From assembly GCA_038087875.1 (NCBI GenBank), contig CM075988.1, positions 7,070,001 to 7,134,000 on the forward strand: 64,000 bases of DNA, read 5' to 3'. A program made the position numbers and the translations under genes. Positions within the stretch are counted from its first letter, which is position 1. Each line of letters starts with the position of its first letter. Under the pieces are notes generated by a model. That model worked only from the letters and a program-made list of their open reading frames with translations. It was not told where the DNA came from and did not search any database. Below, one piece after another: positions 1-64,000 of this stretch. The DNA is from Malacoraja senta. Taxonomy: Eukaryota.

Positions 1-686
1 CCTATAGCGGATCTTTGGTTGGAACCTTGCTGCTCAATGTCCAGCAGCGGAAAGTGTCAAGCAGAATGTGATCAGTTTCTGGTTTCGCTATGTTTATGTA
101 TCGGCAACAGCCAATTGCTGGTTTCAATACGGCTTGAAGGGGGAAGAGAAAAGATTTTGTTGGCTGGAAATCCCACCCACCCACTGCAGAATCTGCACTC
201 TGATTACTTCCATTGGCTGCTCGTTTATCTTGCGTCAGTTTCAGCCGGTCACATGCGAGCCGGTCGCTGGTGACTCGCCCTGAAGCTCGCAGTGGTGACA
301 AATAACAAGCACCCTGTATGCGATTCAGACCTTCTCAGTGTTCACCTGATCAGTGCCGGAAGCCTGGTTCCAGCATCTGCGGCTCCTCGTCTCCACGCCT
401 GCACATTTGTCATCGCGTTTGGCCGGAATAATGCATTGTTCCCATGTAATTTGTTACATCACCGGGGCCCTATGGATACAGCAGCGGCTTTAAATCAGAC
501 CAGGCTTCAATCACGGCTGAAGACGCTCTCGGCGCTTTCCTTAGGCTGGGAGAGCCTTGGACCCTAAAAGCGAGGCAGAAAGACCAGGAACTGCAGCGGG
601 ATTTTTTTCAGGAGGGAGCCTTGTTTATTTCTGTTTAAACCCTGTTTATTTCTGTCCTGGGTATTGTCGCCGGTAGCGAATGGATC
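1..686 (+). promoter_or_regulatory. Putative SLC37A2 promoter/5' UTR, CpG-enriched, with CCAAT boxes
   Basis: Directly upstream of the start codon. CpG density at ~230-1100 is visibly higher than in the introns. CCAAT at 111-115, ATTGG at 212-216, TTGCGTCA at 230-237, GTCACATG at 248-255. The TSS cannot be determined. Confidence 0.5.
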
Positions 687-745
687 ATGCGCTCCGCTGT
701 GCCTCCGGGGATTCGTTGTATCCAGGCATTCACCAGAGACAGCTG
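687..745 (+). CDS. SLC37A2: SLC37A2 coding exon 1 (MRSAVPPGIRCIQAFTRDSW)
   Basis: ATG at 687 with A at -3; donor TG|gtaagc; resembles the human N-terminus MRSSLAPG...RDSW. Confidence 0.9.
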
Positions 746-1529
746 GTAAGCGTCGGTCCATTGTCTGGGCGAGGATTATCTGGGTGTCAGTTTTCATTTG
801 TGCGCGCTCTCTCTCTCTCTCTCCCCGCTACGGATTTAACCCATCCTTCCAGGGGAAGATGTGGGTCCGGTCTTGCGCGACACCTTGTCTTCCACTGTGG
901 CCCTCGGCCTCCGTCTCTATATTCCCCTCGGTCCACTCTGCCTGGCTCCTGCTGTCTGTCCAACACCACGCTGTTATCTCTGGGGCGAGCAAGCGTTTAT
1001 GTTGCCCACGGGAGTTGAACAAACAATATTTTCACTTTCGAGCGACCTGTCATAAATGCTCTGACATGCGGGTTCACCGCCCGCGGGTTACATTACCCCC
1101 TTCCCACTATCGCTCAAAACAGATTGGTTTTCACCTTAGCTGCCTGCCCCGCTGACTTACTCCAGGAATTTGTTTCTTTCTTCGGTATAAACCAGCATCT
1201 GCAATTCCTTCCTACACATTGGTTTTGACCTTGTTGGTCTGTTACTTTATTAACTGAAGTATCTAAAGGTTCAGACTCCAAGGCTACTGGCTCGACAGGA
1301 GGAGACGTTCTCTCTTTTCCACCACAAAATTATTTGTTCTGGCTTGCCTAAAGATTTCAACAGCTGGTAAAAAGAATATCATTTGTTAAGTCTCAAGCCT
1401 TTAATTGGAGGAAATTTCCACTCCATCTGGTTTGTGCCATTGAAGTAGGGCGCAGATTGAAACGGAGACAGCAACTTGGGATTTGTTTCTCCATTGGGGG
1501 ATTTGTGGGATATCTTCCAATAACATTAC

Positions 1530-1990
1530 GAGGATGTTGGCAGTACTCAAGGGCCTGAGCTGTAGGGAGTAGTTGAACACGCCAGGACTCTATTCCTTGG
1601 AGTGCAGGAAGATAAGGGGTGATCTTATAGAAGTGTACAAAATTGTGAGAAGATAGATTGGGTAAACACACAGTATCTCTTGCCTAGAGTAGGGAAATCG
1701 AGAACCAGAGGACATGGGTTTATGGTGAGGGGGGGGGGGTGGGGGGAGATTTAATATGAATCTGAGGGTTAACTTTTTTAAGCAAAGGGTGGTGGGTATG
1801 GAATGTGCTGCTGGAGGAGGTAGTTGAGGCACTATCGCAATATTTAAGAGACATTTAGGCAGGTACATGGATAGGATCGGTTTAAAGAGATATGGGCCAA
1901 ACGCAGGCAGGTAGGACCAGTGTAGATGGGACACGTTGGTCGGTGTGGGTAAGATGGGCCTGTTTCCACGCTGTGTGACTTTATGACTAA
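1530..1990 (+). mobile_element. CR1/HER1-like LINE 3' fragment
   Basis: Degenerate RT C-terminus and 3' end ...gggcctgtttccacgctgtgtgactttatga. Similar fragments at ~15375-16050(-), 23480-23740, 25040-25260, 28815-29085, 36870-37630(-), 47418-47760. Confidence 0.8.
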
Positions 1991-2602
1991 CCAATTGCTC
2001 TGTTTTTATGAGTCATACAGCACGAAAACAGGTCATTTGGACCAAAATATCTATGGCAGCCAAAATGTCCCATTTAAGCTCATTCCATTTGCCCACATGT
2101 AGCTCATTTCCCTCTAAACCTTTCCTATCTATAAGATCTGGGTAAGCATTATTTAAAGGTGGGGATGTTGCCGACTGGTCCATTCCAGATTGCAGGAGTA
2201 TGTGCTCAGGGACTCACTGAGGCTTGGTGCACCCAACTCCAAGCCACTTGTGGGGGAGGACCACAGACTAGGGTCCTTCTGTTGCAGACATTGAGGGGCA
2301 GAGTCCAGTGGGGACATCACTCAAACAAGGGAAGACATGAGTGGCAAGGGTGTTTTGTGTAAAGATCACTGTGAACATACTGACTATATAACAATTGAAT
2401 ATATAGGCACAGAATGTATGAGGAGTTTTAGCACATTATTTTTGTATATTAATTTAATATGAATAAAGTTTATTTTTGTAAAAAAATAGTTAAAGGTGGC
2501 AATGAGGCTATAGGAATAAGACTATAATACATATTGTAGAAACAAGGGTGTGCAGATGTTGGCCTACAATAGAAGACAGACACAAGGTGCTGGAGTAACT
2601 CA

Positions 2603-3067
2603 ACTTTCTTCCATCGAAGGTGTCCAAAGACAGGCAGCTCGATTTGTTACTAACACCTATGAGAGAGAAGCGAGTGTTACCAAACTTCTGAATTCTCTGG
2701 GGTGGAACCCTCTCCAAGACAGACGTGAAGCTCACCGTTTGACCTGTTTTTACAAAATGTTAAATGGTCAGCTCAACATAGATTACAAGACCTACACCAA
2801 ACCCAAACCAATTAGGAGCAGACGAGGACATTCGATCCAATTTGAGATTCCAGCTACCAAGACAGATGTGTACAGCAATTCATTCTTCCCCCGCACAATT
2901 AAAGCATGGAATAATCTCCACCCTACTATAGTGACCCAACCAGATGCAACTAAATTTAAGGTAGTTCTTTCTTCCCAAAAACCTTTTCTGGTTTAAGTCC
3001 TCCCGCCACCACCTCCAGTTTAAATTCCATTTGGAATATTTTGGAGGAGCAGGAAACCAAGAACCAA
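2603..3067 (+). mobile_element. 5'-truncated LINE (CR1/L2-group, invertebrate-like RT C-terminus) nested in a Penelope-derived repeat
   Basis: Open frame IEGVQRQAARFV...SFFPRTIKAWNNL; (AACCAAG)2 tail; host sequence gtaactca|gcgggtcagg is split at both junctions. Confidence 0.8.
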
Positions 3068-3109
3068 GCGGGTCAGGCAATGTCTCTGGAGAACATGGAT
3101 AGATGACAT

Positions 3110-3320
3110 GTGTAGGAAAGAACTGCAGATGCTGGTTTAAACTGAAGATAGGCACAAAATGCTGGAGTAACTCAGCAGGAAGGGCAGCATCTCTGGAGAG
3201 AAGGAATGGGTGATGTTTCGGGTCGAGTCTGAAGAAGGGTCTCGACCCAACACATCACCCATTCCTTCTCTCCAGAGACGCTGCTTGGCCCGCTGAGTTA
3301 CTCCAGCATTTTGCGTCTAT
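3110..3320. repeat. Penelope-derived inverted repeat (hairpin) family, representative copy
   Basis: Arms of ~80-110 nt in inverted orientation. Further copies or half copies at ~5090, 14890, 18325, 20315, 21105, 21452, 22955, 32405, 35725, 36476, 37855, 40445, 43450, 46423, 48144, 48438, 51840, 59555. Confidence 0.85.
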
Positions 3321-5544
3321 TTATGGGTGGGTACCATTTTGGGTCGGGACCTGTCTTCAGACTTGAAGCTTATTTGGAGTGGTGTGCAATTGAAGATGGG
3401 AATAAGAAAATACACCTGCAGCATCTCTGGAGCAAAAGGATGGGAGACGTTTCGGGTCGGGACCCTTCTTCAGACTTAACTTACCTAAAAACAATTATCT
3501 TATTAAGGTAGTTCCACCACACCTTTCAATACCCCTTGGACATTCCCATTCCCAAGGTTTTTCCACTTGCAGCTTCTCCTTCCCTTCCGTCTCTCTCTTC
3601 CCCACTTCACACTGATGCTGTGTGAAAGCCCTTGTAGGGACTTCCAGAATAGTTTATTTTCTCTGTTTCTGAAAAGATACAAAGGATTGAAGTTGGGATC
3701 TAGCTGGTCAGTGTTTGGTCCTTTCATTTTATTAGCTGAAGTGTCCAGCATCTTAGCATCAGAACCACAGAGGTGTAGGCTCATGTCTGTCCTGGCTCCT
3801 TTCTAAAGGAATCCACAGGCGATCCCAGTATCTGCACAACCCACATATCAGATGTTAAACCACTTCCCCAAAGAAATGCTGCAGTCTTCTGACAATCACT
3901 TCTTGATGGTAATTTCAATGTTGCAACAGCAGTGTGGAGACATGTGTAATGGTTCCAATACAAGTTGATGGCTGCTAAATCAGGGAAATAATAGCTGCTT
4001 ATTCAGGCCATTAAATTGTCTTCTATTTATGATTTAATAGTGCTTGTTAAACTTATCTTAATATTTAATCTGGAGGAAAATAACCTGTCTCCCCTTATAA
4101 ATTTGCTGACCTTACCATTTGTTCTTTGAGCAGGCAGTTGATATTTTTGCAGTGACGAGATATATGCACAGCAAGTATTAAAGGAAGTTAAATGCTGCCA
4201 GTTTTGGTGCCTCTCTGGTGCCATAGTTTGCTTGTGGAAAGCAAGTTGAATATGAAGCTGTTCCTAAAATTGAGTAAAACTTGGGCGGCAGGGTGGGGCA
4301 GCGGTAGAGTTGTTGCCTAATGCCCCTGTCCCACTTAGGAAACCTGAACGGAAACCTCTGGAGACTTTGCGCCCCACCCAAGGTTTCCGTGCGGTTCCCG
4401 GAGGTTTTTGTCAGTCTCCCTAATGGTCGAAAGTGGTTTCCGCTTCTTCTATGTACCGGCGATTATTTCTAAATTCAACTAAAATAGAACATAGTCGGGC
4501 AGCATCTGGGGAGGGAAGGGACGGGCAACATTTTGGGTCATCAGACCCTTCCACTCTGGACCTCGTTAGCAGTGCATTCAGACTGAAATTTAATGTCAGG
4601 GAGGATCAGAGTTAGCTCCCTGTCTGTGTAAATTCTGCATGATGTACCCTACAGGCTTTAAGTCCAAATAAATTTGAAGCAGAGCATAGCTCCATGGCGG
4701 AGGCATGCCCCCTTCTACTTTGCTGCAGTTAGGAGAGCCCCTGGTTCCAGCTTCTAGCATCGGCAAACAAATAAACCCTGACATCAGTGCTACAATGGCA
4801 GCATAAATGTCACTGGTCCTGATCGAGAAAAATATGAAGCTGAGTTATTAATCATCACGTAAAAGTAATGAAACTACAAACATCACTGTGTTACTTCTTA
4901 AAATATATTCCTCTCCTTGTAACCAACTCTTACACAACCCAAGACCTGCAGTGTATGCAGAATGACATCAGTCAGAACTGAGAATTGGATCTCTTGAACT
5001 GGCTGTGTGATTCTATAAAATCCAACAAAATTACTTCTGATCTCCACTCACCACACCATTTCCCTGCCCTATCCCCATGTCCCTTCTCCAGTTTGAAGAA
5101 GGTCTCAACCCGAAACGTCACCCAGTCCTTCACTCCAGAGACGCTGCCTGTCCCTCTTGAGTTACTCCAGCATTTTGTGTCTATCCCCTATATCCCTTGA
5201 GTCCTTTAATGTATGGAAATATCTCTGGTCTTTGTCCAGCCATCTGCCAATTAACAGCCCCCCTTACCTGTGTCCGCCTGTCACTTGCCAGGCTTTGGCC
5301 CTCAGACCACGCTGGGCCATTTTTAATTTGTGTTTTTTAGATGTTACAATTTAGTACATTGAGGTTTTCAGTGAACCAGGCTAGTTTAAGAGAAGCACAG
5401 GAGCCAGATGTTGAACCATTGGGATTTCCAAACTATTGAATGGTTGGTCTTCAGAGTTTCCCAAAACCATCAATTCCATGTCTTTGTCCAGAAGGTCCAT
5501 GGGTGAGACCTAATTGAAAGCCTGAAAAGCCAAATGCCCCATAT

Positions 5545-5843
5545 TAACCTGTTGCATCATGGCCTGGTTCACAACTTGAACACCTAGGAATGAAGGAGAT
5601 TTCAGAAAAATGGTGAACACTGCGTGGTTCATCATGGGTTCTGACCTCTTCACCATCGAAGGGATCTATAAGAGGCACTGTCTCAAAAAGACGGCCAGCA
5701 TCATCAAGGACCCAGACCACTTTCTCATTTCACTCCTGCCATCGGGTAGAAGGTACAGGAGTCTGAAAACTGTAACATCCAGGTTCAGAAACAGCATCAT
5801 CCCAACAACCATCAGGCTATTGAACACTACAGACACCAACTAA
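5545..5843 (+). mobile_element. Old Rex1/Babar-like LINE C-terminal fragment
   Basis: IIKDPDH...LLPSGRRYRSLKT..SRFRNS. Related fragments at ~23990-24260(+) and ~43860-44100(-). Confidence 0.7.
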
Positions 5844-5932
5844 ACTACAAACTGTCTGGGTTACATTTGCGACTTTGGCCTTTGGTTTGTCTTTGCATTA
5901 TATTGTTTATTTATTTATTGCACTTCAATAGT

Positions 5933-6208
5933 GGTGGCACAGTGGCGCAGCAGTAGAGTTGCTGCCTTACAACGCCAGAGACCCAGATTCAATCCTGACT
6001 ACGGGTGCTGTCTATATGGCGTTTGTACGATCTCCCTGTGACCGCATGGGTTTTCTCTGGGAGCTCCAATTTCCTCCCACGTTCCAAAGACATTTGTAGG
6101 TTAATCAGCTTCTGTAAATTATCCCTAGTGTGCAGGATAGAACGAGTGTGTACTGGTTGGCCGGTGACTCAGTGGACCTGTTTCCATGCTGTAATCTCTA
6201 AACTAAAC
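5933..6208 (+). mobile_element. tRNA-derived V-SINE (HE1-like), representative of more than 20 copies
   Basis: Pol III A box (TGGCGCAGCRG) and B box (GGTTCGATCC in better copies), V-domain-like core gtttgtacgttctccccgtg...ggtttcctcccac, CR1-like tail and (TAAAC)n. Plus-strand copies at ~7992, 10688, 17123, 17920, 19627, 21762, 24267, 31877, 38485, 45104, 49224, 50336, 54907, 59250. Minus-strand copies at ~14805, 16326, 32540, 36746, 50940, 51530, 52140, 56125, 58368. Confidence 0.88.
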
Positions 6209-6849
6209 TTTAATTTCTTTTATTATACCATCTATAGAGAGTGAACCTGCAAGTTGTGTTGCTGCTGCAAGTAAGAATTTAATTGTTCCAGATTGGTACA
6301 TATGACAATAAAACGCTCTTGACCATCTGGTCCCTTGATCCATGCATTCATGCTCATTCTATCTTTGTGCTAAATCCACAAAGAATTCCGATAGATTAGT
6401 CAAATGTAGTTTTCCCATTCATAAATCTGTATAGACGTTGCTCAATGGTATTGTTAACTTCTACGTTTTTGATATCACATCTTTCATTATAAATGCCAGT
6501 ACTTTTCCATTGTGGAGCTGATGTGGACCTGAGGATGTATGCGTAAGTTTGCCACTGCTACACATGCCTTCTGTCAAATCCTTCAGACTTACACCTTTGA
6601 CCAACTTAGACTGGGCCCAAATCTTTAGTTTATTTAAAAAGTCTTACTTTTTTTTATCACTTTTAGCAGCATACTGCATCTAAAAGCATTTTTTTCCATT
6701 GACACGCTTGCTCGTGACCTATTCACTGAACTCAGGACATCTGCATTGAGACAGGACATTTAGTTTGTTGGATCTCTGCCAGTGTATATGCTCTATTTAC
6801 GAGTCATTTTGAATTAGAGAATTGTTAAGTTGGGGGAAGGGTGGGACGG

Positions 6850-7961
6850 TGGGGATAGAGAACTGGCTGGCAAACAGGAAGCAAAGAGTAGGAGTAAACG
6901 GGTCCTTTTCACAATGGCAGGCAGTGACTAGTGGGGTACCGCAAGGCTCAGTGCTGGGACCCCAGCTATTTACAATATATATTAATGACCTGGATGAGGG
7001 AATTGAAGGCAATATCTCCAAGTTTGCGGATGACACTAAGCTGGGGGGCAGTGTTAGCTGTGAGGAGGATGCTAGGAGACTGCAAGGTGACTTGGATAGG
7101 CTGGGTGAGTGGGCAAATGTTTGGCAGATGCAGTATAATGTGGATAAATGTGAGGTTATCCATTTTGGTGGCAAAAACAGGAAAGCAGACTATTATCTAA
7201 ATGGTGGCCGACTAGGAAAAGGGGAGATGCAGCGAGACCTGGGTGTCATGGTACACCAGTCATTGAAAGTAGGCATGCAGGTGCAGCAGGCAGTGAAGAA
7301 AGCGAATGGTATGTTAGCTTTCATAGCAAAAGGATTTGAGTATAGGAGCAGGGATGTTCTACTGCAGTTGTACAGGGTCTTGGTGAGACCACACCTGGAG
7401 TATTGCGTACAGTTTTGGTCTCCAAATCTGAGGAAGGACATTATTGCCATAGAGGGAGTGCAGAGAAGGTTCACCAGACTGATTCCTGGGATGTCAGGAC
7501 TGTCTTATGAAGAAAAACTGGATAGACTTGGTTTATACTCTCTAGAATTTAGGAGATTGAGAGGGGATCTTATAGAAACTTACAAAATTCTTAAGGCGTT
7601 GGACAGGCTAGATGCAGGAAGATTGCTCCCGATGTTGGGGAAGTCCAGGACAAGGGGTCACAGCTTAAGGATAAGGGGGAAATCCTTTAAAACCGAGATG
7701 AGAAGAACTTTTTTCACACAGAGAGTGGTGAATCTCTGGAACTCTCTGCCACAGAGGGTAGTCAAGGCCAGTTCATTGGCTATATTTAAGAGGGAGTTAG
7801 ATGTGGCCCTTGTGGCTAAAGGGATCAGAGGGTATGGAGAGAAGGCAGGTACGGGATACTGAGTTGGATGATCAGCCATGATCATATTGAATGGCGGTGC
7901 AGGCTCGAAGGGCCGAATGGCCTACTCCTGCACCTAATTTCTATGTTTCTATGTTTCTATG
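6850..7961 (+). mobile_element. Young 5'-truncated CR1 LINE with open RT C-terminal half
   Basis: Uninterrupted frame with SGVPQGSVLGP, KFADDTK, RPHLEYCVQFW; 3' tail (TTTCTATG)n. Confidence 0.95.
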
Positions 7962-8799
7962 ATTGTTTCAAAAAGACAGCTTTAACAATGGATGGCACGG
8001 TGGTGCAGCGGTAGAGTTACTGTCTTACAGCACTTGCAGCGCCGGAGACCTGGGTTCGATCCCAACTATGGGTGCTGTCTGTAAAGAGTTTGTACGTTCT
8101 CCCCGTGACCTGCGTGGGTTTTCTCCCACACTCCAAAGACGTACACGTCTGTAGGTTAATTGGCTTGATGTATGTGTAAATTGACCTTAGTGTGTGTAGG
8201 ATCCTGTTAATGTCTCTGATCGGTGCGGACTCAGTGGGCCAAAGGGCCTGTTTCCACGCTGTATCTATCTCTAAACTCAACTAAATAAGTATTTTGAATC
8301 TGGGTTTGAGGGAAGGATTTGAAGGAAGACTCGTCCTGTATGTGCTTGGTGGTGGGACGGCAGCTCGGAGGCTTGAGGGTCCTGATATCAGCCACAGGGA
8401 GGGCAGCACAGAACAGGGAATGTTTGCAGAGACTATGATCTGAGTGATTTTTATAAACTTTATGGAATTTATCTGCTCTTGCTGCTTTGGAACTAGAAAA
8501 CGAAGCTGTGCAAGGTATGGAAAATACCATAATCACAATTATATCTAATATTTGTTTTGTTTTTTTAATTGAATATCATAAAGAAAGCATTTGCGCCACA
8601 AAATGATCAGTGGTTTGCTCTTGTTATGAAATGGAAAGACCAAAGCAAAAAACTGCAGTTGCTGCAAATATGAAACTAAAAACAGAAATGCTGGAATTAT
8701 TCACGGGTCTGGTGGTTTCTATGGAGAGAGATTGGGAAATAATTGTTTCGATCAATGTGCCTGAATCAGAACTGGGGAATGGTTAGAAAATGTTTTAAG

Positions 8800-9135
8800 A
8801 TATAAAATGCAAGGCTGTTAATGCTTATTAATTTGTAGCTGTTGAATTGGGTGTGGAGTGCTAAAGGCAATGATGTGGCTGGTTGAAAGATGAGGTGAAG
8901 TTCCATGAGCTTGTGTTAAACTTGCTGGTACAGTGCAGGAGACCAAAGTCAGAAGCCACAGACGTTTGGGTAACTGAAGCAACAGGCAATGAAATTTTTT
9001 GATCACTCGTGCAGACTGAATGGAGATGTTCTGTAAAGTGGGCACCCAATCTGTGTTTGTTTCTCAAAGTGGAGGAGATCATTTCGTGAACACATGAGAT
9101 AGGAAGAGATGCAATTAAATTGCTGCTTCACTTGA
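8800..9135 (-). mobile_element. Degenerate Penelope-like GIY-YIG fragment
   Basis: Minus-strand translation KHRLGAHFTEHLHSV...LPVA resembles the ORF at 29716. Confidence 0.6.
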
Positions 9136-9780
9136 ATGGAGTGTGTGGTTACCTGAATGAGGAAAGGGAACAAGTGAAAGATCAGGCCTCTCCCGTAGCT
9201 GTGTGGGAAGCTGTGATGTGCACACTTGCTTTATTGTTTTTTGTAAGAAAATAATTCAAATATTAACATAATATGTGTTTTAAACATTCTGTCTCCAGTA
9301 CCATTTTTCTAGATATCTAACTCCCCTTTGAACTACCGTCGGGTATTCCATCTCGATGATACTCAATACTCAATGATACTTTATATTCCCATGTACCTAG
9401 CTAGGTACAGTGAGATTCTTTGTTTGCATACAATCCAGTAAAATCATACTATAGATAAGTTCAAAAGTGCAATGATTACCGTGTAATAATAGATTTCACT
9501 GAGGCAGTACACAAAGAGTCGCCACGTTTCTGGCACTAACAATGTTTCAAAGTTCTAAAGAGTACAGTCTTATCTTGGGCTTAAAGGTGCGTTGTCCTGG
9601 CAGCACCGATCCTCTCCGTCCACCGCCATCTTGAAATCGGCCTTTGTCCAGTGTCTGTCGACGACTCCCTCCACTCCCTCACTGGTTCCCAGTTTTCGGG
9701 GTCGAGCAGGAGATGAGCCTTGGAAGACTCCAGGTGGGGTGCTGGTTCTGTGGTGGGCCAGCCAGGCTTGCTGTTGGGGT

Positions 9781-9921
9781 CTTTTTCTTCTTGCGTATGG
9801 CGTGCACAGCCTAGAGTTGTAGGACAACTTGTTCTATTTGATCTTATTTGATCGTGCATGCCAGGTTGATTGCATTCGTTGAAACCGGGCGGACCAGGTG
9901 AAGGTTGCAATCTCCCACCCT
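9781..9921 (-). mobile_element. Short non-coding retroelement: 5' HDV-like ribozyme fold, 3' stem-loop, (AAG)n-like tail
   Basis: Ends ...gcacgccatacgcAAGAAGAAAAAG on the minus strand and appears to interrupt an unrelated repeat; 5' end described in the next feature. Confidence 0.7.
9868..9921 (-). ncRNA. Minimal HDV/CPEB3-like self-cleaving ribozyme fold, partly decayed copy
   Basis: RNA AGGGUGG-GA-GAUUGCA-ACC-UUCACCU-GGU-CCGCCCG-GU-UUCAA-CGAA-UGCAAUC. P1 has 6/7 pairs, P2 7/7, P3 3/3; L3 is 6/7 identical to CPEB3 UUCACGU; J4/2 is CGAA. Confidence 0.72.
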
Positions 9922-11475
9922 ACCAGGAGCTTCTGCCGCCAAACAGCTTGCCAGGAGCTTCTCTTAAAAACATTTACAGTGAATGTTGTGGAGCTGTAGA
10001 AATTAATTGTGTTGTATATTTTGTGGAGTGTTGCTACCTTGGGAGTATATGTGGGTGTGGTTAGAAGGTCATTGATTGCACCTTCTATAAGACTGTGGAT
10101 TCGGCTCCTTTGGAAAATTAGGGCATCTTGAGATATTGCCCAGGTGGAATTGAGATAATGCAGATCTGTGTCAGTGCAGAAGCGGATAAATGAGGGTACT
10201 ACCAAAGTTTTGGATAGGAAGTCATGACATCTTTGTGGGAGGCCAGGATCTATTTGGAGTGGTGATTGGGTAGAAATAATAAGAATTGAATGAGAAGGTG
10301 CCACCTCCTCTCTCCCTGCCCCTCTCTCACACCAAGGTTCCAGAGTTGTACTTTTCCAGCATTGAGGAACATTCATTGTGTTGGACAATGAGCCAAGTCT
10401 TAAGACAGATGGGCAATGTGTCTGAACTTATGTTGGCATTGGGAACCATGCACAGCTATATTTGAAATCTCCTGGTCTATTGCATCTTGAGTACATGCCT
10501 GTGGTGTAGTAGAAATAGCAGGGTTGGTCATTGGGCCTATCCAGTGGGAAAAACTCTTCTGTTGTGCTTCCCGATCAAACAATAACAGCCTCAAAATCCC
10601 ATTTGGATTTTAATTTTAATAATTAAAAATATGATTACAAGCAACTCTTTATGTACTGATGTAGCAAGATGTCTGTGTACATTGGATGCAGCATGGTGGC
10701 ACAGTGGTAGAGTTGCTGTTTTACAGTGCCAGAGACCTGGGTTCAACTACAGGTGCTGTCTGTATGGAGTTTGTACGTTCTCCCCATGACCACGTGGGTT
10801 TTCTCCGAGATCTTCGGTTTCCTCCCACACTCCAAAGACGTACTGGTTTGTAGATTAATTGGCTTGGTATAAATGTAAATTGTCCCTAGTATGTGTAGGA
10901 TAGTGTTAATGTGCGGAGATCACTGGTCGGTGCGGACTCGGTGGGCAGAAGGGCCTGTTTCTGCGCTGTATCTCTAAACTAAACTAAACTAATTTGAGTG
11001 ATGCTGGCCCTTTAATTCCTCATGGTCCATGTCGAGGCCCATTTGTACACTCAAGTGACAAAGAATGTTTCAGTGACGTTGGTTGAGGTATAAATTTTGG
11101 CCAGGATCCTGGGAGAGCAAATAGAGAACTCCTTCAATCTGACACAGTACGTGAGCTTGAAATAATGTATTGAGTGGGATGGTGAATTTGCACCATTCTA
11201 ACTCGAGTGAGAGCTCTATTACTGAGCCGAAGCTCTCTGAATGTTATCTAAATATTTGAAGGTCTAATTTTAATCTTCAGTTGAACTTCTTTCCAGTTAA
11301 GTCTTTGGTTTAAATTTCTCATTCTCTTAAACAAATCCCAGTGCATAATTGACCCACTAAATATCTTTTTTGCATTCCTGATTTCCATCAATGATCTGAG
11401 CTGTCTAACCCTACACTCTGGAATTCCTCAATAAACCACTTTGCCAGTTCAGCTCTTTAGAAGATGACTTCTCCC

Positions 11476-13980
11476 CACAGAATCCAAAGAAGACATCTGT
11501 GCAAACCTAAAGAATCTGGCGGATTATCACTCCCTAATTTTTTATATTATTACTGGGCCACAAATGTCAAAAATATGATTCACCTGTTGGACAATTCGGC
11601 CCAGCAGGTGGATTGAATAGTAATGGAGAGAGAGGATTGTTCCCCTTTTAATATAGGAGCGATCCTTCTCTCACCAACAAAAATGAAGAATTTTTTTTTA
11701 CCAATTACCAATTACCAAGCACTTTATTTGTCCCCGAGGGGCAATTTAAACAAACAATACATTTAATCTGCACCGACCGGTCGACCGCATGAGCAGCGAC
11801 CCGGCAATGGATTGGGTTGTCAGCAGCGATACAATAAAAAAGAACACACAAAAGGTAACACAAACATCCACCACAGCATTCATCACTGTGGTGGAAGGCA
11901 CAAAAATTTGGCCAGTCCTCCTCCATTTCCCCCCCGTGGACAGGATCAGAGTCCAAGTCAGTCCAGGATCGGCTCTTCCTCACCCGAGACCGCGGCTTTA
12001 GATTGTTATGGGCCGCAGGCCGGCGATCAAGATTTAAGGTTCCCTCCTGCAGCCAGAAGCACCGTAGACTGCAGGGCTGGCGGTCGAAGCTCCCCTCCAG
12101 GGGTGATGGTAAGTCCATGCCGGCCCCGCGGTAGAAGTTGGCCGCGGGCCGGCAGTGATGGCTTCTTCTTCTTCCCCCGGGTCCCCCAAGAGGGATCCCG
12201 GGCTGTAGACGCCGCACCAGCTGGAGCTTTGCAGACCGCGGCTTCAGGCTGCGACTTCAGGCTGCCGGCTGCCCCGGGCCAGCGAAACGGAGCACTCCCC
12301 TCCAGCGAGCCCCAGCGAGGGTTCACCCGCTCCACGCCGAGAGTCCACGCTGCGCCCGCCGCTGAAGCCCGGGCACGTCTCTGGGAAAGGCCGCGCCGAT
12401 CCTTGATGTTAGGCCACGGGGGAGGCGACCTGGAAAAAGTCGCCTCTCCATGGAGGAGGCGACCGAAGCGGTTTCCCCCTTACCCCCCCACACCACCCCC
12501 CACACAAGACACACAAAGAAACATTAATTACACATTTTAAAACATACTAAAAATTAAAAATAAAAAATAAAGTTGAAAAAACTGATGCACTGCTGACATG
12601 GCTGCTGCCAGAGCAGCGCCCCCTACAGACAATATACAGTAAAAATCCAATTATTCATAGTACAATTAGGATTTGGAAACAAATAAAATTAACTTTAAAA
12701 TTAAGAAATCTATCGCTTCTCTCGCCTATAATGAATAACCCTACGTTTATACCTTCTATGATAGATAAATCTTTTACAAACTGGGATAGATTAGGAATTA
12801 AAATGCTTGGAGATATGTATGATAATGGAAGATTTTTAACATTTCACCAACTACCACTTAAATATAACTTGAGTAGTAATCAATATTTTAAATATTTTCA
12901 AATACGTGATTATTTGAAAAAATATACACGAGAATATCAAAATATGTCTCCAGACCTATTAGACGAGATAATGAATATAAAAGCGGAATCAACTAATTTA
13001 ATATCATACCTGTATAATACCATTTTAAACATAGAAATTCCATCATCTGATAGGATTAGAAGAGATTGGGAACAAGAACTAGCTATAAAAATCTCGAAAG
13101 AGAGTTGGGATAAACACCTGTTATATGTGCATAAATGCTCGATTAACGTAAGACATACTCTAATTCAATTAAAAAATTTACATAGATTATACTATTCAAA
13201 AGCTAAATTAAGTAAATTTTACCCAAATGTCTCTTCTATCTGTGATAAATGTCTAACCCAAGAAGCAACTATAGCACATTCTTTTGTTTTTTGTATAAAA
13301 ATCCAAAAAATTTGGAATGAAATCTTTGAAATTTTCACGAAATTATTTAAAATAAAACTGAAACCGAATGCAGAACTGATCATTTTTGGAACAATCGAAG
13401 CCAGTTTGGAGCTGACTTCGTTTCAAAGGAGCTTTCTTAATTATGGCTTAATAATGGCAAAAAAACATACTGAAATTTTGGAAAAACGCTCCCACGCCAA
13501 CGACAAAAATGTGGATTTCTAATATGTCGGAACTGTTACACCTAGAAGATATGAGATTCCTCTTAGCAGGTAAACCAGACCAATTCCAAAAGATTTGGTC
13601 TCCATTTATCGACATTACAAATATAGGGTGCAACAAAATGTTGATAATAAACGGTTTCAGGACCTGGCGAGGGGTGAGTAAAGATATGAAGTAGGTACAT
13701 CCCTTTTATATTGTCCTATCTTATCTTACTTTTTCTTTTTTCTTTTTCCTGCTTTTGGTTTTTCCCTTTAAAAAAAAACTATTTCTTGTGGTTTAGGTCC
13801 ATATGGGTGTTCCTGGACCACTCTTTCAGTCACTCACTTACTATCTTTACTAACTCTTTCTATCCTTTCTCTTATTAAAGTTTAAAATAAGTAGTACAAG
13901 AAAAGTGTAACCTTATGTTTATTGGAGATCACTGTACTGTACAATACTTCTAATAAAAAAATAATTTAAAATTAAAAAAA
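11476..13980 (+). mobile_element. L1-clade LINE 3' part (ORF2 C-terminus with CCHC zinc knuckle, 3' UTR, A-rich tail), interrupted at ~11691-12626
   Basis: GGLSLPNF.YYWA motif before the insertion; IRIWKQIK...HRLYYS...CDKC-x7-H-x4-C after it; AATAAA and A-rich tail at ~13952-13980. Confidence 0.9.
11691..12626 (-). mobile_element. GC-rich non-coding retroelement with Rex1/Babar-type 3' tail, nested in L1
   Basis: Removing it restores the L1 frame (KMK|KTIYS). Its 3' end matches 60788-60821 at 33/34 nt and is followed by (TAATTGG)n and an oligo-A. Confidence 0.8.
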
Positions 13981-16900
13981 TGGAAAAGAAGATGACATCT
14001 CTTGCTCTGATGCCAGTATTCCCAATGATTCAATCAAATGCACCTGGGTACAATGAAATTCTGTGTTTTTGCATACAATACACAAAGTACGCAGAGAGTC
14101 GCCATGTATCTGGTGCTGACAAAGTTGCCCAAGTACTCATTAGAGTCCCGATGGTCTCTCTTTGTTCTCAGCCTATTGGTCTAATTCTACTCCAATTCCT
14201 TATGACCTTGTGACCCTCACCAAGTGGGTTCTGCGACCGGCTGCCTGTTGGGGTTTGGCAACCGCCCGCACGGCCCTCTATACGTCGGCACCGGTGACTC
14301 GGGGTCAAGTTCAAACTCCTGTACCCTGTTCTGAATGATAATGCTCGTATAAAGCAACTTGGGCAATGTGAACAATGTTCAAGGTGCTGCCTTACAGGTA
14401 GTTGTTGCAGTGTCATTAGGCTTGGGTTTATTATTGCCACGTGTATCGAGGTATTATTGCCACGTGTATCCAGATATTTCTATCAGTTTGTATTGGTCTG
14501 TTGTGGTTAATGTCCCAATAGATTTGTTTGGATTAATTACTTGACCCCAAATATATGCACAATGATTTCCTTTTTACTTTGCTGGGCAATACTGTCTGGT
14601 TCCTCTTTTCACTTCTGACTGTTACAGACAACTCTGGGAGAAAGTTGCTGCCTTGAATTTAGAGTAATGTCTGAATTTCACTTGCAAGAAACACTGAATG
14701 TTTGTGCAAAGTGTCTCCAAGCCTCTCCTGTTCGACTGTAATATTCATCAATGTCCTTTTGATGCTTTGAAAGGAGCATTTTTAAACTCCATAATTGATG
14801 TTTAGATTAGTTTTTCGAGATACAGCATGAAAACAGGCCCTTCAGCCCATTGAGTCCACACTGCCCATCGATCACCCATTCATACAAAAATAGACACAAA
14901 ATGCTGAAGTAACTCAGCGGGGCAGGAAACATCTCAGGAGAGAAGGAATAGATGACGTTTCGGGTCAAGACCCTCCTTCAGAGTGAAGAAGGGTCTCGAC
15001 CCTAAACGTCACCCATTCCTTTACTCCAGAGATGCTGCCTGTCCCGCTGAGTTACTCCAGCATTATGTGTCTATCTTTGGTTTAAACCAGCATCTGCAGT
15101 TCCTTCCTACTCATTCATACTAGTTCTATGTTATCTGACTTTCTCATCCACTCCCTACACACTAGGAGAAATTGACAGATGTCAAACAACGTACAAATCT
15201 GCACATTCTTGGGATGTGGGAGGAAATCAGAGCACATGGAGGAAACCTACATGGTCACAGGAAGAAAATATGAATGTCACATGGACAGCACGCAAGGTCA
15301 GGATTGAACCCAGGTCTTTGGCGCTGTGAGGCAGTGCCGCTACCAACTGCACCACTGTGCCTTCTTTTAAGCCTTAGTTGCCTTAACCTAAACAGTCACA
15401 CATCCCAGAAACAGAATCTTAGTCCCAACTCATCCGTGCCAACCACGATACCCCACCTAAGCTAGTCACATTTGCCTGTCTTTACCCCTATCCCTCTAAA
15501 TATTTTCCTATCCTTGTATCTGTGTCTTTTAATGCTGTTATAGCACCTGCCTCAACTATCTCCTCTGGCAACTCATAAAGTCATACAATGTGGAAACAGG
15601 CCCTTCGGCCCAACTTGCCCACCTACACTAGTCCCACCTGCCTGCGCTTGGTCCATATCCCTCCAAACTTGTCCTATCCATGTACCTGTCTAAATGTTCC
15701 TTAAATGTTGGGATAGTCCCATCCTCAACTACCTCCTGTGGCAGCTTGTTCCATACACCCACCACCCATACTCATTACATATATCCAAAACCCTCTGTGT
15801 GTAAGTTTTCCCTCGAGTATAAATGTTTCCCCCTTGCAAACTTCTGGCTCTTGATTGCTCTACCCTGGGTAAAAGACTCTGTGCATTTACCCTATCAATT
15901 CCCCTCATGATTTTATACACCTTTATAAGATCACCCCTCGGTCTCCTGTGCTTCAAGGAATAAAGTCCTAGATAGAGCATTTCCTTCTGAATCGAGCCTT
16001 CAAGTCTTGTCAAAATTATCGCAGGTCTTCTCTGCACACTTTCCAGTTTAAATGTTTATCGTTGATAGCGATTTCTCCTGAGCTGGTCTTAGAAGGATGA
16101 AATATAATAAATTAATTGGATTCCAAAAAACTCCTTGCATCCTAATAACTTTCATCCTTTACCCTACGACCTGGATCTTGATGAATACATGTCTACATTC
16201 CTGTGCCACTGTGTTGCCTCGTACAAATCTCGTAAGGGTTTTTCAAGGATTTCTAACAGACGTGTGTTAGTAAGCTTGGAGCAAGGCTTGATCTGTTTCC
16301 CTTGTTTTTTTCACTGCAAAGATAGTTTAGTTCAGTTTAGAGATGTAGCGTGGAGACAGGCCCTTTGGCCCACCGAGTCCATGCAGACCATCGATCACTC
16401 GGACACCACATTATCCCATTTTGCATCCTACGCACAAGGGGCAGTTTACAGAAGGCACTTAGCCTACAAACCTACACGTCTTTGGAATGTTTGAGGAAAC
16501 TTGAGCACCTGGAGAAAACCCACGCAGTCACAGGGAGGACATACAGACTCCACACAGACAGCAGCCGAGGTCGCAATCAATCCAGGGTCTCTGGCGCTGA
16601 GAGGCAGAAGCTCTAACTCTGAGCCGCTCTGCTGGTGAAGACCAAAATGGTATATCTGGAGAGACAAAGCTGGAATTTAAGTGGAATTAAGGGTATTTAG
16701 TGGTAGATTAACCCACCTGCCTGTAAATGTGGCTCTTTGACGTGGTGGCATCGAGCATGGGTTAGTGGACTTTGGGTCTGTGTGGAGTCTATTTATTTGT
16801 GGTTGTCTGTCTAGCCTTCCCCTGGGTGAGGTGGAATGTTTCATACTTCTTGGCAAATTGAAACTGGGAGAAACGTGCAAAATTATCTGTATTAAAAAAA

Positions 16901-17736
16901 TATGCTCTTTAAATGGATCAAATAAATGAATGGAGTCTGTGCTCATGTATTTATATGGTATGTTCTTTAGCAACAGAAGGAGGGTATTGGTCAATTTGGT
17001 CAGCATGGGCCAGGGGCTGTTTATGTGCCGCATAACTCTGGGGAATTCAGTATTAAACTGTGTTAATAATTGATGGTATATGTAGATAAAAATATAATGC
17101 CAGTTCTAGGCGCATCAACCTACGGCGGCACAACGGTAGAGTTGCTGCCTTACAGCGCCAGGGACCCAGGTTCGATGCTGACTACGGGTGCTTGTCTGTA
17201 CGGAGTTTGTACATTCTGCCTGTGACCTGTGTGGATTTTCTCCGGGTGTTCTGGTTTCCTCCCACACTCCCAAGACGTAGAGGTTTGTAGGTTAATAGGT
17301 TTGGTAAAGTTGTAATTTGTCCCTAGTGTATGTTGGATCGTGTCAGTCTGTGGGGATTACTGGCTGGCACGGACTCGGTGAGCCAAAGGGCCTGTTTCTG
17401 CACTGTATGTCTAAACTAAACGAAACCTGGGAAATGGCTTCTCCTCCTTTGGTGGGATGTCTGCTGATTTGTCCAAACCCTCGCTTTCCCCGCACCAATG
17501 TGTGCTTGTTCCAGCACGTATGTTAAAGAACATGCCAAGTAACAGCCCCGAGCACAGTGCAGCAGGACTCCTGAGTTATTTTTATTATTATCTTATTATT
17601 TTTGAATATTGACCCTGTTGCAGCACAGCCCCGTTTGTGACTGGTTTAGCAGACTTCATGGTTGACTGGGTAATGGTTCTGCATGTGATCTTTCTGTAAT
17701 CTAATTTTAAATCACTCTCTTGTTATTTCTTGCCAG

Positions 17737-17818
17737 GTACCGTGGCTTCACTCTGGTGCTGACCTTCCTATTCTACACCAGTTATCATCTGTCTCGCAAG
17801 CCCATCAGCATCGTCAAG
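17737..17818 (+). CDS. SLC37A2: SLC37A2 exon 2 (YRGFTLVLTFLFYTSYHLSRKPISIVK)
   Basis: Acceptor ttcttgccag|, donor AAG|gtacgt; TM1 plus the SLC37 signature. Confidence 0.95.
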
Positions 17819-18912
17819 GTACGTGAACACTTGGGTGGGGAAGGAGAAGGTTGTGTCTGGTTGAAGGAAATGGGGGGGGGGGGGAGACACATTTTGCCCA
17901 ACAGAAGCTTCAGACATTTGGGGGCAGCACGGTGGCGCAGCGGTAGAGTTGCTGCCTTATAGCGTCAGAGACCAGAGTTCAATCCTGACTTTGAACGCTG
18001 TCTGTACGGAATTTGTAGATTCTCCCCTGCTTGGATTTATTCCAGGTGCTCCAGTTTTCTCCCACACTCCAAAGACATACAGGTTTGTAGGTTAATTGGC
18101 TTTAGTAAAATTGTAAATTGTCCCTTGTATGTAGGAGTGTGTGTGTGTGTAGGATAGTGTTAGTGTCAGGAGATCGCTGGTCGGCGCACACTCGGTAGGC
18201 TGAAAGGCCTGTTTCTGCACTGTATCTCTTAACTAAACTAAACATTCAATAGCATCCGGTCCTTTTAATGGATTGTGAAGTCTTTACTTCTAGAACCAAG
18301 TTGTAGTTTCCAGATGTAATAAAGACGAACTGCAAATGCTAGTTTATACCAAAGGTAGACACACATTGCTGGAGTAACTCAGGTCAGGCAGCATCTCTGG
18401 AGAAAATTAGATAGGTGACGTTTTGGGTTGGGACCCTTCCTCAGACTCCATCATTTAGTGTCTATTTGTAGTTTGCAGTTACAAGGCCATTTAGTGTGGT
18501 AATAGGTATGCAGAAGGTTAGTGGATGAATTATCTGTCTCAATAACACTTTATTCTGGATTCTGTCTCCTTTTGTATTGCACTGCCCGATGGACCTGTGT
18601 GTGGGTATTTATCTTAATAGCACATGAAACAATTTTTCATGATACCTTTGTACAGGTGACAAAAAATAAATCAATGCTGACTACTGGCTGAAGATTGGAA
18701 TTATTGTTAATCTGAAGGCGAGAGTTTGACTGGGTCACATATCTGAGGAATGTAAATTAATTATTCTACAATCCGTATATGTGTCCATGCAACCAGTTCA
18801 TTGTTGTATGTTCCCAATCTCCTTCAAGGGAATGGTTATTCTTGCCCAGTCTGGTCTGCATGTGACTCTAGACTCCTAGCAATGTGCTTGACTATTTACT
18901 GTCCTTTGAAGA

Positions 18913-19152
18913 AGTCAAGTCAAGTCACTTTTATTTATATAGCATATTTTAAAAACAACTCTCGTTGGCCAAAGTGCTTTACATTTGTATAAGAATAGTA
19001 TAAAAAAACAACATTGGTTCATAGATTAAATACAAACATCACTACATACATATAGCCCTCGCTCAGAGGACGTGAAGAAAGGCTTGGGAGTAGAGATGAG
19101 TTTTAAGTCTCGACTTAAAGGAGTCAATGGAGGGGGCAGTTCTGATGGGAAG
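18913..19152 (-). mobile_element. L2-clade LINE 3' end
   Basis: Minus strand encodes FKSRLKT; 3' end tgtaaagcactttgg...atgctatataaataaaag plus (TGACT)n tail. Confidence 0.7.
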
Positions 19153-22100
19153 CCAAGTGAACTTTTCAGAAGCAATCGGGAACGGTTGATTCCCCTTGAT
19201 TAGGCACCAGCAAGAGGACAGAGTTCAAGTACTGCAGATACCTCTTGCCAGGTGTGTTATTTTTGTAGCGAGTCTCTAAATCGGGCCTGATCTGATCTAT
19301 TGGGCGGCAGTAAAAAAATCAGGTATCTGAAGGTATCACAGTTTAACTCGTGATCAACCGTCGCAAAATCTTCTCGTCCTGTTTAATGCTTTAAAGAATG
19401 GCATAAAATAACCCCTCCAATGTTGTAAGAAAGTATGAGATATGAATGAGGTAAAGGCCTCTACTAATTCTCATGGGAAGATCCCAAAAGCATCAAACAA
19501 CAATAGTGATGTTTTTGTAATCGTTGCTTGGCCCATCAATGGCTCTTAGACCATTCCCATCAATTTTATTCCCCCTCGTGTTTCCCTTTTAATCTACATT
19601 CCCCTCCAAATATTAACTCCCCTAAGAGGCAGCGATCCGGATTCGATCCTGACTATGGGTGCTTGTCTGTGCAGAGTTTGTACGTTCTCCCCATGTGCGT
19701 TTTCTCCGGCTGCTCCAGTTTCCTCTTACACACCGAAGACGTACAGGTACAGGTTTGGCTATTGTAAATTGTCCCTGGTGAGTGTAGGATTGTGCTGGTG
19801 TATGTGGTGATCGCTGGTCGGCATGGACTCAGTGGGCCGAAGGGCCTGTTTCCGTGCTTTATCTCAAAAGCCTAACGCACTGGAAGTGATGAGGCATCAC
19901 TCGGAGGCATAATCTCTTGCAACAGATGTCAAACAGGGACCATGCCCGCTCTCTAACGAGTCAAGAGTGTTTTATTGTCATATGTACTGAAATAGAACAA
20001 TGACATTCTTGCAGCAGCACAACAAATTTGTAAACACAAATGCTGGAGAAACTCAGCGGGTGCTGAGTTTCTCCAGCATTTTTGTGTACCTTCGATTTTA
20101 CAGCATCTGCAGTTCCTTCTTTAAAAAATTTGTAAACACAGTACTCAATAGATTATATAATAACCAAAGAATAAAAAAATATTAAAAATAAACAATATAG
20201 TGCAAAGCAAAACAAAGTCCAAAGTCCCTATTGCAACCAAAACAGTTTGTCATTTGGTGTTCGGAGTGTTCAATAGCCTGATAGTTGTTGGGAAGAAGCA
20301 GCAGAATCCTTCAGATAGGCACAAAATGCTGGAGTAACTCAGCGGGACAGGCAGCATCTCAGGAGAGAAGGAATGGGTGACGTTTCAGGTCGGGACCCTT
20401 CTTCAGACTTCAGAATCCTTCCTGGCCAATATTTAAGTCTCCAATTCTGGTTAAATATGTTGTGTATTATCGGTCTTCTCAGTCTGTTTCCTATTGTTGG
20501 AGTTCTGAACGACCTTTAACACTTCTGCTTCCTGAGGAGGTCAGGGTGAATTACGTGGTGAATTCCTCTATATAGACGTACTGGTTTGTAAGCTGAAGAA
20601 CCAGCATCTGCAGTTCCTCCCTACACAGGTTTGTAGGCTAGTTGGCTTGGTAAAATTGTAAATTGTCTCTAGTGTGTGTAGGATAATGTTAGTGTACGGG
20701 GAAATCGCTGGTTGGTGCTCATAGCCTGTTTCTGCGCTGTATCTCTAAACTAAACATAGCTGCCCTACTGCACCATGGGTCACAGGAGCGGGTTCAGTGT
20801 AGATGGACAACCATTCTGTGGTTGTGTGATGTGAACTAAAACCATGCATTGAGTTTTGAGATTATAATCTGAACCCTGGCTCATTTATTTCCCACCTCCT
20901 TCCTAGTGCTCATACTGGCATCTGGTGATAGAGGTCGGTATTGCAGCTGAGCACCTGCCGAGTTATGACTGAAATAAGATTTATTTTGTAGCTATCCACA
21001 CCTCAAAAAGTGAATGTAAAATGGAAACTATCTGCTTTCATGCATTTGCCCACTTTGGGCTCCAAATAGAAGCAGTTATTCTTTAATGATATAGGCTTGT
21101 ATTCATAACACAAAGTGCTAGAAGAACTCAGTGGGTCAAGCAGCATTTGTGGAGGGAATGGATAGGTGCTATTTCATTTTGGGTCGGGCTAATCAGTCTG
21201 AAGAAGGGTCCCAACCTGAAACATAGCCTATCCATTGCCTCCACAGATGCTTTCTGACCTAGTTCCTCCAGCACTTTGTGTTTTGCTCAAGATTCCAGCA
21301 TCTGCAGTTCCTTGTATTGGCTTTTATTTGTCCTTTAATGAGTCAGATGGCCTTTTACAGGTGCATGTACATTTTTCCCTAGACAAGTTCTGGCCTCTCT
21401 TGCAGTTATTATTGATTAAACGTGTCCATACCTGCATTGTGAGGTGTGAATATAGACACAAAAAGCTGGAATCACTCAGCGGGACAGGCAGCACCTTTGA
21501 AGAGAAGGAATGGGTGACGTTTCAGGTCGAGACCCTTCTTCAGCCACGAAAGACTTCTGTGAGGTGTGAAGTCCGAAAAGGGTCTCGACCTGAAACATCA
21601 CCTATTCCTTTTCTCCAGAGATGCTGCCTGACGTGCAGAGTTACTTCAGCTTTTTGTGTCTGTCTTCGGTTTAAGCCAGCATCTGTAGTTCCTTCCTACA
21701 CATTGTGAGGTGTGAAGATGCTGTATAAAAGTGAATGAGCTGTGCTGGTGACTAACTTTGGGTGATACACAATGGCGCAGCTGGTAGAGCTGCTGCCTCA
21801 CAGCGCCAGAGACCCGGGTTTAATCCTGACTATGGTTGCTGTGTGTATAGAGTTTGTACATTCTCCCTGTGATTGCGTGGGTTTAATTGGCCTGCAACAG
21901 CATATGGGTGAATGGTGGAGTTGAGATGGCTTGGTGGTGCAGTATAGGGAGTGGATAAGAAAGTCGGACAATGTAGAGCTGGTGTGAACGGTGGTCGATG
22001 GTCGGGTGAAGGGACTGTTTCCGTGCTGTATCTCTAAAACTGAAAGCTAATGCCAGGTGTTGACTGAAGGAGACCATTACCCTAGCTCTTTCGCAAAAGC

Positions 22101-22457
22101 ATTTAGAACTGTAGAAACATGCAACTTCTCAACGTATACGCAGATGTTGCAGGAAGGACTCTGCCAGTCGAGCAGTTCTGAGGGTGGATTGCCGACTCAA
22201 AATCACTCCACCCACAGATGCTGCTTGACTGGCTGAGTTCCTCCAGCAATTTTCATTTCAGATTCTAGCACCTGCAATTTTATGTTTTGCATTAACGCAT
22301 AACTTAACCGGTTACTGGTTTAGCCAATTGCTGAATGAATTTGAACGTATTGAGGCTTGGGATGAGTTAGCAGGATGTGCACAGCCTCCTCCCAGCGTAG
22401 CTAGTTACTTCATCTTTCACATTCGTATTACTAACAACACATCCAAATGTTTTCCAG

Positions 22458-22548
22458 AGTGAACTCCACAAGAATTGTTCAGCAATTGCCGGCCATGGAA
22501 ACAAAAGTCACCTTGACAATGACACGTGGTGTGACTGGCCTCCGTTTG
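22458..22548 (+). CDS. SLC37A2: SLC37A2 exon 3 (SELHKNCS...NDTWCDWPPF), luminal loop with three N-glycosylation sequons
   Basis: Acceptor ttttccag|, donor G|gtaaga; sequons NCS, NKS, NDT. Confidence 0.93.
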
Positions 22549-25500
22549 GTAAGAATCTTTCTTCGTACGTACTGCATGTCAACAGGGAGCATGTTACCGT
22601 GGAAAAAAAATTGTTGTCACTCTCATCTCCACATCCTAGGTCATGTTGTAAAAAAAGCTCATCTTAACTTTCCTCTTTTTTCTGTCATGTATTTGTTCTA
22701 CTTGTCAAGACCCGCAGCAATTCATCATCAGTGACCCAATCTATTTTATTAGATTTTAGCCACTCTCATTGTCATTGTGAAGATTTATTAAAATTCCAAA
22801 CCATTGTGGCAAGATCTGAACACCTGAAATCTTCTAATTCAGCACCTAAATGTCACACGTTCTACTCGTGCCCTCTGACCTGTTGGTGCATCTGTGTGTT
22901 ACCATCATTGATGTGCAAAGTATTTTTGATTTAAACCAACAGGATTTTTCCCAGTGCAGGAAGGAACTGCAGATGCTGGTTTACGTATACCGAAGATAGA
23001 CACACAATGCTGGAGTAACTCAGCGGGTCAGGCAGCATCTCTGGAGAAAAGGAATAGGTCGCCTTTCGGGTCGAGACCCTTCTTTTGAGCTTCTCTCAGT
23101 TTTCCCCAGCTTCTCTATTGCGTTAGGAAATTTGGCCAAGGCTCCTGGAGACCTGGCTCATTGACATAACCTGACAAAGTGAATCTAGCGCAGAATTTGG
23201 GGATGTAATGCAATTTGAACCTTCAATAGCGGGTGTTGATGCTGCTGCCATTGATGAGGAAGAGACCCATCCTTCAAGATTGGCTGTGGTTCTATTTGTG
23301 ATAGTTCTGAAGCAGCGGCAGGTCAGCTGATCGCTGGTTGACTGAGTCATCTCTGGGAACCATGCCAGCAAAATGTACTATTCATGTACTATACACTATC
23401 ATATATAATGTACTATACACTTCATGTACTATTTTTTTTTGTAAATAATATTCTGCGTCAGGCAGTTTTTAAACTGGAAGGTGGGAGGGGAAGGATTTAA
23501 TAGGAATCTGAGGGACAACATTTTCACACAGAGGGTGGGTACATGGAATTTGCTGCCAGAGAAGGTAGTTGAGGTGGGTACAATAACAGTTAAATGACAT
23601 TTGGACAGATACATAGGAAGGAAAGATTTAGAGGGATATTGACCAAACACAGATGGGTGGCACTAGAGTAGATGGGGCATCCCGGTTGTCAGGGGCAAGT
23701 TGGGCTGAAGGATCTTGTTTCTGTATTGTACGACTATGAAGATCTGTTTGGAACACTTGGCTGATTTATTCTAAGCTATTTATTCTATGGGCTTCACACT
23801 GTGAGCTTCACACTATGGAACTACCCAAAATTTGAGCATTGCACAACCCATGAGTTAGAAGTGGGAACTATAGCTGTTGGTAATCATTGCTGCAATTAAA
23901 TTACCATGACCAAGATTTAGGCCCCTTGTACCATCAGTTCCCAGTACTACTCCTTCTTTCCCTGCACCCTTGCAACTATTTCAATAACAACATATTACAC
24001 AATAATCTTGCTCTCGACACGAGCAAGACCAAGGAGCTGATTGCTGACATCAGGGAAGGAAAGGTGAGGATCAATGAACCTGTCTTCATCGATGTGATGG
24101 TGTGCAGAGATTCAACAGCGTCAAGGGCGTGCATATCTCTGAAGATCTGTCCTGGACCCAGCACGTTGATGCAATCATGAAGAAAGCCCATTAACGACAC
24201 TACTTCCTTTAGAAGATTGAACAGATTTGGTATGTTGCCAAATTCTCTATTGAATGTCTACAGTCTGAGGTTGTGCAGTGGTAGAGTTACTGCCTTACTG
24301 CGCCAGATACCCGGGTTCAATCCTGACGACGGGTTCTGTCTGGACGGAGTTTGTACCTTCTCCCTGTGACTGTGTGGGGTTTCTCTGGGTGGTCTGGTTT
24401 CCTCCCACATTGCAAAGACGTGCAGGTTTGTAGGTTAATTGGCTTCGGTAAAATTGTAAATTATCCATAATGTGTTAGGATAGTGTTAAAGTGTGCGGTC
24501 ATCGCTGGTCGGCACAGACTTGGTGGGCTGATGGGCCTGTTTCTACGCCGTACTAAACCATTTATGGATTAGCTATGCCGCACAATGTTAGTCCAGTTGA
24601 AGTTGGTAAAGTTCAGCAACCTCTCTTGGACAGTTTATCTGGATCCAGCCAAAATGTCAAGTTGACCAAATAGAATCGAAGGACATCTATACCGGGGTGT
24701 TTCTTGAAACAGTGGCTCTCTGTATGTATTACTAAACTTTGCAACTGAGACCAAAATCGGAGAAAAGATACGTTAAAGAGTTGCAGTTCCTTTTGTAACC
24801 TCACGTCAGGGAGAGCAATCTCGGCATGAAGAAGGGACATTGAATGCGCTGAAATACCAACATTCATCTTGGGAATGCATGGAAAAGTTGACCGGCCCAT
24901 GTGGGGACTCGCCCCTGCTTCCTTCGAAGACACCAGGCTGCAATGCATGGAGCGTCTTCAACTGGAAATGTCAACTCCATTTCTCTTTGAGCAGATATTG
25001 CCCTGTTGAATGCTTCCAGCGTTTTGGATTTCATTTCAGATTTTTCACACAAAGGGTGGTGGGTGTATGGAATGAGCTGCCGGAGGAGATAGTTGAGGCA
25101 GGTTCCATCACAATTTTTAAGAAACATTTAGATGGGCATATTGATAGGACAGGTTTAGAGGGATATGGGCAAAATGCAGGCAGGTGGGAAGAGTATAGAT
25201 GAGACATGTTGGTCGGTGTGGCCAAAGGGCCTGTTTCCACGCTGTATGACCACATGACTCTGCACCAACAACTGCAATTTTTATCTTGAGAGTGGAGGGT
25301 GTTTTCCTGTAGTTTCTCAGAAGGGTATTATTTGTATACTGATAGATCTCGTAATGCTTTCAAAGCGTTGATTCATTATCGAGCTCATGTTCGTTCAGTC
25401 CACATGCTCACACCAAACAAGCCGACCATTCTGCTTGTATGCCCCTGTTGTGGGAGCCTGGTGTGAACCCCTTCCCAGCGTTGACTCTCCCACAGCAAAG

Positions 25501-26328
25501 AAGCCCCTTGGCTTGGAGCGGAGCTAGCTGGCAGCACTGGTGCTGGGCACGGTGAGTGGGGCAAGTGGCAGCACCCGTGCGTGCATTCAGCAACCACTTA
25601 GAGGTTACTGTTTCCCTCATCAACCTGCCAACGTGTGGTGCAGCAATGGCCGCACTTGCTGTGCCCAAAGCCAACCCCTGAGTGAATATCCTGCAGCATT
25701 TTTCCCCATGGCAACCAAAGATCATTACTTTATTCATCAGATAAACTGGAATTCATCACTCACGGAAGTATCCTTGACGATAGTTCTGATCTGCCTTGTG
25801 GAATATTGCAGTCATAGGTTCGTAAGTCATAGGAGCAGAATTGGGCCATTCAGCCCATCGAGTCTACTCTGCCATTCAATCATGGCTGATCTATCTTTCC
25901 CTGTCAACCCCATCCCAGTCAATGTCCACTTTAAAAATAGCCAATAACCTGGTCCCCACAGCCATCTGTGGCAATGAATTCCCCAGAGTCACCACCCTCT
26001 GGCTAAAGAAATTCCTCCTTATCTCCTTTCTAGAGGTACGTCCTTTTATTCTGAGGCCCTGTGGTTCCTCTATTCCGATGATGCAGGAGATCTGAAATAA
26101 TAATCCAGGATGCAAGGATAATTATAAATGGGTGTCAAGGTAGTTTGGGATATGGATCCGAGGCTTTTATTTTCCTGACCCTTTTGCTACCTTTATTCCT
26201 CTGTGGTTGAGACATTGAGTTCAAGGTGAGTTACTATAATGCATCGACTACATGAAGCCACATTACATCAGGAGTGTTTGTTTGCTTTCTTTGCATGTAT
26301 ATCACTGCTCTGCATTTTGTTTTTTCAG

Positions 26329-26407
26329 ATAAACCCAATTACAAGATGCTGTTTGGTGCCTTGGACAATTCCTTCCTGATAGCTTATGCCATTGGAATGT
26401 TCTTCAG
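26329..26407 (+). CDS. SLC37A2: SLC37A2 exon 4 (DKPNYKMLFGALDNSFLIAYAIGMFFS)
   Basis: Acceptor tttttcag|, donor AG|gtgagt. Confidence 0.95.
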
Positions 26408-26969
26408 GTGAGTGTGATGGAAATTGGAGTCAATGCTCATCATCTGTGGTCAGGGTGTAGCTCTTCATTAGGATGTCCCTCCCCTCCAATAGAAGGGAGG
26501 GCAGAACAAGGCTCCCTCTGCCTCTGCTTTAATAAACCTGAGCCAATATTGAGCAACTTTAATGCACTAAACTGATACTTCATCATTCCCTTTTCTAGCC
26601 ATCTTCCAAATACATTCATAAGTTCTAGAAGCAGATTTAGGCCATTTGGCCCACTGAGTCTACACTGCCATTCAATCATGGCTGATCTTTCATTACCTCT
26701 CAATTCCATTCTCCTGCCTTCTCACCATAACTCCTGACACCCCTACTAATCAAAATGATGAACTTATCTTCCAAATAAGATCGCTGAACCAGGAGGTATT
26801 TTTGCATTTGAGCGCAATTGGTTCAGTGGTGCATCTGGCATAGTGTCCATTATGTGCCGTGTGATATTGGCAGAGCTAGACTCTGGCAGCAGCCTCCAAT
26901 TAGGTCGTTGGGTTCAACTCTAGCTCTTTTTATTGATTTTAAATTACTTGGATGTATTTTTAAAAAGTA

Positions 26970-27268
26970 CAGGCACTCCCTGAACTACGCAAGGATTACA
27001 TTCTGTGAACCCTTATGCAAGTTAGTATCCCTATCCCTATCCTCTGCCCGCAATAACTCGCTGAGAGTATTTTGTCAGCGGCGTCCGGGGCACTTTCTGC
27101 AGGGCGCGGCCTTCTGGGAAAGCACCACTGCCATTACCGGCCTGTTTCCGATGTAAACTTGAGTGATCACACGGCTGTGTGGACATTGCCAACTGCCTTG
27201 ATTGCACTAGAGTCCGAGTACGGAATAGTTTACACAAGTCGCCTATTGTGTAAGTCGGGGAGGGTCTG
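26970..27268. mobile_element. Old Tc1/mariner (pogo/Tigger-like) MITE
   Basis: TA|CAGGCACTCCCTGAACTACG ... TGTAAGTCGGGGAGGGTCTG|TA: imperfect ~20-bp TIRs with TA duplication. Confidence 0.55.
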
Positions 27269-27391
27269 TATAAATGATCCAAACCTAGTTAATGAATATC
27301 AGGTCCAGGAGGAACATGTTTAGCAAAGAATCGGGAACATCCATGTTGACAGAGGTGATGGAGATCTTTTGTTAATCGTACTAGTTGACGA

Positions 27392-27780
27392 AACATAGAA
27401 AATAGGTGCAGGAGTAGGCCATTCGGCCCTTCAATATGGTCATGGCTGATCCTCTAAAATCAGTACCCAGTTCCTGCTTTCTTACCCTATCCCTTGATTC
27501 CGTTAGCCCTAAGAGCTATATCTAACTCTCTCTTGAAAATATCCAGTGAATTGGCCTCCACTGCCTTCTGTGGCAGAGAATTCCAGAGATTCACAACTCT
27601 CTGGGTGAAAAGGTTTGTCCTCATCTCAGTCCTAAATGGCCTACTCCTTATTCTTAAATTGTGACCCCAGGTTCTGGACTCTCCGAACATCGATAACATT
27701 TTTCCTGCATCTAGCCTGTCCAATCCCTTAAGAATTTTATGTTTCTGTAAGATTCCCTCTCATCCTAAATTCCAGTGAGG
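27392..27780 (-). mobile_element. CR1 LINE 3' fragment
   Basis: Minus-strand translation DRLDAGK...FTQRVVNLWNSLPQ with CR1 3' UTR. Confidence 0.88.
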
Positions 27781-27994
27781 GAGTCATCACTCTGCTAGTT
27801 TGGCCCTGGTGAAGGAGCATGCCACTGTGTGACCAACACTACAAGTCATGGGGGAAGCTCCTTGGCCACAGTTGAATGAATAAATAATATTTTATTACCA
27901 CATGTGACATGTCACAATGCAATTCTTTGGTTTGCATACCATACACAAAGTATGCAAAGAGTCGCTACCCGTAGGGCAGCGACAAAGTTACTAA

Positions 27995-28193
27995 AGGGCC
28001 TGTCCCACTTGGGCGACATTTGTGCGTAATTTACGCAACATCATTTACTCGCGTGTCGTGCCGCGCATGAGATGCGTGCATGGTGCATGGTGACGTAGGC
28101 AGTGACGCGCGGTGCCCCAGGATTTTGGGATGTACAAAATCTTCGCACGCCATCTGCGTGACGCGCAAATGACGCCTAAGTGGGACGGGCCCT
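27995..28193. mobile_element. PIF/Harbinger-type MITE
   Basis: TIRs AGGGCCTGTCCCACTT / AAGTGGGACGGGCCCT, flanked by TAA and TTA. Confidence 0.75.
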
Positions 28194-28580
28194 TTAGTGT
28201 TCAATGTAGTCCTAATGGCTCCTCTTGGGGTTTGCTTCTGTAACATCGCCAGTTTATGAAGCTGGAATGTCACACCAAGCCCTATTCACCAGGAGTGCTG
28301 GCCCACACTCCATGGGAACTTTAATTCACCAACTGTCCCGATTTGGATTTGTGATACTGCTGCAAAATGTAAACAATAAATTGTGAAAGGAATCCATTTG
28401 TCTGGATGGATGAATGAAAGTTCAACCTGCCATTTCCATGTGGCTGAAGGTCCATTTATTGCAGCAAGCCAAGCAGTGCTTTGTGTCCAATAACTGTAGT
28501 TACCCAGGTCCTTGCACACTGACAGGACGTAGCTGCTAGTTTCTCTCCACACTCATCAGATTTCTTTCTCCTCTCTCCAG

Positions 28581-28716
28581 TGGTATGTTCGGCGAGCGCC
28601 TCCCCCTGCGGTACTACCTGACCGTTGGCATGTTGCTCAGTGGATTGTTCACCGCTCTCTTTGGGCTTGGATTTTACTGGCAGATCCACAGCATCTGGTA
28701 CTATGTGTTCATCCAG
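28581..28716 (+). CDS. SLC37A2: SLC37A2 exon 5 (GMFGERLPLRYYL...WYYVFIQ)
   Basis: Acceptor ctctctccag|, donor CAG|gtcagt. Confidence 0.95.
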
Positions 28717-29353
28717 GTCAGTGCCGCTGTGTGGTAGGGAGCTTGCCGACCGGCCGCGACCTCCGTGGTCGGTATCGGCTGCAGATCCGTCCCTGCGTTC
28801 CTCTGTGTACTAGAAGGTATTGCTTTACGGTGAGAGGGGCAACATTTAAAGGTGATGTGCGGGGCAAGCTTTTATTTAACATTGCGGTTGGAACGTGTGC
28901 TGGAAGTGGTAGTTGAAGCCAAAATGTTAGGGGCATTTAAAATACTTTTGGATAGGCTTAAGGATATGCAGGGAAGGGAGGGATATGGGTTAAGTGTAGG
29001 TAGATAAGTGATGGGCTGGGCATCATGTGTGGCACAGATATTGTGGGCCGAAGGGCCTGTTCTTGTCCTGCACTGTTCTATGATCTCTGATCAGGGGAAT
29101 GTGGGGTAGAATACACTGGGGTTGCTGAAGGATGTTGTGAATGACGGGCTGGACTCGGCGGGCTGAAGGAACCGTTTCCGTACCAATTTCCCCAGGCGTC
29201 AGCACAGGCCCTCCTGCCTCTCCCACTCCCTCTGCCAGGAACATGGCAACTACCATCGCAACTGCTCATTGTTAACATGGGTTCAAGTCCCATCTTTGAG
29301 CCACGTTCAAGGACTCGTGTGCATCAATCATTTTTTTCTCTCTCTCTCCACAG

Positions 29354-29430
29354 ATTGCAAATGGTTTGGTGCAGACCACAGGTTGGCCAGCTGTCGTGGC
29401 TTGCGTGGGGAACTGGTTTGGAAAAGGGAA
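29354..29430 (+). CDS. SLC37A2: SLC37A2 exon 6 (IANGLVQTTGWPAVVACVGNWFGKGK)
   Basis: Acceptor ctccacag|, donor AA|gtacgt. Confidence 0.95.
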
Positions 29431-29729
29431 GTACGTACTGCTTTTTGCTGATTCTACGAAAAATATCGATGTGCTAATATTGATATCCTAATGTTAGAGA
29501 CCAGTCACAAGTTGTCACGTGTCAGACTATCCATCGTTGTCAGATTTCAGTTGGGGTTTTATGGATCAATAATCTCCTCGTGAGAGGAAGTGAAACATTT
29601 TTTCTGTGCTCAGCCGTTCCGTACCTCCCTGTGTCATATGCCCTTGTCACGTTTGGGTTAATGGTCTATTTTTGACGCCTGTTCTCAGTCAATCAGTGTA
29701 TGGCCGGTAAGCTCGATGTTTATTGAAAA

Positions 29730-30302
29730 CATCATCGGCGAGACCAAGCGCAGGCTCACCGATCGTTTCGCTGAACTACACCTCTACTCAGTCTGCCGAG
29801 GCTCACCTGATCTCCCAGTTGCTAAACACTTTAACTTCCCCTCCCATTCCCACACTGACCTTTGTGTCCTGGGCCACCTCCACTGTCAGAGTGAGGCCCG
29901 ATGCAAATTGGAGGAACAGCACCTCATAATTCGCTTGGTTAGCTTACAACCCAGTGGTATGAATATTGATTTCCCTAATTTCAAGTAACCCATGCTTTTC
30001 CTCTCTCTGTCCCTCTCCCACCCTAGTTCTCCAACCAGTTCCGCTGTCTTCCTGATTAATTTTACTGATTGTACACCTCGTTGTCATCTTCCGCTCAGCC
30101 AAACAATGAACCATTTTATATTTCCTTGATCATCGTTTGCTTTGTCTGTCATTTTCACACCTTACCCTTCCATCTCTCTAGTCTCCCTGCCCCCTGACTC
30201 TCAATCTGAAGAAAGGTCTCGACCTGAAATGTCACCCATTCCTTCTCTTCAGAGATGCTGCCTGTCCCGCTGAGCTACTCCAGCTTTTTGTGTCTACCTT
30301 CT
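29730..30302 (+). mobile_element. Penelope-like element 3' end: GIY-YIG endonuclease C-terminus, 3' UTR, hammerhead-containing terminal repeat
   Basis: IGETKRRLTDRFAE..H...PVAKHFN...LEEQHLI..L..LQPSGMN stop at 29988; the terminal segment 30205-30302 is the arm of the palindromic repeat family. Confidence 0.88.
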
Positions 30303-31625
30303 GCTATGCAATCTCTCCAGGAGATTTGCTGACCATTACAAAGGATGGTTTAATCAGCAGCATGGCTATGGACATGCAATACATATATATTGATGAATGG
30401 TGGCCTGTCTCTAATAAGAGATACGAGTATTCAAGATTTATTGTGGTCAAAATCCTCAGTGGCCCGAAGGGTCTGTTTCCCCGCTGTATCACTAAACTGA
30501 ACTGATATTTAAACCGCTGTGGTTTTTGGGATCATATTGCACTAATCTGTAGATGTAACAGAAGCTTTTGGAAGGAAATTGGGGTGGTGGGGGAGGCAGG
30601 GAGAGAATCCTTGAAGTTGCTAGAAATCTGAGATAAATTGGGAGATGCCGGAAATACTCAGCAGCACAGGCAGCATCTGTAGGGAGAGAAAGAACTGATG
30701 TAGAAGTAAGGAACTGCAGATGCTGGTTTATACCAAAGATAGACTACAAAGTGCTGGAGTAACATGGCCATCAGGCAGCATATCTGGAGAAACGGGCTGG
30801 ATGACTTTTTGGGTTGGGACCGATCTTCAGAACTGATGTTTCGGGCTGGAAGCCCAGGTCTAGTTAGGAAGTTTCGTGTGGTGCAATGTGTTCCATTATA
30901 ACCTTTAAAGGAAATTTGCATCTCCTTCAAAAGAGAGAACTGTTAAAATGCAGGCAAAAGGAAGGAAATTCTGGCCAATAAGCCCTGGATGAAATCTGTA
31001 CCACCCAGTCAAATGCAAATTGACCTAACTTTTATCTGCCCGAGATCCATTTCTCCAGCAAAAAACACCCATCTCCACTCATTCTTCAGCTGGCCCTGAA
31101 TGCCAAAGCTTTATGGTGCTCTGTTAGACGTAGCTTGGCTCTTTCGTGAACTGGTGAGATGGGAAGAAATTTGTGCTGCGGTTGCCCCAGGTAACAGTTT
31201 GCAATACCCAGTCAACTTGTATTGCAAACCTAGCCCAGGCTAAGCATGTTCTGGGCAAATCCACGGTCTATCGAGTGTTGAGACAGTGATGTCTCTCCAT
31301 TTGCTTAGTATAGTTTAGGAACTTTAGGTTATTGTCGCGTACCGAGGTACCGTGAAAAGCTTTTGTTGCGTGCTAGCCAGTCAGCGGAAAGACTATACAT
31401 GATTACAATCGAGCCATCCACAGTACACTGATACACGATAAAGGGAATAACATGAACAACACTTTGTGCAAGATAAAGTCCGATCAAAGATAGTCCAAGG
31501 GTTTCCAATGAGGTAGTAGCTCTGGTCTGCTCTCTAGTTGTTGGTAGGATGGTAAAATTCTTTTAAAAAATATATTATGATTTTCAGAGTGTAATGATAT
31601 ATTTGCTCCCTATTCAATTTGACAG

Positions 31626-31792
31626 ACGCGGTTTGATAATGGGAATCTGGAACTCACACACGTCAGTGGGTAATATTCTGGGCTCTTTGATCGCCGGGAG
31701 CTTCGTGTCTTATGCCTGGGGGTTGTCCTTCATCGTGCCCGGTGTCATCATTGCAGCAATGGGAATAGTCTGCTTCTTCTTTCTAATCGAAT
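31626..31792 (+). CDS. SLC37A2: SLC37A2 exon 7 (RGLIMGIWNSHTSVGNILG...FFFLIE)
   Basis: Acceptor tttgacag|, donor T|gtgagt. Confidence 0.95.
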
Positions 31793-33330
31793 GTGAGTAT
31801 TGCATTGATTTTGTACAGCAGAGATCACCTGCTTTGTGCACTATGCGGGATTAGAACCAAGTAATGCAAACAAACGAGGTGGTTGGTGCAGTTGGTAGAG
31901 AAGCTGCCTCGTGGCTCCAGAGACCTGGGTTCGATCCTGACCGTGTGTTCTCTGTACGTGGAGTTTGTACGTTCTCCCTGTGACTGGTTGGGTTTCTCCT
32001 GGGTGCTCTGGACTCCTCCCACATCCCAAAGAAATGCCGGTTGTTAGGTTTATTGGCCTCTGTAAATTGCTCCAAGGATGTTGGCGAATGGTGGAATTTA
32101 TGCCATTGTGGTGAGAATTATTATAAATAGGATGAAGGTAGGATTAGTGTTTAATGGGTGTTTAATGGTTGGTGTTTTAATGGTTGGAGACTGAAGGGCC
32201 TGTTTTGGTGCTGTATCTGTCTTAAAAACATCATGGGCAGTTTTTTGTTCAATTATACCAGTGAGTGCAGTGCCAGTGACTTGCCATGGGCTAGCTTAAT
32301 GTCCACTTTTCCCACCCAGTTATATATCTCCCCTCAATGGAGAAAGGGGATTGCTGAAAGTGGGGAAGCAGGACTTTGTGTGGTGAAGGCAAGTATGTAT
32401 ATGAGTGTAGAAACAAGGAACTGCAGATGCTGGTTTACATCGATGAGACAAAATGCTGGACTAACTCAGTGGATCAGGCAGGATCTCTGGGGAAAATGGA
32501 TGTTCTATCCACGTTCTCCAGAGATGCTTTTTAAACTTTAGACTTTAGAAATGCACAGATGCAGCACGGAAATGGGCCCTTTGGCCCACCTGATATCATT
32601 TTGCTGGATCTCAATGCCATGGAACACAGGAAGATCACTAACACTATCCTAAACACTAGAAACAATTGTTACAATGTTACCAAAGCCAATGAACCTACAA
32701 ACTTGTACGTGTTTGGAATATGGGAGGAAACCAGAGCACCCGGAGAAAACCCATCACAGGGAGAACATACAACCTCTGCACAGATAGCACCTGTAGTCAG
32801 GATTGAACCCGTGTCTCTGGCGTTGTCAGGCAGCAACTTTACCACTGTGCCACCCAGACCAACCTGACCTGCTGAGTTACTCCAGCACTTTGTGCCTTCC
32901 CAACTATATCAGTGTCTGTGCGGATCTAACTGAGCAATTTTTTGAAATGGTCTTGTTTGGTACTTGGAGCAAGTATGTTTTCTTTTGGGTGGGGGTATTA
33001 GTGGGATTTGTCCCTCCATAACCTAACCCCTCCCCTAACTCCATCAAAGTGAGTGATGGGGTGGGGGAGGAGAGAGTTGTAGAAGACAGCATGATTACCA
33101 TTAGAAAACATGACTGCTCCCACCTGCCTTTTAGATGCCAGGTGAGGGTGAGAGATATCTCTGATGTTCTCGGCATCAGCCTTATTGAACTGGCTTGTGT
33201 GACTGCTGTGAAACAATTCCTTTGGATGAGCCTAATTTTTTTTAAATAAACACATCAGAGTTGAAAAGCTTGCCTCTAATGTTTGGTGTTTCTGAATTAA
33301 CAAACAACAAATTTGTTGTCTTCCCTACAG

Positions 33331-33368
33331 ACCCTGAAGATGTGGGCTGCACTTCCCCTCAACACTAC
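33331..33368 (+). CDS. SLC37A2: SLC37A2 exon 8 (YPEDVGCTSPQHY)
   Basis: Acceptor ccctacag|, donor TAC|gtaagc; resembles human HPEDVDCAPPQH. Confidence 0.92.
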
Positions 33369-35028
33369 GTAAGCAGATTGATCACTTTACTATATCTTGC
33401 CACTTAAGAATCAACAAGTTGATGAAGTAGGTTTCGCATAGTTGCACCAAACCCCGGCCATTTGTGATCTACATGGGGCATGTTGGTCAGAGTTGGCAAG
33501 TTGGGCCGAAGGGCCTGTTTCCACACCGTGTGTCTCTGCCGGTGCTGCCTTTCTCTCTGTTATGCACCTCGTTGACCTCTGGTGCTTCCTGTGCTCTATG
33601 GGCTTTGAGATCCAGCAAAATGGGACAGTGCGCTGCTTCCCAACACCCAGCTGCGGTCCAAAATTGGGCTGTGAAGAATTCAAACTGTGCTGTCAGGGGC
33701 TATTGAGTGATATAGCATGGAAACAGGGCCTTTAGCCCAACTTGTCCACACCGGCCAACTAGTCCCACCTGCCTGCATTTGGTCCATATCCTTCCAAACC
33801 TGTCCTATTCATGTATCCTATCCATGGGTTCCCAAACACTTTCATTTCATGCTTTAGTTTTGTTGTCAATGATTTAATTTGAATTTTATTAAAAGCTTTA
33901 ATTTTGTGATTTAATAAGCTGCAAAATCCAAATAAAGAGTTTTAAATGCTCAAAACATTTTGACAGAATTATCAATTAATTTAACGTCCTATCTTAAAAT
34001 ATGAGCCATAATTCCAAATGTTTGATCAATTTTTGGCCATGGATGAAATACGTTTGGCACCATTGTGATAGTGCTTTCACACTGCAAGTTTATTTGATGG
34101 GGAGAAAGAAGGAAAGGGGTTCACGTTTTTACTGGTGACCCAATTTTTGCAGAATCCATGTGGTTGTTTGCAATTATCAAAACTGATATTCGTAGCAGAA
34201 ACTATCGGGCCATGCTTTATATTTCTATATTTTATTTATGACATAAAAGGAGGCGATTTGAGCCCATCACTATGATTCCTCACAGTAATCCCAAACTCCC
34301 ATGGATTTTCCATGTACCTATTTTCCCCACACCGCTCTCAGATTCTTGATTATGAAGGGCATCAAAGTTAGAGGAGAAGGGAAAAATAAATCAGCCAAGA
34401 TTGAATGGTGGAATGGGCTCAATGGATTGAATGGCCTAATTCTGCTCCTATGTCTTGTAGCCACCATTTTCTCCCGCCCACCTGCACATTTGGGGCACTT
34501 TAAAGTGGCCAATTAATTTGCCAACCCATGTCTTTGTAAAAGGGAAGAATCCAGAATATATATGGGCAAATCAATATGGTCACTGCGAAAGTATCCAAAC
34601 TCAAATAGCAATAGGGATTGAAGAAAGATAAGTACTGGAGCTCTGAGGCAGCAACTCCAATAGCTGCACCATTTTGTGGTTCTAGATATTTTTTTTAATT
34701 TGTGCTTGAGAGAGATGAGGGTGATTTTTTAAAAATGTTTTATTCACCATTGTATGCTAGTGATTTCTTAATCATGTCCTTCATCGATCATTCTTCAGCC
34801 CAACTCGTCCGTGCTAACCAAGATGTCCCAGTTTAGTTTTTAGTTTAGTTTACTGTCAAGTGTACCGAGGTACAGTGAAAAACTCCTGTGAGCCGAGACT
34901 CGTGTCTCAGTGGAACGACTTTACGCCAGTGTCATTTGGCCCATACCCCTCTAAACCTGCCCTCCACGTACCTGTCCAAGTGCCTTCTAAATGATGCATG
35001 AAAACGGAGGCCTTGCCGTGTGTTACAG

Positions 35029-35175
35029 GACCAGATGGAGCAGGAGCCGCTGTTACGCCATGACAGTGAGGATGAGATATTCACCAGCCTCAACAACGAT
35101 GAGGGCAGCGTCAACACCATGTTCAACAGCATCCAGCCCTCGCCGATCAGCTTCATGGGAGCACTGAAGATACCT
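35029..35175 (+). CDS. SLC37A2: SLC37A2 exon 9, central cytoplasmic loop (DQMEQEPLL...ISFMGALKIP)
   Basis: Acceptor tgttacag|, donor CCT|gtgagt; ends in the conserved ISFxGALxIP. Confidence 0.9.
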
Positions 35176-36009
35176 GTGAGTACCAAGGACCCTGGCCGGT
35201 CCACAAACGTCAACTTCCTGCGTTAAATGCTGATGCTCAATCCTGTGAAAAATAACGTCATAAAATCGGTGAACTTTGGCCTGACAAATTTATATATTGA
35301 ATATTACATTTGACATTGTACCTTTTTGGGAACCTCAAACAACCAGCCACTCCCCTGTGCCACACCTGGACGTGCTCCTATTTCACCCCTCCACCTACAT
35401 TCCTTCCTCCGGCTTCACAATTTGCAACTCTACAATCCTTTTGTCTCACACCTGTATTTTCATCTCGGGCATTTGTCTATCGATCAAACCCCCCCCCCCC
35501 TCCCCTTGCCTGCACCTATTGTCACATGTACTGCCCCTTGCATCCTATCCAGTCAGAGGAAAAACTATACATGATTACAATCAAGCTATTCACAGTGTAC
35601 AGATACAGGATAAAGGGAATAATGTTCAGTGCCAGGTAAAGTCCATTTAAAGATAGCTTGTCCTGCCTCCCTCCTCTCTTCTGTTTGGGAACCAGGACAA
35701 TATTTATTGATAACGATTGGGAAACACATAATGCTGGAGTTACTCGGCAGGCCAGGCAGCATCTGTGGAAGGAATGGATAGGTCACATTTCTGGTTGAGA
35801 CCCTTCTTCAGACTCTCAGATGCTGCCTGACCTGCTAAGAGCTCCATCACTTGCGTTCTATCCAAGATTGCAGCATCTGCACTTCCTTCTGTCTCCGTTC
35901 TGTTATTGTATGAGTATAGAGGTGGTGGGAGAGAGAGTAGAGGGATGGAGGGTATCGTCGTCAAGCCCCTTCATGGCCGGTAATTGAAGCCGCTTTTCCT
36001 TTCGGACAG

Positions 36010-36100
36010 GGCGTGGTGGAGTTTTCACTGGCTTTACTCTTTGCCAAACTTGTCAGCTATACATTCCTCTTCTGGTTGCCGCTCTACATTTCATCTGTGG
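36010..36100 (+). CDS. SLC37A2: SLC37A2 exon 10 (GVVEFSLALLFAKLVSYTFLFWLPLYISSV)
   Basis: Acceptor cggacag|, donor G|gtgagt. Confidence 0.95.
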
Positions 36101-37747
36101 GTGAGTAGCTCATGCTCTTTGAGAACAAATATATATTTTTTGCCAGTTAGACTCTAAAGTGCTTAATGGAGTAGAGAACTATATTGATGTTTTGGCAAGG
36201 AAGGATAGAAATGCATCTCAGTGACTTGGAACAGTGATTATTGGTTAGAGGGGGTGGGGATTGGGGAGAGCATCAGCTGCTGCAAGGGCTTTCTTATCCA
36301 CAGATGCTGTAAGGGGTTGGGATGTTCTGACTGTGAAGCCCTTGGATTTGCAGACAACCACCAGCTAGCTGATGCCTGTGGTGGCCCTGCATGTTTGGTG
36401 GAAGTTGGAAATGCATTGAGGGAGAGAAGTGTGAACATCCTACACAACAAAGCCAAGGACACCTTACACAGTGTGGAGGAAGGAACTGCAGATGCTGGTT
36501 TAAATCGAAGATAGACACAAAATGCTGGAGTAACTCAGCGGGACAGGCAGCATCTCTGGAGAGAAGGAATGGGTGACGTTTCGGGTCTTGACCCGAAACG
36601 TCACCCATTCCTTCTCTCCAGAGATGCCGCCTGACCTGCTGAGTTTCTCCAGCATCTTGTGTCTATCTTCGACACCTTGCTCAGGACTGCTGGGATCTCC
36701 CTTGAAATCGAGAGGGAGCATTTCTCCCACATTACCAGATTCTCTTTAGACTTTTAGAGATGCAGCGTGGAAATAAGCCCTTCGCTCCACCGAGTCCACG
36801 CCGACCAGTGATCACCCGCTGCACTAGCACGATTCTACACACCAATGACAATTTACAATCGTTCGTCTGCCTGCCTAATGTCCCTTAAACATCGCTTCCA
36901 CCACTTTCTCTGGCAGTGCATTCCAAGCACCTAACACAACAAAACAAAAAAAATGTCACGTACACTTCGTTTCAACTCCCTTCTGCCTGCATCCAACCAT
37001 TCTATGTATACTTACATTTAAGCTTCTTCAACCCCACAATCAGATTTGAGTCCAGCATCACGTTCCAGGCACCTTCCATTCTGTGTTAAAAAAAAAAAAA
37101 AACTTCTTCCCACGTATCTCCTTTAAACTTTCCCCCTCTCATCTTAAATCTGTGCCTTCTAGTGTTTTCCTTCCTTCCCCCCTCCCTGGGGAAAAAGAAT
37201 CTGACTGTCTACTCTGTCTATGCCTCCCATGAGTTTATACACTTCTATCCTCTGCCTCCAATGCTCCAGCGGAAACAGTCCAACATATTCCAACCTCTCC
37301 CATAGTTAATACCCTCTAATCCAGGCCCCACACTGGTGTATCCTTCCCAAAGCCTTCATGTCCTCCTTGTAATACATTGACCAGAACTACATGCACTACT
37401 ACAAATGCGGCCTAACATTTTATACGGCTGCGTCATGACTTCTTGATGTTTATACACAACACCATGACTGGTTAAAGGCAAGAGTACAGTACGCCACCTT
37501 TACCGCTCTATTTGTGTTGCCACTCTTGGGGTGCACCCTGAGATTCTCTCCCCCCACCCCACCCCGTGCATCAGTGCTCCTCGGGGTACTGCCATTAACT
37601 AATACTTCTCCCTTGCATTTCACCTTCAAAGGGTCAACACCTCAGTCTACAAAGTCTCTTGTACCTGAATCTAAAGTAATGAAATAAGTGCTTCCATCTT
37701 CAACACCCTAGATGATGAAACCAGCTTGCAAGAGTGAGAAATGTCTT

Positions 37748-37761
37748 TCTCTCTCTCTCTC

Positions 37762-37833
<72 letters not shown>
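37748..37833. repeat. (CT)n microsatellite, about 43 units
   Basis: Direct reading, one C-A interruption. Confidence 0.97.
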
Positions 37834-37835
<2 letters not shown>

Positions 37836-38206
37836 AGAGTAACGTCTCTCTCTCAGTGCTAAAATAACTCAATGGGTCAGGCGGCATCTCTGGAGAACGT
37901 GGAAATCTGACATATCAGGTCGAGACCCTTCAGTCTGAACCTGACATGTCACCTATCCATGTTCTCCAGAGATGCTGCCTGACCTCCTGAGTTACTCCAG
38001 CACTGTTTCTATTTGGTAAACCAGTATCTGCAGTTCCAGAGTGAGACTGGGTCTCCTATGCATCTGACTTTGAGAGTTTTTGCAACTCTGAGTCATGGCT
38101 CATCGGATAGGAAAATGAGAACAAGTTTTTGCATTGGACTTATTGAAACATTTTACAGCCAGGTTTAACAAGTTTATCTCACGATATATTTGTTTTTATC
38201 TTTCAG

Positions 38207-38269
38207 CTCATTTGAATCCCAAAGCTGCTGGTGATCTCTCGACACTCTTTGATGTCGGTGGCATTATTG
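38207..38269 (+). CDS. SLC37A2: SLC37A2 exon 11 (AHLNPKAAGDLSTLFDVGGII)
   Basis: Acceptor tctttcag|, donor G|gtatgt. Confidence 0.95.
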
Positions 38270-40778
38270 GTATGTTTGTGTTGAGTGGACATGTAGACTT
38301 TTCAGGCTGAGGGCACATTGCAAAGGACAACTAATTGGAGGAGGGATTGGGGCCTCTGCAGAGCTAAATCTGCAGAGCAAATAAAAGCAATTTACTTCAA
38401 AAAATTAGTATTTAAACAGCTGGGAAACAGCAGCAACTCTTCCCCATAAAAGCAGGGTGTATTTATCTACAGTAAAAATTGTTAGGCGGCACAGTGGTAT
38501 AGTGGTACAGCTGCTGCCTTGCAGCACCAGAGACCTGGGTTCGATCCTGATTACGGGTGCTATGTGGGTTTTTTCCGGGTGCCTTGGTTTCCTCCCACAC
38601 TCCAAAGAGGTTCAGGTTTGTAGGTTAATTGGCTTCGGTAAAATTTCTAAATTGTCCCTAGTGTGTAGGATAGTGTTAGTGTACAGAGTGATCGCTGGTC
38701 GGTGCAGACTCGGTGGGCCGAAGGATCTGTTTCCGCACTGTGTCTCTAAAGTCTAAAGTAAAGTCTAAAGGGTGGAGAATGATTATATTCAAATATATGC
38801 ATTGTTGAAATGAATAATGGCAGTAACACTACCAAACTTAAAGGAGATGCAAAATAGGTAACTCAGCAGGTCTGACAGTATCTCTGAAAAACATGGATAG
38901 GTGACGTTTTGGGTTGGGCAGGCTGGGGGAGGGGAGTGGAGAGCTGGAAGGGAGGAGGGACAGGACACCTGGTGAGTGATGGGTGGATACAGTTGTTTTT
39001 TTGATAGGCAGATGGTTGGACAAAGATCAGAGATGAAAAGACAAAATGTGTGATCCCGGGAGAGGAGATCTGAGAACTGAATCTAGAGAAAGGGATATAG
39101 GTAGAAGGGGGGTGCGAGAGGCGAGGTGGGGCTCAGGAAAAAAGGAGGGAGGGGCTTTGGGGATTGTTTGCTGGTTAGTTACCTAAAATCAGGGAATTCT
39201 GTGTTCATACCATTTGGTTGTAAGCTCCCCAAGTGGAATATGAGGTGCTGTTCCTCCAGCTTTTTGTCTCCATCTCTATGAAAAAAAATAGCGGTGTTTT
39301 AATCTTCAAGTTTAAAAAAAAAAATAAGGAGCATGAATGGATCACCAGACTACTTGAGCCTGCCCCAAACCATCATGGATGATCTACACAGACCTCAACT
39401 TCTCTTCTGTAACAGTTCCCCATAACTCTCAATTCCCTGAATTTTCAATTATTTGATTACCTGAACTGTAACTACTCCTGGTGATCATTGCCTCTGTGCT
39501 GTTGAGGGCTCTGAGTTCAGCGGGAAGAACAGATTACGTTCAATTGGTGCCTGTTGGCCTCGTAAGACCATAAGACACAGGAGCAGAATTGGGCCATTTG
39601 GTTAATCAAATCTGCTCCACCACTTGATCATAGTTCATCAATTTTTCCCTCTCGACCCCATTCTCTGCCTTCTTCCCTGAAAACTTTGATAGGTTCTTGA
39701 TTATTAAGGGTGTTAATTTCCTCTTTAAAAATACCCAATGACTTCCACAGATTCACTACCCTCTGGTTAAAGACATTCCTCCTCCTCTCCATGTCTCTTC
39801 ATCTCAATGACTTTCCAAGGCAGAGAATCTGAAACCAAAGAGAATGATGACGGACGGAGACCGAAGGCAGAGTTCGGAGTGGGATGGAATATTGCAAGTG
39901 CTCTGTTTTCATTACCACAGACTCCATTTCCTTCAGCCACCTACATAATCATGAATATCAGCATAGAGCCTGGCCCAGTCTTTGATCGGGGATGTACATT
40001 TCACAGCCATGCTGCTCAGTGAGAAAAATTCTGCAATATTCTGATTTAAATCATCAATCCATGACAATATTCTTTACACTTAAATTTTTAGCTTTACAGT
40101 CCCATTCTTGCAATGGAATGAAATCTTGTAAAGAAATCCAGTTTTCTTTTGCCACACTTATTAATCCTTTTTAATTCATCATACTTTCACTATATGCCTC
40201 TTTAAAAACACTACTGAGCTCCTAAACAAGCATAGACGTTTCCCCATCTGTTTACACTGAGTATTTCACCATTCACATTTTCCTTCAAACTCTCAGGAAT
40301 GTGGCAGTTTCTTCGGTAGTTTTCCATTTAGGTGCTGGGAGGAGTGGCGTGGTTGGTTTTAATATTGTATATGCGTGTATCAAGATGTAATGAAAAGCTA
40401 TGCTCTGGGTGCTATTGAGGCAAATTGCAGCATATATGATGCTTAAAATGCCAGAGTAACTCAGCGGGTCAGGCGACATCTCTGGAGAAAACAACTAGGC
40501 GGCTTTTCAGGTCGGGGCCAATCTTCTGGCTGAAGAAGTGATATTTCGGGTCAGGACCCTTAAGATGACTTATGTCCGGACCTGAAACATCACCTATCCA
40601 TGTTCTCCAGAGATGCTGCCTGACCTGTTGATTTTTCCAACATTTTGTCTGTCTTTGGTATAAGCCAGCATCTGCAATCCCTTGTTATTTTATACCATAC
40701 AGGAAGTGTGTTCTTGGTATTAATTTCCCACAATTTTGAGATGTGAAGGTTGTTCACTGTCTCTTTCTATCCATGAAG

Positions 40779-40864
40779 GTGGGATTCTGGCTGGAATCAT
40801 CTCTGATTACACCGGTGGAAGGGCCACCACATGCTGGGTTATGTTGATCCTGGCTGCTCCTATG
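40779..40864 (+). CDS. SLC37A2: SLC37A2 exon 12 (GGILAGIISDYTGGRATTCWVMLILAAPM)
   Basis: Acceptor catgaag| (AAG type), donor ATG|gtaaga. Confidence 0.93.
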
Positions 40865-41985
40865 GTAAGAATAGTTTGTTTTGGGGCAGGGTGGGGGTGG
40901 GGTGGGGGGGGGTGGGTGGGTGGCGGTGGGGGGGGGGGGGGGGAATACAGGATGAAGAAATTTGTCAAAGCAGCTAATTTACATTAAAAATCTCTGCTTC
41001 CTCCAGTTACACTGACTTTAACACCGAACCCACTGCTATTTACCAAGTGCACTATAAAACTGCCTGTCCAACACATATTTGGGTCTTGTCAATAGAGTTA
41101 CATGACTGGAAAGAAAATGGTCCAACCCATCAGGTTTAGTGGGATATATGCTAAACACCAGCAGGTGATGCTAGTGTAGATGGGCTATCTTGGTTAGTAT
41201 TTGCATGTTGGGCCGAAGGGCCTGTTTCTGTGCTCTATGACTGACTCTATCACATCACATGATGAATGAAGGATATTCTAGATCGGTAACGTTGAATGCA
41301 CCTGAACTGTGTTCTTTTTTTGTAGAATTAAATGAGTTAGGGTGGCATTGGTGTAACAGTGTGTGCTGAAGCGTCTATTTCCACGCTGTATCTTTTTGTG
41401 ACTCTATAAAGCTCCTCCATGCTTCTCTAGAGGGCATTGGACCATAGGCCCAACTCCTTTGGACCTGACCCCAGAGGAAAGACCCAATGGTCTTAAATAT
41501 TCAGGCTGAAAATGTGTCCAAAATGTGAACCAGTGTATAGAAACAAAGTCTGTGATATTATACCGTAAGGTACATGAAAACGTAAACAGTAAGTGAAATG
41601 TCGTGTACTTTGATCCATGTCCTGGCCCAGGTTCCTTTATAATTTGGGCCAGTGTGCAATGTGAGAATTGGACTACCAAAGGGTGTCACCTGCTCATTGT
41701 CCCATACTCTTGAATAGTATTGGACAGTGTCAGTTGTGTTGCATTGTGCTCGATGAAGCACTGACAGCTGCTCAGGTGAAATCTTCTTGACAAGAATGAC
41801 ATAATGGGGAATTCATGGTGGATTTAGAAAATATCTTGTTAATTGGAAACCTGGATATTTGGATTTTTTTATTTGCCTAAAATGCATACTGAGTGGTTGG
41901 AAATAGGGATTTGTCTTTAGTGTCATGATGAACCCAAGAATTTCAAATCAAATCCCACTAGAACTTAAATGGCCTAAAAACCTAA

Positions 41986-42392
41986 AGAGCCTGTCCCACT
42001 TAGGCGATTATTTAGGCGACTATGATGTCGCCACATGATCGCCGGGGTATCGCCTGTATGGTCGTGAGTAGTCTCCTAAAGTCGCCCAAAGAGTCGTAGC
42101 GTCTTTCTGGTCGCCGCTGGATTTTCAACATGCTGAAAATTTTCGCCAACAGTGGGTTTGACGGCAATGAGCGTAGCTTGACGTGGGTGCTGTCGTAGGT
42201 TGTCGCCAGGATGGCATAGCTTATCACCAGGTAACGTAGGTTGTCGCCGGTGCTGACTTTGGTGAATTCCATTGTCGTATTCGCCGGCAGTCGCCTAAAA
42301 AATCGCCTAACGGCGCTGTTTTTTCAGCGACCTGCTACAACTATGACAGTCGCCGGCAGTCGCCTAAAAATCGCCTAAGTTGGAAAGGCCCA
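41986..42392. mobile_element. PIF/Harbinger-type MITE with GTCGCC-rich interior
   Basis: TIRs GCCTGTCCCACTTAGGCGATT / AATCGCCTAAGTTGGAAAGGC; ~30-nt subterminal segment duplicated at ~42281 and ~42350. Confidence 0.72.
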
Positions 42393-42435
42393 TTACAACC
42401 GCAGTGCTCATGTCACTTTTCCTTTCTCCTTTCAG

Positions 42436-42484
42436 CTCTTCCTTTATAACTATATTGGGAAAAATGGACTTGCCACAATTATCG
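42436..42484 (+). CDS. SLC37A2: SLC37A2 exon 13 (LFLYNYIGKNGLATII)
   Basis: Acceptor cctttcag|, donor G|gtgagt. Confidence 0.93.
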
Positions 42485-44510
42485 GTGAGTTGGAAGACAA
42501 GGTGACATGTTTTTGAATCCGTCCATTTTTGAATCGTATGATTTTGCTTTAATAATTTGCATTTGGTAATTTCTAAGAAATAGAAACCCAGAAATTTGTG
42601 GTGTGTGAACAAATTTTATTCTTATTTGGAATGGGCCAGTGCACTGATGTGCTGTTTACCACTTCCTGTGCTAGTGAGGCATTTGTATTATTAGATTTTA
42701 TTGTGAGTGGATCTGTACCCTTTTACTCATCGAATACATCTACTGATGTGTATAGAATGAGACAGCCCAAAACCATTATTGTGCTTAAAATCTCCTCCAT
42801 ACTTGCAGGATTCCCTTCCTCTCCACCTTCCTTCCTTCATTATCAGGTTCCACTACTCGCACCCTTTGTCTTCTCCACTTATCAGTATTTTGGCCGTGAT
42901 GAGGTCGGTGCTGGCACACGCCTTCATGAGTCAAGAGTGTTTTATTGTCATATGTCCCAGATAGAACAATGAAATTCTTACTTGCACAACAGAACATGTA
43001 AACATAGTACACTGTATAGATAAACACACATGTACGCACAATAATAGTGCAGCAATAACAATAATAGTCTGTAGTTCCGAGCTTATTTGAGGTTGTGGTG
43101 TTTAATAGCCAAATTGGCTGTAGGGAAGGGTTACGGACGGCTTCCTGTGTCAGAATGTTGCATTCAGGCACGTTCCAAGGCTCTGGACTATGTGTTGAGT
43201 CACTGACCCATTCCACCACCATGACTCTCTGAGTGACTGGATATAAAGCCCTCTCACATTACTTGAGCAATGTCTGGGAAAGGACAGTTGATGTCTCGAT
43301 GATCTCATGTAAATCCTATAAGTGAATGGAAGGAGATGTCTTGTACTATGGTTGGGGATTCCACTACGTTAACAATCCAGTGTTGCCTGAGGTAGTACTA
43401 TGCTGCTTTGGATGTTCGTCTTTCAATTAGACGTTAAACCAGGACCCTGTCTGATGAAGGGTGCCGACCCGATACAGCACCTATTGCTTTCCTCCAGAGA
43501 TGCTGCTTGACCCACTGAGTTACTCCAGCATTTTGTGTCTATCTTCGGTGTAAACCAGCACCTGCAGTTCGTTCTTGCACACCCTGTCTGTTCTCCTGGC
43601 TTTGGCATGAAACATCCATGAATTCTGATTCTGATTAGTTTATTGTCATATAGACTGGGATGCAGCTAAATTCCTTGTTCGCATGAAGCTCATCGCGTAA
43701 ACGGTATACATACATAATTGTAAATGTAACAATAAGGGCAAAACAACAAAACAGTGCAAAATTGTGGTGTACTCTAAAGTAATGCTAAAAGTTAAAGTTC
43801 AGTAATGGAATAACTGAATATATGCAGGTGTTAAGAGTGCATGGCAGAATCTCTGGGGAAAGGGGTGTGAAAGAGATGATTGATTCAGGAGTCTGATGGC
43901 AGTGGGGGAGAAGCTGTTCTTAAGTCTGGTCATCTGGGCTTTCGGGCTACTGTATCTTCTCCCAGAAAGTAGAAGGGATAAAGGAGATACAGCCAAGGTT
44001 TCAGGCATCCTTGACAAAACCTTTTGACTTCCTTATGCAAGATGGACTGGATGGAAGTGATGGATAGGGCTGTGTTCACTGCTCTCTGCAGATTTAGGTG
44101 ATGAAGAACACGGCAGTTGCCATAGCACAGGCTAAGGTGTATCCTGTCACAATACCTGTAGTTGCGCATCTAATGGGCGCACCTTGAATACAGAAGTTGG
44201 GATGTCGTGTTACAACCACACAAGTCATTGGTGAAACTACACATGGAGTATTGTATGCAGTTATGGTCACCCAACCAGAGGAAGGATGACATTGAGCTGG
44301 AAAGTATGCATAAAGATTTGCAAGAATGTCACCGGGACTGGAGGGATGAGTTATAACAAATTGGCCATTGCCTTTTCCATATTACGCCACCAAACACTCT
44401 TTCATTCTTTGTGAAGTGCTTTCTGGTGGCCCAGCGATGATGTAATGAGACCAAATACTCCTTGCCTGCGTTTGTTTCTAAATGATGTGATTTTTGTTTT
44501 TGCCTGACAG

Positions 44511-44584
44511 GGATGTTGATCTTATGTGGAGCTCTGGTGAATGGACCATATGCACTAATCACAACTGCAGTGGCAGCTGATCTG
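44511..44584 (+). CDS. SLC37A2: SLC37A2 exon 14 (GMLILCGALVNGPYALITTAVAADL)
   Basis: Acceptor cctgacag|, donor CTG|gtgagg. Confidence 0.95.
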
Positions 44585-44775
44585 GTGAGGAGCGGGGAAG
44601 CTCTCTGTGCTGCAGGGGGTGGGGACGAGAGTGAGTCATGGTGGCTTAGTGCTAAAATAATTGCCTCCTTCCTTAACATGGGATATCTTGGAATCTGAGC
44701 TTTTTGAAAAGGAGAGTGGGGTACAAGTAATTGTGCATTAGCAATTGGGCGGCATAGTGGCGCAGCGGTAGAGTT

Positions 44776-45096
44776 CATAAAAATACGTAATGCTCATAAA
44801 AATATTTGTTTCTCTCTTTTTCCTCTTTCTCTCTCTCTTTCTTTCCTAGGGTCTATTTCTTAACTCTTTTTCTTTTGTTTTTAATTTTGTTCTTATAGGG
44901 TCTTCGTCCTTTTTTGTTGTCACATTTCCTACACTTTCACTTTTTCCTTCACTTTCTTCTTTCTTTCAATCTTTTCCTTTTCTAGTGTAAAAAATAAATG
45001 GAGTTCATTAATTGTAAGAAGATATAAATGACGAGTACTAATGTATGTGGTTGTAATGTAATGTACTTCTAATAAATAAAATAAAATTTAAAAAAA
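44776..45096 (+). mobile_element. L1 3' UTR fragment with poly(A) tail and 36-bp flanking direct repeat
   Basis: T-rich UTR ending acttctaataaa + A tail, like 13946-13980; 44740-44775 is identical to 45097-45132. Confidence 0.8.
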
Positions 45097-45437
45097 AGCA
45101 ATTGGGCGGCATAGTGGCGCAGCGGTAGAGTTGCTGGCTTACAGTGCCAGAGACCCGGGTTCGATCCTGACTACGGGTGCTGTCTGTGTGGAGTTTGTAC
45201 ATTCTCCCTGTGACCGTGGGATTTCTCTGGGTGCTCTGGTTTCCCTCCCAAGCTGGAGGTTAATTGGCTTTGATAAAAATTGTAAATTCTCCCTTGTGTG
45301 TAGGATTGTGCTAGTGTACTTGATTAGTCAACAGGGACTCAGTGGGCCGAAGGGCCTGTTTCCACACTGTATCTCTAAAGTCATAAACAAAGAGGATGTC
45401 ATAATAAGTGGAACTGTGGTTGTGATCTTGTCTCCAG

Positions 45438-45516
45438 GGAACTCACAAGTGTCTGAAAGGAAATGCCAAAGCTTTGTCGACTGTTACCGCAATCATCGAT
45501 GGAACAGGCTCTATTG
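45438..45516 (+). CDS. SLC37A2: SLC37A2 exon 15 (GTHKCLKGNAKALSTVTAIIDGTGSI)
   Basis: Acceptor tctccag|, donor G|gtgagt. Confidence 0.95.
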
Positions 45517-48441
45517 GTGAGTCTGTAGTTAACTAGTAACGTGGCCAACTTTTGTCCAGTTCTGCTGACAAGGATGAGAGCTAATTTTTTTTTAATGAAT
45601 TCCATAAGCTAATCATTTTAAACTTTTGCTTTTAAGTACTTTTTACCTCTGGTATTTTGTGTGATCTTATCGATGTGGTCTACTTTAACATATTTCCTAT
45701 TACTTTACTCAGAGTTATACGGTTTTAAAAATAGCCCATCTTATAATTCTGTTATGAAAGTAGTTATGTTTATGTCAGCCAATGAAGATACTGTCCATTA
45801 AGTTAAATTACTTTATGGTAGAATTATGGAATGGTTACAGTACAGAAGTGGGCCATTCGGCCCTTCATGCCTGCACTAGTTCTAGTTCCACCCACTGGTC
45901 TTTTCTCAGAAGCCTTGCAAATTATTCTCAGCAAGTATTTATCCAATTCTCCCTTGGGTCACCAAGGAACCTCCATCACCTCTTCAGGCAGTGCATTCGA
46001 GTCTGTAAAAAAATCTAGTCGGAGCATAAAAACAAGTTTTCCTCAAAACCAATGAGATTTGTGACAGTAGTAAGGAAATTATTGGAGAAAATACAAGGAT
46101 AGAATTTTTGTTTATTTCGAGAAGTGGGGCTGATCAATGATGGTCAGCATGGCTTTGTTGGGGAGAAATCGTGCCTGACCAATTTGCTGGGGTTTTCTAC
46201 ACTGTACAACTGAATCTATTAATCCCTCAACCTTTTTTGTTTTATACCTATGACCTCTGGTCCTTCACCCGAGGTCTATTTCTTAATGTGTTTGGTGAAG
46301 GGAATTTGCAGATTATACAAGGTACAGGTTGTGAACCAGAGGGGAAATGTATAAAAGAGGATATAAACATATACGCTCAAAAGTTAAATGAGTGAAGGGA
46401 CTTTATTGGACTAAAGATGGACACAAAGTGATGGGATAACTCAGCAGGTCCAGCAGCATCTCAGGAGAAAAAGGGCAGATGACATTTTGGGTCAAGACCC
46501 TTCTTCAGACTGGTCCTTGGTCTGAAGAAGAGTCCTGACCCAAAACATCACCTACCTTTTTCTTCGTGGATGGTGCCTGACCTGTTCAGTTGCACCAGCA
46601 CTTGTGTCTATCTTTGTTATAAACTGGCATCTGCAGTACTTTTGTCATTTCACTCATTGTACGTGAAATTTGAAATGGAGAATTGGTTCTTCTGCCTGGA
46701 TGGCCAGCTCTGCTGGGGATGTTTGAGTTCAAACCTGGTCTGAAAAGGAACCTATAGCCTGAATTGTACTCCATACAGCCCCACAGTACGCCTGTTGCAT
46801 TTGCTTATTGTATCTGCATTGTCCCCATGAAAGAGCTAATAGTCAAATCTAATAGTCAAATCTAAAATGGAGTCATTCTTCCACAAAAGCATGGACTAGT
46901 AGAACAAAAGAATGGCTCGATGCCAAGTCTGAATGACTTTGTAAATTATATGAAACAAAATATGGAGGACAGGTTGTCTTTTCAATAACGACATTAAGAT
47001 GGCAGCCTGCAGTAATAACATGTGCTTCTTCAAGGCCATAAAGAAGCCAAGTTTGAAAAAAATAGCTGACGCTCCAGAGATAAGTAATAACTTGTCATTG
47101 GATGAGCTCGATTTGGACCCAGCTTTCCTATATTGTGAAAGGCTACAGAATCTTTCAGTCATGCCATATTCATACTTGGTAGGAGTGTTTTACTAATAAG
47201 AAAAATGTATAATTGTGCTAACTCTCCATTGTTCTGTGAGTGGGAACACGAGAAGCACTGAGCAATGTTTGTGCTCATTGTAATCTCGCCACTTCCGTCT
47301 GACGATTGGATTAAAGATTGCCATGGTCTACCTTAAACGGTTGTTGCTAACTACGTTTTAAGAAATGAACTTTCACACCCAGTACCTTGCTAGACATTGT
47401 CACAGGAGTGACAAAACCATGAGAGGAATAGATTGGGTAAACACAGTCTTTTGCCCAGAGTTGGGGAATCAAGAACCAGAGGACATAGGGTTAAGGTGAG
47501 GGGGGAAGATTTAATAGGAACCTGAGGGGTAACATTTTCACACAAAAGTTGATGGGTATATGGATCAAGCTGCCAGAGGAGATAATAGAGGCAGGTACAA
47601 TCACAACGTTTAAAAAACGTTTAGACACTTACATGGATAGGATAGGTTTGGATGGATATGGGCCAAACACAGGCAGGTGGGACTAGTGTAGATGGGACAT
47701 GTTGGTCAGTGTAGGCAAGTTGGGCCGAAGGGCCTGTTTCCGTGCAGTATGACTCTATGAGTGGCCATCAGTCTGTGGCTCCAGACCCCGAGTCTCTGCT
47801 CCTGACAATCTTGATGGTCTTTGACAGCTTTCGTGTTGTCTCTCAAGGTCAGAGAAGCAGAAAAACGGATGAAGTACATCGAGAGTTAATAATTTGAAAT
47901 GTTTAGTTAATTGTCATGTGTACCGAGGTACAGTGAAAAGCTTTTCCGTTGCATGCTAGCCAGTCAGCGGAAAGACTATACATGATTACAATCAAGCTGT
48001 CCACAATGTTCACATACAGGATGAAGGGAATAATGTTTAGAGCAAGTCTAAATGTGTAAATTGATCAAATACAAGAATTAAATAAAAGAAGGAAGAAAAC
48101 ACCAGCTACTTTTCTTGGCAGATGAGCCCATTCATAACATCAGAGTGCTAGAGTAACTCAGCAGGTCAGGCAGCATCCCTGGAAAAATTGGATAGATCAG
48201 AACCCTTCCTCAGACTGGAAAGGTTATCTATCCATGTTCTCCACAGAATCTGCCTGACCTGCTGAGTTACTCCAGTACTTTGGGTCTTTTTTTGTAAACC
48301 AGCATCTGCCGTTCTTTGCTTCTACATTTTGGTTCATAATGTCGTTCATGGAAGCAGTCAAGTCATCCTTGTCCAGTCTGGTCTGTGTGGCTCCAGACAG
48401 ATCAATATGATCTCTCATTTCCCTTTCCCATGTCTTTCAGT

Positions 48442-48469
48442 CTGAAGAAGGGTCTCGACCCGAAACGTC
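48442..48469 (+). ncRNA. Minimal type I hammerhead ribozyme core, Penelope-associated
   Basis: CUGAAGA-A-GGGU(CUCG)ACCC-GAAA-C-GUC. Intact cores also on the minus strand at 3446-3473, 20379-20406 and 21516-21543. Confidence 0.7.
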
Positions 48470-48706
48470 ACCCATTCCTTCTCTCCAGAGATGCTGCCTG
48501 TCCCGCTGAGTTACTCCAGCTTTTCGTGTTTATCTTCGGTTTAACGCAACATCTACAGTTCCTTCCTACTCAATGAGGTTATCATTTAAGGATGGGCTGA
48601 CAGTGCTGGGGCAAATCCCATAAGCAAGTAGTTTTATAAGTTGTCCTATCTGCTGACTGTGAGGTGTAGGTGAGACTGATTATTCTCTCTGTTTGTTGAT
48701 CTCCAG

Positions 48707-48798
48707 GTGCTGCGTTAGGACCCCTGCTGGCAGGAGTTCTCAGTGATTGGAATTACGTGTTTTACATGTTAATCACGTCCGACCTTTTGGCCTGTCTG
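48707..48798 (+). CDS. SLC37A2: SLC37A2 exon 16 (GAALGPLLAGVLSDWNYVFYMLITSDLLACL)
   Basis: Acceptor atctccag|, donor CTG|gtacgt. Confidence 0.95.
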
Positions 48799-49882
48799 GT
48801 ACGTCACTGTATCTGCTCCCGTTTAGTCGAACAAAAAAAAACTTGTAATTAAAAGCAAAATGCTGGGAACCTAAGCAGTTGGGTTTCTGACAAAAGATCT
48901 TCATCCTAAAGCATTCGCTCTGCTTCCCTTTCCACAGATGCTGCCTGACCTGCTGAGTGGATTTTATTTCAGATTTTCAGCATCTGCTGTTTATTTTAGA
49001 TTTCTTGTTTTTTACAGCACTCCACCTCCAGTGAAATGTAATTTTAGTTCCATTCACTGTGCCAGGTCCTTGATCTTAGACTGAGAGTAACATTGAACCA
49101 TGGGCAGATAGTCAATTGGATCCCAGACTGGGAATTTTCTGTTAAAGAGTGGTAATTTTGCCAGTGAAATTAAAGACCTGGGTAGAGTGTATGTTTCCAC
49201 CAGTGGGAGTGTCCTGGACCAGAGGGCAGCATTGTGGCGCAGTAGAGTTGCTGCCTTACAGAGTCAGAGTCTGGTTTCGATCCTGACTGCAAGTGCTGCC
49301 TGTACAGAGTTTATACCTTCTCCCCGTGACCTGCATAGGTTTTTTTCTGGGATCTCTGGTTTCCTCCCACACTCCAAAGACCTACAGGATTGTAGGCTGA
49401 TTGGCTTGTTATATTTGTAAATTGTCCTGAGTATGGAGGATAGTGTTAAGGTGTGGGGATCGCTGGTCAGCGCGGACTCGGTGGGCTGAAAGCCCTGTTT
49501 CTGCACTGTATCTCTAAACTTAAGTAAACTGAAGGGCGCAGCCTCCGAATAAAAGGACATACCTTTAGAAGAGATGAGTGGGAATCGCTTAGCTAGAGGG
49601 TAGTGAATCTGTGGAATTCATTGCCACGATGGCTGTGGAGGCCAAGTCAGTGGGTATTTTCAAAGCAGCAATTTATTGGTATGGGTGTCAAAGGTTACGG
49701 GGAGAATGGAGATGAGAGGAAAGACAGATCAGCCACGATTGAATGGCGGAGCAGACTCGATTGGCCGACTGGCTTCATTCTACTCCCATGACTTATGAAC
49801 TTATGAATTTGGGGTTTCATCCCGATGGAAGTTTGAGCAAAACAATTTATTAATCTGTCTCTTCAACTTTCTTTTCCAACAG

Positions 49883-49947
49883 TTATTGAGCAGATTGGTA
49901 TACAAGGAGATCCAGGGCTGGTGTGGAAGTCAGCCGAGGACACGAGG
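49883..49947 (+). CDS. SLC37A2: SLC37A2 exon 17 (LLSRLVYKEIQGWCGSQPRTRG)
   Basis: Acceptor ttccaacag|, donor GG|gtaaga. Confidence 0.93.
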
Positions 49948-52356
49948 GTAAGAGAATGGTCCTCATTAAACTCCCATTGACCCACTTGTGAATTATAACC
50001 TGCGTTGAATTGCATCTTCCACTGGCTTCACAATTATAGATGATTTGAATGTTTGCAACATCTGTTAGAACCAGAGAGTTAGAACCTTGGATGGTTTAAT
50101 GGTCTGATGGGAACAACATTGTTTGGTTCCCCCTGCCCTTTCTTCCCATTCCCATTTTGCATGCAGTGATGAGGCAGAGCACTGATGCAAAGGAGAAGTG
50201 GTCAGTTCTTGCAGTGGGCTGTCCCGCCAATGTCCCTCCATCCTTCCACCTTCCATCACTGCTAGATGAGAGGGCAGAGAATGGCAACATCTGTATTAGC
50301 ACTGCTGGATGGAGACATAGTCTTGGATGTTCCTCTGGTGGCATGGCGGTAGAGTTGCTGCCTTACAGCGCCAGAGACCCAGGTTCATTCCTGACTATGG
50401 GTGCTGTCTATACGGAGTTAGTATGTACCCCGTGACCTTTGTGTTTTCTCTGGGATATCCAGTTTCCTCCCACACTCCAAAGAGTACAGGTTTGTAGGTT
50501 AATTGGCTTGGTATACTTATAAATTGTTCCTAGTGTGTGTAGTGTTATTGTGCAGTGTGGTTGTCGCTGACTCGGTGGGCTGATGGGCCTGTTTCCGTGC
50601 TGTATATCTAAACTAACCTAAACAGTACAGCAACATGCTCATGTTCCCAGTAATTTTATAATAGGAAACGGTTCTTAACATTTTCCTTTCCAGTTGCTCA
50701 GTTTGGGTAAACGGTGTTTTGCTTTGTAGGGGTTTTATGGGCTATTGTGGGCAACTGGCAACTCCAGGGCAACCAGCCATTGGCAAAATCAGCCATAGGC
50801 ATCCTGATGGGGATCTGAAAACCAGAGGCTTTGTGGGGTAAAGCTGCAGTTTGTGGTCATCCATCACTTGACATTGGCCCTGTAATACTCAAACATGCCT
50901 GACGGAAGCACTTCCACCTGAAGAAAGCACCAGAAGTGTTTTTTGTTTTTTTTAAAGCGACACAGGCAGAAACAGGCGCTTTGGCCTGTCGAGTCTGTGC
51001 CGACCAGCGATCCCCATACACTAACACTATCCTACACACTAGGGACAATTTACAGTTCTTACCAAAGCCAATTAACCTACAAACCTGTACATCTTTGCTT
51101 TCTTCAGGTACGTTTTTAGTATTACAGGGAAAACCTAACTTTGTATCTTTCTCCACAGATACTGCCTGACCTGTTGAGTATTTTGAGCACGTTCTGGTTT
51201 TGATTACAGATTTCTAGCATTTTATAGTATTCTCCAGCATATTGTAGGTGGCACTTCTAGGATGGCAGGATGACTTAATATTTATTCACAATGTTTACAT
51301 GACGTTCCATTGTATGAACTTTTATGAATGAAATGTATTGTGGGGGTGAAGTCTGACCTCTGGTACACTCTGCCCTTGTATGCTGCAGTGTGCAGGAACC
51401 TGTCTCGAGCATGCTAAGGGGCAGAGCAGAGGTCCACACTCATCGATAGAACTGGCAGATAGACTTTAATACAGTCCAATGTAAAACAAAGTGCTGGAGG
51501 AACTCAGTGGGTCGGGCAGCAGCTTTGGTTAAGTTTAGTTTAGAGATATAGCGCGGAAACAAGTCCTGTGGCCCACCGTGTCCACGCCGACCAGCGATGC
51601 CTGTACATAACACGCTATTCTACACACACCAGGGACAATTTACAATTTTACCGCCCATTAACCTGCAAACGTTTATGTCTTTGGGATGTGGGAGGAAACC
51701 GGAGCACCTGAGGGAAAACCCACGCAGGTCACGGGGAGAATGTACAAACTCCGTACGGACAGCACCTGTAGTCAGGATCAAACCTGGTCTATGGCATTGT
51801 AAGGCAGCAACTCTACCGCAGCGCCACTGTGCCACCCGGTGGAAGGAATCGGTAGGAGATGTTTCAGGTCGAGACCCTTCCACAGACTCCAATTCAGAAA
51901 TGAGGTACTGAGTCTGAAGATGGGTCCAGACCCAGAACATCTATCCATTCCCTCCACAGATGCTGCCTGGCCTGCTGAGTTTCTCCCCGATTTTATTTAG
52001 CTTGAGATTCCAGCATCTGCAGTTCCTTGTCCATCAAATCCATGCTCCCCCTGCTGGTCAATAGTACAAATAAATAGTACAATAAATGCTTCAATAGTAC
52101 AAATAAATCTCAAGACAGTGTAAGTCATTTTGCACCTTTTAGACTTTAATTTAGCGATACAGCATGGAAACAGGTCCTTCGGTCCACAGAGGCTGCACCG
52201 ATCAGCATTCACTGTATATTAGCACTATCCAACGCACCAGGGACAATTTACATTTTGACTTAGCTTATTAACTTACAAACCCGTACACCTTTGGAGTGTG
52301 GGAAGAAACTGGAGCACCCGGAGAAAACCCACACAGCCACAGTGAGAACGTACTAA

Positions 52357-54193
52357 AAGGTCTGTCTCACTGTGCGAGTTGACCCACGAGTGACCCCGAG
52401 TGAAAGACTCGTGGTTGCGTACGAGACTACAAGTTTATGATCCAGAGTTTAACCGAGTTCCCATGGGTATGTCTAAGTTTGCCGTTTACTTCTCATTTCT
52501 GCGATGTTCCAAGTTCGTCTCCCGAGAGTACCAAGTTCCTCTCCCGTTAATCTTGAGAGGAATGTATATCGAAGTGTTGAAAAATTATCACATGTTCAAA
52601 AAATGATGTCATGCCAGCCAAAGAACGTAGAGACTATTGTGTTTGCTGCATGTGTTCTGCACAACCTGATCCGTATCAGAGGTGCAGCTTCAGGATCAGC
52701 AACAGCCATGCAGGACGGTGACTTAGTGGACAGTCAAACAGGGAGAATAACACTAGGTGCATGGAGGAGTGGTACAAACGACGAGACTTTGGTGCGACTG
52801 CAGTGTTTTCGAGGTAACACGGGGACCAACAGTGCAAAAGAGCAGAGAGACCATCTCTGCTCCTACTATAATTCAGAATTGGGCAGTGTGCCGTGGCAGG
52901 ACAGCTTATTTTGAGCGGCTGCCGACCACAGGTACATCACTGCATGAGGAGAGCCCACATACAGAAAAATCCAGTTAATTTCATGTTTAGTTTAAATCCT
53001 GCTGACTTTTCATTGTTTAACTTTAAGTGTGGATTTTATTTTTTATTGTGGTGTAAAAGTAATTTCATTGCATCTGTCTTTCCTTTAAAACGTGGTTATC
53101 ATGCATCTGCTTATCTGATTGTAGATCTCAAAACTTGTCATTTAGCGCATTGCATTGTATCTTTTATTGCCTGAATTTAGACTAGTGCATTTCTCAGCTG
53201 AATTAGTATATAGTGGAAATACTTTTATTTGTGCTTCATTTGTTGATTTTCATGTATGAGAAGCCCTTTTTCAGACCACTGTGTTGTTTGCTGTGGTGCT
53301 TCACCGTGATATGGGTTTGCAGGAAATTACGCATATTTCTCAATATGCGCAAAAAAGCGTTTTTTATATTGAACAAGAATAAAGACTTTGTTTCACATTC
53401 AAGATATTTGTTTCACATAAGACTTTGTCTTATGTTCTGATCTACTGAGAGGTGACAATTTTAAACATTTAAAAAGCACAGCATATGAGGCAGCTGTCCT
53501 TAAATCTCACAAATGATTGTGAGAATCAAGATGTGAATATATTTTGCCTTCCTCTATTATGTGTTTTATGATGAAAGGAATATTACATTCAAGTCATGAG
53601 ACTTTGTAGTGATATTAAAATGAAGATTTCCAGGCATCAATTTGATCTTGATAGCAAATAACTCTCTTTTATTGTGCAATGAAGTAAACAAACAGTGAGA
53701 ATCAAACGGATCAGCAAAAAGCTTTTCAACACAACACAAATTTATATATAAACTTCAAGCAATTTTTTTCTTTTCAACCCACTCTGTCACCTTATCAATA
53801 ACTTGCTTAACTTTGTTAAGCAGAATTTGTCTTTAAAAAGTCTAAGTAACTGATATTTCTGTCCCTGATTATTGTTTCTAAAAAGAGTTCCCACGGTAGA
53901 ATCACGAGTCACAAAGTTAAACGCACGGGCCACTAGGTTCTTACAACGAGTTTAAAATGTTTCAAATTTTAACCACAAGAGTACATTTTACTCGTGGAAA
54001 AGTACAAACATGTTTGAACTTTTGCAAGAGTTAACAAGTTTCACGTGTACCTCCCGTTAGCGCCAAGAGTCGCTAAGTTGCGTCCACGAGTTTCAAAGTT
54101 CCCGCTACGTTAATTGTACGTGATTACCACGAGTTAAATTTGTTTTAAACTCGGGGTCACTCGTGGGTCAACTCGCACAGTGAGACAGCCCTT
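52357..54193 (+). mobile_element. Non-autonomous PIF/Harbinger DNA transposon (deletion derivative) retaining the transposase C-terminus
   Basis: 45-bp TIRs with 1 mismatch; TAA TSD at 52354-52356 and 54194-54196; ORF tail IVFAACVLHNLIR...RDHLCSYYNS..GSVPWQ at ~52604-52914. Confidence 0.92.
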
Positions 54194-54261
54194 TAACTCT
54201 GTACAGACAGCACCCAGAGTCAGGATCAAACCCAAGTCTCTGGCGCTGCAAGGCAACAACT

Positions 54262-54394
54262 TGGGCTCTTAAAAATAGTGGAGTCAGGGGATATGGGGAG
54301 AAGGCAGGAATGGGGTACTGATTGGGGATGATCAACCATGATCACATTGAATGGCTCGAAGGGCCGAATGGCCTACTCCTGCACCTATTGTCTA
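54262..54394 (+). mobile_element. CR1 3' terminal fragment inserted into a SINE head
   Basis: Nearly identical to 57925-58067; splits the SINE sequence ggcaacaact|ctaccgtggtgccacc. Confidence 0.8.
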
Positions 54395-55226
54395 CCGTGG
54401 TGCCACCCGTGTTGTCCAAGTAAATTCATAACCTCTGGATTTTAAGTTGAGATCTTACCTGGAAACAGTAAAATCTGTATACTTTTTCCAGAAGTGCTTC
54501 TTTATAAAAAACATAATATCCTAGCTTTTTGATGGTGGCACACCATTTGGTGTGTTCAGATGCACAGCTGATACTCCTGATATGTTCTGAGATTAATGCT
54601 TTCTGCTCGGAGAGCTGTGGGTGTGCAGTGCTCACATGGTTCGGCGAACGGGTGTCAAAAGTCCATTCAGTCACCCAGTCTGCACGATGACCCATGCTTG
54701 AACTTCCTGCTGTTTCGTTCCAGAGTTGAAACCAGGTCCCACATCAGGCATAGCGAGCAGCCAAAAAGATCAAACATGTGTACCATATCCCAGGAAAGGT
54801 CAGTCCTTTTCACAGAGGATAAGAGAAATACTTTTACAGAGAAAGTAGAAGATATGGCTTTATGGAGAAGGACGAAAGACATTGTGCACTTGTATCGAAA
54901 AGTGTCGGGCGGTGCGGTGGCATAGCGGTAGAGCTACTGCCTTACAGCGCCAGAGACCCGGGTTCGATCCTGACTATGGGTACTTGTCCTTACGGAGTTT
55001 TTACACTCCTCCATGACTTGCATGGGTTTTCTCCATGATCTTCAGTTTCTCCTCCGCTCCAAAGATGTACAGGTGTGTAATTGGCTTGGTGTAAATGTAA
55101 AATTGTTGGTTGGCGTGGACCCGGTGGGCCGAAGGGCCTGTTTCTGTGCTGTATCTCTAAACTAAACTGAACTACTGTACATTTACCAGTAATTCCTCAT
55201 GAGATTTTTCCTCTTTTGTGTTCCAG

Positions 55227-55242
55227 ATTTAAGGAGATCTGA
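55227..55242 (+). CDS. SLC37A2: SLC37A2 terminal coding exon 18 (G-FKEI-stop)
   Basis: Acceptor ttttgtgttccag| followed by A TTT AAG GAG ATC TGA; parallels mammalian GYKEI-stop. Confidence 0.88.
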
Positions 55243-55544
55243 CTGAGAAGATCATAAAAGAAACCTTGGAAATTCAATTTGTCGATTAATTCTGTTTTGC
55301 GTCAAAGATCTGTACCTGGTTCCATCGGTGTGTGGGAGAAAAGTGTCAAAGGGAAGAATAAAGGGTCTCTTTAATGTTTTGATTCTTTCCCAGAGCCGTA
55401 GCTCAGAGATTAAAGTCAGACCTGCCTTTTATGAATCTGTCAGCTAAATCTTAGCCACTCACGTTGACTGAAGTTGGCCTGCTAATTTATGGTGAAATGG
55501 TTTACATTGAGGGAGCACAGTCTGTGTCTGATGTACTGTCTTTT

Positions 55545-55550
55545 AATAAA
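55545..55550 (+). terminator. Candidate polyadenylation signal AATAAA (another at 55357-55362)
   Basis: Canonical hexamers 115 and 303 nt after the stop codon in non-repetitive AT-rich sequence. Confidence 0.45.
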
Positions 55551-56490
55551 TATGTACACCATTTGTATAATTGTTTCCAAGAGGAATAGTTCTTTAAAAA
55601 AAAAAATAGCTTCAAAAATCATACACAAATCAATCTGTTTTCCTTCCGTGTTAGTTTAATTCATATTTATTTGGTGCTTTTCGTTTCTTGTTGGTTAACC
55701 TTTTGCACTGTAGGCAGAACATGATCTTGGACAGGCGTCAAAGTTAATTCACTTTATGTGTGTGTGTCACACAGAATAAGATGACATGTTACTCACTAAT
55801 GGTGCCATCTTCTAATGGTTCTTGCATCTTCATTTAAAATGGTGGTTATAGTGGGAAGGGCAGGGGGTAGTCTTCATTGTGGTTGTACCAGAGTGCTTCA
55901 CCATTTATCCTTTGCACTTTGGGCTAATGCCCTTCCTAGCCAGCGCTCAGAAAACCTGCTGGGCAGCACAGGCGAACTGTGCTTCAATTCTATTGAGACT
56001 CTCTACATTGAGATTTTATGGAATAATATTCCATAAAACCTGGAGTATTATGTTTATATTACATTAGGCTTCATTGGTGGTGCAGGGAGTGTGATGAGGG
56101 TTTACCAGATTGCTTCCTGGGATGTTTAGTTTGGAGATACAGCATGGAAACAGGCCCTTTGGCCCATCAGGTCTGCGCAGACCAGCGATCCCCACACATT
56201 AACAGTATCCTAGACACACTAAGGACAATGTTTTTACATTTATACCAAGCCAATTTACCTACATACCTGTACGCCTTGTGGGAGGAAACACAAGGGAGTG
56301 TGGGAGGAAACCGAAGATCTCTGAGAAAACCCACGCGGTCACGGGGAGAACGTACAAACTCCGTGCAGACAGCACCCGTAGTCGGGATCGACCCCGGGTC
56401 TCCGGCGCTGCAAGCACTGTAATTCAGCAACTCTACCGCTGCGCCACCCTGAGTCTAGGTGGGAGGGAGGAGGAGACAGTGGAGAGAATA

Positions 56491-58067
56491 GATATCCACA
56501 TTAGGCAGAAAATGGTGTTGGGTAGACTGATGGGACTGAAGGCTGATAAATCCCCAGGGCCTGGTGGTCTGCATCCCAGGGTACTTAAGGAAGTGGCTCT
56601 AGAAATCGTGGATGCATTGGTGAAAATTTTCCAATGTTCTATAGACTCAGGATCAGTTCCTGTGGATTGGAGGATAGTTAATGTTATCCCACTTTTTAAG
56701 AAAGGCGGGAGAGAGAAAACAGGGACTTATAGACCAGTTAGCCTGACATCGGTGGTGGTGAAGATGCTGGAGTCAATTATAAAAGATGAAATAGCCACAC
56801 ATTTGGATAGCAGTAACAGGATTGATCTGAGTCGGCATGGATTTACGAAGGGGAAATCATGCTTGACTAATCTTCTGGAATTTTTGAGGATGTAACTAGG
56901 AAAATGGACAAGGGAGAGCCAGTGGATGTAGTGTACCTGGACTTTTAGAAAGCATTTGATAAGGTCCCACATAGGAGATTAGTGGGCAAAATTAGGGCAC
57001 ATGTTATTGGGGGTAGAGTGCTGACATGTATAGAAAATTAGTTGGCAGACAGGAAACAAAGAGTAGGGATTACCAGGTCCCTTTCAGAATGGCAGGCAGT
57101 GACTAGTGGGGTACCGCAAGGCTCGGTGCTGGGACCGCAGCTATTTACAATATACATCAATAATTTGGATGAAGGGATTCAAAGTAACATTGGCAAATTT
57201 GCAGATGACAAAAAGCTGGGTGGCAGTGTGAACTGTGAGGAGGATTCTATGAGAATGCACGGTGACTTGGACAGGTTGGGGGAGTGGGCAGATGCATGAC
57301 AGATGAATTTAATGTGGATAAATGTGAGGTTATCCACTTTGGTAGCAAAAACAACGGGATCTGGGTGTCCTTGTACATCAGTCTATGAAAGTAAGCATGC
57401 AGGTACAGCAGGCAGTGAAGAAAGCGAATGGCATGTTGGCCTCCATAACGAGAGGAGTTGAGTATAGGAGCAAAGTGGTCCTTCTGCAGTTGTACAGGGC
57501 CCTAGTGAGACCACACCTGGAGTATTGTGTGCAGTTTTGGTCCCCTAATTTGAGGAAGGACATTCTTGTTATTGAGGGAGTGCAGTGTAGGTTTACAAGG
57601 TTAATTCCCGGGATGGCGATACTGTCATATGCTGAGAGAATGGAGCGGCTGGGCTTGTACACTCTGGAGTTTAGAAGGATGAGAGAGGATCTTATTAAAA
57701 CATATAAGATTGTTAAGGGTTTGGACACGCTGGAGGCAGGAAACATGTTCCCGATGTTGGGGGAGTCCAGAACCAGGGGCCACAGTTTAAGAATAAGTGG
57801 TAAGCCATTTAGAACAGAGACGAGGAAACACTTTTTCTCACAGAGAGTTGTGAGTCTGTGGAATTCTCTGCCTCAGAGAGCGGTGGAGGCCGGTTCTCTG
57901 GATACTTTCAAGAGAGCACTAGATAGGGCTCTTAAAGATAGCGGAGTCAGGGGATATGGGGAGAAGGCAGGAACGGGGTACTGATTGGGGATGATCAGCC
58001 ATGATCACATTGAATGGCGGTGCTGGCTCAAAGGGCTGAATGGCCTACTCCTGCACCTATTGTCTAT
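56491..58067 (+). mobile_element. CR1 LINE fragment covering the RT domain, with stops, a frameshift and a short deletion
   Basis: KSPGPGGLHPRVLKE, YRPVSLTS, SGVPQGSVLGP, KFADD; tail ctattgtctat. Confidence 0.95.
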
Positions 58068-59989
58068 AGACTGGGCCTGTGCTCATGATTTTAGAAAAAT
58101 TAGGTGATCTAATTTTCACTTACAAAACTCTTGAGGGACATCAGGGTAGATATTTCCACTGGCTGGCGTTGACTATTACCGAGGGCCATAGTCTCAAAAG
58201 AAGGGATCAGGACTGAGATTATTATTTTTTTGGCACGGGAGGTATTAATCTTCATAAATCTCTCCCCAAGAGGGCTGTGCAGTTCATTTGCAGAACCAAG
58301 ATTTCAAAACCAAGATTAATAGGTGTTTGGATATTAAGGGATTTTGAGAATGGTGCAGGGAACTGTGGTTTAGTTTAGTGATACAGCGCGGAAACAGGCC
58401 CTTCAGCCCACCGTGTCCGCACTGACCAGCGATCCCATCACACTTACACCATCCTACACACACTGACCAAGCCAATTAGCCTACAAACCTGTACATTTTT
58501 GGAGTGTGGGAGGAAATCGGAGCACCCGGAGAAAACCCGAGCAGATTGCGGGGAGAATGTACAAACTCCATATAGACAGCACCCGTAGTCAGGATCGATC
58601 CTGGGTTTCTAGCGCTGTTAGACAGCAACTGTGCCGTGCTGCCCTACGTGCTGAGGCTGAAGATCAGCAAGGATATTATTGAATCATGATTTTAGCACAA
58701 ATGGTCATTGGGCGAGTACAGAATTTGACATTCATGTTAATACTATGTGATGGTCTTTATCTTTAGCTGAGCTGATAAGCTACCAGCTCAGCAGCACTAA
58801 ACCACAGCCTCCTGCCAGCCTTCACATCTTCCTGCTAGAAAGGAATGAACAGAAGGAACTGTACTGTTCTCCAATCTTTGGCACACACTCTCTTCACTGT
58901 TCCGCTGGATAAAAGGTCTTTGGTACTAATGGCCCAACATTGGGGAATTGGAGAGAAGGCCATGGCTAAGTTTTGTGTGTCAATACTGTCAACATTCCTA
59001 TTATTAATATGTGGGGGGAAAAAGCTTTGAATTAGATTTCACAGCATTGACATCTCCAAGCTCTGACCAGTCATTGAAACATTTTTGAAGAGTTTGTCAT
59101 GCAAGATTTGGCGGCACAGTAGCGCAGCAGTAGAGTTGCTGCCTTACAGCGCCAGGCAGAGACCCAGACTGTGTTCACCGCCACGTTCCTACAACAAGAA
59201 GGTGCCGGGAAGCCGGGGCTTGCACCAAGAACCGGTTGGAAGAAAACGGACGGCACGGTGGCGCAGCGGTAGAGTTGCTGCCTTACAGCGCTAGGGACCC
59301 AGGTTCGATGCTGACTACGGGTGCTGTCTGTACGGAGTTCGTATGTTCTCCCTGTGACTGCGTGGGTTTTCCCCGGTTTCCTCCTACATTCCAAATACAT
59401 GCAGGTTTATAGGTTAATTGGCTTCTATAAATTGTCCATAGTGTGTAGCTTAGAACTAGTATACAAATGATATTTGGTTGGAGTGGACTCTGTGGGCTGA
59501 TGGGCCTGTTCCATGTTGTATCTCTAAACTAAACTAATTAGAAGTAATCTTGAAGGTGACGTTTCGGGTCAAAACTTCTTCAGGTCGCCTATTACTTCAA
59601 TCCATAGATGCTGCCTCACCCGCTGAGTTTCTCCAGCATTTTTGTCTACCTTGTATTTTTCCTGCATCTGCAGTTCTTTCTTAAACAGAAGAAATCTTGA
59701 GGTAGGGTGGTGCGTATATGGAAAGGGCTGCCGGAGGAGGTAATGGAGGCAGGGGCTATAACAACATGTAAAAAACATTTGGACAGGTACATGGATAGGA
59801 AAGGTTTGTTTTGCTTCCACTGTACTTTTGGGAAAGTGAGTTCCAAAGACCTAACAACACTCCTGAGAGCAAAAGCTCGTCTTCAATGGGTGGTTCCTTA
59901 TTTTTAAACAGTGACTTCTCGTTCTAGATTATTCTGTAAACCGCGTTTAATCTCTGTCTCAAGGAGCAGTTTAGTGTTGCCTGTGTTAT

Positions 59990-60770
59990 ACATAGATACA
60001 TAGAAAATAGGTGCAGGAGTAGGCCATTCAGCCCTTCGAGCCTGCACTGCCATTCAATATGATCATGGCTGATCATCCAACTCAGTATCCCGTACCTGCC
60101 TTCTCTCCATACCCCCTGATCCCTTTAACCACAAGGGCCACATCTAACTCCCTCTTAAATATAGCCAATGAACTGGCCTCAACTACCCTCTGTGGCAGAG
60201 AGTTCCAGAGATTCACCACTCTCTGTGTGAATTTTTTTTTTCTCATCTCGGTCTTAAAGGATTTCCCCCTTATCCTTACGCTGTGACCCCTTGTCCTGGA
60301 CTTCCCCAACATCGGGAACAATCTTCCTGCATCTAGCCTGTCCAACCCCATAAGAATTTTGTAAGTTTCTATAAGATCCCCTCTCAATCTCCTAAATTCT
60401 AGCGAGTATAAGCCGAGTCTATCCAGTCTTTCTTCATATGAAAGTCCTGACATCCCAGGAATCAGTCTGGTGAACCTTCTCTGCACTCCCTCTATGGCAA
60501 TAATGTCCTTCCTCAGATTTGGAGACCAAAACTGTATGCAATACTCCAGGTGTGGTCTCACCAAGACCCTGTACAACTGCAGTAGAACCTCCCTGCTCCT
60601 ATACTCAAATCCTTTTGCTATGAAAGCTAACATACCATTCGCTTTCTTCACTTCCTGCTGCACCTGCATGCCTACTTTCAATGACTGGTGTACCATGACA
60701 CCCAGGTCTCGCTGCATCTCCCCTTTTCCTAATCGGCCACCATTTAGATAATAGTCTGCTTTCCTGTTTT
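59990..60770 (-). mobile_element. Young CR1 LINE 3' part, same subfamily as 6850-7961
   Basis: 211-aa open frame nearly identical to the 6822 ORF C-terminus; cut at 60770 by the Rex element tail. Confidence 0.95.
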
Positions 60771-63700
60771 CAATTCAATTCAATTCAAAGCACTTTATTC
60801 GTCCCCGAGGGGCAATTTAAAAGGGCGCATTACAGTAGCTTTTAAAAAAAAGGGACACAATCAACAAACATAAGCAGCACGCATACTGCACAATCAACCA
60901 ACACACGCATTTCACAGACACACTGCACAATCACACAACACACACAGCACATCAACATTCAGCACATAGTAATAGTTTTCAACACATAGTAATAGTTTTT
61001 AAAGTGCTTCCTTAGTGCTTCAATTAAAAAGTGCATATAGAAGGTTATTTCATTTCATGTGTTCATGAGTCAGTGATCAGCATTAAGAAGCTGGACAGCC
61101 CTGGGGATGGAGGTTGCCTTCCTCCTCTGTGTCCGGCAACCCGGACAGCGAAGTCTGCGTCCTGAGGGGAGCCACTCAAACTCAGGAAACAGGATGTGAG
61201 AGGGGTCCTGAAGAATCCTGCGTGTTAACTTTACAGACTGTTGGTCGCATAGGGCAGTGAGAGTTCGGACGGGCTGCTCAGTGATTTTTGAGCAGACCTT
61301 GACCACATTCAACAGGCGGTTTCTGTTTTGCAGGGTGATGGAGTGGAACCAGCTAGTGAAAGAGAAAGTTATTACATTTTCAATGAATGCATAGTAGAAT
61401 GTGGTGAGAATGTCTTTGTTAATCCCAAATGACTTCAGCTTCCTGAGTAGGTACTGTCTCTGATGGCACTTTTTAAGGATTTCCTCTGTGTTAGAGGAAA
61501 ACCTTAGCAGGTTGTCGAAGGCTGTTCCCAGGTATTTGTATACCTCCACTATCTCCACTGGCTCCTGCTGGATGATAGTGGTGGCTGCCTCAGCCATCTG
61601 TCTCTGTTGGGGGGAAAAGGTCACAATCATGTCCTTGGTTTTGCTTATATTTAGCTCAAGACAAGACTTTTCACTCCATACTATAAAGTCCTGCAGGGTT
61701 GAGCTGTGATGTTGTGTATGGCTGGGAAGCAGAGACAGGAGGACTGTGTCATCAGCAAATTTTACAAAGTGACAGTTTGGCTGGGTGGATCTGCAGTCAT
61801 CAGTGTAGAGAATGAAGAAAAGTGGGGAGAGGACACAGCCTTGTGGAGAGCCAGTGAAGGTGAAGAGGGTGTCGGACAAGGTATGGTTCACCAACACCCT
61901 CTGTGATCTGTTGGTGAGGAAGTCTATAATCCACAGAGTGAGTTGGTGGTTGAGGTGGAAGCGGGTGATGAGCTTCTCAGCCCAAATATGTGGCTGCATG
62001 GTGTTGAATGCTGATGAGAAGTCTGCAAACAGAAGTCTGGCTGTGGTCTTGGGGATTTCCAGATGCTTATGGATGGTGTTTAAGATGAATATTCTTGCGT
62101 CATCGACACCCCTGCCAGCCTGGTAAGCAAACTGCAATGGATCCATCATCGAGCCAGTTGCCTTGGTGATGTGCTCCTTGATGATCCTCTCCATGGCCTT
62201 CATGACCAGGGAGGTGAGAGCCACCGGTCTAAGGTGATTCAGGACCTTGGTGGTGCCCTTCTTTGGGATGGGAATCACTGTTGAGTTTTTCCACATCGCA
62301 GGGACTGTGCTGCTGGTCAAAGAGCCCTGGAACAGATGCTGGAACACACCTCCCAGCTGCTCAGCACAGTGCCATAGGGTCCGCCCACAGATGTTGTCTG
62401 GCCCTGGAGCTGTGTTCTTTTTTAGTCCTTTTGAGGGCTCTCACCACCTCTGATGTGTTGATGTTGAGGCCGGAGTCATCAGGTCTGAGTGTGGAGACGA
62501 TTGATTCTAGCTGGGTGCTGTTGTCCTTTTCAAATCTGGTATAGAAGGAGTTGAGATCATTCAGGAGTGAAGTGAAGCTGCTTCCTGCTACCTGAATGGG
62601 CTTGCGGCTGGTAGAGACAGAGTTCGCTGCTGCCATGTTCTTGAGGCCCTGCCAAGCCGCACGGAGGTTCCCTTTTCCAAAGGTCTGCTCCACTTTGTTC
62701 TTGTATTTCAGCTTGGCAATTTATATGGCCCGCTTGACCTCTCTGTTTACCTCCTTCTTCTCAGCTACAGAACCGGTAAAAAATGTTCTCTTTTTCTTAT
62801 TCAATATGTTTTTTAGATCTTTAGTCACCCAGGGTTTATTGTTAGGGAAGATTGTGACCTTCTTGGAGGGGATAATATTGTCTACACAGAAAGTGATGTA
62901 TGCTGAGACTGTATCCGCTTGCTCACTGGTGTTGGTGGAGGAGGATGTGAGGGTATTCCAGTCTGTGGTTTCAAAACACCCTTGAAGCCTGTCAATACTG
63001 TCCGGTGTCCACTGTTTGATGTCCTTGATGACTTTCTCTGTTCTCTTTACCACAGGTGTGTAGGCAGGAGCGAGCAGTATGCTGCTGTGGTCAGCAGAGC
63101 CTAGGGGAGGGAGGGAGACGGCTCTGTAGGCTTCTGGGACTGACCCATAGCATTTGTCCAGTGATTTCCCTAGACGGGTGGTGCAATTGACATACTGGTA
63201 GAATCCTTTAAGTGACTTGTCAATGGAACAGTGAATGAAGTCACCCATGATGAATTTGGGGGCGTCCGGAGATATCAGTTCGAGTCTGTTGAGCATATTT
63301 CTTATATGTTCCGTAGCAGTGGATGCATTTGCTCTGGGGTGGATATAAACCAGAATGAAAAACAGTTGTGGGAATTCCCTGGGAAGGTAGAAGGGACGCA
63401 GGGAGACAGCCAAGAGTTCAATGTCAGGGTTGCACAGTTCTTCTCTGACAACAACTGTTTTGCACCAGCGTGGATTGATGTAGAGGCAGACACCACCGCT
63501 ATGGTGCTTGCCAGTCAGTTCAGTATCACGGTCTAACCTTACAGGAGACCCGAAGCCATCTATGTGCATGCTGTCACTGTTGTCACTCCCAGTCAGCCAT
63601 GTTTCAGTGAAAGCAAGAATGGAAGCAGTCCGGTATTCATACATGTGAAAAACGTTAGCTTGCAGTTCATCAGTCTTGTTACGCAATGAGCGCACATTAG

Positions 63701-64000
63701 CAAGGATCACTGAGGGAAGTGCACGGTGCTTACTTTCTCCTCGCCTAAGTCTTGCTTTAATACCACCCTTCTTCTTCCTCCCCCGTCTCGTTACCTTCTT
63801 TCTATTGTTGTGCAGGGTGCCTGTCCGGTCGGTTGGGAGTTCACATTGTAGCTCCTCCGGCAACTTGTCTATGGCAGGGGCTTGGTGAGAGCGAAATTGC
63901 AGCTGAAGAAAAAAGTCCCTGCAGTAAGTAATCCGTTGGTTGTCCGGAAGAGTGTATCCATATGATGCAGTGGGCAGATAATCCAAGACGAACAGTAGAA
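60771..64000 (-). mobile_element. Nearly intact Rex1/Babar-clade LINE (APE endonuclease + RT); 5' end at or beyond the window edge
   Basis: EN: LANVRSL, AFTETWL, GDF, SADH. RT: DPLQFAY, LFADFSSAFNT, GSPQGCVLSP, KFADDT. One in-frame TAA (62721-62723) and one frameshift (~62416-62423); tail (GAATT)n. Confidence 0.92.

What the first reader, a model, noticed from the sequence alone, without database searches (positions are those of the whole stretch)
9781..9921. Ribozyme-headed mini-retroelement: minimal HDV/CPEB3-like ribozyme plus LINE-like 3' stem-loop in 141 nt
Seen: the minus strand of 9921-9868 parses, in order, into every element of the HDV-like nested double pseudoknot: P1 (A)GGGUGG/CCGCCC(G), J1/2 GA, P2 GAUUGCA/UGCAAUC, P3 ACC/GGU, L3 UUCACCU, GU (P1.1 partner), a 5-nt remnant in place of P4, and J4/2 CGAA with the putative catalytic C at 9878. 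Downstream are a 10-bp stem with one mismatch (UGGCAUGCAC/GUGCACGCCA) enclosing a GUUGU-CCU-ACAAC hairpin, then an AAG-repeat tail. There are no Pol III boxes and no ORF. Known: the CPEB3 ribozyme has L3 UUCACGU, GU after P1 and CGAA before P2. HDV-like ribozymes process the 5' ends of R2, RTE and L1Tc retrotransposons, and P4 is dispensable. Inference: a non-autonomous, promoterless SINE-like element that frees its 5' end from read-through transcripts by self-cleavage and is copied by a partner LINE. I know of no such family described in elasmobranchs but cannot check that. This copy deviates at the cleavage-site pair (A-G instead of G-U) and the L3 G, and lies antisense to SLC37A2, so it is probably inactive here.
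Basis: partly seen in the sequence, partly recalled or inferred. Interest (0 to 1): 0.9.

Follow-up and report, generated by a model that had tools for sequence, protein, structure and literature searches.

The report
Ribozyme-headed mini retroelement family
The 141-base stretch is one decayed copy of a short mobile element present in thousands of copies, whose first base is the predicted cut site of a tiny self-cutting RNA of the hepatitis-delta/CPEB3 type, and the same genome holds a full-size relative that encodes the copying enzymes and starts with the same kind of ribozyme.

Summary

- **The element.** Window 9921..9781 (minus strand) is one mutated copy of a ~141-nt retroposon, here called F1.
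  - Its 3' 21-mer has 3182 exact genome matches, against 0 for the reversed control.
  - Copies carry 8-14 bp target-site duplications and an (AAG)n tail.
  - In a position-ordered sample, 27 of 30 copies reach the 5' end, and 24 of those 27 start with G1.
- **A second short family.** F2 is ~175 nt, with 1075 exact 3' motif matches.
- **A candidate partner LINE.** It is young, ~3.1 kb, and encodes one ORF with endonuclease and reverse-transcriptase domains.
- **Shared design.** F1, F2 and the LINE all start with the same ribozyme architecture and end in (AAG)n.
  - P1, P2 and P3 covary across the three: 10 of 18 pairs change on both sides and 99% of cells stay paired.
  - The LINE ribozyme has a P4 helix and scores 57-64 bits on Rfam's mammalian CPEB3 model (threshold 35). 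The P4-less F2 scores 31 bits and F1 scores 17.5.
  - All three can also pair the sequence just after the ribozyme with the sequence just before the tail, forming a panhandle.
- **Not tested.** Self-cleavage itself and RNA 5' ends could not be examined.

This is a new variant of a known kind: non-LTR elements and their non-autonomous derivatives processed by HDV-like ribozymes.

The parts
9781..9921 (-). One copy of the ~141-nt non-autonomous retroposon family F1. This copy is decayed.
   Evidence: Homology to 29 of 29 other loci ends at 9920 and ~9780. The copy differs from the intact copy L005 at 7 of 141 positions.
9915..9921 (-). P1 5' strand. It reads AGGGTGG here and GGGGTGG in typical copies. 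Position 9921 is element position 1, the predicted cleavage site 5' of G1.
   Evidence: 24 of 27 sampled copies have G1.
9906..9912 (-). P2 5' strand, GATTGCA.
   Evidence: It pairs with 9868-9874. Five of the 7 P2 pairs covary across F1, F2 and the LINE.
9903..9905 (-). P3 5' strand, ACC.
   Evidence: ACC/GGT in F1 against GCG/CGC in F2 and the LINE.
9896..9902 (-). L3 loop. It reads TTCACCT here and TTCACGT in 23 of 27 sampled copies. C22 pairs with G37 to form P1.1.
   Evidence: the C22-G37 pair is invariant in 6 of 6 rows.
9893..9895 (-). P3 3' strand, GGT.
9886..9892 (-). P1 3' strand. It reads CCGCCCG here. Typical copies have CCGCCCT, and an older subfamily has CCACCCT.
9884..9885 (-). 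J1/4, GT. The G is the P1.1 partner.
   Evidence: GT in 27 of 27 sampled copies.
9879..9883 (-). A 5-nt linker (TTCAA) in the place of P4.
   Evidence: The LINE has a 7-bp P4 helix at this position.
9875..9878 (-). J4/2, CGAA, with the putative catalytic C at 9878.
   Evidence: C-N-A-A in 25 of 27 copies (CGAA 16, CTAA 5, CAAA 4).
9868..9874 (-). P2 3' strand, TGCAATC.
9854..9863 (-). 5' arm of the closing stem (panhandle), TGGCATGCAC.
   Evidence: the fold of intact copy L005:1554-1632 has z -3.65, and 0 of 200 shuffles fold as well.
9816..9828 (-). Inner hairpin, GTTGT-CCT-ACAAC.
9798..9807 (-). 3' arm of the closing stem, GTGCACGCCA.
9781..9797 (-). 3' spacer TACGC followed by the (AAG)n-type tail AAGAAGAAAAAG.
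   Evidence: Tail length varies between copies and is followed by the target-site duplication.

Best explanation
F1 is a non-autonomous, promoterless non-LTR retroposon. It is SINE-like in size and copy number but has no Pol III-type head.

**Proposed mechanism (inferred).**
1. A source copy is transcribed as part of a longer host or read-through transcript.
2. The first 54 nt fold into a minimal, P4-less HDV/CPEB3-type double-pseudoknot ribozyme.
3. The ribozyme cuts immediately 5' of G1, so the RNA template begins exactly at G1.
4. A closing stem brings the ribozyme end next to the 3' spacer and the (AAG)n tail.
5. The endonuclease/reverse transcriptase of an RTE-like LINE in the same genome copies the RNA by target-primed reverse transcription from the tail. 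That LINE carries a full CPEB3-type ribozyme at its own 5' end, the same tail and an equivalent 5'/3' pairing.
6. The product is a full-length insertion flanked by 8-14 bp duplications.

**What is shown.** Copy number, boundaries, target-site duplications, covariation of the helices, and the existence and anatomy of the LINE.

**What is inferred.** Self-cleavage of the P4-less heads, read-through transcription, and mobilisation by this particular LINE lineage.

The window copy itself has lost G1, U36 and G25 and is most likely inactive.
For: **Repeat family and boundaries**
- 2040 first-look candidates; 40 of 40 scored at 95-100% identity; 37 of 40 start at query base 2.
- Homology ends at 9920 and ~9780 in 29 of 29 loci.
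- 3182 exact 3' 21-mers against 0 for the reversed control.
- In the first 30 matches by position, 27 reach the 5' end, 2 are 5'-truncated and 1 is internally deleted.
- 24 of 27 have G1 and 12 of 27 keep every helix and core base.
- Target-site duplications abut G1 and the tail, for example in L005, L008, L010, L012, L017 and L024.
- In contigs of four runs (coded organisms A, B, D, E), loose ends pile up at G1 (48, 113, 214 and 248 contigs). Flank agreement there is about 0.35, that is, unrelated flanks.

**Ribozyme**
- Intact F1, F2 and LINE copies hit a strict descriptor at G1. There were 0 hits in 40 shuffled windows.
- On alignment A1 (3 F1, 1 F2, 2 LINE copies, hand-picked intact):
  - 99.1% of 106 cells are paired.
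  - 10 of 18 pairs change on both sides.
  - The covariation score is 0.652 against 0.208 for shuffles (0 of 500 reach it).
  - Slid registers give at most 2 such pairs.
- The common variants within the F1 head sit only at positions 32 (G/A, both pair with U5), 42 (linker) and 45 (the N of C-N-A-A).
- Rfam CPEB3 model RF00622 (gathering score 35):
  - LINE 63.8, 59.7 and 57.1 bits, the only family at E<=1.
  - F2 31.1 bits, E 9e-7, the only hit.
  - F1 17.5 bits, ranked first, with HDV-F-prausnitzii second.

**Partner LINE**
- ~3.14 kb with one ORF of 940 aa. After one in-frame stop the same frame stays open for a further 88 aa, running through the tail into flanking DNA in this copy. Other copies, which differ by a small indel, have a TAG about 23 nt before the tail.
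- Pfam domains: Exo_endo_phos, Exo_endo_phos_2 and RVT_1.
- 6 of 6 inspected 5' ends begin at the ribozyme with unrelated upstream DNA: 5 read GGGGATC, and the L087 copy lacks the first two G.
- Of the 6 copies, 5 had their 3' end recovered, all 5 with an (AAG)n tail. Four of those 5 have 10-12 bp target-site duplications.
- All 22 candidates for the LINE 5' 450 nt were scored, and the long matches are mostly 98-100% identical.

**Panhandle**
- The F1 3' domain folds with z -3.65 and the F2 3' domain with z -2.58.
- The LINE's 29-nt 5' UTR holds an exact 9-nt complement of the sequence 7 nt before its tail. One of 5000 shuffles reaches this; the duplex energy is -15.7 kcal/mol, reached by 2 of 2000 shuffles.

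**Literature**
- P4-less HDV-like ribozymes exist in nature (PMC10879173, passage read).
- RTE and baggins elements and some non-autonomous SINEs are reported to use HDV-like ribozymes (PMC6765202, passages read).
Against: - No cleavage assay was possible. All runs available were assembled contigs, which cannot show RNA 5' ends.
- F1 and F2 lack P4 and score below Rfam's threshold. The window copy gives no Rfam hit at all.
- Apart from ribozyme type, tail and a weak similarity in the last ~8 nt, the F1 and F2 bodies do not align to the LINE.
- Pattern hunts found no LINE sharing the exact F1 or F2 ends.
- The LINE copies seen are 98-100% identical. Sampled F1 copies are 86-99% identical to L005. 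Most F1 copies therefore predate the LINE subfamily seen, and an older driver must be assumed.
- The covariation rests on only three lineages and on copies I selected as intact.
- The LINE panhandle was looked for after I had seen F1 and F2, so it is post hoc.
- In the older F1 subfamily the closing stem is shorter (L071 z -2.28).
Confidence: 0.8

Rival explanations
1. The P4-less heads of F1 and F2 are catalytically dead relics of a LINE ribozyme. The uniform 5' end at G1 would then arise another way, for example from transcription that starts at G1 under an internal promoter. The L1Tc Pr77 sequence, which is both promoter and ribozyme, is a precedent for such a dual role.
For: - F1 and F2 score below the Rfam gathering score.
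- No activity data exist.
- L1Tc/NARTc shows that one 77-nt sequence can be both promoter and ribozyme (abstract of PMC3383444, seen in the search listing).
Against: - P1, P2 and P3 stay paired through complete sequence replacement between F1, F2 and the LINE. This is expected only if the RNA fold is selected in the short elements as well.
- Head variants occur only at structurally tolerated positions.
- P4-less HDV-like ribozymes occur naturally (PMC10879173).
- No tRNA, 7SL or 5S-like promoter head was detected.
Confidence: 0.12
2. F1 is mobilised by a different LINE, for example the abundant CR1-like family, and the RTE-like LINE merely shares a ribozyme type.
For: - F1 and F2 bodies and 3' ends do not align to the RTE-like LINE.
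- CR1-like 3' ends with their octamer tails lie directly upstream of 5'-truncated F1 or F2 pieces at four places: L033, L081, L056 and C5360.
Against: - The CR1-like tail is an octamer repeat, not (AAG)n.
- F1, F2 and the RTE-like LINE share the tail, the ribozyme class, the panhandle layout and the target-site duplication length.
Confidence: 0.06
3. The resemblance to an HDV-like ribozyme is a chance parse of an ordinary repeat.
For: The window copy alone fails a strict descriptor and gives no Rfam hit.
Against: - 0 descriptor hits in 5.1 Mb of shuffled sequence, against hits at G1 in three independent families.
- Covariation across the three families.
- The LINE ribozyme scores 57-64 bits on RF00622.
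Confidence: 0.01

Closest known systems
R2 SIDEs and R2/R1 hybrid SIDEs of Drosophila (Eickbush & Eickbush 2012, PMC3414825; abstract and outline read)
   Same: Short non-autonomous non-LTR elements built from a 5' HDV-like ribozyme joined to a 3' end used by a LINE reverse transcriptase. The ribozyme frees the 5' end from a co-transcript.
   Different: - SIDEs are rare, specific to rDNA sites, and clearly derived from the parent by internal deletion.
- F1 and F2 are dispersed and present in thousands of copies.
- F1 and F2 have a P4-less minimal ribozyme, and their bodies are not alignable to the LINE found.
NARTc / L1Tc of Trypanosoma cruzi with the L1TcRz ribozyme (PMC3185411 and PMC3383444; abstracts seen in the search listing)
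   Same: An autonomous LINE and its non-autonomous partner share an HDV-like ribozyme in their first nucleotides.
   Different: - A trypanosomatid ingi-clade system in which the same 77 nt also act as a promoter.
- NARTc shares its ends with L1Tc at the sequence level.
RTE and baggins retrotransposons with 5' HDV-like ribozymes (Ruminski et al. 2011, as summarised in PMC6765202; passages read; the original paper was not held)
   Same: The LINE found here has RTE-like architecture: ~3.1 kb, a single ORF with endonuclease and reverse-transcriptase domains, very short UTRs and a simple-repeat tail. It begins with an HDV-like ribozyme and shows no evident promoter of its own.
   Different: - Clade membership was not tested by phylogeny.
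- The ribozyme here is of the CPEB3 sequence type. In some searches the only HDV-type Rfam families that appeared were CPEB3 and, for F1, HDV-F-prausnitzii. No other Rfam ribozyme family appeared at the E-value cut-offs used.
Mammalian CPEB3 ribozyme (Rfam RF00622)
   Same: - The LINE ribozyme passes the family's curated score (57-64 bits against 35).
- The cmscan alignment shows the same P3-L3-P3' letters and the same J1/4 and J4/2. F1 and F2 keep the same L3, J1/4 and C-N-A-A.
   Different: - It sits at the 5' end of a mobile element, not as a single conserved copy in a CPEB3 intron.
- It is multi-copy.
- F1 and F2 lack P4 and score below threshold.
Minimal (P4-less) HDV-like ribozymes, drz-Mtgn and theta ribozymes (PMC10879173; passage read)
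   Same: A double-pseudoknot core with the P4 domain missing.
   Different: Those come from metagenomes and gut phages, next to tRNAs. Here the minimal form heads a eukaryotic retroposon.

Membership tests
HDV-like (delta) self-cleaving ribozyme | Nested double pseudoknot with elements in the order P1-J1/2-P2-P3-L3-P3'-P1'-J1/4-(P4)-J4/2-P2', plus P1.1. | tested here: met
   - Descriptor hits at G1 in L005, L086 and L090, and 0 in 40 shuffled windows.
- 99.1% of cells are paired and 10 of 18 pairs are compensatory.
HDV-like (delta) self-cleaving ribozyme | G1·U wobble closing P1 at the cleavage site. | tested here: met
   - G·U in 5 of 5 rows that have letters at that pair.
- G1 in 24 of 27 sampled F1 copies.
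- Not met by the window copy itself, which has A1 and G36.
HDV-like (delta) self-cleaving ribozyme | Catalytic C at the start of J4/2, followed by N-A-A. | tested here: met
   - C-N-A-A in 25 of 27 sampled F1 copies.
- CCAA in F2 and CGAA in the LINE.
- That this motif is the defining one is my recollection; it comes from no call.
HDV-like (delta) self-cleaving ribozyme | Site-specific self-scission 5' of G1 that depends on a divalent metal. | not testable with these tools
   No assay was possible, and only assembled contigs were available for RNA runs.
Rfam RF00622 CPEB3 ribozyme | Bit score at or above the curated gathering score of 35. | tested here: not met
   - For the reported element: window copy, no hit at E<=10. 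Intact F1, 17.5 bits. F2, 31.1 bits.
- Met only by the LINE ribozyme, at 63.8, 59.7 and 57.1 bits.
Rfam RF00622 CPEB3 ribozyme | A single conserved copy in an intron of the mammalian CPEB3 gene. | tested here: not met
   All copies sit at the 5' ends of interspersed repeats.
Classical SINE | Head derived from tRNA, 7SL or 5S RNA with an internal Pol III promoter. | tested here: not met
   - ARAGORN found 0 genes in L005, L086 and L090.
- Rfam at E<=10 gave no tRNA, 7SL or 5S match.
Classical SINE | Short, non-coding and high-copy, with target-site duplications, 5' truncations and a tail matching a partner LINE. | tested here: met
   The (AAG)n tail is shared with the LINE.
SIDE (short internally deleted element) | Both ends are recognisably the 5' and 3' ends of one parent LINE, joined by a deletion. 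| tested here: inconclusive
   - The ribozyme class, panhandle layout and tail are shared.
- The F2 head is 83% identical to the LINE ribozyme over 36 nt (E 2.8e-5). The bodies and 3' ends do not align.
- No LINE with the exact F1 or F2 ends was found.
RTE-clade LINE (the partner) | About 3.2 kb, a single ORF with an AP endonuclease and a reverse transcriptase, no ORF1, very short UTRs and a simple-repeat tail. | tested here: met
   These defining features are recalled, not taken from a call.
RTE-clade LINE (the partner) | Placement of the reverse transcriptase inside the RTE clade by phylogeny. | not tested
   - No named reference RT sequences were at hand.
- Homologues at 50-65% identity in sea urchin, lancelet, insects, sea star and anole carry no clade names.

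The most novel reading that the evidence does not exclude
The mammalian CPEB3 ribozyme may not be a mammalian invention. It could be an exapted 5' end of a retrotransposon from the RTE-like lineage found here.

- This LINE carries a ribozyme that Rfam's mammalian CPEB3 model accepts at 57-64 bits, with the same P3-L3-P3', J1/4 and J4/2 letters.
- The lineage also spawns high-copy short elements with a 52-54-nt P4-less version. These would be among the smallest natural HDV-type ribozymes in a eukaryote.
- The lineage may further use a conserved 5'/3' panhandle that puts the ribozyme-made 5' end next to the tail where reverse transcription is primed.
Probability: 0.3. Interest if true: 0.85.

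Novelty: new variant of a known kind. Interest (0 to 1): 0.72.

Why it matters
- **A natural test set.** The genome offers three sequence-divergent versions of one ribozyme fold, one with P4 and two without. All three are tied to a function that can be read directly from genomic copies, because every full-length insertion begins at the cut site.
- **A promoter-free route to high copy number.** It suggests that a minimal 52-54-nt HDV-type ribozyme can sustain amplification of a retroposon to thousands of copies without a Pol III-type head.
- **A CPEB3-type ribozyme outside a mammalian CPEB3 gene.** The sequence sits on an autonomous LINE. This makes the open question of where the CPEB3 ribozyme (and, by extension, HDV-type ribozymes) came from testable by comparative genomics.
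- **A new hypothesis for template recognition.** The 5'/3' panhandle shared by the LINE and both short families suggests how such elements are recognised or copied to full length. It can be tested with compensatory mutations.

Tried and rejected
- **Hunts for a LINE sharing F1's exact ends.**
  - 3' 21-mer with a non-F1 neighbour: 4 hits. Three were short 5'-truncated F1 ends and one was a full-length copy with an internal deletion.
  - Ribozyme 3' half with a non-F1 neighbour: 1 hit, L035. Its downstream DNA is single-copy apart from an unrelated repeat and has no RT-like ORF.
  - A broader version: 7 hits, of which 2 were indel copies and 5 were copies with an inverted core.
- **The same hunt for F2's 3' end**: 45 hits, all indel-bearing or truncated F2 copies with no shared upstream sequence.
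- **Core motif with P1' excluded**: 26 hits against 5 in the control, only mutated F1 copies and random matches.
- **RNA 5' ends.** Every run offered was kept as assembled contigs, which break at repeat borders anyway. No evidence for or against cleavage could be drawn.
- **Minimum-free-energy folding of the heads alone.** It cannot represent pseudoknots and gave unremarkable energies (z +0.6, +0.6 and -1.1).
- **Alignment of F1 and F2 bodies to the LINE**: nothing beyond the ribozyme and the tail.
- **Earlier notes of this scan**: nothing returned.
- **Ruminski et al. 2011** could not be read.
- **Literature searches for a described family of this kind in cartilaginous fish or vertebrates** listed none. 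One search was poorly targeted. Repbase and Dfam could not be consulted, so the family may already be catalogued there.
Full report
**The observation**

On the minus strand, window 9921..9868 reads in order:
- P1 AGGGTGG / CCGCCCG
- J1/2 GA
- P2 GATTGCA / TGCAATC
- P3 ACC / GGT
- L3 TTCACCT
- J1/4 GT
- a 5-nt linker where P4 would be
- J4/2 CGAA, with the C at 9878

It is followed by a 10-bp stem with one mismatch, an inner hairpin and an AAG-rich tail ending at 9781. Taken alone, the copy is imperfect:
- It fails a strict HDV-like descriptor that I wrote.
- Rfam gives no HDV or CPEB3 match at E<=10.

**F1 is a repeat with sharp ends**

- The 141 nt found 2040 first-look candidates in the window's own 1.94-Gb genome. 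All 40 scored were 95-100% identical, and 37 of 40 begin at query base 2, which is window 9920.
- In 29 of 29 other loci, similarity to window 8400-10600 stops at 9920 (at most 9926) and at 9777-9785.
- Printing the flanks showed target-site duplications of about 8-12 bp. They lie directly against the first G and against the (AAG)n tail.
- Most copies start GGGGTGG, have CCGCCCT as the P1 3' strand and TTCACGT as L3. Typical copies therefore restore the G1·U wobble and the L3 G that the window copy lacks. The window copy differs from L005 at 7 of 141 positions, three of them these key positions.
- The exact 3' 21-mer occurs 3182 times, against 0 for the reversed control.
- The first 30 matches by chromosome position form a sample that is not biased towards full length:
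  - 27 reach the 5' end, 2 are 5'-truncated and 1 has an internal deletion.
  - 24 of 27 have G1.
  - 23 of 27 have L3 TTCACGT.
  - 25 of 27 keep C-N-A-A (CGAA 16, CTAA 5, CAAA 4).
  - 12 of 27 keep every helix and core base.
- Contigs of four public runs from four coded organisms cover only the element, at very high depth. Loose ends sit at G1 (48, 113, 214 and 248 contigs) and at the tail, and the flanks are unrelated.
  - At a share of 10% or more, the head varies only at position 32 (G/A, both pair with U5), position 42 (linker) and position 45 (the N of C-N-A-A).

**A second family, F2**

- I scanned the fetched loci for other (AAG)n tails. This showed a 176-nt element in L027 with its own target-site duplication.
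- It had 1708 first-look candidates. 40 were scored at 97-100% identity, and 35 of 40 start at base 1. Its 3' motif has 1075 exact matches against 0 in the control.
- In the first 20 by position, 16 reach the 5' end, 1 starts at base 6 and 3 are truncated.
- Typical copies read: GGGGTC / AA / GGAAAGA / GCG / TTCACGT / CGC / GGCCCT / GT / TTCCA / CCAA / TCTTTCC.
  - This is the same architecture with P2 and P3 completely replaced yet still complementary.
- Rfam's only hit is the CPEB3 ribozyme at 31.1 bits, E 9e-7. Intact F1 gives CPEB3 at 17.5 bits and HDV-F-prausnitzii at 14.4 bits as the top two of 4227 families.

**The autonomous element**

- I searched with a pattern that keeps the shared core but excludes the F1 and F2 neighbours. 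It gave 201 hits against 23 in the control. Six of the first 100 listed were a third type, with a 7-bp P4.
- One copy (L087 + L089) is a ~3.14-kb element:
  - the ribozyme;
  - a 29-nt 5' UTR;
  - one ORF of 940 aa, then a stop, then 88 more codons open in the same frame, running through the tail into flanking DNA in this copy;
  - an (AAG)4 tail;
  - a 12-bp target-site duplication.
- Pfam finds Exo_endo_phos (E 1.7e-9), Exo_endo_phos_2 (E 2.7e-9) and RVT_1 (E 1.9e-32).
- All 22 candidates for its first 450 nt were scored. Of 13 long matches:
  - 8 start at the ribozyme;
  - 1 starts six bases inside the ribozyme;
  - 1 extends 9 bases further upstream;
  - 3 are truncated.
  - Most are 98-100% identical.
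- Five further 5' ends all begin GGGGATC after unrelated DNA.
- Four of the five 3' stretches fetched at the expected distance show the tail, and three of those four have 10-11 bp target-site duplications.
  - In those copies a TAG lies about 23 nt before the tail.
- Rfam's mammalian CPEB3 model scores these ribozymes at 63.8, 59.7 and 57.1 bits (gathering score 35; E 1e-16 to 1.6e-14). No other family reaches E<=1.
- Protein relatives at 50-65% identity occur in sea urchin, lancelet, insect, sea star and anole records. Many are on contigs of about 3.0-3.4 kb.
  - I call the element RTE-like from its architecture only. Its clade was not tested.

**Structure support**

On an alignment of six hand-picked intact heads (3 F1, 1 F2, 2 LINE), I named the structure P1/P2/P3/P1.1 and counted pairs:
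- 99.1% of 106 cells are paired.
- 10 of 18 pairs change on both sides.
- The covariation score is 0.652 against 0.208 for shuffles (0 of 500 reach it).
- Sliding the partners by 1-3 columns leaves 34-48% of cells paired and at most 2 compensatory pairs.

Only three lineages contribute, so this is qualitative but clear.

**A shared panhandle**

- The 3' domains of F1 and F2 fold with a long closing stem:
  - F1: z -3.65, 0 of 200 shuffles as good.
  - F2: z -2.58, 2 of 200.
  - The stem starts 4-5 nt after P2' and ends 5-7 nt before the tail.
- The LINE has no local 3' hairpin (z -0.48).
- The LINE's 29-nt 5' UTR does contain an exact 9-nt complement of the sequence that ends 7 nt before its tail.
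  - One of 5000 shuffles reaches this.
  - The duplex energy is -15.7 kcal/mol, reached by 2 of 2000 shuffles.
- The layout is thus the same in all three with unrelated arm sequences. I looked for this in the LINE only after seeing F1 and F2, so it is a hypothesis.

**Mechanism**

- Shown: F1 is a high-copy retroposon whose DNA copies begin at the predicted cleavage site of a covarying HDV/CPEB3-type fold. It ends in the same tail as a young LINE with endonuclease and RT domains that begins with the same type of ribozyme.
- Inferred: read-through transcription, self-scission at G1, and target-primed reverse transcription by this LINE lineage from the (AAG)n tail.
- Weaknesses:
  - There are no cleavage or RNA-end data.
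  - The F1 and F2 bodies do not align to the LINE.
  - No LINE shares their exact ends.
  - The LINE copies seen are younger than most F1 copies.

**Comparison with what is known**

- HDV-like ribozymes at the 5' ends of R2, RTE, baggins and L1Tc elements are established. A review states that some non-autonomous SINEs use them too (PMC6765202, passages read).
- The closest described designs are R2 SIDEs (PMC3414825, abstract read) and NARTc (abstracts in the listing).
- P4-less HDV-like ribozymes are described from metagenomes and phages (PMC10879173, passage read).
- The CPEB3 ribozyme is treated as mammalian in the passages I read (PMC10919898; PMC8256844).
- My searches listed no description of such short families, or of a CPEB3-type ribozyme on a LINE. 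Repbase, Dfam, Rfam's full hit lists and Ruminski et al. 2011 could not be consulted.

**Verdict**

- It is a new variant of a known kind.
- The boldest reading left open is that the mammalian CPEB3 ribozyme descends from this retrotransposon ribozyme lineage.

Noticed in passing
L077, L078, L080, L081, L082 (around position 1500 of each): In five F1 copies, the 31 nt between the two P2 arms (GATTGCA ... TGCAATC) are inverted relative to the rest of the element. The copies differ at the subfamily-diagnostic positions, so these are probably independent inversions across the 7-bp inverted repeat.
   Followed up: partly
L033 (~1500, minus strand), L081 (minus strand ~2385), L056/L106, and G000:C5360:98406-98470: CR1-like LINE 3' ends, with their octamer-repeat tail, are joined directly to 5'-truncated F1 or F2 pieces ending in (AAG)n. 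No CR1-tail duplication follows. This could be template switching during reverse transcription or a target preference.
   Followed up: no
window 6813-7960 (+): Fragment of a CR1-like LINE: a 349-aa open frame with an RT C-terminal part, then a 3' UTR and a TCTATGTT-type repeat tail. The same 3' end recurs in several fetched loci.
   Followed up: no
window ~7985-8250 (+): Right after the CR1-like tail lies a stretch with a tRNA-like B-box motif (GGTTCGATCCC). It looks like a different, tRNA-derived SINE. I did not analyse it.
   Followed up: no
G000:C2:72572015-72572109 (L088), C3833:2705091-2705186, C6:38257057-38257151: In three loci, the LINE-type ribozyme plus about 30 nt of 5' UTR (95 nt in all) is followed by sequence unrelated to the LINE. 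This may be a third non-autonomous family or disrupted LINE copies.
   Followed up: partly
G000:C8:937338-937814: Several tandem 30-nt matches to the first 30 nt of the LINE ribozyme lie next to an 86%-identical LINE 5' end.
   Followed up: no
L027 minus strand, first ~400 nt: A tandem array of a ~26-nt unit (ATCCAGATA.CTCCAGAGGTCCCAAT), unrelated to the finding.
   Followed up: no
window 9922-9961 (minus strand, just 5' of the element): An 11-nt direct repeat GAAGCTCCTGG occurs twice, 18 nt apart, immediately upstream of the window copy. No clean target-site duplication could be recognised for this copy.
   Followed up: no
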